DNA from: a virus
IMG/VR virus record: IMGVR_UViG_3300045988_163768
Strand: one strand, 5' to 3'
DNA: 64,000 nucleotides
In this document: in pieces, positions 1 through 64,000 of the stretch
Layout: every line of letters starts with the position of its first letter
Position numbering within the stretch: position 1 is the stretch's first letter
Notes under the pieces: generated by a model
Told to the model about the DNA's origin: nothing
Seen by the model: the letters and a program-made list of their open reading frames with translations, nothing else
Database searches by the model: none
Made by a program: the position numbers and the translations under genes

Positions 1-159
1 GGAATGAATAAAATATGACAATAACTTATTATGATAAGTATGCAATTATCCCAAAAAGATGTAATAAATGTAATAGGCTTTTTCTTTTTGAAGGATATAA
101 TCTTTTCTATAGAGAGCTTGGTAGGGACTCTATAGAAATGATTAAATGTAAAAGATGTA

Positions 160-188
160 TTGACAATAATAAAAAAATATAATATAAT
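160..188 (+). promoter_or_regulatory. sigma-A type promoter TTGACA-17-TATAAT upstream of the DNA polymerase gene
   Basis: TTGACA at 160-165, 17-nt spacer, TATAAT at 183-188; followed by an AT-rich leader and a GGGG Shine-Dalgarno before the ATG at 272. Confidence 0.5.
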
Positions 189-271
189 ATAATATATTTT
201 AATAGTATAAATAATTTTATTTATTTAATTTAATAGAAATAGTATTATACAAATAAGCGGGGTTAATTAAA

Positions 272-3200
272 ATGAACTATACAGGCTCTTTACATAATCA
301 TACCCAAATGTCTAATTTTCGTTTAAGAGATTGTATTATTAAAGAAGAAGATTTAATTAACAGAGCCATTGAATTAGGTCATTCTGTTGTTGCAATAACA
401 GATCATGAGACTATTGCCTCTGCTGTTAAAATCTCTAAAATAAAAGACAAACTTAAAGACAAAATTAAAATTATTATGGGAAATGAAATTTATTTATGCA
501 GAGACGGCTTAAATAAAGATAATTTTATAACTGAGGAAGATAAGTATTATCATTTTGTATTATTAGCAAAAGATAAAATAGGCTTTCAACAAATTTGTGA
601 ATTATCTACGCGAGCATGGTTAAGAAGCTACAAAAGTAGAGGCATGCGTAGAGTTCCAACCTATTATAGAGATATAATAGAAATTATCGGTGCTAATCCA
701 GGTCATGTTGTTGCGAGTACTGCATGTTTGGGTGGATTTCTACCAACTAAATTACTTGAGTATAAGCAATCTAATGATGATAAATTATGGGAAAAAATTC
801 TTAATTGGTGTAAACTAATGTGTCATACCTTTGGCGGAAAAGATTATTTTTATCTTGAGCTACAGCCTTCTGCTTCAGTAGAACAAACTTATGTTAATTC
901 TAAACTTATAGATATATCAAGAGAATTAAATATAGATTATATAATAACTTGTGATACACATTATCTTAAAGCGGAAGATAGAGAAATACATAAAGCTTTC
1001 TTAAAAGCAAAAGAAGGAGAAAGAGAAGTAGATTCTTTTTACGCCACAACTTATTTAATGGATACAGAGGATTTAATCAAACATTTAAGTCTTACTTCTC
1101 AAGAGATAGAAAGAGGCTTTCATAACATCGAAAAAGTGAGAGATTTATGTGAAGACTTTGACATTAAAAAGCCTCTTAAAATTCCTACTTTGCAATGGAA
1201 TGATTATTCTTCTATTGAAGTAACTGAAGAATGGATTGATCGTATACCATTCTTTAAAACTTTTTTAGATTCTGATTATATTGGGGATAAAGTACTAGTA
1301 AAAGCAATAATTCATGGTATATTAACTCACCCTGATTTACAAAATAAAGAAGCTTATAATGAAATAAATAGTAATCTCGAAACTACGTGGTTATCTTCTA
1401 ATGTTAATAAAACGCATTGGTCAGCATATTATCTTAATCTTCAAAAAATTATAGATTTATGTTGGGAAGCGGGTTCCATAGTAGGTCCAGGAAGAGGCTC
1501 AGGGGTTGGTTTTATTTTGTTATATTGTTTAGGTATAACTCAAATTAACCCTTTAAGAGAAGAAACTAAATGTTATGCTTGGCGTTTCTTAAATCCAGAA
1601 AGAGTTTCTGTTCTGGACATAGATTTTGATATAGAGGGCGGACGTCGTCCACAGGTTTTAAATAAATTTAGAGAATTTTACGGTGAAGATAGGGTAGCAA
1701 ATGTTCTAACCTTTAGAACGGAAAAATCAAAAGCAGCTATTCTTACCGCTGCGAGAGGGTTAGGATATGATAATGATATAGCAAGTTATTTGGCATCTTT
1801 GATTCCTTCTGATAGAGGACAGCTTAGAACTTTAAAAGAAGTTTTTTATGGAAATAAGGAAAAAGATTTTAAACCTAATACAATATTTGTTAATGAGATG
1901 ACAAACAATTATCCCGATTTATGGGAAGTAGCTCAAGGAATTGAAGGACTCATATGCGGAACTGGTATTCATGCTGGCGGAGTAATTTTTGTAGATGAGC
2001 CTTTTACTAAATCTACTGCCTTAATGAGAGCACCGGATGGTACAATTACAACACAATTTGATCTCCATGATGCGGAGGAAGTAAGTCTAATAAAATATGA
2101 CGCTTTATCTGTAGAAGCTATGGACAAAATTCACGCTTGTCTAAATCTACTAATTGAGGATAAAAAGATTATTAAAAAACCTACTTTAAGAGAGACATAC
2201 GAAGAAGTTATAGGTGTATATAACATTGAAAGAGATGATTTAAAGATGTGGGAAATGGTGTGGAATCATAAAATCTTATCATTATTTCAGATGGAGCAAC
2301 AAAGCGGAATTCAAGGGATTAAATTAGCTAAGCCAAGATCAGTCAACGATTTAAGTGTACTTAATTCTGTTATTCGTTTAATGGCTCCTGACAAAAATAG
2401 TAAAACCCCTCTTGAAATGTGGGCAATTTATAGAAAAGACATTAATGTGTGGATAAGAGAAATGGAAAGGTATGGTTTATCAAAAGAAGAGATAAAGTGG
2501 CTTTCTAATCACTCAGCAATTACTAATGGAATATGCGAATCTCAAGAAGGATTGATGTCTTTAGTACAAGAGCCAAGACTAGGAGGGAATTCTCTTACTT
2601 TTGCTGACAAGTGTCGTAAAGGTATTGCTAAAAAACAGGGAAAACTCTTTCAAGAATGTGAAGATATTTTTTACGAAAATATTAAAAAAAATAATTGTTC
2701 AGAGACTTTAGCACATTATGTTTGGGATGTTTTACTTAAGGTACAGAGAGGATATTCTTTTAATCGAAGTCACTGTTTAGCGTATTCTTTGGTTGCTTTA
2801 CAAGAAATGAATTTGGCTTATAAATATCCAATTATATACTGGAATACAGCCTGTCTTATTGTAAATAGCGGGTCTATCGAAACATATAAAGAAAAAGATG
2901 ATGAAATTGAATATGAAATAACAGATGAAAGTGAAGAAAAGAAGAAAGAAAAAACAACAGATTATGCTAAAATGGCTCAAGCTTTAGGGGAAATAATTGA
3001 TAGAGGAATTAAGGTTTCCTTAGTTGATATAAATAAATCTGATTATAGTTTTAAACCAGATGCTGAAAATAACGAAATTCTTTTTGGAATGAAAGCATTG
3101 AGTAATGTAGGCACACCAATTATTGAGCAGATTTTTTCTGGTAGACCATATAAAAGTATTAAAGATTTTATGATAAGATGTCCTTTAAATAAATCTGCAA

Positions 3201-4186
3201 TGATTTCTTTAATAAAGAGCGGAGCCTTTGATAAACTAGAATTAGAATGGGCAAAAGAATTAAATGTTGAGCCAAGAGTGCTTGTAATGATATATTATTT
3301 ATCTGTTGTTAGCGAGCCAAAGAAAAGATTAACGCTACAAAACTTTAATGGTTTAATTCAAAAAGACTTAATTCCACCTTCTTTAGATAGTATGAAAAGA
3401 TTATTTTTCTTTAATAAATATCTAAAGACTGAGAAAAAAGTTGGAAAATATTATGTCTTTGATGATGCTTGTGAAAAATTCTACAATCAAAGGTATGATA
3501 TGGAAGATCTTGAAGTAATAAACGGATGCGTTTGTATTTTACAAAACAAATGGGATAAAAAGTATCAAAAAGGCATGGATAGAGCTAGAGACTGGCTTAA
3601 AGAAAATCAACAGACAGTATTAAAAGAATTTAATGAGGCTTTATTTCTTGACTCTTGGAATAAATATGCTAAAGGAAATATCTCAGCGTGGGAAATGGAA
3701 AGCTTATGTTTTTACTATCATCCGCATGAGTTAATAAATATTGATACTTCAAAATATGGAATTTCAGATTTCTCTAAATTACCCGAAGAGCCTGTTGTAG
3801 ATTATTTTTTCAAAAGAAATGGAAAAGAAATTCCTATTTACAAAACTTATAAAATCATTGGTACTGTAATTAGTAAAAATGATGCTCGTTCTTCAATATC
3901 ATTATTAACAACTTCTGGAGTTGTTAATGTAAAATTTACAAAAGATTATTTTGCTATGTTTGGAAGACAAATTTCTGAAAAACAAGAAGATGGAACTAAA
4001 AAAGTTATGGAAAAAGGCTGGTTTCAAAGAGGAACAAAAGTAATGTGTACTGGGTTTAGGCGTGGAGATACATTTCAGACTAAATCGTATAAACACACCC
4101 CTACCCATCAGCTCTACAAAATTATTGACGTTAATGGTTCAGATATGAAACTAGAGCATGTTAGATATGGTATGGAAGGAGAATAG
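272..4186 (+). CDS. dnaE: DNA polymerase III alpha subunit, DnaE-type, with N-terminal PHP domain
   Basis: 1304-aa ORF. PHP motifs (HNHT...ITDHET) at the N-terminus. GSGVGFILLYCLGITQINPL and RFLNPERVSVLDIDFDIE match conserved DnaE palm/finger motifs. No exonuclease domain is visible. Confidence 0.85.
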   Translation: MNYTGSLHNHTQMSNFRLRDCIIKEEDLINRAIELGHSVVAITDHETIASAVKISKIKDKLKDKIKIIMGNEIYLCRDGLNKDNFITEEDKYYHFVLLAKDKIGFQQICELSTRAWLRSYKSRGMRRVPTYYRDIIEIIGANPGHVVASTACLGGFLPTKLLEYKQSNDDKLWEKILNWCKLMCHTFGGKDYFYLELQPSASVEQTYVNSKLIDISRELNIDYIITCDTHYLKAEDREIHKAFLKAKEGEREVDSFYATTYLMDTEDLIKHLSLTSQEIERGFHNIEKVRDLCEDFDIKKPLKIPTLQWNDYSSIEVTEEWIDRIPFFKTFLDSDYIGDKVLVKAIIHGILTHPDLQNKEAYNEINSNLETTWLSSNVNKTHWSAYYLNLQKIIDLCWEAGSIVGPGRGSGVGFILLYCLGITQINPLREETKCYAWRFLNPERVSVLDIDFDIEGGRRPQVLNKFREFYGEDRVANVLTFRTEKSKAAILTAARGLGYDNDIASYLASLIPSDRGQLRTLKEVFYGNKEKDFKPNTIFVNEMTNNYPDLWEVAQGIEGLICGTGIHAGGVIFVDEPFTKSTALMRAPDGTITTQFDLHDAEEVSLIKYDALSVEAMDKIHACLNLLIEDKKIIKKPTLRETYEEVIGVYNIERDDLKMWEMVWNHKILSLFQMEQQSGIQGIKLAKPRSVNDLSVLNSVIRLMAPDKNSKTPLEMWAIYRKDINVWIREMERYGLSKEEIKWLSNHSAITNGICESQEGLMSLVQEPRLGGNSLTFADKCRKGIAKKQGKLFQECEDIFYENIKKNNCSETLAHYVWDVLLKVQRGYSFNRSHCLAYSLVALQEMNLAYKYPIIYWNTACLIVNSGSIETYKEKDDEIEYEITDESEEKKKEKTTDYAKMAQALGEIIDRGIKVSLVDINKSDYSFKPDAENNEILFGMKALSNVGTPIIEQIFSGRPYKSIKDFMIRCPLNKSAMISLIKSGAFDKLELEWAKELNVEPRVLVMIYYLSVVSEPKKRLTLQNFNGLIQKDLIPPSLDSMKRLFFFNKYLKTEKKVGKYYVFDDACEKFYNQRYDMEDLEVINGCVCILQNKWDKKYQKGMDRARDWLKENQQTVLKEFNEALFLDSWNKYAKGNISAWEMESLCFYYHPHELINIDTSKYGISDFSKLPEEPVVDYFFKRNGKEIPIYKTYKIIGTVISKNDARSSISLLTTSGVVNVKFTKDYFAMFGRQISEKQEDGTKKVMEKGWFQRGTKVMCTGFRRGDTFQTKSYKHTPTHQLYKIIDVNGSDMKLEHVRYGMEGE

Positions 4187-4187
4187 A

Positions 4188-4748
4188 ATGTCAAAATATA
4201 AAGTTCTTGCACTGTTCGGAAAGAGCGGTGCAGGAAAAGATACTATAAAAAAACGAATGTGTTGCAATCATTCAGAAATAAAAGAAATTATTAGTTGTAC
4301 TACTAGACCGCCAAGAGAATACGAAAGAGATGGCGTAGATTATTATTTTTTATATCGTGAGGATTTTGACAGACGAATTCGCAATAAAGATATAATAGAT
4401 GCAGTTTATTTTAAAAAATGGGTATATGGCACTTCTATCCAAGAGTTAGATAAAGATAAGATAAATGTAGGTGTTTTTAGTATCGCGGGAATTAGACAAC
4501 TATTGATAGATGAAAGAATAGAGGTACTACCAGTTTTAATAGAAGTGCCAGGAAAAGAAAGATTAAAAAGAGCTTTAAGAAGAGAATATAATCCAGATTG
4601 TAAAGAAATTTGTCGAAGGTTCCTTGCTGATGAAAGAGATTTTTCAGACATTAATTTTGAATATGTAACTTTTTATAATGAATCTGATTATGCCCCTAGT
4701 ATGTTTGACTCTTTTGAGCCTATTGTAGATTTTATGCATGGGCAATAA
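4188..4748 (+). CDS. guanylate-kinase-like nucleoside monophosphate kinase
   Basis: P-loop GKSGAGKDT plus SCTTRPPREYERDGVDYYF, which matches the guanylate kinase signature (TTR..R..E.dG.dY.F). GGAG Shine-Dalgarno before the ATG at 4188; the ORF-track start at 4158 overlaps the polymerase. Confidence 0.65.
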   Translation: MSKYKVLALFGKSGAGKDTIKKRMCCNHSEIKEIISCTTRPPREYERDGVDYYFLYREDFDRRIRNKDIIDAVYFKKWVYGTSIQELDKDKINVGVFSIAGIRQLLIDERIEVLPVLIEVPGKERLKRALRREYNPDCKEICRRFLADERDFSDINFEYVTFYNESDYAPSMFDSFEPIVDFMHGQ

Positions 4749-4821
4749 CTAATAATGTTTAATAAATAAAAATTATGTATATTATAAACCTTAAAATAAT
4801 AATATAATTAGGAGGATAATT

Positions 4822-7167
4822 ATGAAAATTATTAAAAGAAATGGAGAAACTGTTGCATTTGATCAAAATAAAATTATTGATGCAGTGTTATCTGCTTTTA
4901 AAGAAGTAGACGGAGATGTATCAGACTATGCTTATATTAAAGCTGGTAATATAGCAGACTATATACTAGAAACTTGTAAAGAGCGTGAGAAGCAAAACCA
5001 TTCTAATGATGAAAAAAATAACTCTTCTTATTTAACAGTAGAAGAAATTCAAGATTTAGTAGAAAATGGTCTTATGTCAACTAAACGAAAAGATGTTGCT
5101 AGAGCATATATTACATATAGATATAAAAAAAATATAAAAAGAAATCAAATGATGATTGCCAGTAAAATTAACGCGATAGATGTCCAAAATCAAAACGCAA
5201 ATGTGGATGAGCGTTCTTTTGGAGGTCGTATGGGAGAAGCCAGTGATGCTTTAATGAAACAATATGCTTTAGATTATTGCGTTTCAAATCTTTCTAAAAA
5301 AAATCATATTAATAATGAAATTTATATCCATGATTTAGGATCCTACGCTGTAGGTATGCATAATTGTTTAAGTATCCCTTTTGATAAATTACTAGCAGAA
5401 GGTTTTAATACCAGACAAGTAGACATTCGCCCTGCAAGAAGTTTAAGTACAGCTTTTCAATTAGTCGCGGTAATTTTTCAACTTCAATCTTTACAGCAAT
5501 TTGGAGGCGTTTCAGCGACTCATCTTGATTGGACTATGGTGCCATATGTAAGAAAAAGTTTCGTAAAACATTATCTAAATGGCTTATTTTATTGCGAGGA
5601 TGACGGATGGGCAGGTTTTAAAATAGAGGATATGCCTGAAGGTGTTTTTAAAAGACTTCAAAATAATTATAAAACAAAGGCAGAAAAACAGACAGTCGGA
5701 TCTAAAAAAGTAGATTCTCCTCATTGGATGGAAAAACAATCTATTGAAAGCGAATATTTTAAAGAATGTCCTAGAGCATATAGATATGCTTTAGATATGA
5801 CTAAAAAAGAATGTGAACAAGCAGTAGAGGGATTGTATCATAATTTAAATTCTCTCCAAAGTAGAAGTGGGAATCAGTTGCCTTTTACAAGTATTAATTA
5901 TGGAACTTGCACTTTACCAGAGGGAAGAATGATAATAAAAGCCTTATTACAAGGTTCTATTAATGGAGTAGGAAAACTACATAGAACTTCTATTTTTCCA
6001 TGCGGAATTTTTCAATGTATGAAAGGCGTCAATCGAGCTCCTGAAGATCCTAATTATGATTTATATAGACTTGCATTAAAAAGTACTGCCACTCGATTAT
6101 ACCCAAACTACGCAAATGTAGATTGGACTGGTAATGCAGGGTATAATAAAGACGATCCTAGCACTTATTTCTCAACGATGGGATGTAGAACTGCAAATGG
6201 TTGGGATATTAATGGATTAAATCAACTTAAGGATGGAAGAGGTAATATTTGTCCTGTGACAATCATTATGCCTACTTTAGCAATGGAAGTTAAAGAAACT
6301 AGTTTAAAAAATTCAGAGCCTTTTACAGAATATTTAGAAGGATTAGCCATTGATAATTTCTTAACTCTTTTAGATAAAAAAATAGATGAAGCAAAAGATA
6401 TGTTAATTGAACGCTTTGAGTGGATTTGCTCGCAATCTCCAGATTCCGCGAAATTTATGTATGAAAATGGAGTTATTGCAGGATACGTCCCAGAAGAGGG
6501 AATAAGAAGTGCTTTAAAGCATGGGACTCTTGCAATAGGTCAATTAGGCTTAGCGGAGACTTTACAATTATTAATTGGAAAAGATCACACTTCTCCAGAA
6601 GGTATGAAATTAGCAAAAAAGATTGAACAGCTATTTTCAGATAAATGCAATGAATTTAAGTGTAAATATCATCTTAATTTTGGAGTTTATTTTACTCCCG
6701 CAGAAAACTTATGCTATACTGCTATGAACAAATTTAAAGATAAGTATGGAGTAATAGAAAACGTAAGTGACAAAGATTTTTTCACAAATTCAATGCATGT
6801 GCCAGTATGGAAAGAAATGTCTCCTTTTGAAAAAATTGATATTGAATCTCAACTAACGGGGTATTCTTCTGCAGGTTGTATTACCTACGTTGAATTAGAT
6901 GGTGGGATAAAAAATAATCTTGATGCACTTGAAACAATAGTAAATTATGCCATGGATCACGACATTCCTTATTTCGCAGTGAATGTTCCTAACGACACTT
7001 GCTTAGACTGCGGTTTTACTGGAGAATTTGATAATAATTGTCCTATTTGCCATAGCAAAAATTTTCAAAGATTAAGACGTGTAACAGGATATTTAACAGG
7101 AGATTATTCAACTGCATTTAATCCTGGAAAGCAAGCAGAAGTAAAAATGAGAGTTCGTCATCGTTAG
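4822..7167 (+). CDS. nrdD: anaerobic ribonucleoside-triphosphate reductase (class III RNR)
   Basis: 781 aa with an N-terminal ATP-cone (KIIKRNGETVAFDQNKI). C-terminal Zn-ribbon CLDCGF...CPICHS followed by the glycyl-radical motif RRVTGYL. AGGAGG Shine-Dalgarno. Confidence 0.85.
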   Translation: MKIIKRNGETVAFDQNKIIDAVLSAFKEVDGDVSDYAYIKAGNIADYILETCKEREKQNHSNDEKNNSSYLTVEEIQDLVENGLMSTKRKDVARAYITYRYKKNIKRNQMMIASKINAIDVQNQNANVDERSFGGRMGEASDALMKQYALDYCVSNLSKKNHINNEIYIHDLGSYAVGMHNCLSIPFDKLLAEGFNTRQVDIRPARSLSTAFQLVAVIFQLQSLQQFGGVSATHLDWTMVPYVRKSFVKHYLNGLFYCEDDGWAGFKIEDMPEGVFKRLQNNYKTKAEKQTVGSKKVDSPHWMEKQSIESEYFKECPRAYRYALDMTKKECEQAVEGLYHNLNSLQSRSGNQLPFTSINYGTCTLPEGRMIIKALLQGSINGVGKLHRTSIFPCGIFQCMKGVNRAPEDPNYDLYRLALKSTATRLYPNYANVDWTGNAGYNKDDPSTYFSTMGCRTANGWDINGLNQLKDGRGNICPVTIIMPTLAMEVKETSLKNSEPFTEYLEGLAIDNFLTLLDKKIDEAKDMLIERFEWICSQSPDSAKFMYENGVIAGYVPEEGIRSALKHGTLAIGQLGLAETLQLLIGKDHTSPEGMKLAKKIEQLFSDKCNEFKCKYHLNFGVYFTPAENLCYTAMNKFKDKYGVIENVSDKDFFTNSMHVPVWKEMSPFEKIDIESQLTGYSSAGCITYVELDGGIKNNLDALETIVNYAMDHDIPYFAVNVPNDTCLDCGFTGEFDNNCPICHSKNFQRLRRVTGYLTGDYSTAFNPGKQAEVKMRVRHR

Positions 7168-7180
7168 GAGAAAAATAAAT

Positions 7181-7660
7181 ATGAAAATATCTGGAATTAT
7201 AAAAAATGATGTCGTGAATGGAATAGGGGTATGTGTTTCTCTATTTGTTCAAGGATGTCCACATCACTGCAAGGGGTGCTTCAATCCTCAAACTTGGAGC
7301 TTTTCTGGTGGAAAAGAAATAGAAAATCTAACTAAAACAATAATAGAAGCTATTAATGCCAATGGAGTCATGCGAAATTTTTCTATCTTGGGCGGAGAAC
7401 CTCTCTGCCCAGAGAATATTCCATTAGTTAAAAATATTATTCAAGAAGTAAGGAAAAAATATCCAAATATAAAAATTTTTTTATGGACTGGATATACTTT
7501 AAATCAGCTAGATATTAAAAATAATAAAGATTTAAAATATATATTATTAAATATAAACTATTTAATAGATGGACCTTTTATAGAAGAACAGAAAGATTAT
7601 TCTCTCTGGCTAAGAGGCAGCCGCAATCAACGAATATTAAAAAAAGGAATTGACTTTTAA
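7181..7660 (+). CDS. nrdG: anaerobic RNR activating enzyme (radical SAM)
   Basis: CPHHCKGC radical-SAM CxxxCxxC motif, about 159 aa, immediately downstream of nrdD. Confidence 0.8.
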   Translation: MKISGIIKNDVVNGIGVCVSLFVQGCPHHCKGCFNPQTWSFSGGKEIENLTKTIIEAINANGVMRNFSILGGEPLCPENIPLVKNIIQEVRKKYPNIKIFLWTGYTLNQLDIKNNKDLKYILLNINYLIDGPFIEEQKDYSLWLRGSRNQRILKKGIDF

Positions 7661-7695
7661 ATAAAAATATATTATAATAAATAAGGAGTAAAAAA

Positions 7696-8064
7696 ATGGG
7701 AGAAGTTAGTTTAGGAACTTTATACGATATTAACAAAAACCTTATGAAAAAAGAAAAAAAACTTTCTTATCCTGCTTTGACTAATAAATTAAAACAGGTA
7801 ACTAAATTTTTTAAAAATAATAAAATGTATTTTATGCTACTTTGCAATGAAGCAAAGGATTACACTATTTTTAAAATAAACAATCATGCTTCCGCGGAAA
7901 AGGCAGCAGAAGAATTAAAAGAGTGTTTGCTCAATAGAGGGGAAGTTTTAGATATTAGTAAAGTAGACGAAATACAAGAAGCTTTTGAAATTTGGATTAA
8001 AATGAATAATGATGCATATTGCTATTATTTATTTCCATATGATGAAGCTATTATAGAGGTGTAA
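7696..8064 (+). CDS. hypothetical protein
   Basis: 122-aa ORF with a GGAG Shine-Dalgarno; no recognisable motif. Confidence 0.4.
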   Translation: MGEVSLGTLYDINKNLMKKEKKLSYPALTNKLKQVTKFFKNNKMYFMLLCNEAKDYTIFKINNHASAEKAAEELKECLLNRGEVLDISKVDEIQEAFEIWIKMNNDAYCYYLFPYDEAIIEV

Positions 8065-8065
8065 T

Positions 8066-8323
8066 ATGAAAATAATTGGAATATTAAGACCTTTTGATTT
8101 GGAACAAAGCTTTTACGTTTATGAAAATGGTAATAAAATTGATATGGCTTATCCTACAATAGACGAGGTAAATGAAGTTATCTTTGCTTTTGTAGAAAAG
8201 TATAATATTACTCAGGTAGATTTGACTGGACCTAAGCAATATACAAAAGGCATTAGTAAAAAAATTAAAGAAGCAGAATTTTCTAAATATAATAAAAACT
8301 CAATTCAAATTAATTTAATTTAG
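8066..8323 (+). CDS. hypothetical protein
   Basis: 85-aa ORF tightly packed in the operon. Confidence 0.4.
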   Translation: MKIIGILRPFDLEQSFYVYENGNKIDMAYPTIDEVNEVIFAFVEKYNITQVDLTGPKQYTKGISKKIKEAEFSKYNKNSIQINLI

Positions 8324-8334
8324 GGAGAATTATA

Positions 8335-8586
8335 ATGAGATATTTAACAAAAGTAGTAGAAACATATAGATTAAGTAATGAAAGGGAAGTAGAAGATTTT
8401 CTTAAAGAATTAAAAGCCGATCCGCATTTTACGGTAGCTAAATATAGTAGTACCAAAAAAGAAAAAAAATCAAAAGGCGAAATAATTGATGAATGGATTC
8501 GTTTTGAAGTTGTAAAACTTTTTAATAATGAACAAGAGCCAGATAGTGAGATTGATATTGAATATACTAAAAAAGGAGCTTTTTAA
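8335..8586 (+). CDS. hypothetical protein
   Basis: 83-aa ORF with a GGGAG Shine-Dalgarno; its stop overlaps the next start (TAATG). Confidence 0.4.
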   Translation: MRYLTKVVETYRLSNEREVEDFLKELKADPHFTVAKYSSTKKEKKSKGEIIDEWIRFEVVKLFNNEQEPDSEIDIEYTKKGAF

Positions 8587-9029
8587 TGGCAAGTAAAGTA
8601 AAAATAAAACGTTTAAATGATTTAGCAAAAATTCCTACTCGCGGAAGTGAATATGCCGCAGGCTATGATTTATACGCGGCGACCGCGTATGATATAGAAA
8701 TTCCTCCTCATAAAACTGTAAAGATAGGTACGGGACTTGCTATTGAATTAGAGGAAAACACTTTTGGAGCCATTTTCGCGAGAAGCGGATTGGCTACAAA
8801 AAAAGGATTACGTCCAGCTAACTGTGTAGGTGCTTGTGACCCAGATTATCGGGGCGAATATATTGTAGCCGTTCATAATGATTCTGATAAAGCAATGGTA
8901 GTAGAGGCTGGAGAAAGAATAGCACAACTGATTATTATGCCTTTTATTCCAGCTACTTTTGAAGAGACTGACTCTCTCACAGATACCAGCAGAGGGGCAG
9001 GGGGCTTTGGTTCTACCGGTTCCAAATAA
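8586..9029 (+). CDS. dut: dUTP pyrophosphatase
   Basis: dUTPase motifs AAGYDLYA, RSGLATKKGL and DPDYRGEY. Confidence 0.8.
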   Translation: MASKVKIKRLNDLAKIPTRGSEYAAGYDLYAATAYDIEIPPHKTVKIGTGLAIELEENTFGAIFARSGLATKKGLRPANCVGACDPDYRGEYIVAVHNDSDKAMVVEAGERIAQLIIMPFIPATFEETDSLTDTSRGAGGFGSTGSK

Positions 9030-9037
9030 ATATTAAG

Positions 9038-9080
9038 TAGAGTATATAATATATATATTATTATATACTCTATTTTTTTT
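9038..9080 (+). terminator. rho-independent terminator after dut
   Basis: 13-bp stem TAGAGTATATAAT/ATTATATACTCTA followed by T8. Confidence 0.55.
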
Positions 9081-9093
9081 GTTTAAATAAAAT

Positions 9094-9122
9094 TTGACAG
9101 AGTTAGAATAATATGTTATAAT
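9094..9122 (+). promoter_or_regulatory. promoter TTGACA-17-TATAAT for the resolvase gene
   Basis: TTGACA at 9094-9099, TATAAT at 9117-9122. Confidence 0.5.
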
Positions 9123-9150
9123 TTAGATAGAAAAATAAAGGAGATTAAAT

Positions 9151-9645
9151 ATGAACATATTATCAATAGATGCAAGTTCCAAAAGTAGCGGATTTGCTAT
9201 TTTTGAAAATAATAAACTAACTTATCATACTTGTATTACGGCTTCTTCAAAAGATGTTATCGCAAGAATAAAAAAAATGATAGAAGGACTAATTGAAATT
9301 TTAAAGAAATATTCTATAGATAAAATTATTTTGGAGGAAGTTAGACCAGAAAATGGATTGCAAAATATTCAAACTCATCGTGTTTTGATGTGGCTTCAAG
9401 CAGCGATAGCTTTTACTGTACATGATAATTTTCCACAAATAAAAATTGAATATTTATACCCAAGTGAATGGCGTTCTGCATGTGGAATCCGCACAGGAAA
9501 AGGAATCAAAAGAGAAGAATTAAAGCTTGAAGATATTCGATTTGTAGAAGAAAAATTTAATATTAAAGTAAATGATGATGAAGCAGATGCTATAGGAATA
9601 GGTTATGCATATATTCTTTTAAATAATAAGATTATTTGGGAATAA
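9151..9645 (+). CDS. ruvC: RuvC-like Holliday junction resolvase
   Basis: N-terminal LSIDASSKSSGFAIF (catalytic Asp), LEEV, and C-terminal DDEADAIGIGYAY, which matches the RuvC DAADALAIA motif. Confidence 0.7.
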   Translation: MNILSIDASSKSSGFAIFENNKLTYHTCITASSKDVIARIKKMIEGLIEILKKYSIDKIILEEVRPENGLQNIQTHRVLMWLQAAIAFTVHDNFPQIKIEYLYPSEWRSACGIRTGKGIKREELKLEDIRFVEEKFNIKVNDDEADAIGIGYAYILLNNKIIWE

Positions 9646-9677
9646 AAAAATATGGGAGCTAAATAGCTCCCATTATT
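9643..9677. terminator. bidirectional terminator where the + replication module and the - structural module converge
   Basis: GGGAGCTAAATAGCTCCC hairpin at 9654-9671, flanked by an A-run on one side and a T-run on the other. Confidence 0.55.
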
Positions 9678-10221
9678 TATATCTACGACTAAGGTAATCA
9701 GAGATTTCACAGATACATTGATAATTATAATCATGTTCTTCTAAGATGTCCATTAATGTTTCTATATGCTTTATCTCTTGCATGACATCTTCTATCATTT
9801 TATGCACGATCTTTCTATCTTCTACATTTCTTTTCCATTGTAATAGATGTTCTAAAACTTCGCTTTCCCAATCAGCATATTGTTTCATAGATTCTTTCAC
9901 TAAAGAAATAATTTTTTCTTCAGATAAATCTTTATATAAATCCTCGTTTTCTTCCCAACGGTCAATACTTTTTGTTTTTAAGATTGGAAATTTTTTATAT
10001 TTCTCAATATATTTATGTTTTAAAAGCTCAAGAGTTTCAGTCTCTTCTTGTGATTGGTGGTAATGTAAAGCCTTAAATCCAGGTAATTTTAATAAATCAT
10101 ATAAGTCTGTTTCAAATAAATGAAACATTACTCCTTCTAAGTTCTGCTCCATCATCTTAACCATCATGTCCTCATTTGTATTTTCTTCTATTGTTGCTTT
10201 CGGAGATATTGTTTCTGCCAT
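9673..10221 (-). CDS. hypothetical acidic protein
   Basis: 182-aa ORF rich in Glu and Asp; last gene of the minus-strand block. Confidence 0.4.
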   Translation of the reverse strand: MAETISPKATIEENTNEDMMVKMMEQNLEGVMFHLFETDLYDLLKLPGFKALHYHQSQEETETLELLKHKYIEKYKKFPILKTKSIDRWEENEDLYKDLSEEKIISLVKESMKQYADWESEVLEHLLQWKRNVEDRKIVHKMIEDVMQEIKHIETLMDILEEHDYNYQCICEISDYLSRRYK

Positions 10222-10236
10222 AACATAGCCTCCTCA

Positions 10237-10686
10237 TTAACATAATTTAACTACAGTTATATTAGTATTAGAATAAATAGCTCCTACGCCAGTATTTAAT
10301 ACAGTTAGAGTAGTAGTATTATCAATAGAAGCACAAGAAGGTAAAACTTTAATAACAGTTGAAAAAGACATTCCATTAAAGTCTGTTACTGCCGCGGAAT
10401 TAGAACTACTTGTTGCTCCTTCTACATTAACTCCGTTCTTTTGTAATTGCATAGTAACAGTTCCCGCAGTTCCAGACTCTGCAGCGATAGCGTCTACACT
10501 GATTAGATAAACTCCTGGTTTCTTTAACTGAATTGAAGAAGAACCAGCAATGTAATTGATAGAACATCCATTTAAAATATTAATATTAGTAAATGGTAGA
10601 AGTTGTCCTGTTGTTAAAGTCTCATTTGCAGTAGATACAGCATTTAATACGCTTTTTTGATATGCTTTGTTTATTGTATATCCCAT
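10237..10686 (-). CDS. small TNF/C1q-like beta-sandwich protein, reminiscent of the BclA/ExsF C-terminal domain
   Basis: 149 aa, rich in Thr/Ser/Asn/Val. GVYLISVDAIAA...NTNITVVKLC resembles the GIYQISYTLTIS...TIVRL pattern of exosporium BclA/BxpB jelly-roll domains. AGGAAA Shine-Dalgarno. Confidence 0.3.
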   Translation of the reverse strand: MGYTINKAYQKSVLNAVSTANETLTTGQLLPFTNINILNGCSINYIAGSSSIQLKKPGVYLISVDAIAAESGTAGTVTMQLQKNGVNVEGATSSSNSAAVTDFNGMSFSTVIKVLPSCASIDNTTTLTVLNTGVGAIYSNTNITVVKLC

Positions 10687-10705
10687 ATTTTATATTTCCT
10701 TTCTT

Positions 10706-10724
10706 GGGCGGAGAATCTCCGCCC
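10706..10724. promoter_or_regulatory. GC-rich stem-loop between two minus-strand genes
   Basis: GGGCGGAGAATCTCCGCCC perfect hairpin; no clear U-run on either strand. Confidence 0.35.
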
Positions 10725-10738
10725 GTATTCTATTAAGA

Positions 10739-11497
10739 TTAGTTACAGCCGCATCCGTTATATCCATTATAAATTCTGTTTCCTAATAAGGAAGCTTCAT
10801 ATGGAGAGCAAGTAATATAAGCTGGTTGTGGATAAGGTCTTAAAGTTCCAATCAAATTAGCACTTTGAGCCTGTTGACTTAATTGAAAATTTGCGGTCAT
10901 AAGATCTCTATCTCTATCTGCTAATTTATCTCTTAAATCTTGCATTGTATTAGCATTGATTAACGCTCTTGTAGTATTTCCATCTTCACGAATTGCATTT
11001 ACAATATCGCAAGTATTACGAGAGTTTTCATAGCGAACCGCGTCTATGTTGCGATTCGTTTCACAGCAGCATTGCTGATCCGCAAATTTTGCATCATTAA
11101 TTGCAGATTGGATTCCTGCAAAACCTAAACTCATATTACTATTGACTCCGCCAAAACCTTGACAAAGCTCTCTACCAACAGTATTAAAACCATTTAACAT
11201 AGTTGTATTTTGAGCGTAGAATCCATCACAAAGTCCATTAGATAATCCTTGTAATTGTCTTTGAACGTCGCTGTTGTTAAATCCTTCAAATAAATCTGCT
11301 CTTGTTAAAGCTCCTTGAACTGCGGCACTGTCTACTCCACTTCTATTACCAAAGAAGCCATTTCCGCCCCAAGCTAACAAGAAAAATAAGAAGAACACCC
11401 AAATCCAAGTGCCATTTCCGCCGAATCCAGTGCAATCTCCATCTTTTGCTAAAGCCATAGCATCAGCGATACTTAATCCATCATTCATCATTCCCAT
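10739..11497 (-). CDS. Cys-rich membrane-anchored protein
   Basis: 252 aa. N-terminal TM segment WIWVFFLFFLLAW. About 14 Cys including a CCC motif and a C-terminal CGCN, plus Gly/Asn/Gln-rich stretches. Confidence 0.4.
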   Translation of the reverse strand: MGMMNDGLSIADAMALAKDGDCTGFGGNGTWIWVFFLFFLLAWGGNGFFGNRSGVDSAAVQGALTRADLFEGFNNSDVQRQLQGLSNGLCDGFYAQNTTMLNGFNTVGRELCQGFGGVNSNMSLGFAGIQSAINDAKFADQQCCCETNRNIDAVRYENSRNTCDIVNAIREDGNTTRALINANTMQDLRDKLADRDRDLMTANFQLSQQAQSANLIGTLRPYPQPAYITCSPYEASLLGNRIYNGYNGCGCN

Positions 11498-11551
11498 AAT
11501 AAATCTCCTTTTTTATAATTTATAATTTGTTTTCCATAAAAGCCTTGTACG

Positions 11552-11749
11552 CTAAAATCTAAATTGTTGCTGAAACATTTTCCATGCTTCATCAAAATTA
11601 ATTCCTCTTTGCTGGCATAAATTTTTTGCAATTTGCTCTATCTCTTCTGGTGTTTTTCCAGATACCATTTGTTCTGCTCTATTAAAAAGAGGATGATTTG
11701 CAAACTGCTTTTTTAGTTGTTCCAGATTGTTGCTGTTTAATTGAGTCAT
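11552..11749 (-). CDS. small hypothetical protein
   Basis: 65-aa ORF that overlaps the upstream gene by 68 nt; the true start may be the internal Met at about 11668. Confidence 0.2.
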   Translation of the reverse strand: MTQLNSNNLEQLKKQFANHPLFNRAEQMVSGKTPEEIEQIAKNLCQQRGINFDEAWKMFQQQFRF

Positions 11750-12191
11750 TATCTACATTCCTTTCTAATGTTTCCTTTTTAACCATTTCTTCTCTAATTG
11801 ATGAGATGGCTTTTTCAAATTCAGTTTTAGTGACATAACTTTCTATTGGTGCTACATTTTCTACAAGAGAGTAAGTGTTTAAAGTAGCAGTTCCATCAAG
11901 ATTTATCTGTTTAGTATAAATCTTTTTATTTCCTATGTCAGTAAAAATAAACAACGAACCATCTAAATCAATCTGTGCGGCACGGGCTTCCTCCATGGAT
12001 ACTACTGGTCTACCTTTTAAAAAACTTTGATTTTGAGAAACCATAGTATTATACGGAGTATTCATCTGTTGTTGTTGCTCTAATTGTGCCAGGCGTTGAT
12101 ATTGTTGATTATAAGGGTATTGGTAATAAGGACTGTTTTGCAGTTGTTGTAAATTTTGATACATTTTACTTTTCACTCCTTTCCCTTGCAA
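11682..12191 (-). CDS. hypothetical protein with a Gln/Tyr-rich N-terminus
   Basis: 169 aa. N-terminal QQ/YQ low-complexity region, then a globular part. Confidence 0.35.
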   Translation of the reverse strand: MQGKGVKSKMYQNLQQLQNSPYYQYPYNQQYQRLAQLEQQQQMNTPYNTMVSQNQSFLKGRPVVSMEEARAAQIDLDGSLFIFTDIGNKKIYTKQINLDGTATLNTYSLVENVAPIESYVTKTEFEKAISSIREEMVKKETLERNVDNDSIKQQQSGTTKKAVCKSSSF

Positions 12192-12320
12192 TGGTATATG
12201 AAAAATGACTGGTAATAAATTTTATACTTTGCTCGAAATTTTCATTAAAATTTATTTAAAAAGTAAATTTGGCTCCTAAAGTAAGAAAATAAAAAGCACG
12301 TATAAAATTCTGTATAAAAC

Positions 12321-12361
12321 AAAAAAATAGCCAAGAATAACAATAAATATTATTCTTGGCT
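12321..12361 (-). terminator. rho-independent terminator ending the long late operon
   Basis: 11-bp stem AGCCAAGAATA/TATTCTTGGCT; on the minus strand it is followed by a U7 run (plus-strand A-run 12321-12327). Confidence 0.55.
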
Positions 12362-12370
12362 AGCATTTTA

Positions 12371-12934
12371 CTATCTTGAAAGGCATAATTGTCTTAATCT
12401 ATAAGCTTTATTATTTTTTCCTTCTACCACTTGAAAATCTAAATTTTTGCTACCATCGGATTCTATAATTACTTTTAATTCTGCTGTACGAACATCAGAA
12501 ACTGTTAAAGTATTTTTATCATTTTCCCAAGTTAGATTATATTGAAAAATAGTCATAGCATGGGTAATGGGATCTACAATAGTATAGGATAATTGAATTA
12601 TCTTATTTTCATAATCTACCATATTTACAGGAATCTGTTTTACTTCCATAGGATGACCATTATACTCAGAAAAAATATAAAGACAATTTGCTAATTTTTT
12701 CGCGGCTGGGGTAATGGTCAATCTAATGACAGTACCATCTGAGATCTCATAATTAAGATTTCCGCTACTTGTCCATTCTTTTTCAGCCTTTAAAAAATCT
12801 TCTAAATTATCCAATCCTTGAGTACCTTGATACTGGTCGAATAACTTTACATTTATTGTATCTACTTTAAATTTAAAATCTTTAAAAGTGCCATCTTTTT
12901 GTTTAACTTTAAATGAACTGCTTGTTTCCGCCAT
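12371..12934 (-). CDS. hypothetical virion/tail-associated protein
   Basis: 187-aa ORF at the distal end of the tail gene block. Confidence 0.35.
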   Translation of the reverse strand: MAETSSSFKVKQKDGTFKDFKFKVDTINVKLFDQYQGTQGLDNLEDFLKAEKEWTSSGNLNYEISDGTVIRLTITPAAKKLANCLYIFSEYNGHPMEVKQIPVNMVDYENKIIQLSYTIVDPITHAMTIFQYNLTWENDKNTLTVSDVRTAELKVIIESDGSKNLDFQVVEGKNNKAYRLRQLCLSR

Positions 12935-12948
12935 CTAACACACTCCTT

Positions 12949-13239
12949 TCATTTATTACAAATAAAATCTACAATAGTATATTCATCAACATCCTGCTTA
13001 AATTTTAAAGAAGTAATTTTATTATCATAATCACTCTCCAAAATACCAGTTTTACCTATTTCAAAGATATGACCATTTATTTCTATCTCGTTTCTTACAT
13101 TTGTTTGAATACCTACTTTTTTTAAATAACTTAAATTTCTATAGTTAGTCATAGTTCTAATTAATTCTATAATTTCTTGGTCTTTGGTAAAAGGTCCTCG
13201 TATCTGACCAAAGAATTTATTAACACTTGTATCACTCAT
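12949..13239 (-). CDS. hypothetical protein
   Basis: 96-aa ORF. Confidence 0.35.
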   Translation of the reverse strand: MSDTSVNKFFGQIRGPFTKDQEIIELIRTMTNYRNLSYLKKVGIQTNVRNEIEINGHIFEIGKTGILESDYDNKITSLKFKQDVDEYTIVDFICNK

Positions 13240-13251
13240 ATTTTAACTCCT

Positions 13252-14844
13252 TTAGTCTATTACAAACCAGATACCACCTTCAGGTAAATCATTTATCTTT
13301 GATTCTATATCTGCATCATTCTCTTTACCTACTACAATAGGAATATTAATTAAAGCAGAACCCGCGATGTAATACCATTCATTACTATCATAATCGAATC
13401 CATAATAGTCTTTTATTGTTTCATCAAACTCTATAACTGCAACTTTTCCTTTATCTGCATCTGAAAAACCATTTGGATATAAACGTTTTAAAGCCGCAGC
13501 AATCTGTTGTGTAGTTGCACTACTTGTCAATCCTAAGTCTGAGATTTTTATACGCGGACCTACTAATAATCCACCCTTATCTTTTACTGAACCTAAATCT
13601 AACCATCCTTGAATTCCATTATAAGTAACTGCTTGTCCAGATGAAATTAAACTTTGTCTGCGGGCGGGATCGCTATAAAGAATTAACAAATGATAATTTT
13701 CTTCATTTACCGCTATTCTCATAATATAATTTAATGGATTTCCAATTTCACTAGAAGTTCCATCATTATAAGTTACAGCGATTTTCTGAGTGCCATTTCC
13801 CTCTTGAGTTCCAGTGTTTACCGTTACATTAGAAATCCATTTTAATTTAGTAGATAAAACTACATCTGAAGCACCGCCTGTATAGCTAAGAGTGACAGTT
13901 CCATTTTCCGCTATTGAAATTCCATTAACAAATTGTAAAAATTTACCATAGTCATCATCATGTGTATAATTAATAGTAATCTTGCCTGTTACTCCATCTA
14001 TATAGATATCTTCAATCATATTATAATCTCCTAAGTAAATAGGAGTTAATTCACCATTCGCATTAGCATCATAATTATAATAATCATATACTAGAACTTT
14101 TCTACTATTGGCGATATCATCTGCTTTTTTACTTAAGTTTTCATATTGGACTGAATCATCAGCAACCATTACTCTTAAGTTTTTTAAAGAGTCTCCTTTT
14201 ATTCCTTTTGGAATTTTAATATCCCATTCTTCATAAAAAGGATGAGACTTATCATCAGCTCTTTCAACTAAATTATTATTAGTAAAATTAGCTGTGTCAT
14301 TACTTCTATTATAATATGGACTAACTGAATTAGCTTTAAAGTCAACTACTAAATAAGGAAATTTAAAACCAATATATGCAGTAGTATCTTCTCCATTTGC
14401 ATTTCTAACAGAGCAGTATCCCCATTGAATTTCATCATTATATTGGTCTTCTCCATCTACTTTACCTGGTAATAAATCTTTTCCGCTTAAGGTATAAGAG
14501 CCTTCACCTTTTCTATATTCAAAGCCTTCTTCAATTTGTTTATCTTTTATTATATCTAAAGTAGTAACTTCTAGCATCGGAGCTCTTCCCGCAGGTCCGA
14601 CAATAGCACCTATATAAATAGCTCCCGCAGTTTTCGTATCAGTATAATTTAATCCTCTTCTAAAAACCTTTCCATTATCAGGATCATTTTTGTTCTCAGT
14701 ATTGATTAAAACATATTCCCCAAAAGTAACTTCACTAAAGAGCGGACCTTGTTTAAAATCATTTTTCATTGCCTCGATAGACAAATAGCTCTTTACAATG
14801 ATAAAAGAGACTCCTGGTTTACCTCCATAAAAACTTCCTAACAT
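13252..14844 (-). CDS. putative tail fiber / receptor-binding protein
   Basis: 530-aa beta-rich ORF with composition typical of fibers (G/T/N/Y-rich), located in the distal tail block. Confidence 0.35.
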   Translation of the reverse strand: MLGSFYGGKPGVSFIIVKSYLSIEAMKNDFKQGPLFSEVTFGEYVLINTENKNDPDNGKVFRRGLNYTDTKTAGAIYIGAIVGPAGRAPMLEVTTLDIIKDKQIEEGFEYRKGEGSYTLSGKDLLPGKVDGEDQYNDEIQWGYCSVRNANGEDTTAYIGFKFPYLVVDFKANSVSPYYNRSNDTANFTNNNLVERADDKSHPFYEEWDIKIPKGIKGDSLKNLRVMVADDSVQYENLSKKADDIANSRKVLVYDYYNYDANANGELTPIYLGDYNMIEDIYIDGVTGKITINYTHDDDYGKFLQFVNGISIAENGTVTLSYTGGASDVVLSTKLKWISNVTVNTGTQEGNGTQKIAVTYNDGTSSEIGNPLNYIMRIAVNEENYHLLILYSDPARRQSLISSGQAVTYNGIQGWLDLGSVKDKGGLLVGPRIKISDLGLTSSATTQQIAAALKRLYPNGFSDADKGKVAVIEFDETIKDYYGFDYDSNEWYYIAGSALINIPIVVGKENDADIESKINDLPEGGIWFVID

Positions 14845-14854
14845 TCTAACCTCC

Positions 14855-15595
14855 TTAATACTGGAAATCCATTATGAAATAATCAGTTCCATCTAAATAA
14901 AAATCAGATTTTTTTAAAACAAAACCAATAGATTGAATCTTCATCCCATTATTTAATTCATATATTCCAGTTCTACCTATTCTAATTTGTTCCCTATTGA
15001 TACACATAATCAATCCAGGCGGCCCTTGTACGCCGATTTTAGCTAGCTCTTCTAAATCAGAATAATTAAGATTAGAAGATAAATCTTCAATTATATTATG
15101 AATAGCATAAAAATCATTAACTTCAATATTCATAACTCTTCCAACTACATCCTCTTTCTCTTGATTAGCTTCTTTTAAATCTATTGAAGTTCTATCTAAA
15201 CCAAAAACAATTTGATTATATGTTGAATTAGGAGAAATAATTACTTCGAAAGTTACTTTATTATTTTTTTCTCCCTCTACTAGCTTCGCCGCAACAAAAG
15301 ACTCTATAGTCTGAGTTTCTTTGTTTGAAACATCACTATTCTTTAAAATTAAGTCAAAACTTTGTTCTCCAGAAGTTTTCTTATAAACAGTAAACTTTAA
15401 ATAATAGCTAGTTTGATTATCTAAAACATTACTACCTTCTAATAAAAGTCCTTTGTTTTCAAAAACAAAAGAGTCATCTTCTTCCCCATTGCTGCTTTTA
15501 AAGTGGCTTTTTACGCTTACAATTTCACCTTGTTTGGTAATTTTGTATCTATCTATAGGTAATTGAGTTCTACGAAATTGACCTATTTGATACAT
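14855..15595 (-). CDS. hypothetical baseplate/tail protein
   Basis: 246-aa ORF with a GGAG Shine-Dalgarno. Confidence 0.35.
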   Translation of the reverse strand: MYQIGQFRRTQLPIDRYKITKQGEIVSVKSHFKSSNGEEDDSFVFENKGLLLEGSNVLDNQTSYYLKFTVYKKTSGEQSFDLILKNSDVSNKETQTIESFVAAKLVEGEKNNKVTFEVIISPNSTYNQIVFGLDRTSIDLKEANQEKEDVVGRVMNIEVNDFYAIHNIIEDLSSNLNYSDLEELAKIGVQGPPGLIMCINREQIRIGRTGIYELNNGMKIQSIGFVLKKSDFYLDGTDYFIMDFQY

Positions 15596-15616
15596 AAGTT
15601 TTCTCCTTTCTTATTA

Positions 15617-17644
15617 TTAAAATCTTTCTAAAGCTCTTGTGCAAGATATCGACATTGTACTAGATATGTCTAATGGAAGAGAAATACTTTTTATCATATA
15701 GTCTCCGTAGATTCCACTTAGACTATCTCTTACTGTAATTCTAACATTAGGCTCTAAATAATAAATTGGTAATGCATCTATTGTAATACTTTCATTATAA
15801 CTAGTATATTGATATAGAAGTTCTCGAATCATATTATACGCGGAATTAGATTTCCCTCCTGCGACAATCATATTAAAAATTCTATCTTCCAACTGTACAT
15901 AATCTTGTCCTTTGTTATCACATTCTATTCTTAACTTTTCAACATTTTTATCAGCTAAATTTAATAATACTAAGTCGGGAATCTCTGGTTCAAAAATACA
16001 GTTTATCTTATCGTCATTAATAACTTTAGTTCTTCTTCCTATATTAGATACACTAAGTTCAGAAATTGACGCTGAAGAATCTATGAAATCTAAAAAATAG
16101 TCTATATCACTTGGCGTTTTTAGGTTTTCATCATAAAATTTCCCGTTCTCAATATCATAGAGCTTAGGCCACTCATTCAATAGTTCAGTATAATAATAAT
16201 TAGAATCTGAACCCAAAGGCTCTCCATTAACACCAGATAAATATAACTCAGTCCGCCAATCAGAAGTAGTAATGGAAGTTAATTGATTTTCTATAGCAAT
16301 ATATTTTTCATCTCCATTTTCTGAAGTAGTCCACTTATATATTATGCCTGAATCTTTAGCCATGTAAAAAACATCTGCTTTACCTTCTTTTGGAAAATCA
16401 GAAAAAGTAGGAAAAGTAATAGGGCATTTAGCCTTTTTAATTTTATCATCTGGATCTTCATAGAAAAAACATTTATAAGTATTTCCAACTTTAGGCTTAG
16501 AATCAATAGCTAAATGATAACGAATAGGCATTGTATTTCCATTCTCATTTTCTTTCATACCCCATACTATAAAATCATTTTTTATCATTCCATATTGCGG
16601 GTTATTGGAATAAGAAGTAACTGAACAGCCATCATCAAAAGTATAAACAGACTTACCTTTACTCATATCAATTAAATAATTATCATTTGACATACTATTT
16701 AATTCAACTTTTGCTTGAGAATTGTTTAAATAATTTTTAATTTCTTGAAAAATAAAATTTCCTTCTACATCATAAAAATATTCATAATTCCCTAAAGTGT
16801 CTTTAATAGAGTCCAAAATATCACATACAGTACTTCCGGCATCTCCAATTAATTCTCCTGGATAAACAAAATCCGCGTATACATATCCTATATCTTCTCC
16901 ATATTCATATATCTTATATTCTTGGACATCTTCTTTTGTAAGCTCATCTGCGTTAGTAGTAGGCAAATATTGAATAGTATTATTTTTCATTTTTTTTATT
17001 AAGTAGAAAGGAGAACTTCCTGTCCACTTCATAACTTTCTTAATGCGGGAATCAATATCGCTAATAATAATTTTACTTAATTGTTCTCCGCCAAAATGAT
17101 TAACTACTTCTTGAATAATCTGATAAATTGTTGGATTACTTATTACTATATTGCCATTTTCATCAGTTGTCTCATATTCGTGAAAAGTTGTAGAAGCAGA
17201 AATAGTACCTCCACACTCTCCATTAAGTAAACACATTTTATCTTTCATCTGTAATGATATAGTTACGTCACTAGTAGAATGTGAAATAGATGAATTGATA
17301 TTAACGAAAACGCCTTGTGGAAACCAGATTATTTTGTACTCTTGATATTTTTTTGTAGTATTTAAAATTCCTATTTCTAATTGAATCTTTTTATTTATAG
17401 AAATAAGATTATTTATATTAGTTAAGTCATTTTCAAAAGGACTTGCAACCATAGTTAAATTGCAAGTCCTTCTAATATTTGATTCCCCTTCTAAATTTAA
17501 GCTACCACTTATAGCTTTTCCTTGTATTTCTCTTATTGAATTTTCATAAAAATCTAATAGTACAATTTTTACAAATTGTTCTTTTATTCTTAATTTATCA
17601 ATTTCTCTTAAAAAAGAAGAGTCTTTTAAATAAGGATATCTCAT
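15617..17644 (-). CDS. putative baseplate protein
   Basis: 675-aa ORF; ATGA start/stop overlap with the upstream 906-aa gene suggests translational coupling. Confidence 0.4.
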   Translation of the reverse strand: MRYPYLKDSSFLREIDKLRIKEQFVKIVLLDFYENSIREIQGKAISGSLNLEGESNIRRTCNLTMVASPFENDLTNINNLISINKKIQLEIGILNTTKKYQEYKIIWFPQGVFVNINSSISHSTSDVTISLQMKDKMCLLNGECGGTISASTTFHEYETTDENGNIVISNPTIYQIIQEVVNHFGGEQLSKIIISDIDSRIKKVMKWTGSSPFYLIKKMKNNTIQYLPTTNADELTKEDVQEYKIYEYGEDIGYVYADFVYPGELIGDAGSTVCDILDSIKDTLGNYEYFYDVEGNFIFQEIKNYLNNSQAKVELNSMSNDNYLIDMSKGKSVYTFDDGCSVTSYSNNPQYGMIKNDFIVWGMKENENGNTMPIRYHLAIDSKPKVGNTYKCFFYEDPDDKIKKAKCPITFPTFSDFPKEGKADVFYMAKDSGIIYKWTTSENGDEKYIAIENQLTSITTSDWRTELYLSGVNGEPLGSDSNYYYTELLNEWPKLYDIENGKFYDENLKTPSDIDYFLDFIDSSASISELSVSNIGRRTKVINDDKINCIFEPEIPDLVLLNLADKNVEKLRIECDNKGQDYVQLEDRIFNMIVAGGKSNSAYNMIRELLYQYTSYNESITIDALPIYYLEPNVRITVRDSLSGIYGDYMIKSISLPLDISSTMSISCTRALERF

Positions 17645-20361
17645 GTTACTGAATACTCTCCTTTCTCTACTTCACAAAAATAATCTATTAATGCATCTAT
17701 TGGACAAAGAACATCTCCGTTATCATTAAATACATACCATTTGTCTCTAAAATAAATGAATCTATTATTGATTAACTGTCTCAATAGCAATATATACTTT
17801 TGAGTTACTGAATCTTTAACTATTCCTTTATTTGATGACAAAAATAACATTGGATTTTCATATTTATCACTATGTATCCCATAATTTTTTATTCTATAGA
17901 CCCCATTTGGAATAGGATTTTTTATCTCATTAAAATTGTTTGCTTCAATGCCAGTTTCTATATATTGATTATCCAAATCCATAACTTCTAAATTCTCTCC
18001 AGTAAATTCAGTTAAGTGAAATCCACCAAAATAAAAACCTTGAATAATCGCATCATCACTATATAGCTGTAAAACTCCAGTCTCTCCAATTACGTGTCTA
18101 AATAAACTTTCATCTTCTGAATCTTGTACATAAATAACAACTCCTGGATTAGCTTCTACATTAATTCCATTTATAGAAACTAATTTTTGATAATATGTTT
18201 TAGTATCTTCAAAATATTTTGAGTAAACTTTGTTTATTAAAAGATCTTTTATACCAAAAGTACCAAATAATTGACCAATCTTTTGAGTATAATAAACTCT
18301 ATCAACTTTTCTACGAGTATCTTCTTCTTTTGTATAAACGTAAACATAATCAATAGTAACATTACAATCAACAGGAAAAACTAATGAAGTTATATTAATA
18401 CCATCATCTCTTAGTTCATAAAAACCGCGTTCTTTTACTATGATATTTTTTCCATTAATCGTCACTATATATCCTTGAACTAGATTATTTGATTTTTCAT
18501 TTGGTAATGCAGGGCGGGGATTACTCCCATCTACAATTAAATAAGGCTTTGAATTAAATTCAACTTTCAAATAGCTTAAATATTGAGGAACATTTACTAC
18601 ACCTGTTTTACTAAATTCTGCATATTTTTCTGAAATTACAGAAAAAATATTAGTATTCTTTCTAAATTCTCCATATAGTTGACCAATTTTAGAAAAAGTA
18701 CCTTCTATATATGATACTGTTTCTCCACTTAGTTGAATATTATATTTATTATAATTGACCAAATTGCTTTCATCTATTTCATATGCGTTCGCGGAAAATG
18801 AATATAACATTCTACCTAATGTTTGATTAGGGGTTAAAGTAACATCCATTAACTTAACTAATATATTTCCTTCTGTTGTTGACCTAAAAAGTTTAACAGA
18901 ATCTTCATATAAAAAATCCAATACCTTATCTCGAAACTTCTTCTCATATATAAAATCTCTATAATCAGAAATATTCTGTTCACTGTTATATTCTTTATAA
19001 AGATTTTTACTTTCACCATAAATTTCATCTTTGCTAGTAAATAATTCTTGTTCATCGCAAAAGCTAGTTATCAATCCAGTGATAGGAAACTGACGATAAT
19101 TCATATTGCCATTTCTTCTAATATATGGAAATTGAGAGCCTATGGTGTCCGTCTTAGTTTCTGAAATAGTATGTTGGAAAGAAGAAATCTGATTATCAAA
19201 TTTTAATTTTAAATGTTTTCCGTTCGCACTTAAATAACTATCTTCAAGATTTAACATGATTGGACTATCAATTTGAATTATCGGACCTCGATCTCCACGC
19301 CCATTTGTTTTCTGAGCACAATACTTATACCAAATGCCGCTCTCAACAGTGTAATCGTACCAAGTTAAATCCAGTTTTTCACTCGCAACAATACTAATTG
19401 TATATATATCTTCCCAAACTTGAAAATTACTGCTACTGGAGGTTCTTCTGATTGTAACGTTTCCAAAAAAAGTTTCATCTTTTGTACTTAATATATGAAT
19501 TTTAACTCGCCCTTCATCAAGATCATCTAATGCGGTTATAGTAGCATTTAACCTATCTATTCCATAACTAATAATAATGAAATTATACGATTGCGTAGAA
19601 GTATAATAATTATTTGTAGTGTAAGTAATATCTACTCTATACTGAGTCCCTTCTTCTAGTTGATAATTTAAAGTATAATTAATTTCATTAGGACTATATG
19701 GATTAGAATACAAAATCCCACTATCTATAACAGGCTTTGCTCCCTCTGTCTCACTATTATAAATTTGAATTTGATAGGTTTTTAAAAATTCTTTTTCAAG
19801 AGTAGAATTAGCAGAATAATACATTGAACCTACTATTGATGTAACTTGATTTGTAAAAATAATTTCTTGGTCTAATCCATTCTCGAATCCTACAATAGAT
19901 AATTGTGGCTTCTCTATACCTTTAATAACACAAACCGTAGACCATTCAGAAAAATAACTTTCATTACTTGATAACCAACTAGCTATTTTATTGGTATCGC
20001 TTGGAAAACTAGTAGCATTTATACTAGTAAAACGAATTTGAACTTTATAAAATTGATTAACTCCAAACCCCCTATTTCCTGCTAAATCTGAGGGATTTAT
20101 TTCTACATAATATTTATCATCAGCATTTCTTTCTGAATCAATCAAAATATTAGATACTTTTATGCCCGCGGGGTAAGTGACGGAATCTAATACAGATGCG
20201 TTAGTACTTTGATTACTTACGATAATCTGTGCGTTCATTACTTCTTTTATATCATTATATCTTGACAATGAAAAATAAACTCTACAAGTTTGAGTTCGTA
20301 CAAAGGCTGGCATAAATGTATCTATAATTGGGGGATATAAATTATTTCCTATGCTTGCCAT
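17641..20361 (-). CDS. putative baseplate / tail structural protein
   Basis: 906-aa ORF in the tail block. Confidence 0.4.
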   Translation of the reverse strand: MASIGNNLYPPIIDTFMPAFVRTQTCRVYFSLSRYNDIKEVMNAQIIVSNQSTNASVLDSVTYPAGIKVSNILIDSERNADDKYYVEINPSDLAGNRGFGVNQFYKVQIRFTSINATSFPSDTNKIASWLSSNESYFSEWSTVCVIKGIEKPQLSIVGFENGLDQEIIFTNQVTSIVGSMYYSANSTLEKEFLKTYQIQIYNSETEGAKPVIDSGILYSNPYSPNEINYTLNYQLEEGTQYRVDITYTTNNYYTSTQSYNFIIISYGIDRLNATITALDDLDEGRVKIHILSTKDETFFGNVTIRRTSSSSNFQVWEDIYTISIVASEKLDLTWYDYTVESGIWYKYCAQKTNGRGDRGPIIQIDSPIMLNLEDSYLSANGKHLKLKFDNQISSFQHTISETKTDTIGSQFPYIRRNGNMNYRQFPITGLITSFCDEQELFTSKDEIYGESKNLYKEYNSEQNISDYRDFIYEKKFRDKVLDFLYEDSVKLFRSTTEGNILVKLMDVTLTPNQTLGRMLYSFSANAYEIDESNLVNYNKYNIQLSGETVSYIEGTFSKIGQLYGEFRKNTNIFSVISEKYAEFSKTGVVNVPQYLSYLKVEFNSKPYLIVDGSNPRPALPNEKSNNLVQGYIVTINGKNIIVKERGFYELRDDGINITSLVFPVDCNVTIDYVYVYTKEEDTRRKVDRVYYTQKIGQLFGTFGIKDLLINKVYSKYFEDTKTYYQKLVSINGINVEANPGVVIYVQDSEDESLFRHVIGETGVLQLYSDDAIIQGFYFGGFHLTEFTGENLEVMDLDNQYIETGIEANNFNEIKNPIPNGVYRIKNYGIHSDKYENPMLFLSSNKGIVKDSVTQKYILLLRQLINNRFIYFRDKWYVFNDNGDVLCPIDALIDYFCEVEKGEYSVT

Positions 20362-20393
20362 ATTATTTTCTCCTTTTTTCTCTTTAATTTAAT

Positions 20394-20876
20394 TCAATTA
20401 TCTAAATCAGAAGGCGGCTGGTTTGGTAAATCTTTAACTTCATCCATCAATTTTTCAATAAAAGAATTGCCGCCTTCTTCTACATATCTTTCAAATCTTC
20501 TTTGCATACAATCTAAGCTATAATCATCTATCCACTTTTTTTTATAACAAAAATAATGATGATCTTTAGTTAAATCAGCTTTTATATCATCTTTATCAGA
20601 AGAAATTAACATTTCTAATTGTTTATGAATTGCTTTTAATTGTTCATTAGTTTGTTTCTGTTGTTTGTCTAAAGCCCGCATTTTATCAGCTCCATAAACC
20701 AATCTCTCTTCTAATACTTCTTTTTCTTTATCTCTCTGCGTCTCTTTACTAAAAGCCTTTTTTAATCGTTCAGTTGCCCAATCATAAAAAGAAATAACTC
20801 CTTTTATAGCCAAAGCAAAAGTGATTAAAAAAGCCGCAATTTCTGATAAAGAATATTTTGCTAATAGCTCTATCAC
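20394..20876 (-). CDS. membrane-anchored coiled-coil protein
   Basis: 160 aa. N-terminal TM (IAAFLITFALAIKGVI), then coiled coil, then a Cys/His-containing tail. Confidence 0.35.
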   Translation of the reverse strand: MIELLAKYSLSEIAAFLITFALAIKGVISFYDWATERLKKAFSKETQRDKEKEVLEERLVYGADKMRALDKQQKQTNEQLKAIHKQLEMLISSDKDDIKADLTKDHHYFCYKKKWIDDYSLDCMQRRFERYVEEGGNSFIEKLMDEVKDLPNQPPSDLDN

Positions 20877-20974
20877 AAAACTTGCCCTCCTATTTTGTCT
20901 TTCTTCACAATATTTTAAAAAAAGAAAAAAGTAATTAAATAGTTCTACCCATATAGAGCTACTAAAAACCTATA

Positions 20975-22375
20975 TTAGCCACCTATCGCAAAAATAGGTC
21001 TAACACCATAAGTGTTAGTGGCATTATCTCTACTCGCATCTCCATATTGAGAAATTAAGCAAAACTTAGTTTCGCTTGATACATCTCTCAACCAATAATC
21101 ACTATTGATATTTAGTAAACCTGAATTGAAACGAAATAAATTTAATTGTCTACTGTCAGAGGTTTGTTTATTATTGTTATGGGTATAAACATAGCAGCCA
21201 TATACCATCACTTCATTCATCAGATCTAATGTAGCGATAGTCCAAGTTCCTTCAGCCATAATTCTACGAGATAGTATTCTTGATTTAAAAGTATCTGGTA
21301 AATTTGATGTAACAGTATTTAATATATTTGTTTTCATTCCAGAACCTATATATCCACCATTAGTAGTAAGGGAAGAATTCATTTGTCCAGTAGCTAAACA
21401 ACTATCTGGAACAATAGCAAGATGATGAACTTTTGTTTTATCAACCTCTGGAAAGCCTTTATTTATCCAATAATCAAAATCCGCTATCCTATAATTGACT
21501 CCATTAACAGTCCAATAATCGCCTAAATATAAATTTTTAAAAGTCCCATCATTAATCGCAGAAGCTTGTTCTGGAGTAATAGTATCCCCTAAGAACTTTC
21601 CTCTGTATACTGAATTATGAGCTGCAGCTCCAGTACGAAAAACATCAACTATAGAAGATAGAGGTATTTGCTCTCCTTCAACAGTTATAGTAACATCTCC
21701 TGAATATACAGCATTACCATACCAATCAAGAGTGTGAATATTTTTTCTTTGATCCTCAGAACTACCTGTGCCACCGCCTACAATATGGGCATACTTATTT
21801 TCAATATCTTCTACATTATATTTTCCTTGTACGTGCTGATATGAAGCATGAGAAATAGTTCCAAGTCCTTCTACATGAGAACTAGTACCTCTTGCTTCTC
21901 CGCCAAAACCCTCACAATGAGACATATTTGCTTTAGCTATTGTATTATATCCTTCTGCATGAGAATACATTCCTAAAGCTTGAGTATTACCGCCTTCAGC
22001 ATGTGCTGCATAAGTTGTTTTACCAGTTGATGTGTCTTTAAAACCCGCAGTAGTACCATTACCTTCAGCATGGCAAAAATTACCTACTGCATAGGTTGCT
22101 TTTCCTTCTGCAAAAGAATCTTCTCCAACTGCTCTATTATTTGATCCAATAGTCAAGCTTCTCGCCCCAACAGGAACTTCTCCTTGATAATTACGTAATC
22201 TGGCAGATTTTAAACTTGCTTTAAGTTCATTCGCAATCTTCATATCTTCTAAATAATCACCTAAATTAGTTCCATCTGGTAAATCTACATTAGAAGCCTC
22301 TACACCAATAGGAATTTCTTCACCATAACTAGCACCATCATCTAAAGATATTTTTGCTAATTTAATTTTATCCAT
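20975..22375 (-). CDS. tail fiber protein with tandem SHAEG-type repeats
   Basis: 466 aa. About 7 tandem 11-13-aa repeats of the form xSHAEGxxTxAxG (residues about 88-190). Confidence 0.5.
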   Translation of the reverse strand: MDKIKLAKISLDDGASYGEEIPIGVEASNVDLPDGTNLGDYLEDMKIANELKASLKSARLRNYQGEVPVGARSLTIGSNNRAVGEDSFAEGKATYAVGNFCHAEGNGTTAGFKDTSTGKTTYAAHAEGGNTQALGMYSHAEGYNTIAKANMSHCEGFGGEARGTSSHVEGLGTISHASYQHVQGKYNVEDIENKYAHIVGGGTGSSEDQRKNIHTLDWYGNAVYSGDVTITVEGEQIPLSSIVDVFRTGAAAHNSVYRGKFLGDTITPEQASAINDGTFKNLYLGDYWTVNGVNYRIADFDYWINKGFPEVDKTKVHHLAIVPDSCLATGQMNSSLTTNGGYIGSGMKTNILNTVTSNLPDTFKSRILSRRIMAEGTWTIATLDLMNEVMVYGCYVYTHNNNKQTSDSRQLNLFRFNSGLLNINSDYWLRDVSSETKFCLISQYGDASRDNATNTYGVRPIFAIGG

Positions 22376-22378
22376 ACT

Positions 22379-22403
22379 AAAAATAGGCGGGATGAACCCG
22401 CCT
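22379..22403 (-). terminator. terminator-like hairpin between the holin-like gene and the tail fiber gene
   Basis: AGGCGGGATGAACCCGCCT stem-loop with a downstream U-run on the minus strand. Confidence 0.35.
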
Positions 22404-22413
22404 CTCCCCTTTC

Positions 22414-22797
22414 TTATTTATTTTTCTTTATTAAACTTTCTATTACTGTAGTAACATAAGTATCCAAATTACCGTAACTAGCTTCAATCGCGGATTGGAC
22501 ATCAGTATTCATTAATTCAATAGCACGTTGTTTTGCACTTTGAAGAGCTTTAGACTGAGCTTCCGCAGTAAACTTATCTTCTTTCTTTAAATTATCTACG
22601 TATGTCTGTTGAACATAATTAACTGAATCTAAAATAATATTTAGTCCTTTCTTTAGAGCATCCGCAGTTTCATTTTGAACATTTTTGTTAATCAGTTCTT
22701 CAAGATAAGTTTTTAATAAGAATGTTAAAACTGATGTTGCTACTGGAACAACAACCATAATAACTAATTTTAAAAATACCATTAATACATCTACCAT
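22414..22797 (-). CDS. holin-like small membrane protein (single N-terminal TM, charged helical C-terminus)
   Basis: 127 aa. LMVFLKLVIMVVVPVATSVLTFLL TM segment followed by a Lys/Glu-rich helix; the architecture resembles LL-H-type holins. Confidence 0.3.
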   Translation of the reverse strand: MVDVLMVFLKLVIMVVVPVATSVLTFLLKTYLEELINKNVQNETADALKKGLNIILDSVNYVQQTYVDNLKKEDKFTAEAQSKALQSAKQRAIELMNTDVQSAIEASYGNLDTYVTTVIESLIKKNK

Positions 22798-22798
22798 A

Positions 22799-23095
22799 TT
22801 AATTCTCCTTTTCTTCTAAATCTTCTTTGCTATTATCGTTTTCTATAGGAATTTGAAGAGTTATTTTTTCAGATTCTTCTTTTTTTTGCTGCATATTATT
22901 TTGATATTGAGAATAACATTTATAATATGCAAGTTGAATTTCTTCAAATATATCTTTTATAACAAAATATTTTGCACTAATTGGCAAATTTGTTGAATTA
23001 ATTTCATTACATAAATTACTATGCATCTTTATAATTAAATCTTGTTCCATAAGTTTTCTCCTTCTTATATTGTTTGTTACTTCAATCCTGTGCAA
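22799..23095 (-). CDS. hypothetical protein
   Basis: 98-aa ORF that overlaps the end of the giant upstream gene. Confidence 0.3.
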   Translation of the reverse strand: MHRIEVTNNIRRRKLMEQDLIIKMHSNLCNEINSTNLPISAKYFVIKDIFEEIQLAYYKCYSQYQNNMQQKKEESEKITLQIPIENDNSKEDLEEKEN

Positions 23096-26000
23096 ATACC
23101 TTTAACAAATGTAAGTGTTTGTGTTTTTTTAGTTAAATTAACTGTAACTTTTTTAGTTTTCTCGTCAAATTCAGCGTTATCTACAGATATTTCAGTAATA
23201 CAACTTACACTACCATCTACTCCTGTTCCACTTCTTCCGTCTTCTCCTTCTAATTCAATACCTCCTTCAAAACGTACATTACCCATCACCACGCGGTTAG
23301 CTTCTATTCCAACATGTAAATAGCCTCCGCTTTTAGTATCTACGTTTAAAGCTTTTAATATTGTTACCCTATCTGCAATTAAATCTTGTATCCAAGTTTT
23401 AACATTATCATCGAATTTCTCCTTGGCAACTGAGGTATTATTAAGATGTGCTCCATTAATACCGCTTCCAACAATTTTTCCTGCTACTGAACCTCCTGTT
23501 GCAGAAATGTTTGAAAAACTTGCTTCATTAGTAAACTTAGCAACTCCATCAGCAGTAATACTCCAATTCTTTCCAGTTATAGCTCCAGTATTATCTAAAG
23601 TTAAGTTGCCTCCTTTTAAGAATTCCTTACCAAGAGTCCATCCTCCAACGCTTCCACTCGTTGCGTTTAAAACTCCATTCTGATCAACTGTAAAGACGCT
23701 ATTAAAATTTATACCTGTCGTTGGACTTAAAGTCATTTTCTCTCCATCATCTTTTCCAGTTAAGCTAGAATCGTTAATCGTCCATCCTCCAATGCTTCCG
23801 CTCGTTGCAGTTAGTTTTCCTTTGTTATTAACTGTAAACTTACCTTGACCTAGTCCAATTCCTGAAGGACCTAGATAAAATCCCTCGTTCTTTTCTTCAT
23901 TATAAGATGTCTTTTTATATCTAATACTACTTTCAGTTATCCTCAGAGGAGGATTTCCTTGGTCACTACCTCCAATATATCCTTCCTTCATGTAAACAGT
24001 GCCGTCTGTGTCAACTTGAAAACTACTAACTGTTTTTGCCTCATCTTTTACCCATGTATCATGTCGATTACCAAGAGCAAATCCATCCGTTCCTAGATAA
24101 AAACCATCACTACTACTATCTTTTGATGTTTTTTTACTATATAAAGCACTTTTTCCTTCACTTGTACCTTCTCCCTTTCCTATTGTAATAGGAGAAGTAC
24201 CGCTACCAAGTATTCCTTTAGCAGCTTTTATCTTACCGTTAAAATCTACAGTAAAATAATCGCCAGCTTTTATTACTATAGATGTACCATCAGCCTTTTC
24301 GCTTAAGGAGTTAAAAGAAACTTTATTATTGTCAGAAGTTAATGCTGTATTACCGATTTTCCATCCAGCAATACTTCCTCCACCTTTTGCTGTTAAATAA
24401 CCACTGCTATTAACACTGAAATTACCTGTACCAAAGTTGATTTTTGGCGTAGTTAAATCAATTAACATACCGCCTTTTTGTTCTCCTGAATCATTATAAT
24501 TTCCAGATTTTATCTCAGCTTTTCCCTCAGATGGATTTAAAATAATTTGTCCGCCATTATTAACACCAAAAACAGCTTTACCCGTTTCAGCGTCTAAAAA
24601 TATATTTCTTTGACCTTTATTATATCCGAATAATCCTATCTCAATATTATTCTGATTAGCTTCTTGTACTTTTCCCATAACAATACCTGTAAAAGCATTG
24701 TTATTATCTTTTACTCCTGCTCCAACTTGCGGAGATAGAATAAATCCGCCATCGCTATTTACATTAACACTATTACCATCCCAATCATTTATAGCCGCAT
24801 TATTAAATCTATTTAAGTATAAATGTACTGGTATATAAATATTCGCAATAATTTTACTTTCATTAGTTTCATCTTTTATTGTACATACTATACCATTATT
24901 TACACATTGTCCATCATAATCATCAACAGGCTTATAGCTACGCTGATTTATTGGAATGTTTGTTGGACTAATATCTATTAAATGTAAAGAAGATTTTTCT
25001 TCCCAACAAGTTAAATCATTAATTCCAGAACTTTGGTGATATTCTAAAATGCTTCCTTTTCTATCCCATGTATAATTAGTTTTTGAATTGATACTAATAT
25101 CCACATAACCATTAGCTTCTTGCATACGTTTCTTAACTTCTAAAGTAAAAGGAGTAGCATTATCATATTTAGGTTTCCTTCCATCCGCATTATAAATAAC
25201 ATATCTAAAACCAGTATAATCTTTTAAATTAACTTTATAGTTGTCATCATAAATTTCCGCAACTATAATTGGCATAGTAGCATAATAAGTTATTCCATCG
25301 TATTTTACTGTAGCTTTTATAATATTAGCAACTCCAGAGTGATCATCCCAAGGTAAAGGCTTCCCATTTGTAGAAATTAATGAAACATTTCCATTCTGAG
25401 GATTAATTTGTATGAAAGAATAATCTGTACCGCTAGAATTCCCATAATCAAGTCCATATTTATTTTTTAATACGCTCCAAACTACTGTCGTATTACCTGA
25501 CGTAGTACTTCCGCTAAAAACTATTTCTCCATCTTTCCATATTTCAATTTTAAAATTAGACGCATTATCTTTCTTATTAAAATTAAAACTATAGTTAGCA
25601 CCGCTTTTAGTAAGGATTGGATATACTGGAATAGGCTCTCCATCTTTAACATTTGGAACTATCTTGCACACAATGTCAGTTCCATTTGTTCCAGGTTCTC
25701 CTTCTTTAACAAAAGTAAAGTTAGTCTCCGCAATTAGATTCATCTCTTTATATTCTACTGCTAATTGAATATTATTTCTAACCTTATTAACAGAATACTT
25801 ATCTTCAATACCATATGTTAATGTTGTAATATTATTATATGTTGTTGTATTATTGATTAAATCTTCATCTTTGACATTATTATAATCAGATGAAATCTTT
25901 AACATAGTGTTTTTAGAAGGAACAATCCATTTAATTTTGCAATGTTTAGCCACTTCATCATCAATAGGTTGACCTAAATTATTATAAATAGTAAAAGTTA

Positions 26001-27831
26001 AAGCTTGCAAAGTAATAGGTTTCTCTAATGATTTAGAAGCTGGACTAATTCCATTTTCATTATATTTAAAAGTTTGGATACCATTATTAATAACTAAAGT
26101 ATATAAACCTTCTGTGCTTAAAGAATTAGTTAAAGTGATTGATGCTGATCCTAGGAAGGTTTTACTTCCATTTCTAATATAATATACCGCACATTTATAA
26201 GTTTTATTTCGTGTAATAGAACGCACATCTATATGAATGATCTTATCTTTTTCTACTCTTGTTATTGTATTATATTTCTCTATAACAGCATTATATCTGT
26301 CTAATTCATCCTTTACAACTTCGTAATATTTTGTACCATCACTAATAGCTTTTTCTAAATCTTTTTTATTCTTAACTGCGTTATTATATTCTTCATTTTC
26401 CGCGGTCGTCTCTTCAAGATTACTAAAACCGCCTATGCTATCAACAGTAATCCAAGAGAATTCATAATTACTCGTATCTTTTATTTGTTCTCCATTCATT
26501 AAACAAGTTAAAGTAGGATAACCAACATCATAATAAAACTGCTCTCCTAAATCAGATACTAATGAAAATTGATAATTAGAATTATAATTTTTAATCACAA
26601 TCTGTTTTTCTAAAGCACTCTCATCGTAAATAACAACGCATTTATATTTAGTCTCTTTTGCAATTACATCTTCAAAACAAACTTTATATTCAGAATCAAG
26701 AGCAACATATTCTACTATCGCGGCTTCTCCATTTTCTTCATTTGCATCTTGAATAATATTATACTTATTTAGACATCTCCAACCCTGACCGCCATACTTA
26801 TGATAACCTAAACTTTTTGATGTAATATTAATATCTTCCACAAACCAATAGAAAGGAAGTTTTTGAGAATTATTATCTATAACTTTACCTTTAACTCTAA
26901 CTTGTGCTTGTAGCTTTTTATAATCATTTTTATTTGCATTTTTATTGAAAAAATTACCTTGCGGAGTTATGATACTTAAACTACAACCATTAATATCCTC
27001 CTCGCTAAGTTTTGCAACTCCATAAAATTGCAAATCTTCTATAAAAATATCATCAATATAATTCTCCTTGCTATTCGGGAAATTATAACAAAATAATTTA
27101 ATTTCTTTTATAGATTTGAAATTTATTCCATCTATATCAAAAATACCATATTGTTTGGTTGAGTAAACCAATTTATAAGGATTACCTGTCATTTTATCCA
27201 CATCTATAACATAATTTCTCGTTATAATTTTATTAGTCGCATTATCTAAAAAATCTAACGCAAAGATAATACCATAGTTACCTCTACTCTGTTGTTCTGG
27301 CGGCAGTAGTGTCCTTACTTTCATGCTGCAAACTAAATTTGCAGATTGTTTTATATATTCTTCCGCAGATGCACTATCTACTTTTATTAAATTCTTATTT
27401 GGAAAATCTCTACTATATAAGATTTTCTCTTGTTCGCCTTTTGAATATGAACTTAATCCAAAAACAGTAGATGAAGAAATACAGTTATTACCAATAGGTT
27501 CATAACTTTCCTCTCCTTCTGAAGTAGCTATATAGTTAATACCTAGTTTTTTTGTTGTACCTAAAATAGTCTTATCTTTTTTCATATCGTTACCAGGAAT
27601 TAGTATATAGACATTAGAACCATCTGTATAAGTGGTATCAGAATTTCCTGAGTATGCATAAAAAATGCTATCTTGATACTTTACTTTGTATTTACCAATA
27701 GTAGCATCTATACACGAAAGAATCGTTGCTTGAATTGTCTTATCATAACTAGCTTGATTTACTGCTTTCTTTACGATAATATCAATAGCTTTGCAAATAT
27801 TGCTTTCTATGTTATTGCTCAACTTATACAC
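23077..27831 (-). CDS. giant tail-tip / host-adhesion protein (Dit-Tal-like position, immediately after the tape-measure gene)
   Basis: 1584 aa, beta-rich. The C-terminal third carries three roughly 100-aa repeat modules with a recurring SG(S)IGGW(K/T)I..(S/T)L motif. Confidence 0.5.
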   Translation of the reverse strand: MYKLSNNIESNICKAIDIIVKKAVNQASYDKTIQATILSCIDATIGKYKVKYQDSIFYAYSGNSDTTYTDGSNVYILIPGNDMKKDKTILGTTKKLGINYIATSEGEESYEPIGNNCISSSTVFGLSSYSKGEQEKILYSRDFPNKNLIKVDSASAEEYIKQSANLVCSMKVRTLLPPEQQSRGNYGIIFALDFLDNATNKIITRNYVIDVDKMTGNPYKLVYSTKQYGIFDIDGINFKSIKEIKLFCYNFPNSKENYIDDIFIEDLQFYGVAKLSEEDINGCSLSIITPQGNFFNKNANKNDYKKLQAQVRVKGKVIDNNSQKLPFYWFVEDINITSKSLGYHKYGGQGWRCLNKYNIIQDANEENGEAAIVEYVALDSEYKVCFEDVIAKETKYKCVVIYDESALEKQIVIKNYNSNYQFSLVSDLGEQFYYDVGYPTLTCLMNGEQIKDTSNYEFSWITVDSIGGFSNLEETTAENEEYNNAVKNKKDLEKAISDGTKYYEVVKDELDRYNAVIEKYNTITRVEKDKIIHIDVRSITRNKTYKCAVYYIRNGSKTFLGSASITLTNSLSTEGLYTLVINNGIQTFKYNENGISPASKSLEKPITLQALTFTIYNNLGQPIDDEVAKHCKIKWIVPSKNTMLKISSDYNNVKDEDLINNTTTYNNITTLTYGIEDKYSVNKVRNNIQLAVEYKEMNLIAETNFTFVKEGEPGTNGTDIVCKIVPNVKDGEPIPVYPILTKSGANYSFNFNKKDNASNFKIEIWKDGEIVFSGSTTSGNTTVVWSVLKNKYGLDYGNSSGTDYSFIQINPQNGNVSLISTNGKPLPWDDHSGVANIIKATVKYDGITYYATMPIIVAEIYDDNYKVNLKDYTGFRYVIYNADGRKPKYDNATPFTLEVKKRMQEANGYVDISINSKTNYTWDRKGSILEYHQSSGINDLTCWEEKSSLHLIDISPTNIPINQRSYKPVDDYDGQCVNNGIVCTIKDETNESKIIANIYIPVHLYLNRFNNAAINDWDGNSVNVNSDGGFILSPQVGAGVKDNNNAFTGIVMGKVQEANQNNIEIGLFGYNKGQRNIFLDAETGKAVFGVNNGGQIILNPSEGKAEIKSGNYNDSGEQKGGMLIDLTTPKINFGTGNFSVNSSGYLTAKGGGSIAGWKIGNTALTSDNNKVSFNSLSEKADGTSIVIKAGDYFTVDFNGKIKAAKGILGSGTSPITIGKGEGTSEGKSALYSKKTSKDSSSDGFYLGTDGFALGNRHDTWVKDEAKTVSSFQVDTDGTVYMKEGYIGGSDQGNPPLRITESSIRYKKTSYNEEKNEGFYLGPSGIGLGQGKFTVNNKGKLTATSGSIGGWTINDSSLTGKDDGEKMTLSPTTGINFNSVFTVDQNGVLNATSGSVGGWTLGKEFLKGGNLTLDNTGAITGKNWSITADGVAKFTNEASFSNISATGGSVAGKIVGSGINGAHLNNTSVAKEKFDDNVKTWIQDLIADRVTILKALNVDTKSGGYLHVGIEANRVVMGNVRFEGGIELEGEDGRSGTGVDGSVSCITEISVDNAEFDEKTKKVTVNLTKKTQTLTFVKGICTGLK

Positions 27832-27890
27832 TCCTTTTCTCTCTTTATATAAAATATAATTTTTTATTAAAGATTTTTAAATAAAAATGT

Positions 27891-27925
27891 CCAAAAAAAA
27901 ATAAGAGAGGTATAAAGCCTCTCTT
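27891..27925 (-). terminator. attenuator/terminator hairpin after the tape-measure gene
   Basis: AAGAGAGG...CCTCTCTT stem followed on the minus strand by a U-run. Confidence 0.4.
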
Positions 27926-27927
27926 AT

Positions 27928-30900
27928 TTAACGTTTAGTATCATATGCGTGTTGACTTGCATAATTTACTAAATTTTTAAATGCCTTTTCAATTTCTCCA
28001 GAATTTTGAACATTCGGGAAAGAAGCTTCTATTTGGACTTTCTGGTCAATAGTCAAATCTTGAGATGCGGAAAAGCCGCTCAAAGAAGTAGTAGTCTGAG
28101 CTAGTAGCCCAATCAGTCTATCCATCATAGATGCATTAATTGTATCTAAAACACTGTCTAAACTTCTAACAACATTCATAGCAGATAAGAAATTTTTAGT
28201 ATCTTCTTTATTCAAAACTAATTCTTTTTGATGAAGAATACCAACTTTTCCCTCATTTCCGTTCCATGCTCCAGTGTATCCGCCAGTATCAAATTTCTTG
28301 ATATCATCTTTCGTAAGCCACCCGAATGGACCATCATTACTCTGAACATGAATAGGCTTTTTAGCTCCCTTTTCAATCTGAGTAATCGTACCAGGTTTAT
28401 TCTGTCCAGCTCCTCTATTTCCTGAAGGTTCAGCTCCTTCAGACGTATAATAATATCTTTTTCCTTTTAGTAATTTAACCTTATCTCCAATTTTAAATTT
28501 CTTACTACCTTCGTCCATGTCAACTGCACTTGCTGGAGTATCAGAAGGATCCGCTTTGACATCAACGATTGTATTCTTTCCTTCACCTTTATTACTTTTG
28601 TTATTCTTTTTATTATCTCCGCTTTTGCCATTTTCAGCAGCCTCTTTATCTGCTGCTTCTCTCGCTTCCTTATCCTTCTGTTGCTTTAATTTATTAGCTT
28701 CTGTAACCGCAGAAATAGCAGCTGCCGCAACACCTCTATAAGCTTCTTCTAACTGTTTTACTTCTTGAAGTACATCTTGAACAGCTTCTAATTGAGCCTT
28801 GTATTTTTCAAGTAACTTATCATTTTCCTCAAGAAGCTCTTTAGCTTTTTGGATATTCATATCATATCCTTCAGCAATCTTGTTGAAATCTACCCCTGAA
28901 CGTTCGCTTGTCTCACTCAAGTTATTTCTATAAGTAAGTAAAGCTTCATCTAGCTGTTTAAAGGCATTTTCACAAGTTGGAATAAAACCGCCTTCTCCCG
29001 CAAATTTATCAGTCATTTGCTGAACGCCTGAATTCCATTGCGGAATCATGCTCTCCATTAAGATTCTCTTTTCCTCATCTGACATTGCTTGGAAGTTAGC
29101 TACATCGGTATTATACTTTTTAGCTAATTCTTGGAAAGTTGTATCCTGAAGATTCTGCTTAACTTGCTCATTTTGTTCAACTAAGTTATTTATTATTTCG
29201 CCATATTGTTCTGCTAATAATTTTTTCTTTTCTTCTCTTTCTTCATCTGCAAGGGTAGTATCTGAATACAGTTCTAATAATTTCTGTTGGAATTCAGAAT
29301 AAGTGCTATAGATTTCATCTAAATTACTCTTATACTTGTCTTTATCCAAATTATAGAGAGAATTTTGAGCTTCTAATAGCTCTTGCTGTGCTTGAGCTAT
29401 ACTGTCTTCATCAGAAACATATTGATAACTATAATTTCCTTGAGAATCACGTCTCAATCTCATTTTTGACTTATTTTTTTGAGCATCTTGCAAAGCAATT
29501 TCTTTTAAAGCTATTTCGTATAGTGCATTAGCACGATCTACGTCATATTGAGTCAATTTTTCCTTAGCTTTAAGCATTTCAATTTGCTCATTCATCAGGT
29601 TATTCAATTTCTTTTGAGCAGATAAACTACTTGTATTATCAATAGAATCTAAATACTTATTTTGAAGTTTTTGAATTTCAAAAGAAGAATTGATACTATC
29701 CAAATACATATCTGCATTTTTGTTAATTAAATCCCATTGATCTTTAACATGATCTAATCCGCTTCCATTGGTTAGTCTCTTGTTAATATCTTCAAAGATT
29801 TTATTTATAGTATTTTTGTATTCTTCAATAACTTCCTCAATAGAACTCTTAACTTTTGAGTTTAAATCAGTAACCGCTTTTTCATAATTAGCTTTATATT
29901 CTTTCCAAGCTTTGGAATCTTTTTCTTCGTTATCCATTCTCTGTTTCCAGAATTCTACCTGTTTTCTTGCAAAGTCCAAATTATCATTATTATTTTTTCT
30001 TTGCATCTCATAATATTTAGCTAATTGAGAATAAGCTTTATCGCCATAAATTAAACCAATTACATCTTTATCATGGTCAATTAAATCAGATATAAATTCA
30101 TATTGTTCTGATTGTTCGTCTAGTTTTTCTTGAGCTTTATCTATTGCACTTAAATAAGTCTCTTCAATATCCTTTGATATTTGTGCATAATTTTCTAACG
30201 CGGTTTCCGCATTTTTTTCATACTTCTCTAAATCTTCATAAGCTTTAGCAAGGTTATCTCCATAAATAGTTGATTTTCCGCCAGCTTCCATAATTTCAAT
30301 TTCACTTTTAGTTTTATTAAGCTGATCTGTTAAAGCTTGAATCTCGCCTGTACCATCTGGCTTTACATATGAACTAAAATTAGATAGTAAAGCGTTAGCT
30401 TGACCCGCGAAGTCATCATCTTTTATGCCATCAATAACTTTCTTTTTAAAAGCATTAAAATCTCTCTCTGCTTGAGCTGTATCAAGAGCTAAGTCAACTT
30501 TTAAAGTAAACTTCTTAATTCTTACTTCTGTAGCTTTATCTTCTATTTCTTGCTGTTGTTTTTCTATCTCTTTTTCATCTGCATTTAACTCTTCATATTT
30601 GCTAAGAATCTTTTTAAATTTCTCATAATCCTTTTTTGCAGCTTCAACTGTTTGCTTATATTTCTTTTGCTCTTCTTTGGACATGCCATTATATTTAGTA
30701 ATCATTTTATTGACATTATCCATTTTAGTTTGCATAATTTTAAAATAATTAGTTATGTCTCCATCTGCGTTAAAAGTGACTCCTTCTGCTTTAAGTGCAG
30801 ATTTATACGTACTAGACCTAATTTTAGCTACCTCTATTTTTGTAGCATACGCTTCTTTTTGCTTTTCTAATAAATCTAACTGTTCTTGAAGATTTTTAGT

Positions 30901-33900
30901 TAGTTCTTTACCAGCAAGCTTTTCTTGTTTTTTCTGTAAAGCATCTAAGTCTTTTGTGATATCTTTTATTTGAAGATCTATGTCGTGATATACTTCAGCC
31001 TCATCTTGCAATAAATCCATCGTATCTGCTTGTGCATCTGATGAAGAGCCTTTTCCTCCACTACCACCTTTTCCACCTTTACCACTTTTATCTTTTTCAA
31101 AAGGTGTTGAACCACCTAAACCAGATTTTGCACTATCGAGGGCTTTTTTGGTTGAACCAGCATTTTCATACAAAGTTGCTTGTAATGCTCTCATTCTAGA
31201 AATGCTTTGTTCATAAGTGGAAATATCTAGCTCAAGATCACTTATCCACTCATCTATTTCTGGTAAAGAAGCAGAAGATTCAACCGGATCGACTCCTTTA
31301 AAATCTCCCTTATTTGTGGTAGCTGTAAAGTTCGAACCTCCTGTTCCTCCACCTCCAACATTCACTTTCGAAACATCAGTTTTGATTCCTTTAGGCATAT
31401 TTTTAATTTGGTTAGCCACTTTACTTGCCTGTTCGCCTACCGCAGAAACCGAAGTAACCATATTAGAAGAATTTTCCTTAGCTGACGTTGCTGCATCAGA
31501 TAAAGATTGTGCTAAGTTATGAGCTGCATCATCTGAAACATTCGCAGTAATACGATTATATTCATCCATATTACCTGACATCGCGGCAGCTACTGCTTTA
31601 TTAGCATCAGTTTCTTCTAAACCTAACTTCATTAAATAATTAGTTAGTTGTTGACGCCCATTAGAAATTTCCTCTATTTGTTCTTTAGTTAATTTTACTC
31701 CACCTTCAGCAACAGACTTAGCCATCGCTAATTCGGCTTCAGCAGATTCTTTTTTTGCAGTCAATAGTTGAATCTCATTTTCTATTCTAGCGTTAGTAGA
31801 TTCTACATCGCCATCAAGGATACTTTCTTGATTACCTAATGCATCTTTAACAACATCTTCTTGAAGTTGAATTTGTCCATCTGCCATTACCTGGGCACCA
31901 TCTAGTATCTCAGGGAAAACTTCTGCTAATTTTTTAGCATCTTCAGATGCAACGATATATCCCTCTCCAATCATCATCGCAGCTTCTCTAATTTTATCAG
32001 ATTCACTTAGAACAGAATCACCAATGCTTAAGATTTCTTCAACCCCAGCTAAATCAATTTTTAATTCCCAATCAGTATCCTCTATTTCTTTCTTTGTATC
32101 TGAAACAGCGTTTTGATATTCATTATATTTTTCTGTAACTGCTTCTAATTCAACTTGAGCATTACTAAGCTCATCTAGTTGTTCTTTGCTAAGAGAACCT
32201 TCTTTCTCTCTTATATCCTCTAGCTGATTGATATGCATAGTTAATTCAGTTTTTCTCTGTGCATATCCTTCTAATATTTTTTTATTAGAATCTAATTCCG
32301 CTTCTAATTTTTGTTTTTCTAACTCGATAACTTCAGTATAATAATTAGAATCTGCTTCTCTTAAATCTTCTAGGTATTCTATTTGTCCAAGAACACCTCT
32401 AGTAGCAGCTTCTTCAAACTCTTGAGCCGCACTTACATTTTTATTATAGATGCCTGCGGTTTCCTCTAACATCTGATTAAAAGTCTCTAAAGTAGCCTTT
32501 CCTTCTTTGGTTTTACTTAATTTATCTAAGCTACCTTCACTAGCCAACTGAGAAGAAATATCTCCAATTACAGATTTTTTATCTAATTCTTCTTGATACT
32601 CTTCTTGTTTTTTCGTTAGTTCTTCAATTTCTTTTTTCTCTGTGTTAGCTGCAATAGATGCTCCATCTTTAATATCATCATATTTAGCATCAATCTCATC
32701 AAGACTCTTTAATAAAGTTTCTAAAGAAAGTCCTGTTTGAGTAGAGTATTCTTTTAAAGATTCAAAAGCATTACTACCTATAACATTTCGTAGCTTTTTG
32801 CCATCATCCGCTAATAATACATCAATTCCGCCTTCTTTTTCTATCTCCGCTTTCATTTTATCAAAAGCTTCTTTATTTTCACTTAAAGCTTCACCGAAAG
32901 CTTGCTTAGTAGCGAAACCTAATGTATCTGTCTTTCTATAATACTGTTCGACAATATTATAGTAATAGTCAACATATTCTGAACCAGCTTCTTCTAACAA
33001 AGGAATCTGTTTTAAAGCGTTATTATACGCGTCTGTTAAACTTTTAGAAACTTCACCAGAAGAATTTTCCCATTTCTTATTTACTGCTGATAGAGTATGC
33101 TCTAAGTTATTTACATAAGCACTTAAAGCTTCTCTCTGATCATAATTGATTCCAGTATTCTTTTTCGCTAGTAATTCTCTAATTTCAGAAATAGAGTATT
33201 CTACTTCAGCTTTATATTCCTTATAAGCTTTCTCATCGCCTAGTTGAAACTTAGCAACAGAGTCATCAAGAAGTATATCTTGAACTTTCCTTCCATTTCC
33301 AATATCTACTCCAGATACCTCTGCTAATTGGCTTCTATCTACTGACGCGTCTACCGATGCTGCGTCAAGTTCTTTACCATATGCGTCTTTTTTTGCGGCT
33401 TGTTCTGCGGCTTCTACTGTTTTCTTTTCCTCAGCTTTTGCAACTTTCTTTCTTAGCTCAAGCTGTGTTGCTAATGCCGCGTTTTGAGCTTCTAAGGTTC
33501 TTAATTCTTCCTTTTGTGCAAGAGTAAGTTCATCTGGAGAAATTTGATACAGTTCTTTTAATCTTTCTTGCGTCGTTTCTAATTTAGAATTTAATTCGTC
33601 TACTTCCTGTTGAGCCTTCTCATATTCTTCAAATTGACTCTCTAAAGCTTCTTTTGCTTCTTTTGCACTTACAGTCATTTTGTCTATAGCGAATACTACT
33701 ATCCCAATCGCTGCTGCCGCCGCCGCAGCCCAACCAATCCAAGAGGCTGAAAATAATGCTAAAAATGCTTCCCCCGCAGTTAAAGAAGAGCCAGCTAGAG
33801 CTGGAATTGCAGTTTGAGCCAAAGTTATAAGACCTGCTTGAAGTCCTTGAATCCCATTTATAAGAAGCGGTAAAGTAGAAAGCAAAATAGTAAAGGATTG

Positions 33901-36456
33901 TCCTAATTTCTCTGTTGTAGATAAAGATTCATCTGAAAAAACATCCCATACTCCTTTTAAACCAGCTATAGAAGAACCTATTTCTCCAATAGAACCCGCG
34001 ATGTCTAAAGCTGATTGAATAACCGCAGTATTTCTTACATCATCTATAAAGCTTTTCCATGCAGAGCGAGACTCATCTAACTTTTCTTTTACTTTTTCCC
34101 CTGTCCCTGCAGCGACATCTTGTGCAGTTTTCATAACCTTCTGTGCATCACTTGCCGCTTGACTAGCATAATCTTTACTTGCTTCTGTTACCTCTTTGAA
34201 AGCTTTGCTTAATTCTGGGTAAGTCGCAATTAATTCTCCTACCGATTTTTCAGCATTTCCTGTGAGTTCACTATACTCTTTTAATTTCTTATTAAAATTT
34301 TCATAAGCACTTGCGACTTCTGGACTTGAAGAAACTATTTTTTTTACTTCATCATTATAATTTTTTACAGCGGTAGTTAAAGCTTCATAAGATTTAATTG
34401 CCTCTTCTTGCTTTGAATTATCTTTAGAAGCTTGTCTTTGATTAAAAGTAGCTAAAGTCAAAGCCCCAGCATAATTAGAGGCTTCTTTATTCAAACTTTT
34501 ATATTGTTTCTGAGTCTCATCTACTTGCTTCTTAATTTTGTCATATGTATCTGTATTTTTTGCTCCTTCGCCCTTCCCTCTAAGGCTATCTAAGTCTAAT
34601 TCTTCATTAGTTAAAGCCTTATAAAGATTTTTTGCAGCTTCCTCATTCTCTTCTAACTGTTTCTTTTGATTTTGCAAAGCATTTATTTGTTCAATAAAAC
34701 CGTTAGCAATGTTCTGTTGTTCAGTAGTAGCAACAGATCCTAAATCCACAATCTCTTGCTTCATATTTACTAATTCTTTAGTATCTTCGTCTAATGCAGA
34801 TAATCCTTTATACTGTTGTAGAATCTCTAACTGAGCATTAAGTTGTTCAGCATTAGATTTTACATTTTTAAAATTAGCTATAGTTGTAGAAATACCACCA
34901 GCGATTTGTTTACTAAATACTCTTACACCTAAAGATCCTAACTCAGCAAGAACAGTCTTACCACCGCCGATATTATCAACCAATGTTGCAATTTTATCTA
35001 CAACAAAAGTAATTCCATCAACAACTTCATTAATAGCTTCTGGCTTTAATAAAGAGTCATATAAATCCTCGAAAGTAGTTCTCATTCTTTGGATATGAGC
35101 TTCTGTTCTTTCAGAATAAATATCTTGTTGCTCTTCAAGAGTTCCCAATGCATTTTTAGAAGTGTCTAAAGCATCAGTGTACATATCCCAGTTATCAAAT
35201 AAAGCAATTAAGTTATTATACTGTCTCTTACCCGCGATTGCAACTGCTGCCGCTTGTCTTTGTTCGTCTGTCCAAGTACTCCACTTACCTGCTACTTCTT
35301 CAATAACATTTCCCATCTCTTTTAGATGACCATTCTCATCTAAGATGTCAATGCCCATTGTTTTCATCTTTCCAGAAACTTCACCAAGAGAAACTCCAAA
35401 TTCATCAACACCATCAACAGCTAGATCACCCATACGAGCATAAATTGTTTTTAAAGCTGTACCTACTGATTCTGGTGCTTGGCGGGTAACAGAAATAATA
35501 GTCGCAATCTGAGCATTTAACTGATCAAAGTCAACACCCATAGAACTTGCTGCGGAAGCCACTTTAGAAATAGCCATAGAAGATTCAGCCAAGTCTGACG
35601 CAGTTGTAGCTGCTACAGCCGCTAACTTATCTACATATTTTTCATAAACGTCCATTCCTTCAGCCGCAGCTTCATTAGCTACTTTATAACCATTCCAAAC
35701 CGCAGTTAAATATTCCGCAGCCTGTTCTGAGCTAATCTGAGATACATTCGCGGTTTTCTGAGTAATCTCAGCTTTAGCAAGAGCATTTTCATCTGTATCA
35801 CCCTGTTGATAGTAAATTAAAGCTCCTTCAGTTATATCTCTCGTACTTGCAGATAGTTCCTGGGCGGTTTGACTTGCAGATTCCGCGAAATCACGCATCT
35901 CTTCCGCAGATTTGCCAGTTACGACTCTAATATTATTTAATGAAGTATCTAATTTCTCAACATAATTAACTGCTTGTTGTACATTATTAGTTAATGCGTT
36001 CATAGCTCCAGACGCAATATTCCATTTAATAGTATTAGACAAAGTTGTAGCCATATTTTCTAAGAAGCTATGAGTTTGTTTTAACTGCATATTAGTAGTT
36101 AAAACCTGAGTTGTCATATTTTTAAATGCAGTTTGTCCTGCCGAACCCGCACTATTAAAATCATTATAAATTTTGTTTATATCTAAATTTTTTAATTCGT
36201 TATTAAATTTAGAAACATTTAATGTTCCTAAATTTGCGTTAAAAGCTTTATCTAACGCTTTTTGAACTTGACTAGCAGATTCTTTTATCTGGGTTAATCT
36301 GCTATTGGCTTCGCTTAAATCCATACCTTTATTTAAACTCATCAAATCACTAGAAGTCATCTTTTGAATTTCTTCTAATGACTTCTTAATGGTTGATAAA
36401 CCGCTTTGGTCTGTATTAAAGCCAACTGTAAAATCAATACGATTTGTAGCCGCCAT
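27928..36456 (-). CDS. tail tape measure protein
   Basis: 2842 aa with long coiled coils, a hydrophobic central segment (WIGWAAAAAAAIGIVVFAI) and Gly-rich segments. Positioned between the chaperone-like gene and the tail-tip gene. Confidence 0.8.
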   Translation of the reverse strand: MAATNRIDFTVGFNTDQSGLSTIKKSLEEIQKMTSSDLMSLNKGMDLSEANSRLTQIKESASQVQKALDKAFNANLGTLNVSKFNNELKNLDINKIYNDFNSAGSAGQTAFKNMTTQVLTTNMQLKQTHSFLENMATTLSNTIKWNIASGAMNALTNNVQQAVNYVEKLDTSLNNIRVVTGKSAEEMRDFAESASQTAQELSASTRDITEGALIYYQQGDTDENALAKAEITQKTANVSQISSEQAAEYLTAVWNGYKVANEAAAEGMDVYEKYVDKLAAVAATTASDLAESSMAISKVASAASSMGVDFDQLNAQIATIISVTRQAPESVGTALKTIYARMGDLAVDGVDEFGVSLGEVSGKMKTMGIDILDENGHLKEMGNVIEEVAGKWSTWTDEQRQAAAVAIAGKRQYNNLIALFDNWDMYTDALDTSKNALGTLEEQQDIYSERTEAHIQRMRTTFEDLYDSLLKPEAINEVVDGITFVVDKIATLVDNIGGGKTVLAELGSLGVRVFSKQIAGGISTTIANFKNVKSNAEQLNAQLEILQQYKGLSALDEDTKELVNMKQEIVDLGSVATTEQQNIANGFIEQINALQNQKKQLEENEEAAKNLYKALTNEELDLDSLRGKGEGAKNTDTYDKIKKQVDETQKQYKSLNKEASNYAGALTLATFNQRQASKDNSKQEEAIKSYEALTTAVKNYNDEVKKIVSSSPEVASAYENFNKKLKEYSELTGNAEKSVGELIATYPELSKAFKEVTEASKDYASQAASDAQKVMKTAQDVAAGTGEKVKEKLDESRSAWKSFIDDVRNTAVIQSALDIAGSIGEIGSSIAGLKGVWDVFSDESLSTTEKLGQSFTILLSTLPLLINGIQGLQAGLITLAQTAIPALAGSSLTAGEAFLALFSASWIGWAAAAAAAIGIVVFAIDKMTVSAKEAKEALESQFEEYEKAQQEVDELNSKLETTQERLKELYQISPDELTLAQKEELRTLEAQNAALATQLELRKKVAKAEEKKTVEAAEQAAKKDAYGKELDAASVDASVDRSQLAEVSGVDIGNGRKVQDILLDDSVAKFQLGDEKAYKEYKAEVEYSISEIRELLAKKNTGINYDQREALSAYVNNLEHTLSAVNKKWENSSGEVSKSLTDAYNNALKQIPLLEEAGSEYVDYYYNIVEQYYRKTDTLGFATKQAFGEALSENKEAFDKMKAEIEKEGGIDVLLADDGKKLRNVIGSNAFESLKEYSTQTGLSLETLLKSLDEIDAKYDDIKDGASIAANTEKKEIEELTKKQEEYQEELDKKSVIGDISSQLASEGSLDKLSKTKEGKATLETFNQMLEETAGIYNKNVSAAQEFEEAATRGVLGQIEYLEDLREADSNYYTEVIELEKQKLEAELDSNKKILEGYAQRKTELTMHINQLEDIREKEGSLSKEQLDELSNAQVELEAVTEKYNEYQNAVSDTKKEIEDTDWELKIDLAGVEEILSIGDSVLSESDKIREAAMMIGEGYIVASEDAKKLAEVFPEILDGAQVMADGQIQLQEDVVKDALGNQESILDGDVESTNARIENEIQLLTAKKESAEAELAMAKSVAEGGVKLTKEQIEEISNGRQQLTNYLMKLGLEETDANKAVAAAMSGNMDEYNRITANVSDDAAHNLAQSLSDAATSAKENSSNMVTSVSAVGEQASKVANQIKNMPKGIKTDVSKVNVGGGGTGGSNFTATTNKGDFKGVDPVESSASLPEIDEWISDLELDISTYEQSISRMRALQATLYENAGSTKKALDSAKSGLGGSTPFEKDKSGKGGKGGSGGKGSSSDAQADTMDLLQDEAEVYHDIDLQIKDITKDLDALQKKQEKLAGKELTKNLQEQLDLLEKQKEAYATKIEVAKIRSSTYKSALKAEGVTFNADGDITNYFKIMQTKMDNVNKMITKYNGMSKEEQKKYKQTVEAAKKDYEKFKKILSKYEELNADEKEIEKQQQEIEDKATEVRIKKFTLKVDLALDTAQAERDFNAFKKKVIDGIKDDDFAGQANALLSNFSSYVKPDGTGEIQALTDQLNKTKSEIEIMEAGGKSTIYGDNLAKAYEDLEKYEKNAETALENYAQISKDIEETYLSAIDKAQEKLDEQSEQYEFISDLIDHDKDVIGLIYGDKAYSQLAKYYEMQRKNNNDNLDFARKQVEFWKQRMDNEEKDSKAWKEYKANYEKAVTDLNSKVKSSIEEVIEEYKNTINKIFEDINKRLTNGSGLDHVKDQWDLINKNADMYLDSINSSFEIQKLQNKYLDSIDNTSSLSAQKKLNNLMNEQIEMLKAKEKLTQYDVDRANALYEIALKEIALQDAQKNKSKMRLRRDSQGNYSYQYVSDEDSIAQAQQELLEAQNSLYNLDKDKYKSNLDEIYSTYSEFQQKLLELYSDTTLADEEREEKKKLLAEQYGEIINNLVEQNEQVKQNLQDTTFQELAKKYNTDVANFQAMSDEEKRILMESMIPQWNSGVQQMTDKFAGEGGFIPTCENAFKQLDEALLTYRNNLSETSERSGVDFNKIAEGYDMNIQKAKELLEENDKLLEKYKAQLEAVQDVLQEVKQLEEAYRGVAAAAISAVTEANKLKQQKDKEAREAADKEAAENGKSGDNKKNNKSNKGEGKNTIVDVKADPSDTPASAVDMDEGSKKFKIGDKVKLLKGKRYYYTSEGAEPSGNRGAGQNKPGTITQIEKGAKKPIHVQSNDGPFGWLTKDDIKKFDTGGYTGAWNGNEGKVGILHQKELVLNKEDTKNFLSAMNVVRSLDSVLDTINASMMDRLIGLLAQTTTSLSGFSASQDLTIDQKVQIEASFPNVQNSGEIEKAFKNLVNYASQHAYDTKR

Positions 36457-36540
36457 ATCCTTTTACCTCCTAAAATTACGCATAAAAAAAATACCTTTAC
36501 TACCATAATATGATAATAAAGGCATTTTTATTAATTTATC

Positions 36541-37074
36541 TTACCCAATTGGACGATTTCCATTAGCCGCTTTCGCAAATTCAATTACCTCTTGATATTT
36601 TTCTTTATCAAAAGAATCAACTATATCTTTAGCAACTTTTGCGTTTTTAGGTAAATCATTTATAATACTTTGAATAACGGCTCCCGCGGTATTGGTATAA
36701 TTTAAAGTATTAAGCATTATTTCATCCATAAAAGTGAATAAAGCATTATATTCTTCTTCAGGAATAACTTCAATCATTTTATCAATAAAACCATTGCTCT
36801 CTAAAGTATCATAAATTTTCATTTCATTCTCTTTTTGTTTTTCTGTAAAACTTAAATTAGTATACATATAAACTAAATGCAAATGAAAATACATATCTAA
36901 TTTTAAAGCATTATAAATACCATTTTCTTCTGCTTTTTGTAAAGTAATCATAACTAAATCATATTTATCTTCAATAGGTAAATATTGTTTAACTTCTATT
37001 TCTGTATTATTAAAATTAAAAGTTTTAATTTCATCTTTAGTTTTTAATTTTAAATTTGCATAACTTACTTTCAT
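36541..37074 (-). CDS. putative tail assembly chaperone
   Basis: 177-aa acidic ORF immediately upstream of the tape-measure gene. The call rests on position only; no slippery site was found. Confidence 0.35.
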   Translation of the reverse strand: MKVSYANLKLKTKDEIKTFNFNNTEIEVKQYLPIEDKYDLVMITLQKAEENGIYNALKLDMYFHLHLVYMYTNLSFTEKQKENEMKIYDTLESNGFIDKMIEVIPEEEYNALFTFMDEIMLNTLNYTNTAGAVIQSIINDLPKNAKVAKDIVDSFDKEKYQEVIEFAKAANGNRPIG

Positions 37075-37136
37075 TTTATTTATTTCTCCTTTTGTCTCAT
37101 CTTATAAGAATATTATACTATAAAATTTTTCTTTTG

Positions 37137-38318
37137 TCAAGTTAATTTTTTTGCTCTGTTTAAAGCTCTTTTTCCACCCATCTGGTATGCATCTATTATT
37201 GCTTCTTTTATACTCTTATCAACTTGATCTTCTAATGATTCTAAAAGTTTATTTCTTGTCTGTTTGTTCTCTTTAAATTCTTTTTTCTTCTTTAATAATT
37301 CTTCTTCACTATAATTTTCATCTTCTACAATACTTTTTGCTAAATCTGCTAATTGTTGCAGCCTTAATGCTGAAGCACCAGCAGATTTAATTCCATATTC
37401 AATTTCTCCTATCTCTAAATCTCCTTCTAACGCCCCAGATAAACTATCTATTTTTAAAACTTCGTCAATAAAGTCCTTTACAAAAAGTTCTAATTGTAAC
37501 AGAATATCGCTTTCAGTTATTTCAAAGCTAGGCTCTTGTCTATTTGCCAAAACAATAGAAGCGTAAGTTTCATTAATATCACCTTCTGAAGATATAAAAG
37601 CCTGATGCCAAGTTTTTAATGGATTTTGCCATAATATAATATAATGACCACCTGTTACTTTTTTACTTTTTCTAAACCTAAACATAACTTCATCATATGT
37701 TTGATTTAAGTTATTAAGATTGAAATTAAAATCATTCCCTATTTCTAACTGCTGAATAGCTTTACTTTCTAACATATTTTCTATTTGTTTTTGAGTTGCC
37801 TTATATCTAGCTGTAAATCCAGACTTTGAAGCATCTCCAAATTTTAATATATCTTCATTCAGTATTTCATATAAAACAGGTGCTTGATTTTTATATCTAT
37901 ATACATAAACCATTGTTACTTTTTGACCTAAAAATTCATTTAAAGCTTTTTGAAACTTAAAACTACTTTCATAAAGTTGTTTAGGAATATCTCCAGCTAA
38001 AAGTCTATTCTTTTCTGCTCTTGCATGCACATATTCATCCATTAATTCATATTCTAACACTGCTTTTTTTCTACCTGGAACTTTTACTTTATTAGAATAT
38101 TGATGTCTAAATTCTTTTAGTTTTTTAATCCTATCTTCTATATCTTTAACTCCATCTTTTAATTCGTCTAATTTACTTAAATAGATTTGAGCTTCCTCTC
38201 TCATTTTTTTTAAATTGCCTTTAACAACTTCTTTAACAGGTTCATCCATAGCATCTAGAACAGTATCTTCCATTTTATCAATATCTTTCTCATTAACATC
38301 CATTTTAGTTTTTGCCAT
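37137..38318 (-). CDS. hypothetical coiled-coil protein
   Basis: 393-aa Lys/Glu-rich ORF between the major tail gene and the chaperone-like gene. Confidence 0.35.
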   Translation of the reverse strand: MAKTKMDVNEKDIDKMEDTVLDAMDEPVKEVVKGNLKKMREEAQIYLSKLDELKDGVKDIEDRIKKLKEFRHQYSNKVKVPGRKKAVLEYELMDEYVHARAEKNRLLAGDIPKQLYESSFKFQKALNEFLGQKVTMVYVYRYKNQAPVLYEILNEDILKFGDASKSGFTARYKATQKQIENMLESKAIQQLEIGNDFNFNLNNLNQTYDEVMFRFRKSKKVTGGHYIILWQNPLKTWHQAFISSEGDINETYASIVLANRQEPSFEITESDILLQLELFVKDFIDEVLKIDSLSGALEGDLEIGEIEYGIKSAGASALRLQQLADLAKSIVEDENYSEEELLKKKKEFKENKQTRNKLLESLEDQVDKSIKEAIIDAYQMGGKRALNRAKKLT

Positions 38319-38337
38319 ATTATACTTCCTCCATAAA

Positions 38338-38370
38338 TAAAAAAAAATAGGAGAGTTATTAAACTCTCCT
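38338..38370 (-). terminator. attenuator hairpin after the major tail protein gene
   Basis: AGGAGAGTT-ATT-AACTCTCCT stem-loop followed by U10 on the minus strand. Confidence 0.45.
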
Positions 38371-38379
38371 ATTTAATTA

Positions 38380-39324
38380 TCAACCTTTTTGATGGTTTGT
38401 ATGACCAGTATCTTCAGCATCATCTACTGCGTCCGTACCAATAATTTGAATTGCACAAAGAACTTTCTTTGTTCTATCAAACATTGTATATCCTGGGAAA
38501 GCATCCATCGTAAAAGTAAATGTAGATGGATCTCCAGTAGCCGCCATAGTGAATGTAAAGTTAGACTGAATTTTTACATTCGGAATAACTAATTCAGCAG
38601 GCATATCTACTCCAGTATCCTGACGTCTAAATAATGTACTAGCCTCTACATAGTAGTAACCAGCAAAGTTTTCAGCATCAATAGTGATGGTCTGAGCACC
38701 TGCAGATTTAATAATGTAATAATCAATTCTTACTACCTGACCTTCAACCGCACCTGTAAATTTAATCTGACAAGTTTTACCGTTTGATACTTCAATAGCA
38801 TTTTCTATAGTAGTAGATTTTACATTTACCGTTGCGGTTGCTGCTTCAAATGTACCTGCTCCTAAGAATTTAATACCTGAGCCAGAACCATCTAAAACAG
38901 TACCAAATACAGGAACATCTGTTGTATTACAGATTGTTGTTGTTTCATCATCAAAAGCTTCATAAGTGATTTCACAAACACCTTCTGCTCCCGCGATTAC
39001 ATCAGTTGTCATATGAACATGGACTAAATTCTTACTATCAGCTTTAATTAAGCCTGCTCCAGAAAGTACAGCAAAACCAATAGGTGATAATAGGGCATCT
39101 TCAACTGTAAAAGTTAAAGTCTTTTCACCTTCCCACGCGATCAGTCTAGTGTTTCCTTTTCCACCCTGTGCATAGACTGTGGTTGCAGCACCTTCTAAGG
39201 TAGAAGTTTTTGCTGTATCTATATAAAGTACAGGCTGACCTTTGACGAATTTAGTATTACCAATAGTGACATTTGCTTTCGCTTTAAACACTACATCACA
39301 AATCTCTCTAACGCCAAACTTCAT
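38380..39324 (-). CDS. major tail protein (tube)
   Basis: 314-aa beta-rich ORF followed by a strong attenuator. Positioned between the head-tail connector genes and the chaperone/tape-measure genes. Confidence 0.5.
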   Translation of the reverse strand: MKFGVREICDVVFKAKANVTIGNTKFVKGQPVLYIDTAKTSTLEGAATTVYAQGGKGNTRLIAWEGEKTLTFTVEDALLSPIGFAVLSGAGLIKADSKNLVHVHMTTDVIAGAEGVCEITYEAFDDETTTICNTTDVPVFGTVLDGSGSGIKFLGAGTFEAATATVNVKSTTIENAIEVSNGKTCQIKFTGAVEGQVVRIDYYIIKSAGAQTITIDAENFAGYYYVEASTLFRRQDTGVDMPAELVIPNVKIQSNFTFTMAATGDPSTFTFTMDAFPGYTMFDRTKKVLCAIQIIGTDAVDDAEDTGHTNHQKG

Positions 39325-39408
39325 AACGCATTATCCTCCTTATATAAAATTCTTAATTTATCTTTTAAAAATAACTTTTTTAAGTTATCTTTATACATAA
39401 AAGTAATA

Positions 39409-40152
39409 TTATGGATGGATATTTTTCATCCAATTTTCTACTTCATCCAAATCTTTAGCTCCAGCTAATTTAGCCTTAAGGTATGTATCATGGCTTTGCT
39501 TTAGTTCAAACCGCTGGAACTCGTCAAATAATTGATAAACAGTATATTGCATTAAAGAATTTATATCTTTATTTTCTCCAACAGCTAAGATAGAAATATA
39601 TCTTTCTAAAATAGAAATTTTTTGAGAATCACCTTTTAAAGATGCAACTTTAGCTCGACCTTTTTTCAGCTTTTCCGCGATTTTTCTAGCTGCGTCATTA
39701 CCAGGATTATATGAAGATACATCATCTTTGTTTTTATCTAAACAAAAGACAGAGATTAGAATACTTTTAAATGCTTCATAATTTTTATTATTGATAAAAT
39801 ATTCTTTTCCATCTTTTTTTAGAACAATTTGTTCCATAAACATATCTAATGATAAACTATATTCTGGGAATAATAACATTAGCACTAATAGAGCACAGTT
39901 TTTATTCTGTCGGGCAATAACATTTTTGCTTTTCATTATTGACATTAATATTTCAAAATTAGTTTTATTTCTTAAATTAACTTTGTCCTCTTTACTTAAA
40001 TTATCTTTTGAAAAATTTAGAAATTCGCATCCCATAAAAAAAGTTTCTTCTCCAATATAAGCAATTTCTTTAATAATAGGTTGATGTACAGTGAGTTGAG
40101 CTTCTGTAAAAGCAATATCATTACCAGACAATAAAAGTAAATCATTATTCAT
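39409..40152 (-). CDS. hypothetical head-tail joining protein
   Basis: 247-aa ORF; position only. Confidence 0.3.
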   Translation of the reverse strand: MNNDLLLLSGNDIAFTEAQLTVHQPIIKEIAYIGEETFFMGCEFLNFSKDNLSKEDKVNLRNKTNFEILMSIMKSKNVIARQNKNCALLVLMLLFPEYSLSLDMFMEQIVLKKDGKEYFINNKNYEAFKSILISVFCLDKNKDDVSSYNPGNDAARKIAEKLKKGRAKVASLKGDSQKISILERYISILAVGENKDINSLMQYTVYQLFDEFQRFELKQSHDTYLKAKLAGAKDLDEVENWMKNIHP

Positions 40153-40736
40153 TATTCTTCCTCAGAAGGAATCTTATCATCACTGCCATGAATTGCTTTA
40201 TAAGTTAAACTATATCCGCTTAAGTCTTCATCTAAAAGCAATTCATTACATCTTACCAACTGCAATTCTCCAATTCCTGTTAATTTTGTATTATTCAAAA
40301 GCCCATCTATATAACCGCAAATTTTAAGCGGTCTCACTCTATAGTTTCCTATATCCCAATAATCAGTATGACATAATACGTCAAAATTAATCGTACAATC
40401 TCTAAATTCTGGATTTGTTCTATTGGGTGTAAAATTATCATAAGAAACAATTATATAAGATTTAATTTCTTCATGTTCAGGAAGTCTAAGCTTAGGTTTT
40501 AATTTAACATAACCCTGCTCAATCATTTTTCCAAGAGTCATTTCAGTTAATCTTTTTTTATACTGTTCATCTTCTTTATTATCTAAACAATCTTTAGTGT
40601 TTATTACCAAAAGTCTTTTTAGATCATCACTATAAGGTTTACTTTCAACAAAAAGCTTTTTTAATATTCTTTCAGTATCTTTTTCACAAGAGAGAAAAGA
40701 TGATTGAATATTCGTTACGGCTAAATTTCTTTTCAT
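40152..40736 (-). CDS. hypothetical head-tail joining protein
   Basis: 194-aa ORF that overlaps the next gene by 1 nt. Confidence 0.3.
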   Translation of the reverse strand: MKRNLAVTNIQSSFLSCEKDTERILKKLFVESKPYSDDLKRLLVINTKDCLDNKEDEQYKKRLTEMTLGKMIEQGYVKLKPKLRLPEHEEIKSYIIVSYDNFTPNRTNPEFRDCTINFDVLCHTDYWDIGNYRVRPLKICGYIDGLLNNTKLTGIGELQLVRCNELLLDEDLSGYSLTYKAIHGSDDKIPSEEE

Positions 40737-40763
40737 ATTACTCCTTTTATCTCCATTTATATT

Positions 40764-41723
40764 TTACAAAGAATTGATTTTTACTTTTAAAGTTAAAACT
40801 TTTCCTTGATCTTTTTCACTGTAAGCCAAAATAAATTCTCCACTTTTTCCAGTTACTACTTCTACAATAGCAGAATTATCTTTTATTTCTATAATTTTTG
40901 CTTTATTATTATTTATACTCCAAGTGCCTTCTTTAAAATCTCCTTTTAAAGAATATTCCTTTATATCATATGGATATACTTCAACATCTCCGGCTATATC
41001 AGATTCTGTTGTTGAATCTTCTTTTTTTTCTTTTTCTCTCTCTTCATAATAATCTTGAAGCGGATTCTCATAATATTCTTTTACAGTAACTTTAATAATA
41101 CCTTCCCCATAAAAGATATTCGTGTCTTGGACTTCCCAAGTTTGTCCTTCTATCTTCAATAACTTAAATCTATGAAAAAAATCTAAAGTTTCCTTATTCT
41201 TAGTAATATAAAAAACTAAGGTATTATTTAAGTCATTCCAAACTGTATTATTCTTTTTATTCCATTGAATAGTAGTTTCTACAGGGCCTCTAATATAAAT
41301 CCAATATTTCTTCCCGTTTAATTCAGCTTGAGCCTCGCACTTTCTAATCTCCGCTCTAAAATAAGCAACTTCTTCTAAAAAAGGTAAATAAATAATCCAT
41401 TTAGTATTAGTCTCTTTCCAAGAGATAATGTCTCCAGACTTTATCCCCAACTCCTCTTCTGCTTCAGAAGTTTTCCCTAGTCTACTTTTATTTAAACATA
41501 CATCTCTATAAGGTATAGAAAGTATTTTATTATCATAATCTGGATTTAATTTATTTGGGTTAATTAAGCACTTAAACTCTCGTCCATCTTCAAGAATCGC
41601 GGTTTGACCTTGATAAGAATACATAGCTTTTTTTAATGACCTGAGCTTATCATTAATAAGCCTTTGTTCCTTACTTCCGCCATAATAATTAAGTCTAGTT
41701 TTTAAATTATCTAATCCATTCAT
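40764..41723 (-). CDS. hypothetical structural protein
   Basis: 319-aa ORF. Confidence 0.3.
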   Translation of the reverse strand: MNGLDNLKTRLNYYGGSKEQRLINDKLRSLKKAMYSYQGQTAILEDGREFKCLINPNKLNPDYDNKILSIPYRDVCLNKSRLGKTSEAEEELGIKSGDIISWKETNTKWIIYLPFLEEVAYFRAEIRKCEAQAELNGKKYWIYIRGPVETTIQWNKKNNTVWNDLNNTLVFYITKNKETLDFFHRFKLLKIEGQTWEVQDTNIFYGEGIIKVTVKEYYENPLQDYYEEREKEKKEDSTTESDIAGDVEVYPYDIKEYSLKGDFKEGTWSINNNKAKIIEIKDNSAIVEVVTGKSGEFILAYSEKDQGKVLTLKVKINSL

Positions 41724-42025
41724 ATCTTTATATTATTTATCAATCCTAAACATTCAAAGATAGTTCTTCTATAAAGAAAAAAGTCTTTATCTTCTGATAG
41801 TAGGAATAGTCCTTCTAATTTACACAAGAGCGGAAACAGAACTTCATGCTGGTCAAATAACAATCTATCCATTCCCGCCAGCTCCTCAATAATAGTAGTT
41901 AATGGTTTTTGCCAATCTGATTTTTCTTCTCTACTTGGCAATAACTTATAGATTTGATTTGTAATTCTATTTAGATTTTTATCAATAGCGGATTTATCTA
42001 TTTCCGCACCATACTTAAGTATCAT
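41720..42025 (-). CDS. hypothetical connector protein
   Basis: 101-aa ORF with an ATGA overlap. Confidence 0.3.
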   Translation of the reverse strand: MILKYGAEIDKSAIDKNLNRITNQIYKLLPSREEKSDWQKPLTTIIEELAGMDRLLFDQHEVLFPLLCKLEGLFLLSEDKDFFLYRRTIFECLGLINNIKI

Positions 42026-42584
42026 GACGCTCCTCCTCTATTGGTTCCATAATAATATTGAAGGTTGAACGCACAATGCCTTTTTTATCAACTTTTCTTC
42101 TTTTATACAATCTCTGTAAATGAAATCCTTCTCTTTCATAATCTTTCTTAATTGCTAATAATTTATGCATATGATTTGCCTGAGAAGTAAATTTAAAATC
42201 TGAACCGCTATATTTAAGTCTAGTATTTTCAATCGAAGCTAACTGATATCCTATCCACTCTACAACCATGTAAACCGCAAGAATGTTAATTTCCTCTTGA
42301 GTTAAAAAACTATTAAAAAAACCACCTGAATAAATAAAAGCTTTAACTTCTATATTGTTACTTTCAACGCCTTTATAAGTAGATTCATCTACAAAAGAAT
42401 CTTCTTCATAGTCATAAAGATTAACTCGCGGAAATTCAAATTTATACATTGCGGAAAGCAAGAGATCTTGCAACATACGAAACGTCTCTAATTCAGTTAA
42501 TTCTAAGTACATATCGTCTGTTACCTTAGTTGATAAAAAACAATCATAAACTTTAGAAAAAGGAGTTTTATTAATATTATTCAT
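42015..42584 (-). CDS. hypothetical connector protein
   Basis: 189-aa ORF. Confidence 0.3.
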   Translation of the reverse strand: MNNINKTPFSKVYDCFLSTKVTDDMYLELTELETFRMLQDLLLSAMYKFEFPRVNLYDYEEDSFVDESTYKGVESNNIEVKAFIYSGGFFNSFLTQEEINILAVYMVVEWIGYQLASIENTRLKYSGSDFKFTSQANHMHKLLAIKKDYEREGFHLQRLYKRRKVDKKGIVRSTFNIIMEPIEEERHDT

Positions 42585-42603
42585 AATTGCCTCCCTTTAT
42601 GTT

Positions 42604-43236
42604 TTATTTTGTAACTGTTACTTTGTATTTTGGCGGAGCTGTTCTTCTTCCTGTCGCAGTTGAAGTTGAAGAAACTGGGGTAGTTCTTCTAGCTTTTTCT
42701 TTAGGAATTTCATTTTCATCTGTTTCTTTATTAATTTCAATAGCCTTATTTACATTAAAACCAGTCTTCTCAAAAATAGCTTCTCTCTTACTAATATCAT
42801 TAATTTTTAACTTAACTGCCAACTCTTTAACTAAATCAATAACACCAATAGGAGCAAAGTCTAAGCAATCCATAAGCTGATCTAATGAACCTGTTAAAAG
42901 TAATTTTTTAATATCTTCTTCTGAATAAAAATATTCTGGCTCGACTTCTGGAAGTAATTCTTCTAAAGCCTCTTTGTTTTTAATGATTAAACAGTCTTTT
43001 AAAATAACTATTCCGCCTGGTAAATAAGATAGCTTTCTCAACTCATCCATAGTAACTTCTTTTTCTTCTCTTGGCTGAAAATTACGATGTAAATTTCCTA
43101 AGTCAGGAATTGTATAACCAACAGTTCCATTATCTCTATTTATAACTTTGATTAAAGTATCTTTCTCTAACATATTTTCTCCTTTTATCTCTAAATATAT
43201 ATAAAAATATTGGGGAAGATATATTATCTTCCCCAT
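42604..43236 (-). CDS. hypothetical protein downstream of the capsid gene
   Basis: 210-aa ORF. Confidence 0.3.
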   Translation of the reverse strand: MGKIIYLPQYFYIYLEIKGENMLEKDTLIKVINRDNGTVGYTIPDLGNLHRNFQPREEKEVTMDELRKLSYLPGGIVILKDCLIIKNKEALEELLPEVEPEYFYSEEDIKKLLLTGSLDQLMDCLDFAPIGVIDLVKELAVKLKINDISKREAIFEKTGFNVNKAIEINKETDENEIPKEKARRTTPVSSTSTATGRRTAPPKYKVTVTK

Positions 43237-43242
43237 ATTAAA

Positions 43243-44271
43243 TTATTGAGTCAAACTAGTGTTTCTATATACGCAAATATTATTAGTGATAATTGCAGCA
43301 ACACCCATTTTCTTGTAAACCTGAATTTCTCTTGACATATCAGCATTTTCAATTTCTCTAACGATAGTCTGTCCTTCAAGAGCAACTTTTACAGGTTTAT
43401 CATTTCCGCCAGTAGGAATAATCCATGCATAAGATGGGTCGATAACTTTTTTACTATTAGTTTCATCTTCATAAGACTGAGGTAAAACAATTACTCTATG
43501 TCCTTTATAGCTTGCTAAATAACCGTTATTCCATTTTTGGTCTTTCATAGCGTCTGAAATCCAACCCTCAGCAGGTACCATAGTAGCCGCGAATTCATAT
43601 GTACAATAAATGGTAGCTTGTCCATAAGAGTCTGCTACAGCTAATAATTTATCCATTTCAGCTTCTACAAAAGAGCCTTGAGTAGTCTTGTTATTAGCTT
43701 GTAAATTAGTTACGGCACCTTTCAAAGCTCTTTCAATTTCAAGATAAAGGCTTTCATCCAAACCTTCCATAATAATATCAAGAACATCCGCGAAATCTAT
43801 ACGTTTATCTAAGAATTCTTCAAATCCAATTTGAGCAGCTCCACCAAAAGCACTTGTAGGAACTTCATAAGATTTACCATCCAGTTTGAATACTTCATAA
43901 ATACCTGCTAATCCAACTTTTGTAATAAATTGCTTTGCACGTCTCTTTGAAGCAACTGTAATTCTCTGAGTAAATACAGGTTTGTCTCCCTGACTAAATG
44001 TTTTAATTTCAGCGAATTGACCATATTGCTCTAATACTTTTTTTGGAAGAACATCATCAATAGTCTCTTCCATAAGAGCAAAAATTGTATTCTTATTTTC
44101 GCGATAAAGTGCGTATGTTCCCGCGATTTCTCTTAATTCGTTTCTTAATGTATCGTTTAAATCTGCATAGCTAAATTTTTCATTACCGAAAGAATAAGCA
44201 ACCTGAGAAGAAGGATTAGCTTTTGCTACGGTTTTAGCTAATGTAAATAAATCTTTTCTACTTAAAGCCAT
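43243..44271 (-). CDS. major capsid protein
   Basis: 342 aa. The call rests on position (after the scaffold gene) and size. AGGAGG Shine-Dalgarno. Confidence 0.5.
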   Translation of the reverse strand: MALSRKDLFTLAKTVAKANPSSQVAYSFGNEKFSYADLNDTLRNELREIAGTYALYRENKNTIFALMEETIDDVLPKKVLEQYGQFAEIKTFSQGDKPVFTQRITVASKRRAKQFITKVGLAGIYEVFKLDGKSYEVPTSAFGGAAQIGFEEFLDKRIDFADVLDIIMEGLDESLYLEIERALKGAVTNLQANNKTTQGSFVEAEMDKLLAVADSYGQATIYCTYEFAATMVPAEGWISDAMKDQKWNNGYLASYKGHRVIVLPQSYEDETNSKKVIDPSYAWIIPTGGNDKPVKVALEGQTIVREIENADMSREIQVYKKMGVAAIITNNICVYRNTSLTQ

Positions 44272-44286
44272 CTCTTATAATCCTCC

Positions 44287-44868
44287 TTATTTAACTCTCA
44301 TTACCTTAACAGCTGGTTGTCCATCTGCCATAGTATAAATTTTTACTACTTGCCATAGCATGCTTTCTGTTGAAGCTTCTGCTGTTTCATCTTTTACTAA
44401 GAAGCCTGTTGTGTCAACTTTTAAAAAGTCTCCTACTTCAAGAGCAATACCAGCATACTCTGCTTTTCCGCTTGTATTTGCAGCACCAACAGCATTAGTA
44501 GTATAAATATCTCCAACATTTGTTTTAATTACACGCGGAACCATCTGACCTTTAAACGGACCTAAGCCATCGTGAGTAATATCATCGCTTCCCGCAGTAT
44601 AATTATCTTTAATCATAGCAAAGTCTTTATAAGACTCTCTCCACTTATCATCGTATAATTTTACTTCGTTGAACACCATCATCCATTCACCTTTGCCAGT
44701 AAAATTAACTTCTCCATTAGCATAGTCATATTTTACATACTGACCATTTTCAAGAATACTAATATCAGATTTTGCTGGTAATTGTGCGTAAATCTGAGAA
44801 GTTCTTTGAGCTGACAAATGATTAGGTTCAACTTGACCAAAACCAACTCTTTTAATTGTTGTAGCCAT
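44287..44868 (-). CDS. hypothetical head protein (decoration?)
   Basis: 193-aa ORF between the scaffold and capsid genes. Confidence 0.3.
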   Translation of the reverse strand: MATTIKRVGFGQVEPNHLSAQRTSQIYAQLPAKSDISILENGQYVKYDYANGEVNFTGKGEWMMVFNEVKLYDDKWRESYKDFAMIKDNYTAGSDDITHDGLGPFKGQMVPRVIKTNVGDIYTTNAVGAANTSGKAEYAGIALEVGDFLKVDTTGFLVKDETAEASTESMLWQVVKIYTMADGQPAVKVMRVK

Positions 44869-44881
44869 CTATATATCCTCC

Positions 44882-46312
44882 TTAATCATTTCTACTGTTT
44901 CGAGTATTTTTTAAAGCATTTATCCACGCTGGGATAGAGCTATCCTGTTCTTCTAGGCTAAAAGTTGTAACAGGATTATCTTTTTCATTTTTTGAGGTAT
45001 TTTCTAAATCAAAATTAACTTTCTTTCTAACACAAATTACAGATAACTTTGCTTCAATATCATCTAAAGAATATTTAGCTTTATTTGTAACTACATCTTT
45101 CTTATCCTCATCTGAAAGCATATAAAAACTGTTAATTAAAGCATCTTTTTTCTCATTTTCAATTTGATTTTTAAAAGCTACTAATGATTGAAAATCCTCT
45201 TCTAATGCAGAGTATTTACTTTGTAAATTTTGATATTGAGCTTCTAATAAAGTATATTTATCATTCTTCTTCTTTTCTTCTTCATCATCATCATCAGAAG
45301 ATGCTTTATTATCGTCTTTTTTATCTTCCTTTGAAGTAGAATCTTCTGTATTAGTTTTTTCTTCTTTAACAGTTTTATCCTCTTCTTTTTTTACAAAGTT
45401 TTTCTTCTTATCTTCATCATTTTCTTCTGTCTTTGTGGTTTCATCATTTTTAGGCTGATCTTTTTTAGCTTCCTCTTTTTCTTTTTTATCTTTATCAGAA
45501 GCTACAAAATCAGTTTGATTTAATCCCTCTGTAGAATTTTGATTTTCTGCGGAAAAGTTTTGTTCTTTTTTGTCCTTTTCATCAGAAACTTTTTTATTAT
45601 CTTTTTCTAAAGCCATTTGTCCTCCTTCTAATGCATCCTTTAATTCATGCATCATAGTATATAAAGTTTTTTTAAAATTATCATCTACTTTAGTGAACGA
45701 TGTACTTACATATGGAGCTGTTATGTTCGAACCCTCAAAACAAGGTTCAACTTTGTCTCCTAAAATGCATAATTTTGAAAATATTGCGTCATTTATAATA
45801 AAAAAGTCTATACCTGTTTTATAATTTTTTGACCATTCTCCTTTTAAAGAATCTTCATCTAATTCCATAGAATGTGGTTTTCCATGCTCAACAACAGCTT
45901 GAGCCTCTTCAAACTGCCCTGTCCACAAAAACCCAGTAGTCATTAAATATTCTCTAATAATAGAATTTCCAAAATCGTCTGTATCCTCAAATTTTTGAAA
46001 CCAAATTTTAGCATTAGGAGCTACAAATCCATAAGGCTTTGTAAGACAATTAAAATGTATTCCATTTTCATCAATTACCACTTGATCCCCATGATCGCCA
46101 AAATCTTTTACATCTTGTTTAAAATAACCTACAATAGGACATCCAGGTAATGAATTAGCCATCTCTGTAGCTACTTCTTTACTTATATAGCTATGATTTC
46201 TATTTTCTCCCAAATACAAAACTTTAATTTCACATTCTGAAATTAAAGGATTATATGGGGAAACGTTTATAAATTCTGGACTATCTATTGTAGCTATACT
46301 CATTCTTGACAT
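44882..46312 (-). CDS. scaffolding protein
   Basis: 476 aa. Globular N-terminus, then a long Lys/Glu/Asp low-complexity region, then a C-terminal coiled coil. Confidence 0.45.
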   Translation of the reverse strand: MSRMSIATIDSPEFINVSPYNPLISECEIKVLYLGENRNHSYISKEVATEMANSLPGCPIVGYFKQDVKDFGDHGDQVVIDENGIHFNCLTKPYGFVAPNAKIWFQKFEDTDDFGNSIIREYLMTTGFLWTGQFEEAQAVVEHGKPHSMELDEDSLKGEWSKNYKTGIDFFIINDAIFSKLCILGDKVEPCFEGSNITAPYVSTSFTKVDDNFKKTLYTMMHELKDALEGGQMALEKDNKKVSDEKDKKEQNFSAENQNSTEGLNQTDFVASDKDKKEKEEAKKDQPKNDETTKTEENDEDKKKNFVKKEEDKTVKEEKTNTEDSTSKEDKKDDNKASSDDDDEEEKKKNDKYTLLEAQYQNLQSKYSALEEDFQSLVAFKNQIENEKKDALINSFYMLSDEDKKDVVTNKAKYSLDDIEAKLSVICVRKKVNFDLENTSKNEKDNPVTTFSLEEQDSSIPAWINALKNTRNSRND

Positions 46313-46331
46313 TTAGCTACCTCCAATTTAA

Positions 46332-47924
46332 TCAACCTTGAGATTCTATATTTTTCATAGTTTTTTCACTTTTCTCATCATCAGCTTTTTCTTTTCTGCC
46401 CGCTTTCTTTTCTTCTCCATCTTCCGCGGGTTTTGCTTGGTTTAATGCCTCTACATTCATAGTGCTAGACATTAAAGGCGGAATAAATAGATTTACTAAA
46501 TCTAAAACATCATTTTCAAAATAAGCATTAGCTAAAATTGAACTTTGAGATTGACCTAGAGCTATTTGCGGTAACATCTTAGAATAACCTAATTGAGTCT
46601 GTTCTTTATATAATTTAGCCATCTCTTTATAATTATAAATTGTTGTAGTTAAAATCTGTGCTTTATAGTATACTTTTTTTGGATTCTTATTAAAAGGCTT
46701 TAATAATGTATTTAAAAACCCTTCAAATTGAATTAATAAATTATACATGGAAGCTTCGTCATTCAAAATAGATTTTTCTAAGGCAATATTTCCATCTGTA
46801 TTAAATTGCATCTGAGAGACTCCAGCTTCGTTATAAACTGCACGCTCAACCTTTTCCAATTCATCAACAGTAGTAGTGGAACTCTTATCAGCCATATCCG
46901 CAACTTCGACATCAGCAAAAGTAGTTAAAACATCTATTCCAATCGCCTTTCCTAACATTTTCACAGCGTTATTATGTAACTGTTGAGCTTCTTCTACATC
47001 AAAAACCAAATCTCCATTTTTATCAACAGGCATTTTCTGAATGATAATTTTTAATAGTTTTTGTTGCATTTTTTTTCTATCTAGCTCTTGTGCGGCGTCT
47101 AGATCTATAATTGCAGGAATGACTGAAATGAAAGCTGGAAAATCATCTCCATTCAAGTTAAATTTTATTACGTTATCAATGTTTAATAGATACCACCCAG
47201 ATGTATCTCCAGCAAAATCAGCTTTTAATTTTCCTTCTTTGTAAAGAATATAAGCTTTCTTAAATTCCGCAGGAAACAGATTTAGCATTTTCATCTTTTG
47301 AGTTGTATCTCTAAATGCTTCATCAAAAAATCTCATATTAAACTCTACCGCAGGACGTCCATTAACACTAAATCTTGAACGGCAATATTTGGGCGGCAAT
47401 TCTTGTATTACCATTCGATCTTTTTGGGGGATCAAATATCCATAATAACAGCCATTCTTAATAACTTTTAATGCAACTTCCCCAAAAAAACGTTTAGCCT
47501 CAAAGTTATCTAAATACATTAAAGCTTTATTAAATCCATCTAATACTTTTTCTGGCTTTAAATTATCTGAATTAATATAAGGAGTAATTAACCAATCATA
47601 TCTATATAAATATGCCATATATCTACAAAGTCTATTATAAATACCACTAGTTTTATAAAAGAAATTAGATATATCTCTCATAGTTTCATAGTCTCCATTA
47701 TTAATAGCTCGTAAAACTTCTTTTTTATCAGCTAACCTAGGATTAATTTTTTTTAGCTCTCCTAAGTTTACAATAGCATCATCTAAAGTTTTTATTCCAA
47801 CTTTGATTTTAGAAAAGTCTACTGCATTAAAAGATTGAGTATATATATCTTCTGCGGAGTCATTAATACTCATTTGGAACCCCTTCTTCTTTATTTCTGC
47901 TACTCTATTTATCAAGATATACAC
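46332..47924 (-). CDS. portal protein
   Basis: 530 aa; located between the terminase and scaffold genes. Confidence 0.55.
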   Translation of the reverse strand: MYILINRVAEIKKKGFQMSINDSAEDIYTQSFNAVDFSKIKVGIKTLDDAIVNLGELKKINPRLADKKEVLRAINNGDYETMRDISNFFYKTSGIYNRLCRYMAYLYRYDWLITPYINSDNLKPEKVLDGFNKALMYLDNFEAKRFFGEVALKVIKNGCYYGYLIPQKDRMVIQELPPKYCRSRFSVNGRPAVEFNMRFFDEAFRDTTQKMKMLNLFPAEFKKAYILYKEGKLKADFAGDTSGWYLLNIDNVIKFNLNGDDFPAFISVIPAIIDLDAAQELDRKKMQQKLLKIIIQKMPVDKNGDLVFDVEEAQQLHNNAVKMLGKAIGIDVLTTFADVEVADMADKSSTTTVDELEKVERAVYNEAGVSQMQFNTDGNIALEKSILNDEASMYNLLIQFEGFLNTLLKPFNKNPKKVYYKAQILTTTIYNYKEMAKLYKEQTQLGYSKMLPQIALGQSQSSILANAYFENDVLDLVNLFIPPLMSSTMNVEALNQAKPAEDGEEKKAGRKEKADDEKSEKTMKNIESQG

Positions 47925-47989
47925 CTTAACCTTTCTAAGTATAGTATAACATAAAATACAATTTTATCTAATTTATTAAAATAAAAATT

Positions 47990-48346
47990 TTAATATCCCG
48001 CGGCAGTCATAATATAATCATAATCAAGTCTACCTTCATCCCAATAAGGAATGATTACAAGAGGAATATTGTGCTTAGCACAATATTCTCTCTTCTTCAT
48101 ATCATTATATTGCTGCTTCCGCAATCCAGAGATTCCGCCAAATTTACTCTTTGGCTCATAATGTTGGATTCCCTGAAACTCTATTAAAAAATCTAATTCG
48201 TTATTATCGTCTAAAATCGCAAAATCAAATCTGAGGGGTCGACCACTAGAACTTACAAGGTCAGAGAAAATATACTCTTCTTTAAAATTCAAACCTGACT
48301 CTTGAAGAATTTCTTCAATTTTTATTTCACCTCTACTTGCTCGCAT
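47990..48346 (-). CDS. DUF559 / Vsr-like PD-(D/E)xK endonuclease-domain protein (free-standing)
   Basis: 118 aa. LRFDFAIL...FLIEFQGIQHY...D..KR.YC..HNIPLVIIP matches the R(F/Y)DF...IE.DG..H...D..R...L...G..v.R pattern of DUF559. Confidence 0.45.
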   Translation of the reverse strand: MRASRGEIKIEEILQESGLNFKEEYIFSDLVSSSGRPLRFDFAILDDNNELDFLIEFQGIQHYEPKSKFGGISGLRKQQYNDMKKREYCAKHNIPLVIIPYWDEGRLDYDYIMTAAGY

Positions 48347-48419
48347 AGCAACTCTCCCTTCTTTTTCATAGTACTTTAAAAATATTTCTTCTTTTTTATA
48401 AACATTTGTCCATTTTGTT

Positions 48420-49829
48420 TTAGCTAAAGAACATAAAATCTGATATATTTCTACTTCGTTTCTTTTTCTTATGGTCTTCTTCCTGCTTTATATAATATAA
48501 TCCATATATAAAAGCAGAAAATTTATCTTTCTTTATACCTCTTGAAGATTGTTTTAAAATAATATTAACTCCTTCATTTTCTTCAACTAGATTTAGCATT
48601 TGTTCTCTTAAAATTGTTGTTAAAACAAAAGGTTTTAGATATTCGTTTCTTTTATCCGCATCCATATTCTGACCAACTTTTGATGACATTAGTTTAGCTT
48701 TAGCTTCAGACTCATCTTTCAAAAATTTAATTTTTCCGCTAGACATTTGAGTCTGAGTGTATGAATAGGCTTCAGTGTTAATTGGTGCGTTTGCTTTAAT
48801 TAAATATAAAGCATTATCTTCCACATCTCCGCCTTTAATTTTTCTGTAAGGAGCAATAGCATCCTCTGATGTTCCTCCCTCAACTCCAAATGGCGGAAGA
48901 GTATCTCCTGTTTCTGGGTCAATCTGCGCCCTTGTCATGAAGTCGATGAGCCCGATACCCAAGCCATTCGCATCAATAGAGATAATTTTAGCTTTATATT
49001 TATAAAATAATTTTTTTAAATTAATTGCTTGAGTCTCAAAATGTTCTGCTTCATAAGTATAGATATTAACCAAACTTTTTAAAGCCGTTCCTTGCGGTTG
49101 AGGGGTAACTTTGAATATGCAAGCTTCAGTTGTGCAGCCTATACGTCCGACGTCTACCCCTATAACATAATAAGCTGATTTACTACTTCTTCCGCTATAT
49201 TCGTATTCTGGTTGGGATAACACTCTATACCTATCAAACTTTTCAGAAGAATAAAATGCATTTTCTGCATCTCCGCTCCATTTAGAACGATATTCCCTAT
49301 CAAAAGAATCTTCTTTAAATGTACCTTGTAATTTGAGCTGATCTACAAAATCTTCATCTAAAAGCCCTTCCGCAACAGGCGTTTCATACGTTCCACCCAT
49401 AACCATAACTTTATCAGGCTCAATCATAGACTGAACCAAAAGTTCCGTCAGTTTGTCATACGCGAATGAATTCTTCCACCCAGCTGTTGTAATATATATT
49501 TGACTCTTGTTAATTATTTCTTCTTTATGTCTAGTTCCATCTGGTAATAATCTATCAACGTTTGTTGTAGGAATTATTATTTCATTTAATATATCTCCAT
49601 CTATAAGAACACATTCTTCCATTAAACCACCCGTTCTACGCTGGCCTCTAGAAGATTGTTTAGCGGCTAATATATCAATAGAAGAACCATTTTTAAAGAT
49701 ATAATTAACATCATCTTTTGATTTTTTAGAAGCTCCCCTTGACCAATCTAGCTCATTATTAAGTGCGGGGATAAGCTTACATATTTCTTCAATTTTCGCT
49801 ATGGTGATACTGGCAGCCTGCTCTTTCAG
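48420..49829 (-). CDS. terL: terminase large subunit, exon 2 (nuclease domain)
   Basis: The ORF-track Met is at 49622, but the open frame continues upstream to about 49829 (LKEQAAS...RGQRRTGGLMEECVLIDGD...). The upper boundary is the approximate 3' splice site. Confidence 0.55.
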   Translation of the reverse strand: MKEQAASITIAKIEEICKLIPALNNELDWSRGASKKSKDDVNYIFKNGSSIDILAAKQSSRGQRRTGGLMEECVLIDGDILNEIIIPTTNVDRLLPDGTRHKEEIINKSQIYITTAGWKNSFAYDKLTELLVQSMIEPDKVMVMGGTYETPVAEGLLDEDFVDQLKLQGTFKEDSFDREYRSKWSGDAENAFYSSEKFDRYRVLSQPEYEYSGRSSKSAYYVIGVDVGRIGCTTEACIFKVTPQPQGTALKSLVNIYTYEAEHFETQAINLKKLFYKYKAKIISIDANGLGIGLIDFMTRAQIDPETGDTLPPFGVEGGTSEDAIAPYRKIKGGDVEDNALYLIKANAPINTEAYSYTQTQMSSGKIKFLKDESEAKAKLMSSKVGQNMDADKRNEYLKPFVLTTILREQMLNLVEENEGVNIILKQSSRGIKKDKFSAFIYGLYYIKQEEDHKKKKRSRNISDFMFFS

Positions 49830-50800
49830 TTATATTATCCTAAAGGCTTTTTATCCTTTAGTTCTTATACTTCTTTTTCGTATAAGCTTAGCATATCTTT
49901 TCACCCTCGTTTTACGTTAGGTTTGACTATTGGTGAGATAGTCTCAAGCATTCCTATATAATGCTGTGTTGCGGACTCGTGGATGGATTATATCTTTTCA
50001 CCATCTATGCGTTGCCCCTGACTATAGTTCCTATAGCCTTCGGTTCGGATTAGCATCTCAGCCTCCCCGCTTAATTCCGCAATAATCATATATTAAATTT
50101 CTTTAATATACGGCAAAAATTTTTTATTTTATTTTATGATACTTACTTCCATTTTGGATAAAATCTAAATAACTAGCATATTTTCTTTCCAAATAAATAC
50201 TTGAATCTTTATAAATCCAATTTAAAAAATTTAAAACATCTTCATAAGCTCCAAAAACATATCTTTTAGCTCCATTTTCTCTATGAACATCGAAAATTTT
50301 ATTTTCTTTATTTATATTTTCAATAGATTTCAAAAAACCTTTTATAAAATTTTCAGTTCCGATTATACCTATTTGAAAACAACTTTCTGTATTTGTAAAC
50401 CATCCATCGCCATCAAAATACCCTCTTATAAAATGTCTAATTAAATGTTTTGGTACTTGTTTTTCATTTGGAAAATCAAGAATTAATGATTTTTTAGGAA
50501 CGCACCCTTTATCTATTAAATCCTGTTTACATTGAGCATTCCTAAAACTCATTCTATAAGATTTTGTTCTTTCTCTATAGCTAATTTTATTAGTTATATT
50601 CATAAAATCTCTAAATTTTTCTATATGTTTTAAATCTTTTTTTGCTAGTCCTAGTTCTATTTTATCTTCTTTAGAACCAACACTTCCATCCGCATATAAA
50701 AAGCCTAACCAATAAGCTTTTTCTTCAGTATCAATTTTATTAAAATTAGTTAGGACGTTTTTTGCACTCATTTTTAATGCTCCTCCTTTACTTATAATTA
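49830..50800 (-). mobile_element. group I intron interrupting terL, carrying a LAGLIDADG homing endonuclease ORF
   Basis: A terL N-terminal piece and a C-terminal piece are separated by about 1 kb. That gap holds a double-LAGLIDADG ORF plus about 320 nt of structured, GC-richer non-coding sequence (49830-50123). Boundaries are approximate. Confidence 0.6.
50124..50771 (-). CDS. LAGLIDADG homing endonuclease (double motif)
   Basis: WLGFLYADGSV and RGYFDGDGWF are two LAGLIDADG motifs; 215 aa. Confidence 0.8.
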   Translation of the reverse strand: MSAKNVLTNFNKIDTEEKAYWLGFLYADGSVGSKEDKIELGLAKKDLKHIEKFRDFMNITNKISYRERTKSYRMSFRNAQCKQDLIDKGCVPKKSLILDFPNEKQVPKHLIRHFIRGYFDGDGWFTNTESCFQIGIIGTENFIKGFLKSIENINKENKIFDVHRENGAKRYVFGAYEDVLNFLNWIYKDSSIYLERKYASYLDFIQNGSKYHKIK

Positions 50801-51142
50801 TATTTTACCACCAGTAGTAACAAACAAATGTGAATTAGGATAGAGAATACACCTTAACATAAGAATCATCATAGATAAGAATGATTTACTATACGCACGT
50901 GGAAAAGTAGCATACACATACCTATGCCGCATCGTAATCCTTAAAAATATTCTCTGATAAAAAAAGAATTTAAAAGTACTCTCAGGACCTTTCATAAAGT
51001 CTACCAAAAGGTCTGGATATTCTCTATAATAAGCGATTAGATTTCTTAAATGAGGAAGTTGAGCTTTTAGTCTTTCTTCTGACATGCCCTGTTTCTTAAG
51101 GGTTCTAGATTCAGATAAATCTAATAGACCTTTTAAACTCAT
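50798..51142 (-). CDS. terL: terminase large subunit, exon 1 (N-terminal ATPase part with Walker A)
   Basis: FKFFFYQRIFL...ATFPRAYSKSFLSMMILML matches the terminase Walker-A variant (PRG.GKS). This ORF's stop lies inside the intron. Confidence 0.5.
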   Translation of the reverse strand: MSLKGLLDLSESRTLKKQGMSEERLKAQLPHLRNLIAYYREYPDLLVDFMKGPESTFKFFFYQRIFLRITMRHRYVYATFPRAYSKSFLSMMILMLRCILYPNSHLFVTTGGKI

Positions 51143-52338
51143 ATAAAGTCTTCATCCTCTCCTATATAAATTTTTTCATCTTCTTCTTTTTCTTTTGCAA
51201 TATTTTCAAAATAAGCTTGATAATCTCTATCTTTTATTTCTATCTGATTATAGCCTTTTTCTTTAGCTTCTTCTCTATCTTTCTTCATTGCATCAGCATT
51301 TTCTCTCTGCTTAATATAATTTTCTATCTGTTGAGCAAGAGACTTATCATCATAGATTAATGATCTTGTATACTCTTTTAAATCCATGATAACTTTATCA
51401 ACTATATCATTTGGTGCATCTATTTTCATCCTTGGAATCTGACCGCCATTTTTTTCACAATAGGCAACCATCTCTCCAATACAATCTACAAAATCACTTT
51501 TTACTTCTTTATTTTGTGCGGCTGTGAATTTCGCAGATTTACGTAATGAATCATATACTCTGGATAACTTCTGATAGCCATCCATGTCACCGCAATCGAT
51601 CGCCTGATTCATCTTTAAATAAGTTTTACAAATAAGAATTAAAGTTCCTGTAGTATCTGAGTCTTGAATATCAAAAGAACTAGTCATCTCTTCATATTTT
51701 TTCTCTAGTTCAACCCATTCATTTGGTTTATACAAACGTCCCCATTTCATAGCTAAGTAAATCTTATCTTCTTGAGTTAATTCCGCGGCGGGATCAATTA
51801 ATTCATCCTCGCTTATAAAATTATTTTCATCATAAAAATTGTCAGTTCCAATCTCATTCTTAGGAGCTTTTACCGCCAATTCCGCGTTTTGAGTGGGGGT
51901 AGAAACCATCGTTTTGTATTCAGCTTCAGAAATTTCACCTTTTTCAAGCTGTTGCTTCATACTTTCTTCAAACTTTTTCTGTTGTTCAAGATCCTTTTGA
52001 GTCTTTTCTTCTTTTTCTTGAGCAATCTTTTCTGTATCTGCCCAACTATAATCTTTCCACTGCTTTAGCCGCATTTTAGAAAGATATTTTCCAAATACTG
52101 ACATCCCATTCATTTTATAAGGGTCTTTTGCATAGGCTTTATCCCTTAAAATATTCCATTCTTCTGGAACATATGGAACATCCATCTTTTCTAATGCCCA
52201 TAGGAAAGTATTAGGTTCAAAATTATTTATATGCATAGTTAAACATTTTTTACATAATTCTGTTTTTTTACCATTTTTATATGTATAAAAATTTATTTCA
52301 TCCATTGACTTTCCGCATTTGTTGCAAGTATAATTCAT
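51139..52338 (-). CDS. zinc-ribbon protein; possible terminase small subunit or DNA-binding packaging protein
   Basis: 399 aa with N-terminal CNKCGK...CKKC. Its stop overlaps the terL exon 1 start (ATGA). Confidence 0.3.
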   Translation of the reverse strand: MNYTCNKCGKSMDEINFYTYKNGKKTELCKKCLTMHINNFEPNTFLWALEKMDVPYVPEEWNILRDKAYAKDPYKMNGMSVFGKYLSKMRLKQWKDYSWADTEKIAQEKEEKTQKDLEQQKKFEESMKQQLEKGEISEAEYKTMVSTPTQNAELAVKAPKNEIGTDNFYDENNFISEDELIDPAAELTQEDKIYLAMKWGRLYKPNEWVELEKKYEEMTSSFDIQDSDTTGTLILICKTYLKMNQAIDCGDMDGYQKLSRVYDSLRKSAKFTAAQNKEVKSDFVDCIGEMVAYCEKNGGQIPRMKIDAPNDIVDKVIMDLKEYTRSLIYDDKSLAQQIENYIKQRENADAMKKDREEAKEKGYNQIEIKDRDYQAYFENIAKEKEEDEKIYIGEDEDFI

Positions 52339-52350
52339 TATTAGCCTCCT

Positions 52351-53514
52351 TTATTTATTTTTCTTATTTCGACAACATTTACATATACTGTAAAAATGAT
52401 CTTTACTTGTCTTATTCTTTGAAAAAAATTTATTATGAGCTAATTTGATTTCCCCACAACGGGAACATTTTTTCCATTTTCCTTTTTTCTGAGTTGTGTA
52501 ATACCAAATTAAATAGTCTTCCTGAGCTTGCTCTGACAATAGCTTAGGTATTTTATTCCGCCATAAAGATGATATATATTCCACTGAATGTTTTACATTG
52601 TGTTTTTGATTCAACAGACTCTGAATTTCAAGATTTTGTTTTCCGTCTATTTTATAAATCAAGAGGTCATAATACATTGGATAACTATCTCTTAGAGTCT
52701 TCTCTATTAATGTATCTAAATCCTCCATTAAAAAATATGAATCACTGTAGAATTTTCCCCATGCATCTTCTTTTAGGCGGGAATAGTTACATAATAATGC
52801 AGATATGTGCTTAGGATTAAAAAAAGAAACTAAGCTATTATCTTCAATTTCATCATTTCCGCTAATAGAAACATTTTCATCAAAATCAATTTTGCTAAAA
52901 CTTTTAATTGCGTTCATACAATAAATTGGCGGCTTGTATGCACTTCTAATTACATATTGATCTTGTCTCATAGCAATAAGTTGCTTTTTTAATAAAAATT
53001 TCTTTTTACCAACTGCTTTTTTCTCAGCTTTTTCGACTTCCGCAATCGCGTCTACAAGTTGCTTTAACTCAGGGATTTCCGCAATATCCTGTTGAGTTAT
53101 TTGAAATTTAGGTGTAAAAATAATATTCTTATCATTGGCGATCATATTATAAATGCCATCTTCGCCATTCTCTAAGCGACCAACTAATCCTTCAAAAGAA
53201 GTTTCTCTTTTATTAACTGTGACCATATGATTATCAGTTAATATTTGCTTCTGTTTCCGCTCTTGTTTATCCATAGCAAAAATAATGTAATCTGATAATA
53301 TTTCTAAATATTTAGGTGTTAATTGCTCAGAAGGAGTCTTATCTATAATTTTTTTAACTAATTCATTCCGCTCTTCAGGAGTTTCTAAAGAATAATCTAG
53401 TTTAATAGTAGTTTGCATATTTTCTTCTTCGATTTGTTTTTCTGTTATTTTTTTTTCTTCTTCTAAAACATTATTCTCCTCAAAAGCCTTATCTTCTAAT
53501 GTTATTGGTGTCAT
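52351..53514 (-). CDS. hypothetical protein with a C-terminal zinc ribbon; first gene of the late operon
   Basis: 387 aa with C-terminal CSRCGE...CKCC. Confidence 0.35.
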   Translation of the reverse strand: MTPITLEDKAFEENNVLEEEKKITEKQIEEENMQTTIKLDYSLETPEERNELVKKIIDKTPSEQLTPKYLEILSDYIIFAMDKQERKQKQILTDNHMVTVNKRETSFEGLVGRLENGEDGIYNMIANDKNIIFTPKFQITQQDIAEIPELKQLVDAIAEVEKAEKKAVGKKKFLLKKQLIAMRQDQYVIRSAYKPPIYCMNAIKSFSKIDFDENVSISGNDEIEDNSLVSFFNPKHISALLCNYSRLKEDAWGKFYSDSYFLMEDLDTLIEKTLRDSYPMYYDLLIYKIDGKQNLEIQSLLNQKHNVKHSVEYISSLWRNKIPKLLSEQAQEDYLIWYYTTQKKGKWKKCSRCGEIKLAHNKFFSKNKTSKDHFYSICKCCRNKKNK

Positions 53515-53541
53515 AATTTCTCCTTTCTAGTTTACAATTAT

Positions 53542-53571
53542 ATTATACCACAAAAAAATTTTTTTGTCAAA
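53542..53571 (-). promoter_or_regulatory. late-operon promoter TTGACA-18-TATAAT (minus strand)
   Basis: Minus-strand TATAAT corresponds to plus-strand ATTATA at 53542-53547, and minus-strand TTGACA to plus-strand TGTCAA at 53566-53571. Confidence 0.5.
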
Positions 53572-53591
53572 TTTGATTAAAGCACTTTAAT

Positions 53592-53621
53592 TGGATTTTT
53601 TAAAAAATTTTTGTTATAATT
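53592..53621 (+). promoter_or_regulatory. divergent promoter for the SLOG/PARG operon
   Basis: TTGGAT, then an 18-nt spacer, then TATAAT at about 53616-53621. Confidence 0.4.
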
Positions 53622-53651
53622 ATTTTATAAATAAAACAAGAGGAAAAAGAA

Positions 53652-53999
53652 ATGAAAATTAGTATTCTTGGAAGTCGCGGTTTCGCAGATAATCGCCTAG
53701 TCTCCGCAACTATGGAAGATTTTATCCGCGAAACGCAATGTTATTTATTTACTGTTGTTTGCGGGAATACGGAGAAGAAGCTCTCGGAGTCTATTGGAAA
53801 AATATGGGCAGAAAATAATGGTGCTCCTATTGAATATGTATTTGATCGCAACATAGATAAATTAATTCAGAAAATGGTAGAAAATATTGATTTTGGTATA
53901 TTTTTTTATGACGGAAAAGATGCAATAATTAGAAAAATTATTATGAAAATGAAAATGAATGGAAAGCATGGTAAAGTAATTAAAATAGGAGGAAAATAA
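53652..53999 (+). CDS. DUF2493/SLOG-like Rossmann-fold nucleotide-binding protein (tentative)
   Basis: 115 aa. MKISILGSRGF...VVCGNTE...IWAENNGAPIEYVF...FFYDGKDAIIRKI...KHGKVIKI follows the DUF2493/YpsA-like pattern. Confidence 0.4.
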   Translation: MKISILGSRGFADNRLVSATMEDFIRETQCYLFTVVCGNTEKKLSESIGKIWAENNGAPIEYVFDRNIDKLIQKMVENIDFGIFFYDGKDAIIRKIIMKMKMNGKHGKVIKIGGK

Positions 54000-54000
54000 T

Positions 54001-54189
54001 ATGAATAATGAAGCAAAAAAGACAGTTGCAGGTTTGGTTCCGCGTGAAGCTTTTAGATTAGAAGTAATTAATAGTAGAAGAAATGAGATTATGGATGCTA
54101 TAGAAAGATATGCTAAAGCGGAAATGGTAATTCCAATCGCTTGGATTCAAGAATTAAAATATTATGAACAAGCAAATGCGATGTTCTAA
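54001..54189 (+). CDS. hypothetical small protein
   Basis: 62-aa ORF with an AGGAGG Shine-Dalgarno. Confidence 0.35.
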   Translation: MNNEAKKTVAGLVPREAFRLEVINSRRNEIMDAIERYAKAEMVIPIAWIQELKYYEQANAMF

Positions 54190-54209
54190 TAAAACGAGGA
54201 TGTTAATAG

Positions 54210-54962
54210 ATGAATAAAAAAGAAAGAGCTATTCAAGCCATAAATCATTTTTATAAAATGGAAAAAGAATATTCAGATAAAATCGCATGGTGTAACGCAA
54301 GAACTAAATATTATAGTGGTTTTGTGCCAGGTTCTATTGCAAATAAAATGAAGAAAATAAATGAAAAAAATCTTAATTATGAAATATGGGAAACTGATAC
54401 TGTTAATGCTATTAAAAAAGCTGTATCTGAATTTCCTGATAGTAAGATTGCCGCACTTAATTTTGCATCTTTTAAATATCCTGGCGGAGGCTTTTTAAAA
54501 GGAAGTAGTACTCAAGAAGGAAGCTTATGTCATAAGTCTATTCTTTATAATATTTTGTGGCGGCAAAGAGAAGATTTTTATGGAGAAAATAAAAACTTAA
54601 TAAATCGCGGTTTGTATTGGAATAGAGCGATTTATAGTCCAAACATTCTTTTTGAAGATTTTTATAATTGTGATATTATTACTTGTGCAGCCCCGAATAA
54701 AAAAGAAGCTAAGCGTAATGGGATAACAGATGAAGAAAATACTAAGGCTTTAAAAGAAAGAATCTCTTTTATTTTAGACATTGCGGCGAAAAATAAAATT
54801 GATGTTCTAATCTTAGGAGCTTTTGGATGCGGAGCTTTTGGTCAAGATCCTAATGAAGTTAAAAAGATATTTATGAAATTATCTAATAATTATATTTTTA
54901 AAAAAATAATTTTTGCTATCCCTAATGGATCTAATTTAGACGCTTTTCGGAGCCTTGTTTGA
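54210..54962 (+). CDS. bacterial-type poly(ADP-ribose) glycohydrolase-like macrodomain protein (DUF2263/TIGR02452-like)
   Basis: ALNFASFKYPGGGFLKGSSTQEGSLC matches the PARG signature LNFAS..PGGGF...(7)..QEE.LC, with QEG in place of QEE. LGAFGCGAFGQDP matches the downstream conserved motif. Confidence 0.65.
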   Translation: MNKKERAIQAINHFYKMEKEYSDKIAWCNARTKYYSGFVPGSIANKMKKINEKNLNYEIWETDTVNAIKKAVSEFPDSKIAALNFASFKYPGGGFLKGSSTQEGSLCHKSILYNILWRQREDFYGENKNLINRGLYWNRAIYSPNILFEDFYNCDIITCAAPNKKEAKRNGITDEENTKALKERISFILDIAAKNKIDVLILGAFGCGAFGQDPNEVKKIFMKLSNNYIFKKIIFAIPNGSNLDAFRSLV

Positions 54963-55478
54963 TATCGCGGGTAGTTTTTAAAGAGAAAATGAGAAATATT
55001 TTTATTTTTTTAAAATCCTCTTTATTTTATTTTATTTTAATTTGTTTAAAAAAATTTTTTGGAGAGATTTTTAATTCTCGTTTTTTGATTTTATTTTTAG
55101 ACTTTTAGATTTGAAAAAATTTTTGGAGAGAGAATTGTGGAGAACACTATCTTTTTATAAAAGTAAAAAATTTTAATCCTTTAATATACCCCGGCATTAT
55201 GTTTAAGTATGGTCTGTAGTTTGAGCATCTCTTTTGAGCAAGAAGCAACAAGACACCGCCTAACAAATAATTTTTCAAATCATTTTCCAAAGAGGATATG
55301 CTTTTTGTTCAGAAGAGTTTTGAACACATTATTTTAAGCAAAGAGGAGAAAGAGTTAAACTAATAAAATAAATTCTTTAAATAACTAAAATAAAGCAAGA
55401 AGATTAGAATTTTTATTGGCTATTGGTAGCTTGCCATCTATCGTCGGAGCGTACACTTTCGCAACGCTCCGAGAAGCC

Positions 55479-55750
55479 TGTCAATAGGCAAAATGCACAA
55501 ATTTTTGGCTAAATTTTTGTAAAAAATGCACAAAGATATTTTCCTAAAATGAACTTGTCAATAGGTAAAATTGTACAAAAATACGTGGAAAATTTTGTGC
55601 ATTATGTCTATTGACAAACCCTGTCAATAGTAAAAGTGTACAAAAATATATTCTCATTTTTGTGTAAAATGTCAATAGACAAAAAATGTCAATAGGCAAT
55701 CTGCACAAAGTTTTAAAGGAAAAATTGTGTAAAATGTCTATTGACAGAAT
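55479..55750. repeat. cluster of about 7 direct and inverted ~23-bp iteron-like repeats TGTCAATAG-N5/6-TG(C/T)ACAAA
   Basis: Copies at about 55479, 55557, 55592 (inverted), 55621, 55665, 55687 and 55724 (inverted); additional copies at 59426, 62806 and 62875. Confidence 0.7.
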
Positions 55751-55770
55751 GAGCTAAAGGTGCTATAATG
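55742..55770 (+). promoter_or_regulatory. promoter TTGACA-17-TGcTATAAT firing into an AT-rich ORF-free tract
   Basis: TTGACA at 55742-55747 (inside the last repeat) and an extended -10 TGCTATAAT ending at 55770. Confidence 0.5.
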
Positions 55771-55789
55771 AGAGGTTAAGCTTAAGACA

Positions 55790-56160
55790 AAAGAAAGATA
55801 ATAATAATAATAATAATAATACAATATTATAACAATACAATACATAAATATAATTAACAATAACATTATCTTATATTATTGTTAATCTTATCAATTATAA
55901 CTATATATAAAGAAGAAATATAATGATAATAATGTTAACATTGGTACTGTAATATCTTATAATAATTATAATAAGATAGTATAATAATAATAATAATAAG
56001 CTTATAAAATAATACTAAATAAAATAGTATGATAATATTTATATTATATTTTATTTTACTATTTATAAAAAAGATATAAATATATATATTTAAAACTAAC
56101 TATTAATCTTAATAACATGAGTAAATATGCATTAAAATAAATAAAAATACTGTAAATAAA
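55790..56160. repeat. extremely AT-rich (>90%) ORF-free tract with (AAT)n microsatellites
   Basis: (ATA/AAT)7 at 55801-55822 and again at 55981-56000; only a handful of G/C in about 370 nt. Confidence 0.6.
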
Positions 56161-56163
56161 GCT

Positions 56164-56192
56164 TGACAATGGTATAATAAGGTAGTATAATA
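56164..56192 (+). promoter_or_regulatory. promoter TTGACA-17-TATAAT
   Basis: TTGACA at 56164-56169, TATAAT at 56187-56192, then a GAGAGG Shine-Dalgarno. Confidence 0.5.
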
Positions 56193-56216
56193 ATACTTGA
56201 AAAGAGAGGTGATAAG

Positions 56217-56495
56217 ATGATAACAATTCAATGCACTTTGTTTAGTGTAACAAATAAGTACAGACCAATAAGTACTTTATTAGAAATTGAGAGTATCAAA
56301 TATTATAACACTCATAAGCAAGAGGTACAGCAAAGGGCTATCGACAAGATAGTAATACAACGTAAAACAGAACGTTGGTGTTTAAAAAGAGACGGATATA
56401 CTAGAATGAAAGTTAGAGTATACGACAAAAAGAAGATTGAAGAAGAAGAAAAAAGAAGATACGAAAAGATTAAGAAAGAAAGAGGTTGGAGTTAG
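56217..56495 (+). CDS. hypothetical small basic protein
   Basis: 92 aa with a Lys/Glu/Arg-rich C-terminus. Confidence 0.35.
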   Translation: MITIQCTLFSVTNKYRPISTLLEIESIKYYNTHKQEVQQRAIDKIVIQRKTERWCLKRDGYTRMKVRVYDKKKIEEEEKRRYEKIKKERGWS

Positions 56496-56500
56496 ACATA

Positions 56501-56764
56501 ATGAAAAAGGTGATTTTAGGATTAATAGTAAGTGCAACTTTAAGTAGTATTTGCGGTTTTGGTAGCTTTACTAAGTATACAAGAGAAGCTAAAGTGATTA
56601 GCTCTTTTAATAATGAAGTGGTTGTTATGGATAGCTACGGGCATGTATGGAGTTTCTACGGGGACGGTTTTAAAGCAAGAGATAAAGTTAAATTATACAT
56701 GGATTCTTTAGGGACTGATAGTGTGACAGATGATATTATTACAGATGCAGAGATAATAGGATAG
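56501..56764 (+). CDS. small secreted protein / possible lipoprotein
   Basis: MKKVILGLIVSATLSSICG signal-peptide-like N-terminus; the ORF-track start at 56486 is probably too early. Confidence 0.35.
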   Translation: MKKVILGLIVSATLSSICGFGSFTKYTREAKVISSFNNEVVVMDSYGHVWSFYGDGFKARDKVKLYMDSLGTDSVTDDIITDAEIIG

Positions 56765-56776
56765 CGGAAAAGCGGG

Positions 56777-56815
56777 AAAAGGGCGGAATAGGTTCAGCCC
56801 TTTTCTTTGCTTATT
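56777..56815 (+). terminator. rho-independent terminator
   Basis: AAAAGGGC...GCCCTTTT stem followed by a T-rich run. Confidence 0.5.
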
Positions 56816-57197
56816 TAGATAAAGTATCTTTTTTGAATTTTATTAAAAAATTTGATATAATAATAATGTAAAGAAAATAAAATATTTAAAAAGGAGATAG
56901 GAAAGAACCGATGAAAAAAAGTCAATCTTAATGAATTGGCGGCTTTACAACTGGTATTTGAATTTATTTCAGTGCCGGAATTACTAACAGCCGCTATGAA
57001 TGACTTTTCTAAAGGTACTAGCATAAAAGATAAAGAAAACGCTGATTTATGCTATAAGGCTTTAGAATCATTCCTTAAATAAAAAAGGGACTCCCGAACT
57101 TGACAGTTCTGGAGTCGGTTCACCTACAATCTCCTTAAGTTCAGGTTTTTTCAGTGGAAATCCGCATAAAAAAATCTTTAGAAATTTTCCTAAAATG

Positions 57198-57226
57198 CTT
57201 GACAAAAGCAAGGAAATATAGTATCA
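57198..57226 (+). promoter_or_regulatory. early promoter unit TTGACA-17-TATCAT plus conserved leader
   Basis: TTGACA at 57198-57203, followed by the conserved leader ATCAAATGAAAGAGAGG. Confidence 0.5.
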
Positions 57227-57259
57227 TAGTATTATCAAATGAAAGAGAGGTAAAGAAAT

Positions 57260-57379
57260 ATGACAATGTTACTGACAACTCGAAAAGCATTTGAAACTGT
57301 AAAAAAATACTTAAAAGATAATCAATACATTTTTTCAGTAGAAAAAAATACAAACGGTTATCTGGTAAAAATTTCTTAA
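57260..57379 (+). CDS. hypothetical 39-aa early peptide
   Basis: Not in the ORF track because it is under 60 aa. Consensus promoter and GAGAGG Shine-Dalgarno 9 nt upstream; MTMLLTTRKAFETVKKYLKDNQYIFSVEKNTNGYLVKIS. Confidence 0.35.
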   Translation: MTMLLTTRKAFETVKKYLKDNQYIFSVEKNTNGYLVKIS

Positions 57380-57393
57380 TGGAGGGCTTAAAT

Positions 57394-57540
57394 ATGTTAG
57401 ATTTAGGATTATTTTTAGGAAGTAAAAAATTGATGTTGGTAGACACTGAGACAGGCGAGATTTACGCTGAAACAATAGAAGAAATTAACGCTTTTTTGAA
57501 AGAGCATGAAAATAACTATTTATTAAGATTACTGAGATAA
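57394..57540 (+). CDS. hypothetical 48-aa early peptide
   Basis: GGAGGG Shine-Dalgarno 7 nt upstream; MLDLGLFLGSKKLMLVDTETGEIYAETIEEINAFLKEHENNYLLRLLR. Confidence 0.35.
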   Translation: MLDLGLFLGSKKLMLVDTETGEIYAETIEEINAFLKEHENNYLLRLLR

Positions 57541-57602
57541 AAACAAGATGGAGTTATGGGGAAAAAAGGAAGATAAAAAATCTTCCTTTTTTTAAAAAAG
57601 GC

Positions 57603-57631
57603 TTGACAAAATAAAAAATATCTGCTATACT
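57603..57631 (+). promoter_or_regulatory. early promoter unit TTGACA-17-TATACT
   Basis: TTGACA at 57603-57608, plus a conserved leader. Confidence 0.45.
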
Positions 57632-57667
57632 TAATATATCAAATGAAAGAGAAAGAGGTTGATAAAA

Positions 57668-57829
57668 ATGAAAAAAACAGATAAAGAAATTTTATTACAG
57701 ATTTTTAAAAAAGCCGACATAGAGATTTGCTATGAGGAAAAGGATTATTTTGAAGCTGAGCTTTCTTCTTATGGTGAAAACATTGGCTTTCAATTTGATG
57801 CTGACGGCAAACTTCAAAAACTTCTTTAA
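57668..57829 (+). CDS. hypothetical 53-aa early protein
   Basis: AGAGG Shine-Dalgarno; MKKTDKEILLQIFKKADIEICYEEKDYFEAELSSYGENIGFQFDADGKLQKLL. Confidence 0.35.
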   Translation: MKKTDKEILLQIFKKADIEICYEEKDYFEAELSSYGENIGFQFDADGKLQKLL

Positions 57830-57847
57830 AACTAATTTAAAATAGGT

Positions 57848-57876
57848 CTTGACAAAAGCCAAGACCTATAGTATAA
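57848..57876 (+). promoter_or_regulatory. early promoter unit with its -35 embedded in a perfect hairpin
   Basis: AGGTCTTGACAAAAGCCAAGACCT at 57843-57866 contains TTGACA; TATAAT at 57871-57876. Confidence 0.5.
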
Positions 57877-57909
57877 TAAATATATCAAATGAAAGAGAGG
57901 AAAACAAAA

Positions 57910-58164
57910 ATGAAAATCAACTTTGATAAAAAAACAGTAGGAACTTGCATCGAGAAATTGACAGTAGGAAGTACTTTTTTTAGTAAAAGAACTGGTACTG
58001 ATGAAATTGGATTATACATGGTTATTGATAAAAGTAGTGGTCTTTTCTTAGACAAACATCAAGGGAAGGTCATGGCAGTTAACCTTGCTACTGGACAGAT
58101 TAGAACCTTTAAAGCATCTCAGAAAGTAGAACCGATTAAAGCTGAAGTTATTCTTCCAAAATAA
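57910..58164 (+). CDS. hypothetical 84-aa early protein
   Basis: The ORF-track start at 57889 lies inside the conserved leader; the ATG at 57910 is the more plausible start. Confidence 0.4.
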   Translation: MKINFDKKTVGTCIEKLTVGSTFFSKRTGTDEIGLYMVIDKSSGLFLDKHQGKVMAVNLATGQIRTFKASQKVEPIKAEVILPK

Positions 58165-58186
58165 AATAAAAAAATAAAATAGGTCT

Positions 58187-58215
58187 TGACAAAAGTCAAG
58201 ACCTATAGTATAATA
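58187..58215 (+). promoter_or_regulatory. early promoter unit, a near-identical copy of the 57848 unit
   Basis: AGGTCTTGACAAAAGTCAAGACCT 10-bp-stem hairpin at 58181-58204; TATAAT at 58210-58215. Confidence 0.5.
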
Positions 58216-58241
58216 AATATATCAAATGAAAGAGAGGAAAA

Positions 58242-58529
58242 ATGGAGTTTTCAAGAGATGAAATAATTGAAATTAAAAAGTATTATCTCAGACGAATGAA
58301 TTCATTCATCAGAAAATACATTAGTGAAGACGTAATAACTAATGTTTGGCTTCCCCTGTTTAAAGATGGATGGAATGATGATATTCTAACAAAGTGTGTA
58401 AGCGATGATGATTCTTGGTGTAATTGTATTAACGCTTATCGCAAATGTTTTGAAATTGAAGGAATTGATTTTTTTAAAAAAGGGGTTGACAAAAAGTCGG
58501 AAATATGGTATAATAAATGTATCAAATGA
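58242..58529 (+). CDS. hypothetical early protein, paralog A
   Basis: 95 aa; SEDVITNVWLPLFKDGWNDDILTKCVSDDDSWCNCINAYRKCFEIEGI. Confidence 0.45.
   Translation: MEFSRDEIIEIKKYYLRRMNSFIRKYISEDVITNVWLPLFKDGWNDDILTKCVSDDDSWCNCINAYRKCFEIEGIDFFKKGVDKKSEIWYNKCIK
58485..58513 (+). promoter_or_regulatory. early promoter unit AAAAAGGGGTTGACA-17-TATAAT
   Basis: TTGACA at 58485-58490, TATAAT at 58508-58513. Confidence 0.5.
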
Positions 58530-58546
58530 AAGAGAGGTAAATAAAA

Positions 58547-58779
58547 TGAGCGTATCAAGAAAAGAGATAGTTAGAATTAGAAAGAATCTTCTTAGACAGA
58601 TGGATGTTTTTATCAGAGAAAATATTAGCGAAGACATTGTCATTGACGTTTGGTTTACTTGTGGGTTAGAAGATGGGTGGGATGAGAGAATCTTGACGCA
58701 GTACGCAAATGATGATGACGCATGGAATGATTGTATTAATGCTTGCAGAAGATGTTGTAAAATTGAAGGAATTTTATAA
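58547..58779 (+). CDS. hypothetical early protein, paralog B of the 58242 gene
   Basis: 77 aa; SEDIVIDVWFTCGLEDGWDERILTQYANDDDAWNDCINACRRCCKIEGI, roughly 45% identical to paralog A. Confidence 0.45.
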
Positions 58780-58786
58780 AAAGGGG

Positions 58787-58815
58787 TTGACAAAATCAGC
58801 TTCTTGTGATATAAT
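58787..58815 (+). promoter_or_regulatory. early promoter unit
   Basis: GGGGTTGACA at 58787-58792, TATAAT at 58810-58815. Confidence 0.5.
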
Positions 58816-58847
58816 AAAGACAGTTAAAGAAAGAGAGGAAAACAATA

Positions 58848-59000
58848 ATGACAAGGACAGAGATGATGGATAAAATGATTCAAGTAAAAGGATTTGAAAA
58901 TGACACAGTAATTATATTCTGTAAAATAGCAGAGAATCAAAACATTTCAAAAGAAATAGTAAAAATTGCTTATGAAGCAATAATGAAACGAAAAAAATAA
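58848..59000 (+). CDS. hypothetical 50-aa early protein
   Basis: GAGAGG Shine-Dalgarno; MTRTEMMDKMIQVKGFENDTVIIFCKIAENQNISKEIVKIAYEAIMKRKK. Confidence 0.35.
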   Translation: MTRTEMMDKMIQVKGFENDTVIIFCKIAENQNISKEIVKIAYEAIMKRKK

Positions 59001-59066
59001 GAAATCACGTGAATTTAATAATAAATAATGAAAATAACTAGTCATAAGCAGAAAAAATTTTTATAA

Positions 59067-59100
59067 CAAAAGTCTAAGTAAATTAGACTTTTGTTTTTTG
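59067..59100 (+). terminator. rho-independent terminator
   Basis: CAAAAGTCTAA...TTAGACTTTTG stem followed by T6. Confidence 0.55.
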
Positions 59101-59163
59101 TGCAAAATGCTGAATTTTATTTTTGTGCAAAATGACGAAAATAAAAAATTTTTTAAAAAGGGG

Positions 59164-59259
59164 TTGACAAGTCGCGGAAAATGTGTTATAATAGCCGGCT
59201 CGCGAGCAGTCAATGCGAGCCGAGCCTTCCATTATAACATAGTTGAGACATTTTGTCAA
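59164..59259. promoter_or_regulatory. convergent promoter pair 1: + strand TTGACA-17-TGtTATAAT and - strand TTGACA-17-TGtTATAAT bracketing a GC hairpin
   Basis: Plus-strand -35 at 59164-59169 and -10 at 59187-59192. GC hairpin GGCTCGC...GCGAGCC at 59197-59221. Minus-strand -10 at 59231-59236 (ATTATA) and -35 at 59254-59259 (TGTCAA). Confidence 0.5.
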
Positions 59260-59328
59260 GAGAAAAAATGCACAAATTTTTCAAAATTTTTATCCCAAAA
59301 TTTGTGCATTTTTTTTTGAAAAAAACTC

Positions 59329-59432
59329 TTGACAAGGTGGCTCGAGTATGTTATAATGAAAGAGGGCAAAGTCCGTTCGGGGTCGGGGCACCCCGAAATT
59401 TTATTATACCACATCTAGCACCTTTTTGTCAA
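59329..59432. promoter_or_regulatory. convergent promoter pair 2 bracketing the hairpin TTCGGGGTCGGGGCACCCCGAA
   Basis: Plus-strand TTGACA at 59329-59334 and TATAAT at 59352-59357. Hairpin at 59376-59397. Minus-strand -10 ATTATA at 59403-59408 and -35 TGTCAA at 59427-59432 (spacer 18). Confidence 0.5.
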
Positions 59433-59737
59433 TAGGCAATTTGCACAAAAAATAAATTAAAAAAATCCCATTTTTTGACATGGTATACAAAATGCACAAA
59501 ATTTAATAAAATAATACCAAAATTTTCTACACCTTGTGCAAAGTGACGAAATTTTAATAAAAAATCATACCTTTTTTGACACGCAGAAACACAATATGTG
59601 ATATTTAAGGTAGCAAAATGCACAAGAATCCGCCTAAATCCGCATTATTTTTCTACATTTGTATATTTTGACAAAAATACTATGATTTTTATATAAAATT
59701 TCATCACTTTTGCACAATAAAAAATAAATTTGACTTT

Positions 59738-59766
59738 TTCGCTAAGATGTAGTAATATATACTTGT
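59738..59766 (+). promoter_or_regulatory. promoter TTGACT-17-TAATAT upstream of the HAD hydrolase gene
   Basis: Promoter TTGACTTTTTCGCTAAGATGTAGTAATAT, followed by an 85-nt leader with GC hairpins. Confidence 0.4.
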
Positions 59767-59870
59767 CAAAGGACATTAAACTTAAATCAGAAATAAAGCA
59801 AAGCTTACATAATGAGCGGTCGGTCGCAAGGCACTTGCGATAATCAAAAAAGAAAGGATTGATAATTATT

Positions 59871-60344
59871 ATGATGGATAATACAATTAAAGAAATGATG
59901 AGCACAAAGGGAACTATTTATTTTGACATGGACGGCACACTTGCTAACTTCTACGGCGTGGAAAACTGGTTAGCATATTTGGAAAAAGAAGACACTACAC
60001 CATACAAAGTAGCAAAACCACTTTTTAATTTTTCAGTTTTCGCAAGAGTGCTTCACAAGTTACAAGCTAATGGCTATAGAATTGGTATTGTAAGCTGGTT
60101 AAGTAAAAGCGGGTCAGCTTCTTATAATACGGCGGTAACAAGTGTAAAACTTGCATGGCTTGAAAAACACTTACCTAGTATTAAATGGGATGAAATCAAA
60201 ATTGTAAACTATGGTACACCAAAAAGTACTGTCGTTGATTGCAAGGGGTGGCTTTTTGATGATGAAGAAAAAAATCGAATCGAGTGGGGAAAAGGTGCTT
60301 TTGATGTAAATAATATTATGGAAATCTTAAAAAGTTTTTTATAG
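59871..60344 (+). CDS. HAD-superfamily hydrolase (5'-nucleotidase-like)
   Basis: The FDMDGTL DxDGT motif I is present near the N-terminus; about 158 aa. Confidence 0.55.
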   Translation: MMDNTIKEMMSTKGTIYFDMDGTLANFYGVENWLAYLEKEDTTPYKVAKPLFNFSVFARVLHKLQANGYRIGIVSWLSKSGSASYNTAVTSVKLAWLEKHLPSIKWDEIKIVNYGTPKSTVVDCKGWLFDDEEKNRIEWGKGAFDVNNIMEILKSFL

Positions 60345-60361
60345 AAAGTAGGTGATAGAAT

Positions 60362-60541
60362 ATGATGGATAAAGCAATCAGAAGTGGTAAAGAACATAGA
60401 AAAGAATACCGCAGAGCAAAAGCAAAGTCAATGTCATGCAGAAATCATGGTTCATGCACTCATTGTTTAAACAATAGGTTGCATAAATATAAAATTAAAG
60501 AGTTGTCTACGAACCAACAGTTAAAAGATTTTAAAAAATAA
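60362..60541 (+). CDS. hypothetical 59-aa basic Cys/His protein (possible zinc binder)
   Basis: Not in the ORF track because it is under 60 aa; GGTGA Shine-Dalgarno; ...KSMSCRNHGSCTHCLNNRLHKYKIKEL... Confidence 0.3.
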   Translation: MMDKAIRSGKEHRKEYRRAKAKSMSCRNHGSCTHCLNNRLHKYKIKELSTNQQLKDFKK

Positions 60542-60551
60542 ACGAAAGTGC

Positions 60552-60580
60552 TTGACTTTTAAGCTAAGATGCGATATAAT
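60552..60580 (+). promoter_or_regulatory. promoter TTGACT-17-TATAAT inside a 64-bp perfect direct repeat (copy 1)
   Basis: Repeat at 60542-60605, identical to 61333-61396. Confidence 0.5.
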
Positions 60581-60635
60581 ACCATTGTAACAAGTTAATA
60601 GTAAAAAAAATAAATGAAAGTTGAGGAAATCAAAA

Positions 60636-61346
60636 ATGAGTAGAAGAAAAGAGTTTTTCATGGTATTGGATACAGAAACTGCGAATAGTGTAAATGAACC
60701 AATCCCTTATGATATTGGCTATGCTATTACAGATAGACACGGTAACATTGTCACCGAAAGAAGCTTTGTAGTCGCTGAGACATTTATTGACTTGAAAGAA
60801 GCTATGAATAGTGCCTACTACGCTGAAAAAATTCCGAAATACTGGGATGATTTAAAAAGCGGAAAAAGAACCATGAAAAGCATTTTCAATATTAGAAAAC
60901 AGATGTTTGCAGATATGAGAGAATATAATGTGAAAAAAGTTGGTGCTTACAATATGAATTTTGATAGAAAAGCATTAAACAATGCTATTAGATACCATAG
61001 CAAAAGTTTTATTCGCTGGTTTTTCCCTTATGGTACAGAATATTTTTGTATTTGGAACATGGCTTGTCAGATGATTTTAAGTACAAACACCTATATCAAA
61101 TTTGCTGAGAAAAACGGATTTGAGTCTGAAAAAGGCAATCTTTTAACTAATGCTGAGGTATGCTATAAATATATTAAAAAGAATATTGATTTTGTAGAAT
61201 CTCATACAGGCTTAGAAGATGTAAAAATTGAAATCGAAATTCTAAAAAAATGTTTTGACCAGCATAAAAAAATGGATAGAAGCATTAAGCCGTCATGTTG
61301 GAGACTTCCGCAGAAAAAAAGAAAAGAATTACACGAAAGTGCTTGA
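60636..61346 (+). CDS. DEDDh (DnaQ-like) 3'-5' exonuclease
   Basis: MVLDTETAN is an Exo I D-x-E motif, and HTGLEDVKIE is an Exo III H-x4-D motif. The ORF-track start at 60621 lies upstream of the ATG at 60636. Confidence 0.5.
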   Translation: MSRRKEFFMVLDTETANSVNEPIPYDIGYAITDRHGNIVTERSFVVAETFIDLKEAMNSAYYAEKIPKYWDDLKSGKRTMKSIFNIRKQMFADMREYNVKKVGAYNMNFDRKALNNAIRYHSKSFIRWFFPYGTEYFCIWNMACQMILSTNTYIKFAEKNGFESEKGNLLTNAEVCYKYIKKNIDFVESHTGLEDVKIEIEILKKCFDQHKKMDRSIKPSCWRLPQKKRKELHESA

Positions 61347-61371
61347 CTTTTAAGCTAAGATGCGATATAAT
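61343..61371 (+). promoter_or_regulatory. promoter inside the 64-bp direct repeat (copy 2)
   Basis: Identical to the 60552 unit. Confidence 0.5.
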
Positions 61372-61419
61372 ACCATTGTAACAAGTTAATAGTAAATTTT
61401 AAAAAGGATGTGATATAAC

Positions 61420-61794
61420 ATGGCTAAAACAACAGTGACCGCAGATGCAATCGAAAAGCTTGCTATTAAGCTGATGAAAGAATTTGAAGCGGACGGAGAA
61501 CCGGTAACTAAAGAGGAAGCTCTTGAAATGGCGGAAATGGAAATTAAGGCTAAAGGCATTAAGAACTATGTTCAGAGTACACCAGAGAAAAAAAGCACGA
61601 AAAAACGTGAGGTAAAATTGGACGCGGAAAAAGTCAAAATCATTGAAATTTTGGCAAGTCACTTGAAAGAAGTTGAGGAAATGAACTTTGAAAGTGTGAC
61701 AATCGCAAATCCGCAAAAAGAAATTACTTTCAAAATTGGCGGTGCGGAATATTCAATTTCGTTAATCAAACATAGACCACAAAAGAAAAAATAA
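61420..61794 (+). CDS. hypothetical Lys/Glu-rich protein
   Basis: 124-aa ORF with a GGATG-type Shine-Dalgarno. Confidence 0.4.
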   Translation: MAKTTVTADAIEKLAIKLMKEFEADGEPVTKEEALEMAEMEIKAKGIKNYVQSTPEKKSTKKREVKLDAEKVKIIEILASHLKEVEEMNFESVTIANPQKEITFKIGGAEYSISLIKHRPQKKK

Positions 61795-61802
61795 AAAAAT
61801 GC

Positions 61803-61831
61803 TTGACAATAGCAAAGAAAAGTAGTATAAT
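61803..61831 (+). promoter_or_regulatory. promoter TTGACA-17-TATAAT
   Basis: Promoter GCTTGACAATAGCAAAGAAAAGTAGTATAAT. Confidence 0.5.
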
Positions 61832-61948
61832 AACATTGTAGCAAATCAATAAATAAAATATTTTCAGCGGTTCGGATGGTCAGCAAAATCGACCACCGAC
61901 CGCAAGCCACCAAAAAAATTTTAAAAGAAAGAAAAGGGGAATTTGATT

Positions 61949-62356
61949 ATGACAAACACAAACAAAATGACAAAAAAAGACTTTTTTAAACTGCTGGCAG
62001 GTATCGTAGAAAAAACAGAAGATTTTGACAAGAAAACAGAAACACTTGACTTTATCAATCACGAGATTGAACTGTTAAATAAGAAATCTTCAGCACCAGG
62101 CAAAAAGAAAACAGCTCACATTAAAGAAAATGAGGAGCTTATGGAACTTATTGGAATTGCCTTAGAGCTGTTTGGTAAACCTGTCACGATAACTACAATG
62201 ATTAAAGAGAACGCCGAAATGAGTAAGCTTTCTTCTCAGAAGTTGTCTGCACTGTTGAAAAAAATGATTGAAGCCGGCAAAGTGGTCAGGACAGTTGAAA
62301 AAAGAGTTCCTTACTTTTCTCTTGCAAAAGAAGAAGAAACTGAGAAAGAAGAGTAA
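61949..62356 (+). CDS. hypothetical protein, paralog of the partial gene at 63619
   Basis: 135 aa. The HEIELLNKKSS...LELFGKPVTITTMIKEN...VVRTVEKRVPYFSLAKEE block is shared with the paralog. Confidence 0.45.
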   Translation: MTNTNKMTKKDFFKLLAGIVEKTEDFDKKTETLDFINHEIELLNKKSSAPGKKKTAHIKENEELMELIGIALELFGKPVTITTMIKENAEMSKLSSQKLSALLKKMIEAGKVVRTVEKRVPYFSLAKEEETEKEE

Positions 62357-62386
62357 AACTAAAAAGTAACTTATAAACCTTGTCAA

Positions 62387-62421
62387 GAGGGCGGATTACA
62401 CAAAATCCGTCCTCCTTTTTT
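62387..62421 (+). terminator. rho-independent terminator
   Basis: GAGGGCGGATT...AATCCGTCCTC stem followed by T6. Confidence 0.5.
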
Positions 62422-62644
62422 GTGCATTTTTTTTCTACTTTTTGCACAAAAAATCCGCTGCTGGAGGGATGTTTTTTATTTAAAAATACCAGAGAACAAA
62501 AAAGTCAATGCACATAAATTACAAAAATAGCCAAAAAATTTTTATAATTTTGGTATTGTTGCACAAAGAGTCCCAGTCTATAATTTTGTGAAAATGTAAC
62601 AAAAATAAGGCTCAAAAAATTTTTTATTTTGTTTATTTTGCCTA

Positions 62645-62738
62645 TTGACAAGCACCCGAAAGTGTGGTATAATAGCGGGTCGCCTTGGATCAAGGCGACC
62701 GAAATATCCATTATACCATACGCTGACGATTTTGTCAA
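62645..62738. promoter_or_regulatory. convergent promoter pair 3 bracketing the hairpin GGTCGCCTT-GGATC-AAGGCGACC
   Basis: Plus-strand TTGACA at 62645-62650 and TGGTATAAT ending at 62673. Hairpin at 62678-62700. Minus-strand -10 ATTATACCA starting at 62710 and -35 TGTCAA at 62733-62738. Confidence 0.5.
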
Positions 62739-63004
62739 GAGAAAAAATGCACAAAAATAAAAAACTTTTTATCCCAAAATTCTCCGTTTTGCACAAAAAT
62801 CTCTGTCAATAGGTAAAATGAACAAAATTTTATATCAAAATCCGCCAATTTTCTCTATTATGCACAATGCTAAACCTGTCAATAGTCAAAATAGACAAAA
62901 TATTTTATTATATTTTGTGTAAAATGCCATTGACTTTTATTTTTTCTTTTGATATAATGTATACATAAAATAAATAAGAAATAAGAAATAGGAAGGTGGT
63001 ACTT

Positions 63005-63280
63005 ATGTTAGAAAAAATTTTAGACCGCTTAGAAGCGGATTTAGAAAAAGGTGGTTTTTGGAATAGTGATAGTTATAGCTATAATTATAGCTATAATGCT
63101 ATTAATGATTTATTAGAATCCTATCAAAAAGAAGGATGGGAGTTTGAATTTGATATTGATTTTATTGAATATCTTAATCCAAAACAACCAAATATTGTAA
63201 GCTTTTCTCTTGCCTGGATTGAAGAAGGTAAGCTTATGACTCAAGTAGTTTTGTGGGAACAAGAAAAAATAAAAAAGTAA
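63005..63280 (+). CDS. hypothetical protein
   Basis: 91 aa from the ATG at 63005 (AGGAAGGTGG Shine-Dalgarno); the ORF-track GTG start is at 62996. Confidence 0.4.
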   Translation: MLEKILDRLEADLEKGGFWNSDSYSYNYSYNAINDLLESYQKEGWEFEFDIDFIEYLNPKQPNIVSFSLAWIEEGKLMTQVVLWEQEKIKK

Positions 63281-63309
63281 TTGACAAAAGCAAAAAAGTA
63301 TGCTATAAT
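63281..63309 (+). promoter_or_regulatory. promoter unit TTGACA-17-TATAAT plus leader ATCAAAAGAAAGAAAGAGG
   Basis: Near-identical to the unit at 63563-63591. Confidence 0.5.
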
Positions 63310-63342
63310 AAATATATCAAAAGAAAGAAAGAGGTATTGACT

Positions 63343-63531
63343 ATGAGAACAATGAATTACACAAAAGGTTTTGCAAGCATGAGAAAAGCTGATTTTATCA
63401 AACTCTGGAATACAGACTTTGTGTTCAGAAATTTTGCAAAGAATAAAGGTATTAACGTTATCCAGAATAATGTTATCTTTTTCAATGCTGATGGCTCTGT
63501 TAAGTCTATTGCTGGTGCTTACATTAAGTAA
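63343..63531 (+). CDS. hypothetical 62-aa protein
   Basis: ATG at 63343 after the conserved Shine-Dalgarno; the ORF-track start at 63253 overlaps the promoter. Confidence 0.35.
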   Translation: MRTMNYTKGFASMRKADFIKLWNTDFVFRNFAKNKGINVIQNNVIFFNADGSVKSIAGAYIK

Positions 63532-63562
63532 GCACCAGAAAAGAAAAAAAATAAAAAAGTAA

Positions 63563-63591
63563 TTGACAAAAACAAAAAAGTATGCTATAAT
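63563..63591 (+). promoter_or_regulatory. promoter unit, a copy of the 63281 unit
   Basis: Promoter AATTGACAAAAACAAAAAAGTATGCTATAAT. Confidence 0.5.
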
Positions 63592-63618
63592 AAATATATC
63601 AAAAGAAAGAAAGAGGTA

Positions 63619-64000
63619 ATGAATATGATGAAAGACAAAATGACAAAAAAAGATTGGTTTGAAACCATTAGAGCTTTTCTGGAAGAAAGTGACTTTGAAC
63701 TAAAAGAAGAAGCACTTAACTTTCTCAGCCATGAAATCGAGCTGTTGAATAAAAAATCTTCCAGCGGTAAAAAAACCAAAAATCAGAAAGAAAATGAGGA
63801 AATTAAAAAACTCATTCTTGTGGCTCTGGAGTTATTTGGTAAACCTGTTACAGTTACAACCATGATTAAAGAAAACTCTGAGATGAACAAACTTTCTCCT
63901 CAGAAGTTATCGGTTCTTCTTAAACAGCTTGTCGAATCCGAAGAAGTGGTTAGAACTGTTGAAAAAAGAGTTCCTTACTTCTCTCTTGCAAAAGAAGAAG
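63619..64000 (+). CDS. hypothetical protein, partial (runs off the window end), paralog of the 61949 gene
   Basis: MNMMKDKMTKKDWFETIRAFLEE...SHEIELLNKKSS...LELFGKPVTVTTMIKENSEMNKLSPQKLSVLLKQL...VVRTVEKRVPYFSLAKEE. Confidence 0.4.
   Translation, partial: MNMMKDKMTKKDWFETIRAFLEESDFELKEEALNFLSHEIELLNKKSSSGKKTKNQKENEEIKKLILVALELFGKPVTVTTMIKENSEMNKLSPQKLSVLLKQLVESEEVVRTVEKRVPYFSLAKEE

Follow-up and report, generated by a model that had tools for sequence, protein, structure and literature searches.

The window, a 64,000-nucleotide (64-kb) stretch of DNA, derives from an uncultured phage of ~86 kb. The phage encodes a DnaE-type polymerase with 37% identity to SPbeta YorL, an anaerobic ribonucleotide reductase, and a 2842-aa tape-measure-like ORF and a terminase that both have weak similarity to SPbeta proteins. 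The gene for its own sigma factor, phrog_5767, lies on the minus strand (52351-53514) behind a perfect host-type promoter, and a plus-strand early region extends from 53.6 to 64 kb. Megablast and blastn searches of the region returned no close relatives among deposited phages, searches for tRNA and tmRNA found nothing, and Rfam gave no match at the gathering score and only chance-level hits at an E-value threshold. The IMG/VR contig L052 is 97% identical to the window. The idea that the non-coding region is more conserved than its coding flanks was dropped because the divergence of the relatives is patchy everywhere.

Three units, each consisting of two promoters that face one another across a GC-rich hairpin, are located between the early gene blocks at 59164-59259, 59329-59432 and 62645-62738, and all three are present in L052. 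A unit starts with TTGACA-17-TGnTATAAT on the plus strand, continues with the hairpin and ends with TTGACA-17/18-TGnTATAAT on the minus strand. All six promoters match TTGACA/TATAAT at 12 of 12 positions with a spacer of 17 bp (18 bp in the minus-strand promoter of unit 2), and all six have the TG of an extended -10, placed one base before that hexamer. As judged from their -35, spacer, -10 and extended -10 sequences, they are sigma-70/sigma-A-type promoters. The hexamers are identical from copy to copy and the spacers vary, which bears out the three perfect convergent promoter pairs with differing spacers described in an earlier sequence-only reading of the window. The window contains exactly three instances of the whole face-to-face pattern and 100 dinucleotide-preserving shuffles contain none; 20 perfect single promoters are observed versus 0.19 expected. 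These counts exclude a chance origin, as the sequence-only reading had asserted.

All genes neighboring the units are on the plus strand. The promoter that points with the genes is designated P_L and the promoter that points against them P_R. The early region contains ~15 more promoters that are perfect or nearly so, and downstream of every one of them lie a conserved leader and a small ORF. The units, unlike these ordinary early promoters, lack a leader-linked small ORF. No plausible gene lies within them, and neither of their promoters is followed by an ORF that is conserved or plausible.

Units 1 and 2 lie between a small-ORF block that ends at 59000 and a nucleotide-metabolism block that starts at 59859. 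The upstream block is closed by a plus-strand intrinsic terminator (59065-59095) with a 13-bp stem followed by a T-run, and the A/T-rich run on the far side of this stem suggests that the terminator likely stops the leftward P_R1 transcript too. P_L1 (59164-59192, plus strand, TTGACA-17-TGtTATAAT) has an A-rich upstream element, and its -10 ends 3 nt before the stem of hairpin 1 (59196-59222), a 27-nt palindrome with an 8-bp GC stem and an 11-nt loop. The -10 of P_R1 (59231-59259, minus strand, TTGACA-17-TGtTATAAT) is located 8 nt from the stem on the opposite side, and the upstream box of this promoter, TTGTGCATTTTTTCTCTTGACA (59254-59275, minus strand), takes in its -35 hexamer. An AT-rich long hairpin formed by a TGCACAAATTT...AAATTTGTGCA inverted repeat (59260-59318) has T-runs on both sides and separates unit 1 from unit 2. 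The promoter scan places P_L2 (TTGACA-17-TGtTATAAT) at 59329-59357 on the plus strand; it is followed by a small extra stem (59364-59374) and by hairpin 2 (59376-59397), which has an 8-bp stem and then AAATTTTATTAT. P_R2 (59403-59432, minus strand, TTGACA-18-TGgTATAAT) has its -10 at 5 nt from the stem and an upstream box, TTGTGCAAATTGCCTATTGACA (59427-59448, minus strand), that is a perfect match to the box consensus.

Unit 3 is positioned between the nucleotide-metabolism block, which ends at 62356 and is followed by a terminator at 62387-62414, and the next small-ORF block. P_L3 (62645-62673, plus strand, TTGACA-17-TGgTATAAT) is preceded by the box TTGTTTATTTTGCCTATTGACA (62629-62650, plus strand), and its -10 ends 4 nt before the 10-bp stem of hairpin 3 (62678-62700), after which comes GAAATATCC. 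P_R3 (62710-62738, minus strand, TTGACA-17-TGgTATAAT) has its -10 at 9 nt from the stem, a TATAAT-GG discriminator and an upstream box at 62733-62754 on the minus strand.

The -10 elements of the facing promoters are separated by 38, 45 and 36 nt in units 1, 2 and 3. Assuming that transcription starts ~7 nt past the -10, the predicted start sites are ~24, ~31 and ~22 bp apart, with those of unit 1 expected at ~59199 and ~59224. The distance of 20-25 bp given by the sequence-only reading thus holds for units 1 and 3; that of unit 2 is wider. A polymerase open complex protects roughly -55 to +20 of a promoter, and at start-site distances of 22-31 bp two open complexes should therefore be unable to share one unit. 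This limit bears on the proposal that the units are a sink that ties up the host sigma-A RNA polymerase holoenzyme. Full-consensus promoters with an extended -10 and a GG discriminator, firing into GC-rich initially transcribed DNA with no gene after it, are properties expected of a sink, but the footprint sizes indicate that an overlapping pair would hold one polymerase at most, where two separate promoters would hold two. The window also has only three units compared to ~15 productive consensus promoters in the same region, and the sigma factor encoded by the phage requires free core enzyme. These considerations make a polymerase sink very improbable.

Of the GC-rich hairpins in GC-rich stretches of the window, the core hairpins rank as the three most stable, and the prominence first ascribed to them is justified. 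Their RNA fold energies are -18.2, -16.1 and -18.3 kcal/mol for hairpins 1, 2 and 3, and the corresponding z-scores are -2.75, -1.65 and -4.0, with hairpin 2 alone beating its shuffles only marginally. The hairpins provide the GC-rich stem-loop of an intrinsic terminator. A U-tract 0-2 nt past the stem is absent in units 1 and 3, where the tails are GAGCCTTCC and GAAATATCC, respectively, and hairpins 1 and 3 are therefore not canonical terminators. Hairpin 2 is the only one flagged as terminator-like in the terminator scan, on the plus strand only. The family consensus for the tail after the stem is GAAATTTCC. A late-promoter motif resembling the hairpins was sought upstream of the minus-strand genes and none was found.

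The RNAs from P_L1 (~120 nt) and P_R2 (~135 nt) are predicted to end at the bidirectional hairpin at 59260-59318, and the z-scores of these two RNAs are -3.9 and -5.1. Transcription from P_R1 would extend ~165 nt, as far as the terminator at 59065-59095. A stop within 120-165 nt is predicted for three of the four RNAs made from units 1 and 2, and no clear stop was found for the transcripts from P_L2, P_L3 and P_R3.

A pattern consisting of only the four hexamers was used to scan IMG/VR. This search of other genomes, which the sequence-only reading had suggested, detected the face-to-face layout in at least 119 contigs, 3300045988_162193 among them, and the layout spans phage contigs of 28-48% GC (>100 contigs). 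Only 45 matches came from a comparable scan of bacterial genomes (596 Gb), almost all of them in gut or rumen MAG contigs. Many of these contigs are assigned to Clostridia and some of the assignments are implausible, which suggests mis-binned phage DNA. The carriers appear to be uncultured phages whose hosts are presumably gut and rumen Clostridia. Some of the scan matches belong to unrelated families, for example those with cores rich in TTACG repeats. None of the deposited cultured phages was found to carry units, and there are zero face-to-face units in the genomes of SPbeta, which is the nearest named relative by DNA polymerase, and of Enterocloster phage PMBT24, a cultured relative named through the phAss-1 paper (PMC10607447). 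phAss-1 (OQ749652, 136 kb, metagenome-assembled, predicted Clostridia host) is the only deposited genome found with units, which are unannotated there. Its genome contains two face-to-face units plus a solitary reverse promoter, giving only three reverse against ~40 forward consensus promoters. Promoters, hairpins, terminators and repeats are all unmentioned in the phAss-1 genome paper (PMC10607447). The recurrence of the layout in more than 100 gut and rumen phage contigs indicates that it is a real, conserved regulatory cassette.

About 40% of the matches listed share one oriented design, with 40 unique units among the IMG/VR matches listed and ~26 in MAG contigs. The shared design consists of TATAAT, 3-4 nt, a GC stem-loop, GAA(A)TTTCC and ATTATA. 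P_L is the promoter on the 3-4 nt side and has the direction of the flanking genes; P_R is on the opposite side, typically 7-9 nt from the stem, and is directed against these genes, with gene direction taken from a rough ORF call in which the window and phAss-1 are the clear cases. The distance from -10 to stem is bimodal, 7-9 and 3-4 nt, in a set of 140 distinct promoter-adjacent hairpins, and the P_R discriminator starts with GG. Because the P_R -10 is 7-9 nt from the stem, the P_R RNA is expected to start at the hairpin base, and its +1 should fall on the first stem bases. The predicted +1 of P_L is 2-4 nt inside the stem.

The fetched loci were searched for GC hairpins adjoining at least one good promoter, and 38 two-sided and 28 one-sided cases were found. 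The one-sided cases are mostly P_R alone. The lone P_R adjoins the stop codon or the terminator of a forward small early gene and points back into that gene; its RNA body is the antisense of the upstream gene, and the only sequence shared between copies is promoter-derived motifs. P_L-only cases are rarer, and in some of them a T-run follows the stem or P_R has decayed. Twelve other two-sided units have an imperfect hexamer (TATACT or TAAAAT); it always belongs to P_L, and P_R is 12/12. These data identify P_R plus the hairpin as the conserved core of the element. The unit had been described as a quasi-palindrome of roughly 95 bp, a description that needs amending: the element is asymmetric, and the promoter against the genes is also found alone with the hairpin. 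RBS-like strings in L105 led us to consider promoter plus hairpin as an mRNA 5' leader, a candidate that was rejected because what follows the hairpin there is a convergent gene's terminator or 3' end.

P_R is arranged back-to-back with the next forward promoter, with ~65-70 nt between their -35 hexamers, and both promoters of this divergent pair have TTTGTGCA-N9 directly upstream of TTGACA. The unit is part of a larger cassette made up of the upstream TTTGTGCA boxes, the back-to-back forward promoter and flanking bidirectional terminators. Candidate operator boxes adjoin the -35 of P_R, and the window contains an array of eight box copies at 55479-55746. The main rival to the boundary function discussed below is a timing switch for delayed-early genes, in which P_R would occlude P_L until an early phage protein bound to the TTTGTGCA box silences P_R and frees P_L to transcribe the genes beyond it. 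The boxes are clustered in arrays in the manner of operators, and in units 1 and 2 the box occurs only at P_R while P_L has the A-rich upstream element of ordinary early promoters. Nucleotide-metabolism and replication-type genes lie downstream of units 1 and 2, and the higher-GC relatives usually lack a terminator in the interval from P_R to the forward promoter that comes next. SPbeta offers a precedent in SPBRE (acaaatacaaaNaatatgtata), a repeated operator located in the spacer/-10 region of early promoters and bound by the master repressor MrpR (PMC10516654). Both SPBRE and the box are short repeats that accompany many early promoters in a large Firmicutes phage; the two are unrelated in sequence, and the parallel is limited to the boxes and does not extend to the unit. 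Against a timing switch, the P_L1 transcript is predicted to end at 59260-59318 ahead of any gene, P_L3 and ~60% of the P_L copies elsewhere also have a box, and no box-binding protein was identified. P_R plus the hairpin is also common without P_L, and the gating of P_L can therefore not be the core function. We therefore regard the timing switch as unlikely.

The length distribution of the 140 hairpins peaks at 27 nt, with a typical stem of 8-9 bp and a loop of 9-11 nt. Their stems contain 1248 Watson-Crick pairs, 6 G:T pairs, 14 A:C pairs and 15 mismatches, which amounts to ~97% Watson-Crick with no excess of G.U. The stem sequence differs in almost every copy and the arms stay complementary. 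Among 32 hairpins of 27 nt that align without gaps, 96.5% of cells are paired, a share that is partly built in by the perfect 6-7 bp seed used to select the hairpins. Seven of the eight pairs in this set changed on both sides and none shows one-sided changes; this covariation is not built in by the seed, and a set ascertained by promoters only yields the same hairpins. The near-absence of G.U means either that both strands have to pair or that it is the palindrome in the DNA that is being maintained. A G.U strand bias was sought to tell the functional RNA strand, and the stems gave no usable bias because they are almost wholly Watson-Crick. Hairpins of the 27-nt class share a conserved G..CGT in the loop, as read on the P_R strand, which is absent from the loops of the window's own hairpins. 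Three other interpretations were rejected. A CRISPR-repeat mimic (RNA anti-CRISPR) is inconsistent with three window hairpins that are unrelated in sequence to one another, a MITE/Correia-like repeat is inconsistent with copies that share only hexamers, boxes and pairing and have unrelated spacers and stems, and the single-strand promoter idea was discarded on sequence grounds.

The position of the hairpin raises the possibility that the units make abundant hairpin-capped small RNAs that act as cis-antisense regulators of neighboring transcripts or as decoys that engage an RNA-binding factor or a nuclease of the host. A hairpin at the 5' end of an RNA stabilizes it against 5'-end-dependent decay, and the hairpins here are at or adjoin the predicted +1 of promoters whose strength is as high as sequence allows. 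The predicted terminated products of 120-165 nt, the lone P_R modules antisense to the 3' ends of forward genes, and the 27-nt hairpin class with its conserved loop motif are in line with such RNAs. However, the RNA bodies are unrelated between copies beyond promoter-derived sequence, and those of P_R-only modules are the antisense of whichever gene lies upstream, making a shared trans-acting seed unlikely. The stem sequences vary between copies of one genome, the loop motif is missing from the window's own hairpins, and zero Rfam families match. Small RNAs as the purpose of the units are accordingly rather unlikely.

The core of unit 1 is the only part that changed within ~800 nt around the unit in 97%-identical genomes. 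In L052 the core is inverted and the two distances are swapped, with that of P_L now the longer (9 and 4 nt), and in L078 a loss of 13 nt has removed most of the hairpin. The inversion and the deletion are of the slippage or template-switch kind to which palindromes are prone. The P_R half can also be lost from orthologous sites whose flanks remain 92-95% identical, and the hairpin sequence differs between such sites too. This loss of P_R and the loss of most of the hairpin in L078 show that any single unit is dispensable.

This variability is also what would be expected if the modules were recombination joints between mobile early-gene cassettes, with the face-to-face unit as an 'empty' cassette and regulation secondary. 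A model is provided by the PeSL (promoter-early stem-loop) cassettes of T4-type phages, reportedly described by Arbiol et al. in 2010. In PeSL the stem-loop and the promoter have the same direction, a terminator is followed by the next promoter, and the arrangement is linked to cassette shuffling. The units resemble PeSL as repeated early promoters with stem-loops that flank small early ORFs, in regions that appear to be variable; unlike in PeSL, the hairpin is faced by a promoter on one side or on both. In the relatives a module borders small early ORFs every 1-2 kb, orthologous sites vary both in the presence of P_R and in hairpin sequence between flanks of 92-95% identity, the unit 1 core has rearranged among close genomes, and the patchy divergence between the window and L052 fits block exchange. 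However, if genes had been lost at random, P_L would not keep a fixed distance of 3-4 nt to the stem across dozens of copies that are unrelated. The hexamers of both promoters retain 11-12 of 12 matches despite diverging spacers, which indicates selection on promoter function. Paired flank searches for an 'empty cassette' gave mostly cross-hits between paralogous units, and in the one clear orthologous pair P_R was lost with no gene inserted. Recombination as the primary role is improbable.

The sequence-only reading had also raised an R-loop-primed replication origin of the T4 oriF/oriG type, for which ColE1 is another example. A promoter does point into a structured region in each unit, and convergent primers could in principle start both leading strands. 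The DNA downstream of the promoters is 60-78% GC and a palindromic clamp, not an easily unwound AT-rich element. An origin is expected in few copies, and six modules are present in the ~10 kb of L083 and six in ~13 kb of L034 plus L098. GC skew does not change at the units, and its single turn, near 53 kb, matches the gene-strand switch. The box array together with an extremely AT-rich stretch (55474-56160) is a better origin candidate. An R-loop origin at the units is extremely improbable.

Of the functions first proposed, a mutually exclusive or collision site and the production of short sense and antisense RNAs appear to be the best remaining. The promoters have maximal affinity, are set at fixed short distances into a hairpin, have no gene behind them and are located at the ends of early units. 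On this evidence, the reading we favor, with a probability of roughly 40%, is that the unit is a boundary or interference module: a dead-end, mutually exclusive pair of full-consensus host-type promoters that marks and insulates the boundary between early transcription units. The face-to-face form can be read as the two-sided version of this module. One polymerase at a time would occupy a unit, and each transcript would begin with a hairpin that serves as a 5' cap against 5'-end-dependent decay. A transcript initiated at either promoter would then have to cross the opposing promoter, and those from P_L1, P_R1 and P_R2 would be stopped by the flanking bidirectional terminators after ~120-165 nt. 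The short terminated transcripts and the one-polymerase limit suggest that the output of a unit would be polymerase occupancy, collision and short hairpin-capped non-coding RNAs, and not gene expression. Read-through and antisense transcription would be blocked across the boundary in both directions, and the activities of the neighboring promoters would be coupled through interference. Several findings count against the boundary reading. Hairpins 1 and 3 are not canonical terminators, and insulation would therefore have to rest on collision or occlusion. No obvious terminator separates P_L2 or P_L3 from the gene that follows, and these promoters might feed downstream genes. The forward genes of the window already end in ordinary terminators, and the need for an extra boundary is not obvious. 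Any single unit is dispensable, as the losses of P_R and of most of hairpin 1 show, and the G..CGT loop motif is left out of the account.

A more ambitious and tentative proposal is that the units represent a new regulatory class, a one-polymerase boundary in which two maximal-affinity promoters fire into a shared palindrome, with occupancy and head-on collision, in place of a U-tract terminator or a repressor, insulating and timing the early units. If occupancy and collision hold true, the unit would represent a compact transcriptional insulator or toggle of natural origin that works in both directions, bears on the partitioning and timing of early genes in large Firmicutes phages and is directly reusable as a synthetic-biology part.

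Searches of the literature on convergent or face-to-face promoters yielded only known systems (186, the bio operon and Ecl18kI) and no description of the unit. Neither Rfam nor the phAss-1 genome paper supplied one, in agreement with the initial view that the architecture is undescribed. The parts are familiar, consisting of consensus promoters, hairpins and convergent transcription, and the architecture appears to be conserved and undescribed in the literature found. What seems to be new is the arrangement: a full-consensus pair with predicted starts ~22-31 bp apart, a single start-site hairpin and a gene-opposing promoter as the invariant core.

Coliphages 186 (pR/pL) and P2 (Pe/Pc) have convergent sigma-70-type lytic and lysogenic promoters, the stronger of which interferes with the other by occlusion and collision. 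The 186 promoters start ~62 bp apart, differ in strength, each drive an operon and occur as one pair per genome. The units share with 186 and P2 the convergent sigma-70-type promoters of a phage. Unlike 186, they have starts 22-31 bp apart, several copies per genome, two full-consensus promoters and a common hairpin at the start sites, and neither promoter is followed by genes, let alone the operon found behind each promoter in 186 and P2. The Escherichia coli bioA/bioBFCD promoters overlap face-to-face at the palindromic operator bioO, which is bound by BirA, and both express genes; the Ecl18kI restriction-modification promoters are also a close face-to-face pair. Overlapping facing promoters with a palindrome between or over them are common to these systems and the units. 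Unlike bioO, which is one fixed operator, the unit palindrome differs in each copy and its arms are perfectly complementary. Since the palindrome sequence varies and complementarity is kept, base pairing or a palindrome-maintaining process is indicated and not one cognate protein. P22 Pant/Psar, pCF10 prgQ/prgX and the type I toxin-antitoxin systems of Firmicutes, such as SPbeta bsrG/SR4, are convergent antisense systems in which a bidirectional terminator is often common and polymerase collision and RNA pairing both contribute. They resemble the units in having a small RNA promoter, a predicted one here, that opposes a forward transcription unit. In systems of the Pant/Psar type the RNA is conserved and its target is a single defined gene, whereas the units are generic and are found behind many unrelated early genes or opposite a bare promoter.

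The core of unit 1 (59196-59222), the first of the face-to-face promoter pairs in the window, occurs in three states among 97%-identical genomes (the window, L052 6504-6541 and L078). These are the window form, an inverted form and a form that has lost 13 nt lying between direct repeats of CGAGC. Inversion of the core flips the polarity of the unit. A G-N2-C-G-T loop motif on the strand of P_R, the unit promoter running against the genes, is conserved in the 27-nt hairpins of loci L006, L018, L023, L034, L081, L098, L102 and others. The motif reads as YCACG-like on the forward strand, is present whatever the stem sequence and is absent from all three window hairpins.

A separate family of face-to-face perfect promoters, in which GTTACG/CGTAAC repeats fill both cores and spacers, is found in IMG/VR contigs of ~30-40 kb (L001, L007, L012, L017, L024, L032, L036, L038, L040, L053, L061, L064, L071, L072, L101 and L115). 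This family is unrelated to the hairpin-class units and may be a lysis-lysogeny switch with its operators.

The region 55446-56160 is a better candidate than the units for a replication origin or master operator region. It starts with a 27-nt GC hairpin (55446-55472) adjoining a box array (55479-55746), in which eight copies of TTGTGCA..CTATTGACA alternate in orientation at a spacing of ~65 bp. The array is closed by a perfect promoter (55741-55769), which fires into ~370 nt of ATA/ATAATA repeats that are extremely rich in A and T and lack an ORF.

At 57184-58860 and 63264-63630 the early region carries promoter-leader cassettes that are almost identical to one another (TTGACAAAAG...TATAATAAATATATCAAATGAAAGAGAGG), six to eleven in all. 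A small ORF follows each cassette, making the early region modular and reminiscent of a host-takeover block. The phage phAss-1 uses the same style of promoter-leader with the spacer TTGACAYAAAAAAATTTTTRTGNTATAAT. Two copies of a different, 73-nt promoter cassette (TTGACT-17-TATAAT; 60533-60605 and 61324-61396, 96% identity) flank an exonuclease-like gene (60621-61346) on either side. The sequence differences between the window and L052 cluster precisely at 60400-60600 and 61000-61400, a pattern suggesting past exchange of this cassette. A 214-nt direct repeat with 76% identity (62123-62336 and 63787-64000) indicates paralogous small early genes.

Transcription of the phage sigma factor gene diverges from the early region. 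The gene encodes 387 aa on the minus strand (52351-53514; phrog_5767, E = 1.5e-51) and is preceded by a perfect host-type promoter on the same strand (53542-53570). The sigma factor presumably drives the minus-strand late genes; a search upstream of these genes found no late-promoter motif.

Enterocloster phage PMBT24 encodes an 831-aa protein (L169 9612-12107) annotated as 'RNA-dependent RNA polymerase', possibly a single-subunit RNA polymerase like YonO. BLAST against the genome of SPbeta, the nearest named relative by DNA polymerase, gave no YonO-like match for the window ORFs. The annotated phAss-1 CDS WIC39738.1 (L168 4335-5279) is probably a spurious gene call, because it crosses the face-to-face unit at 5173-5263 and lies on the strand opposite to all of its neighbours.
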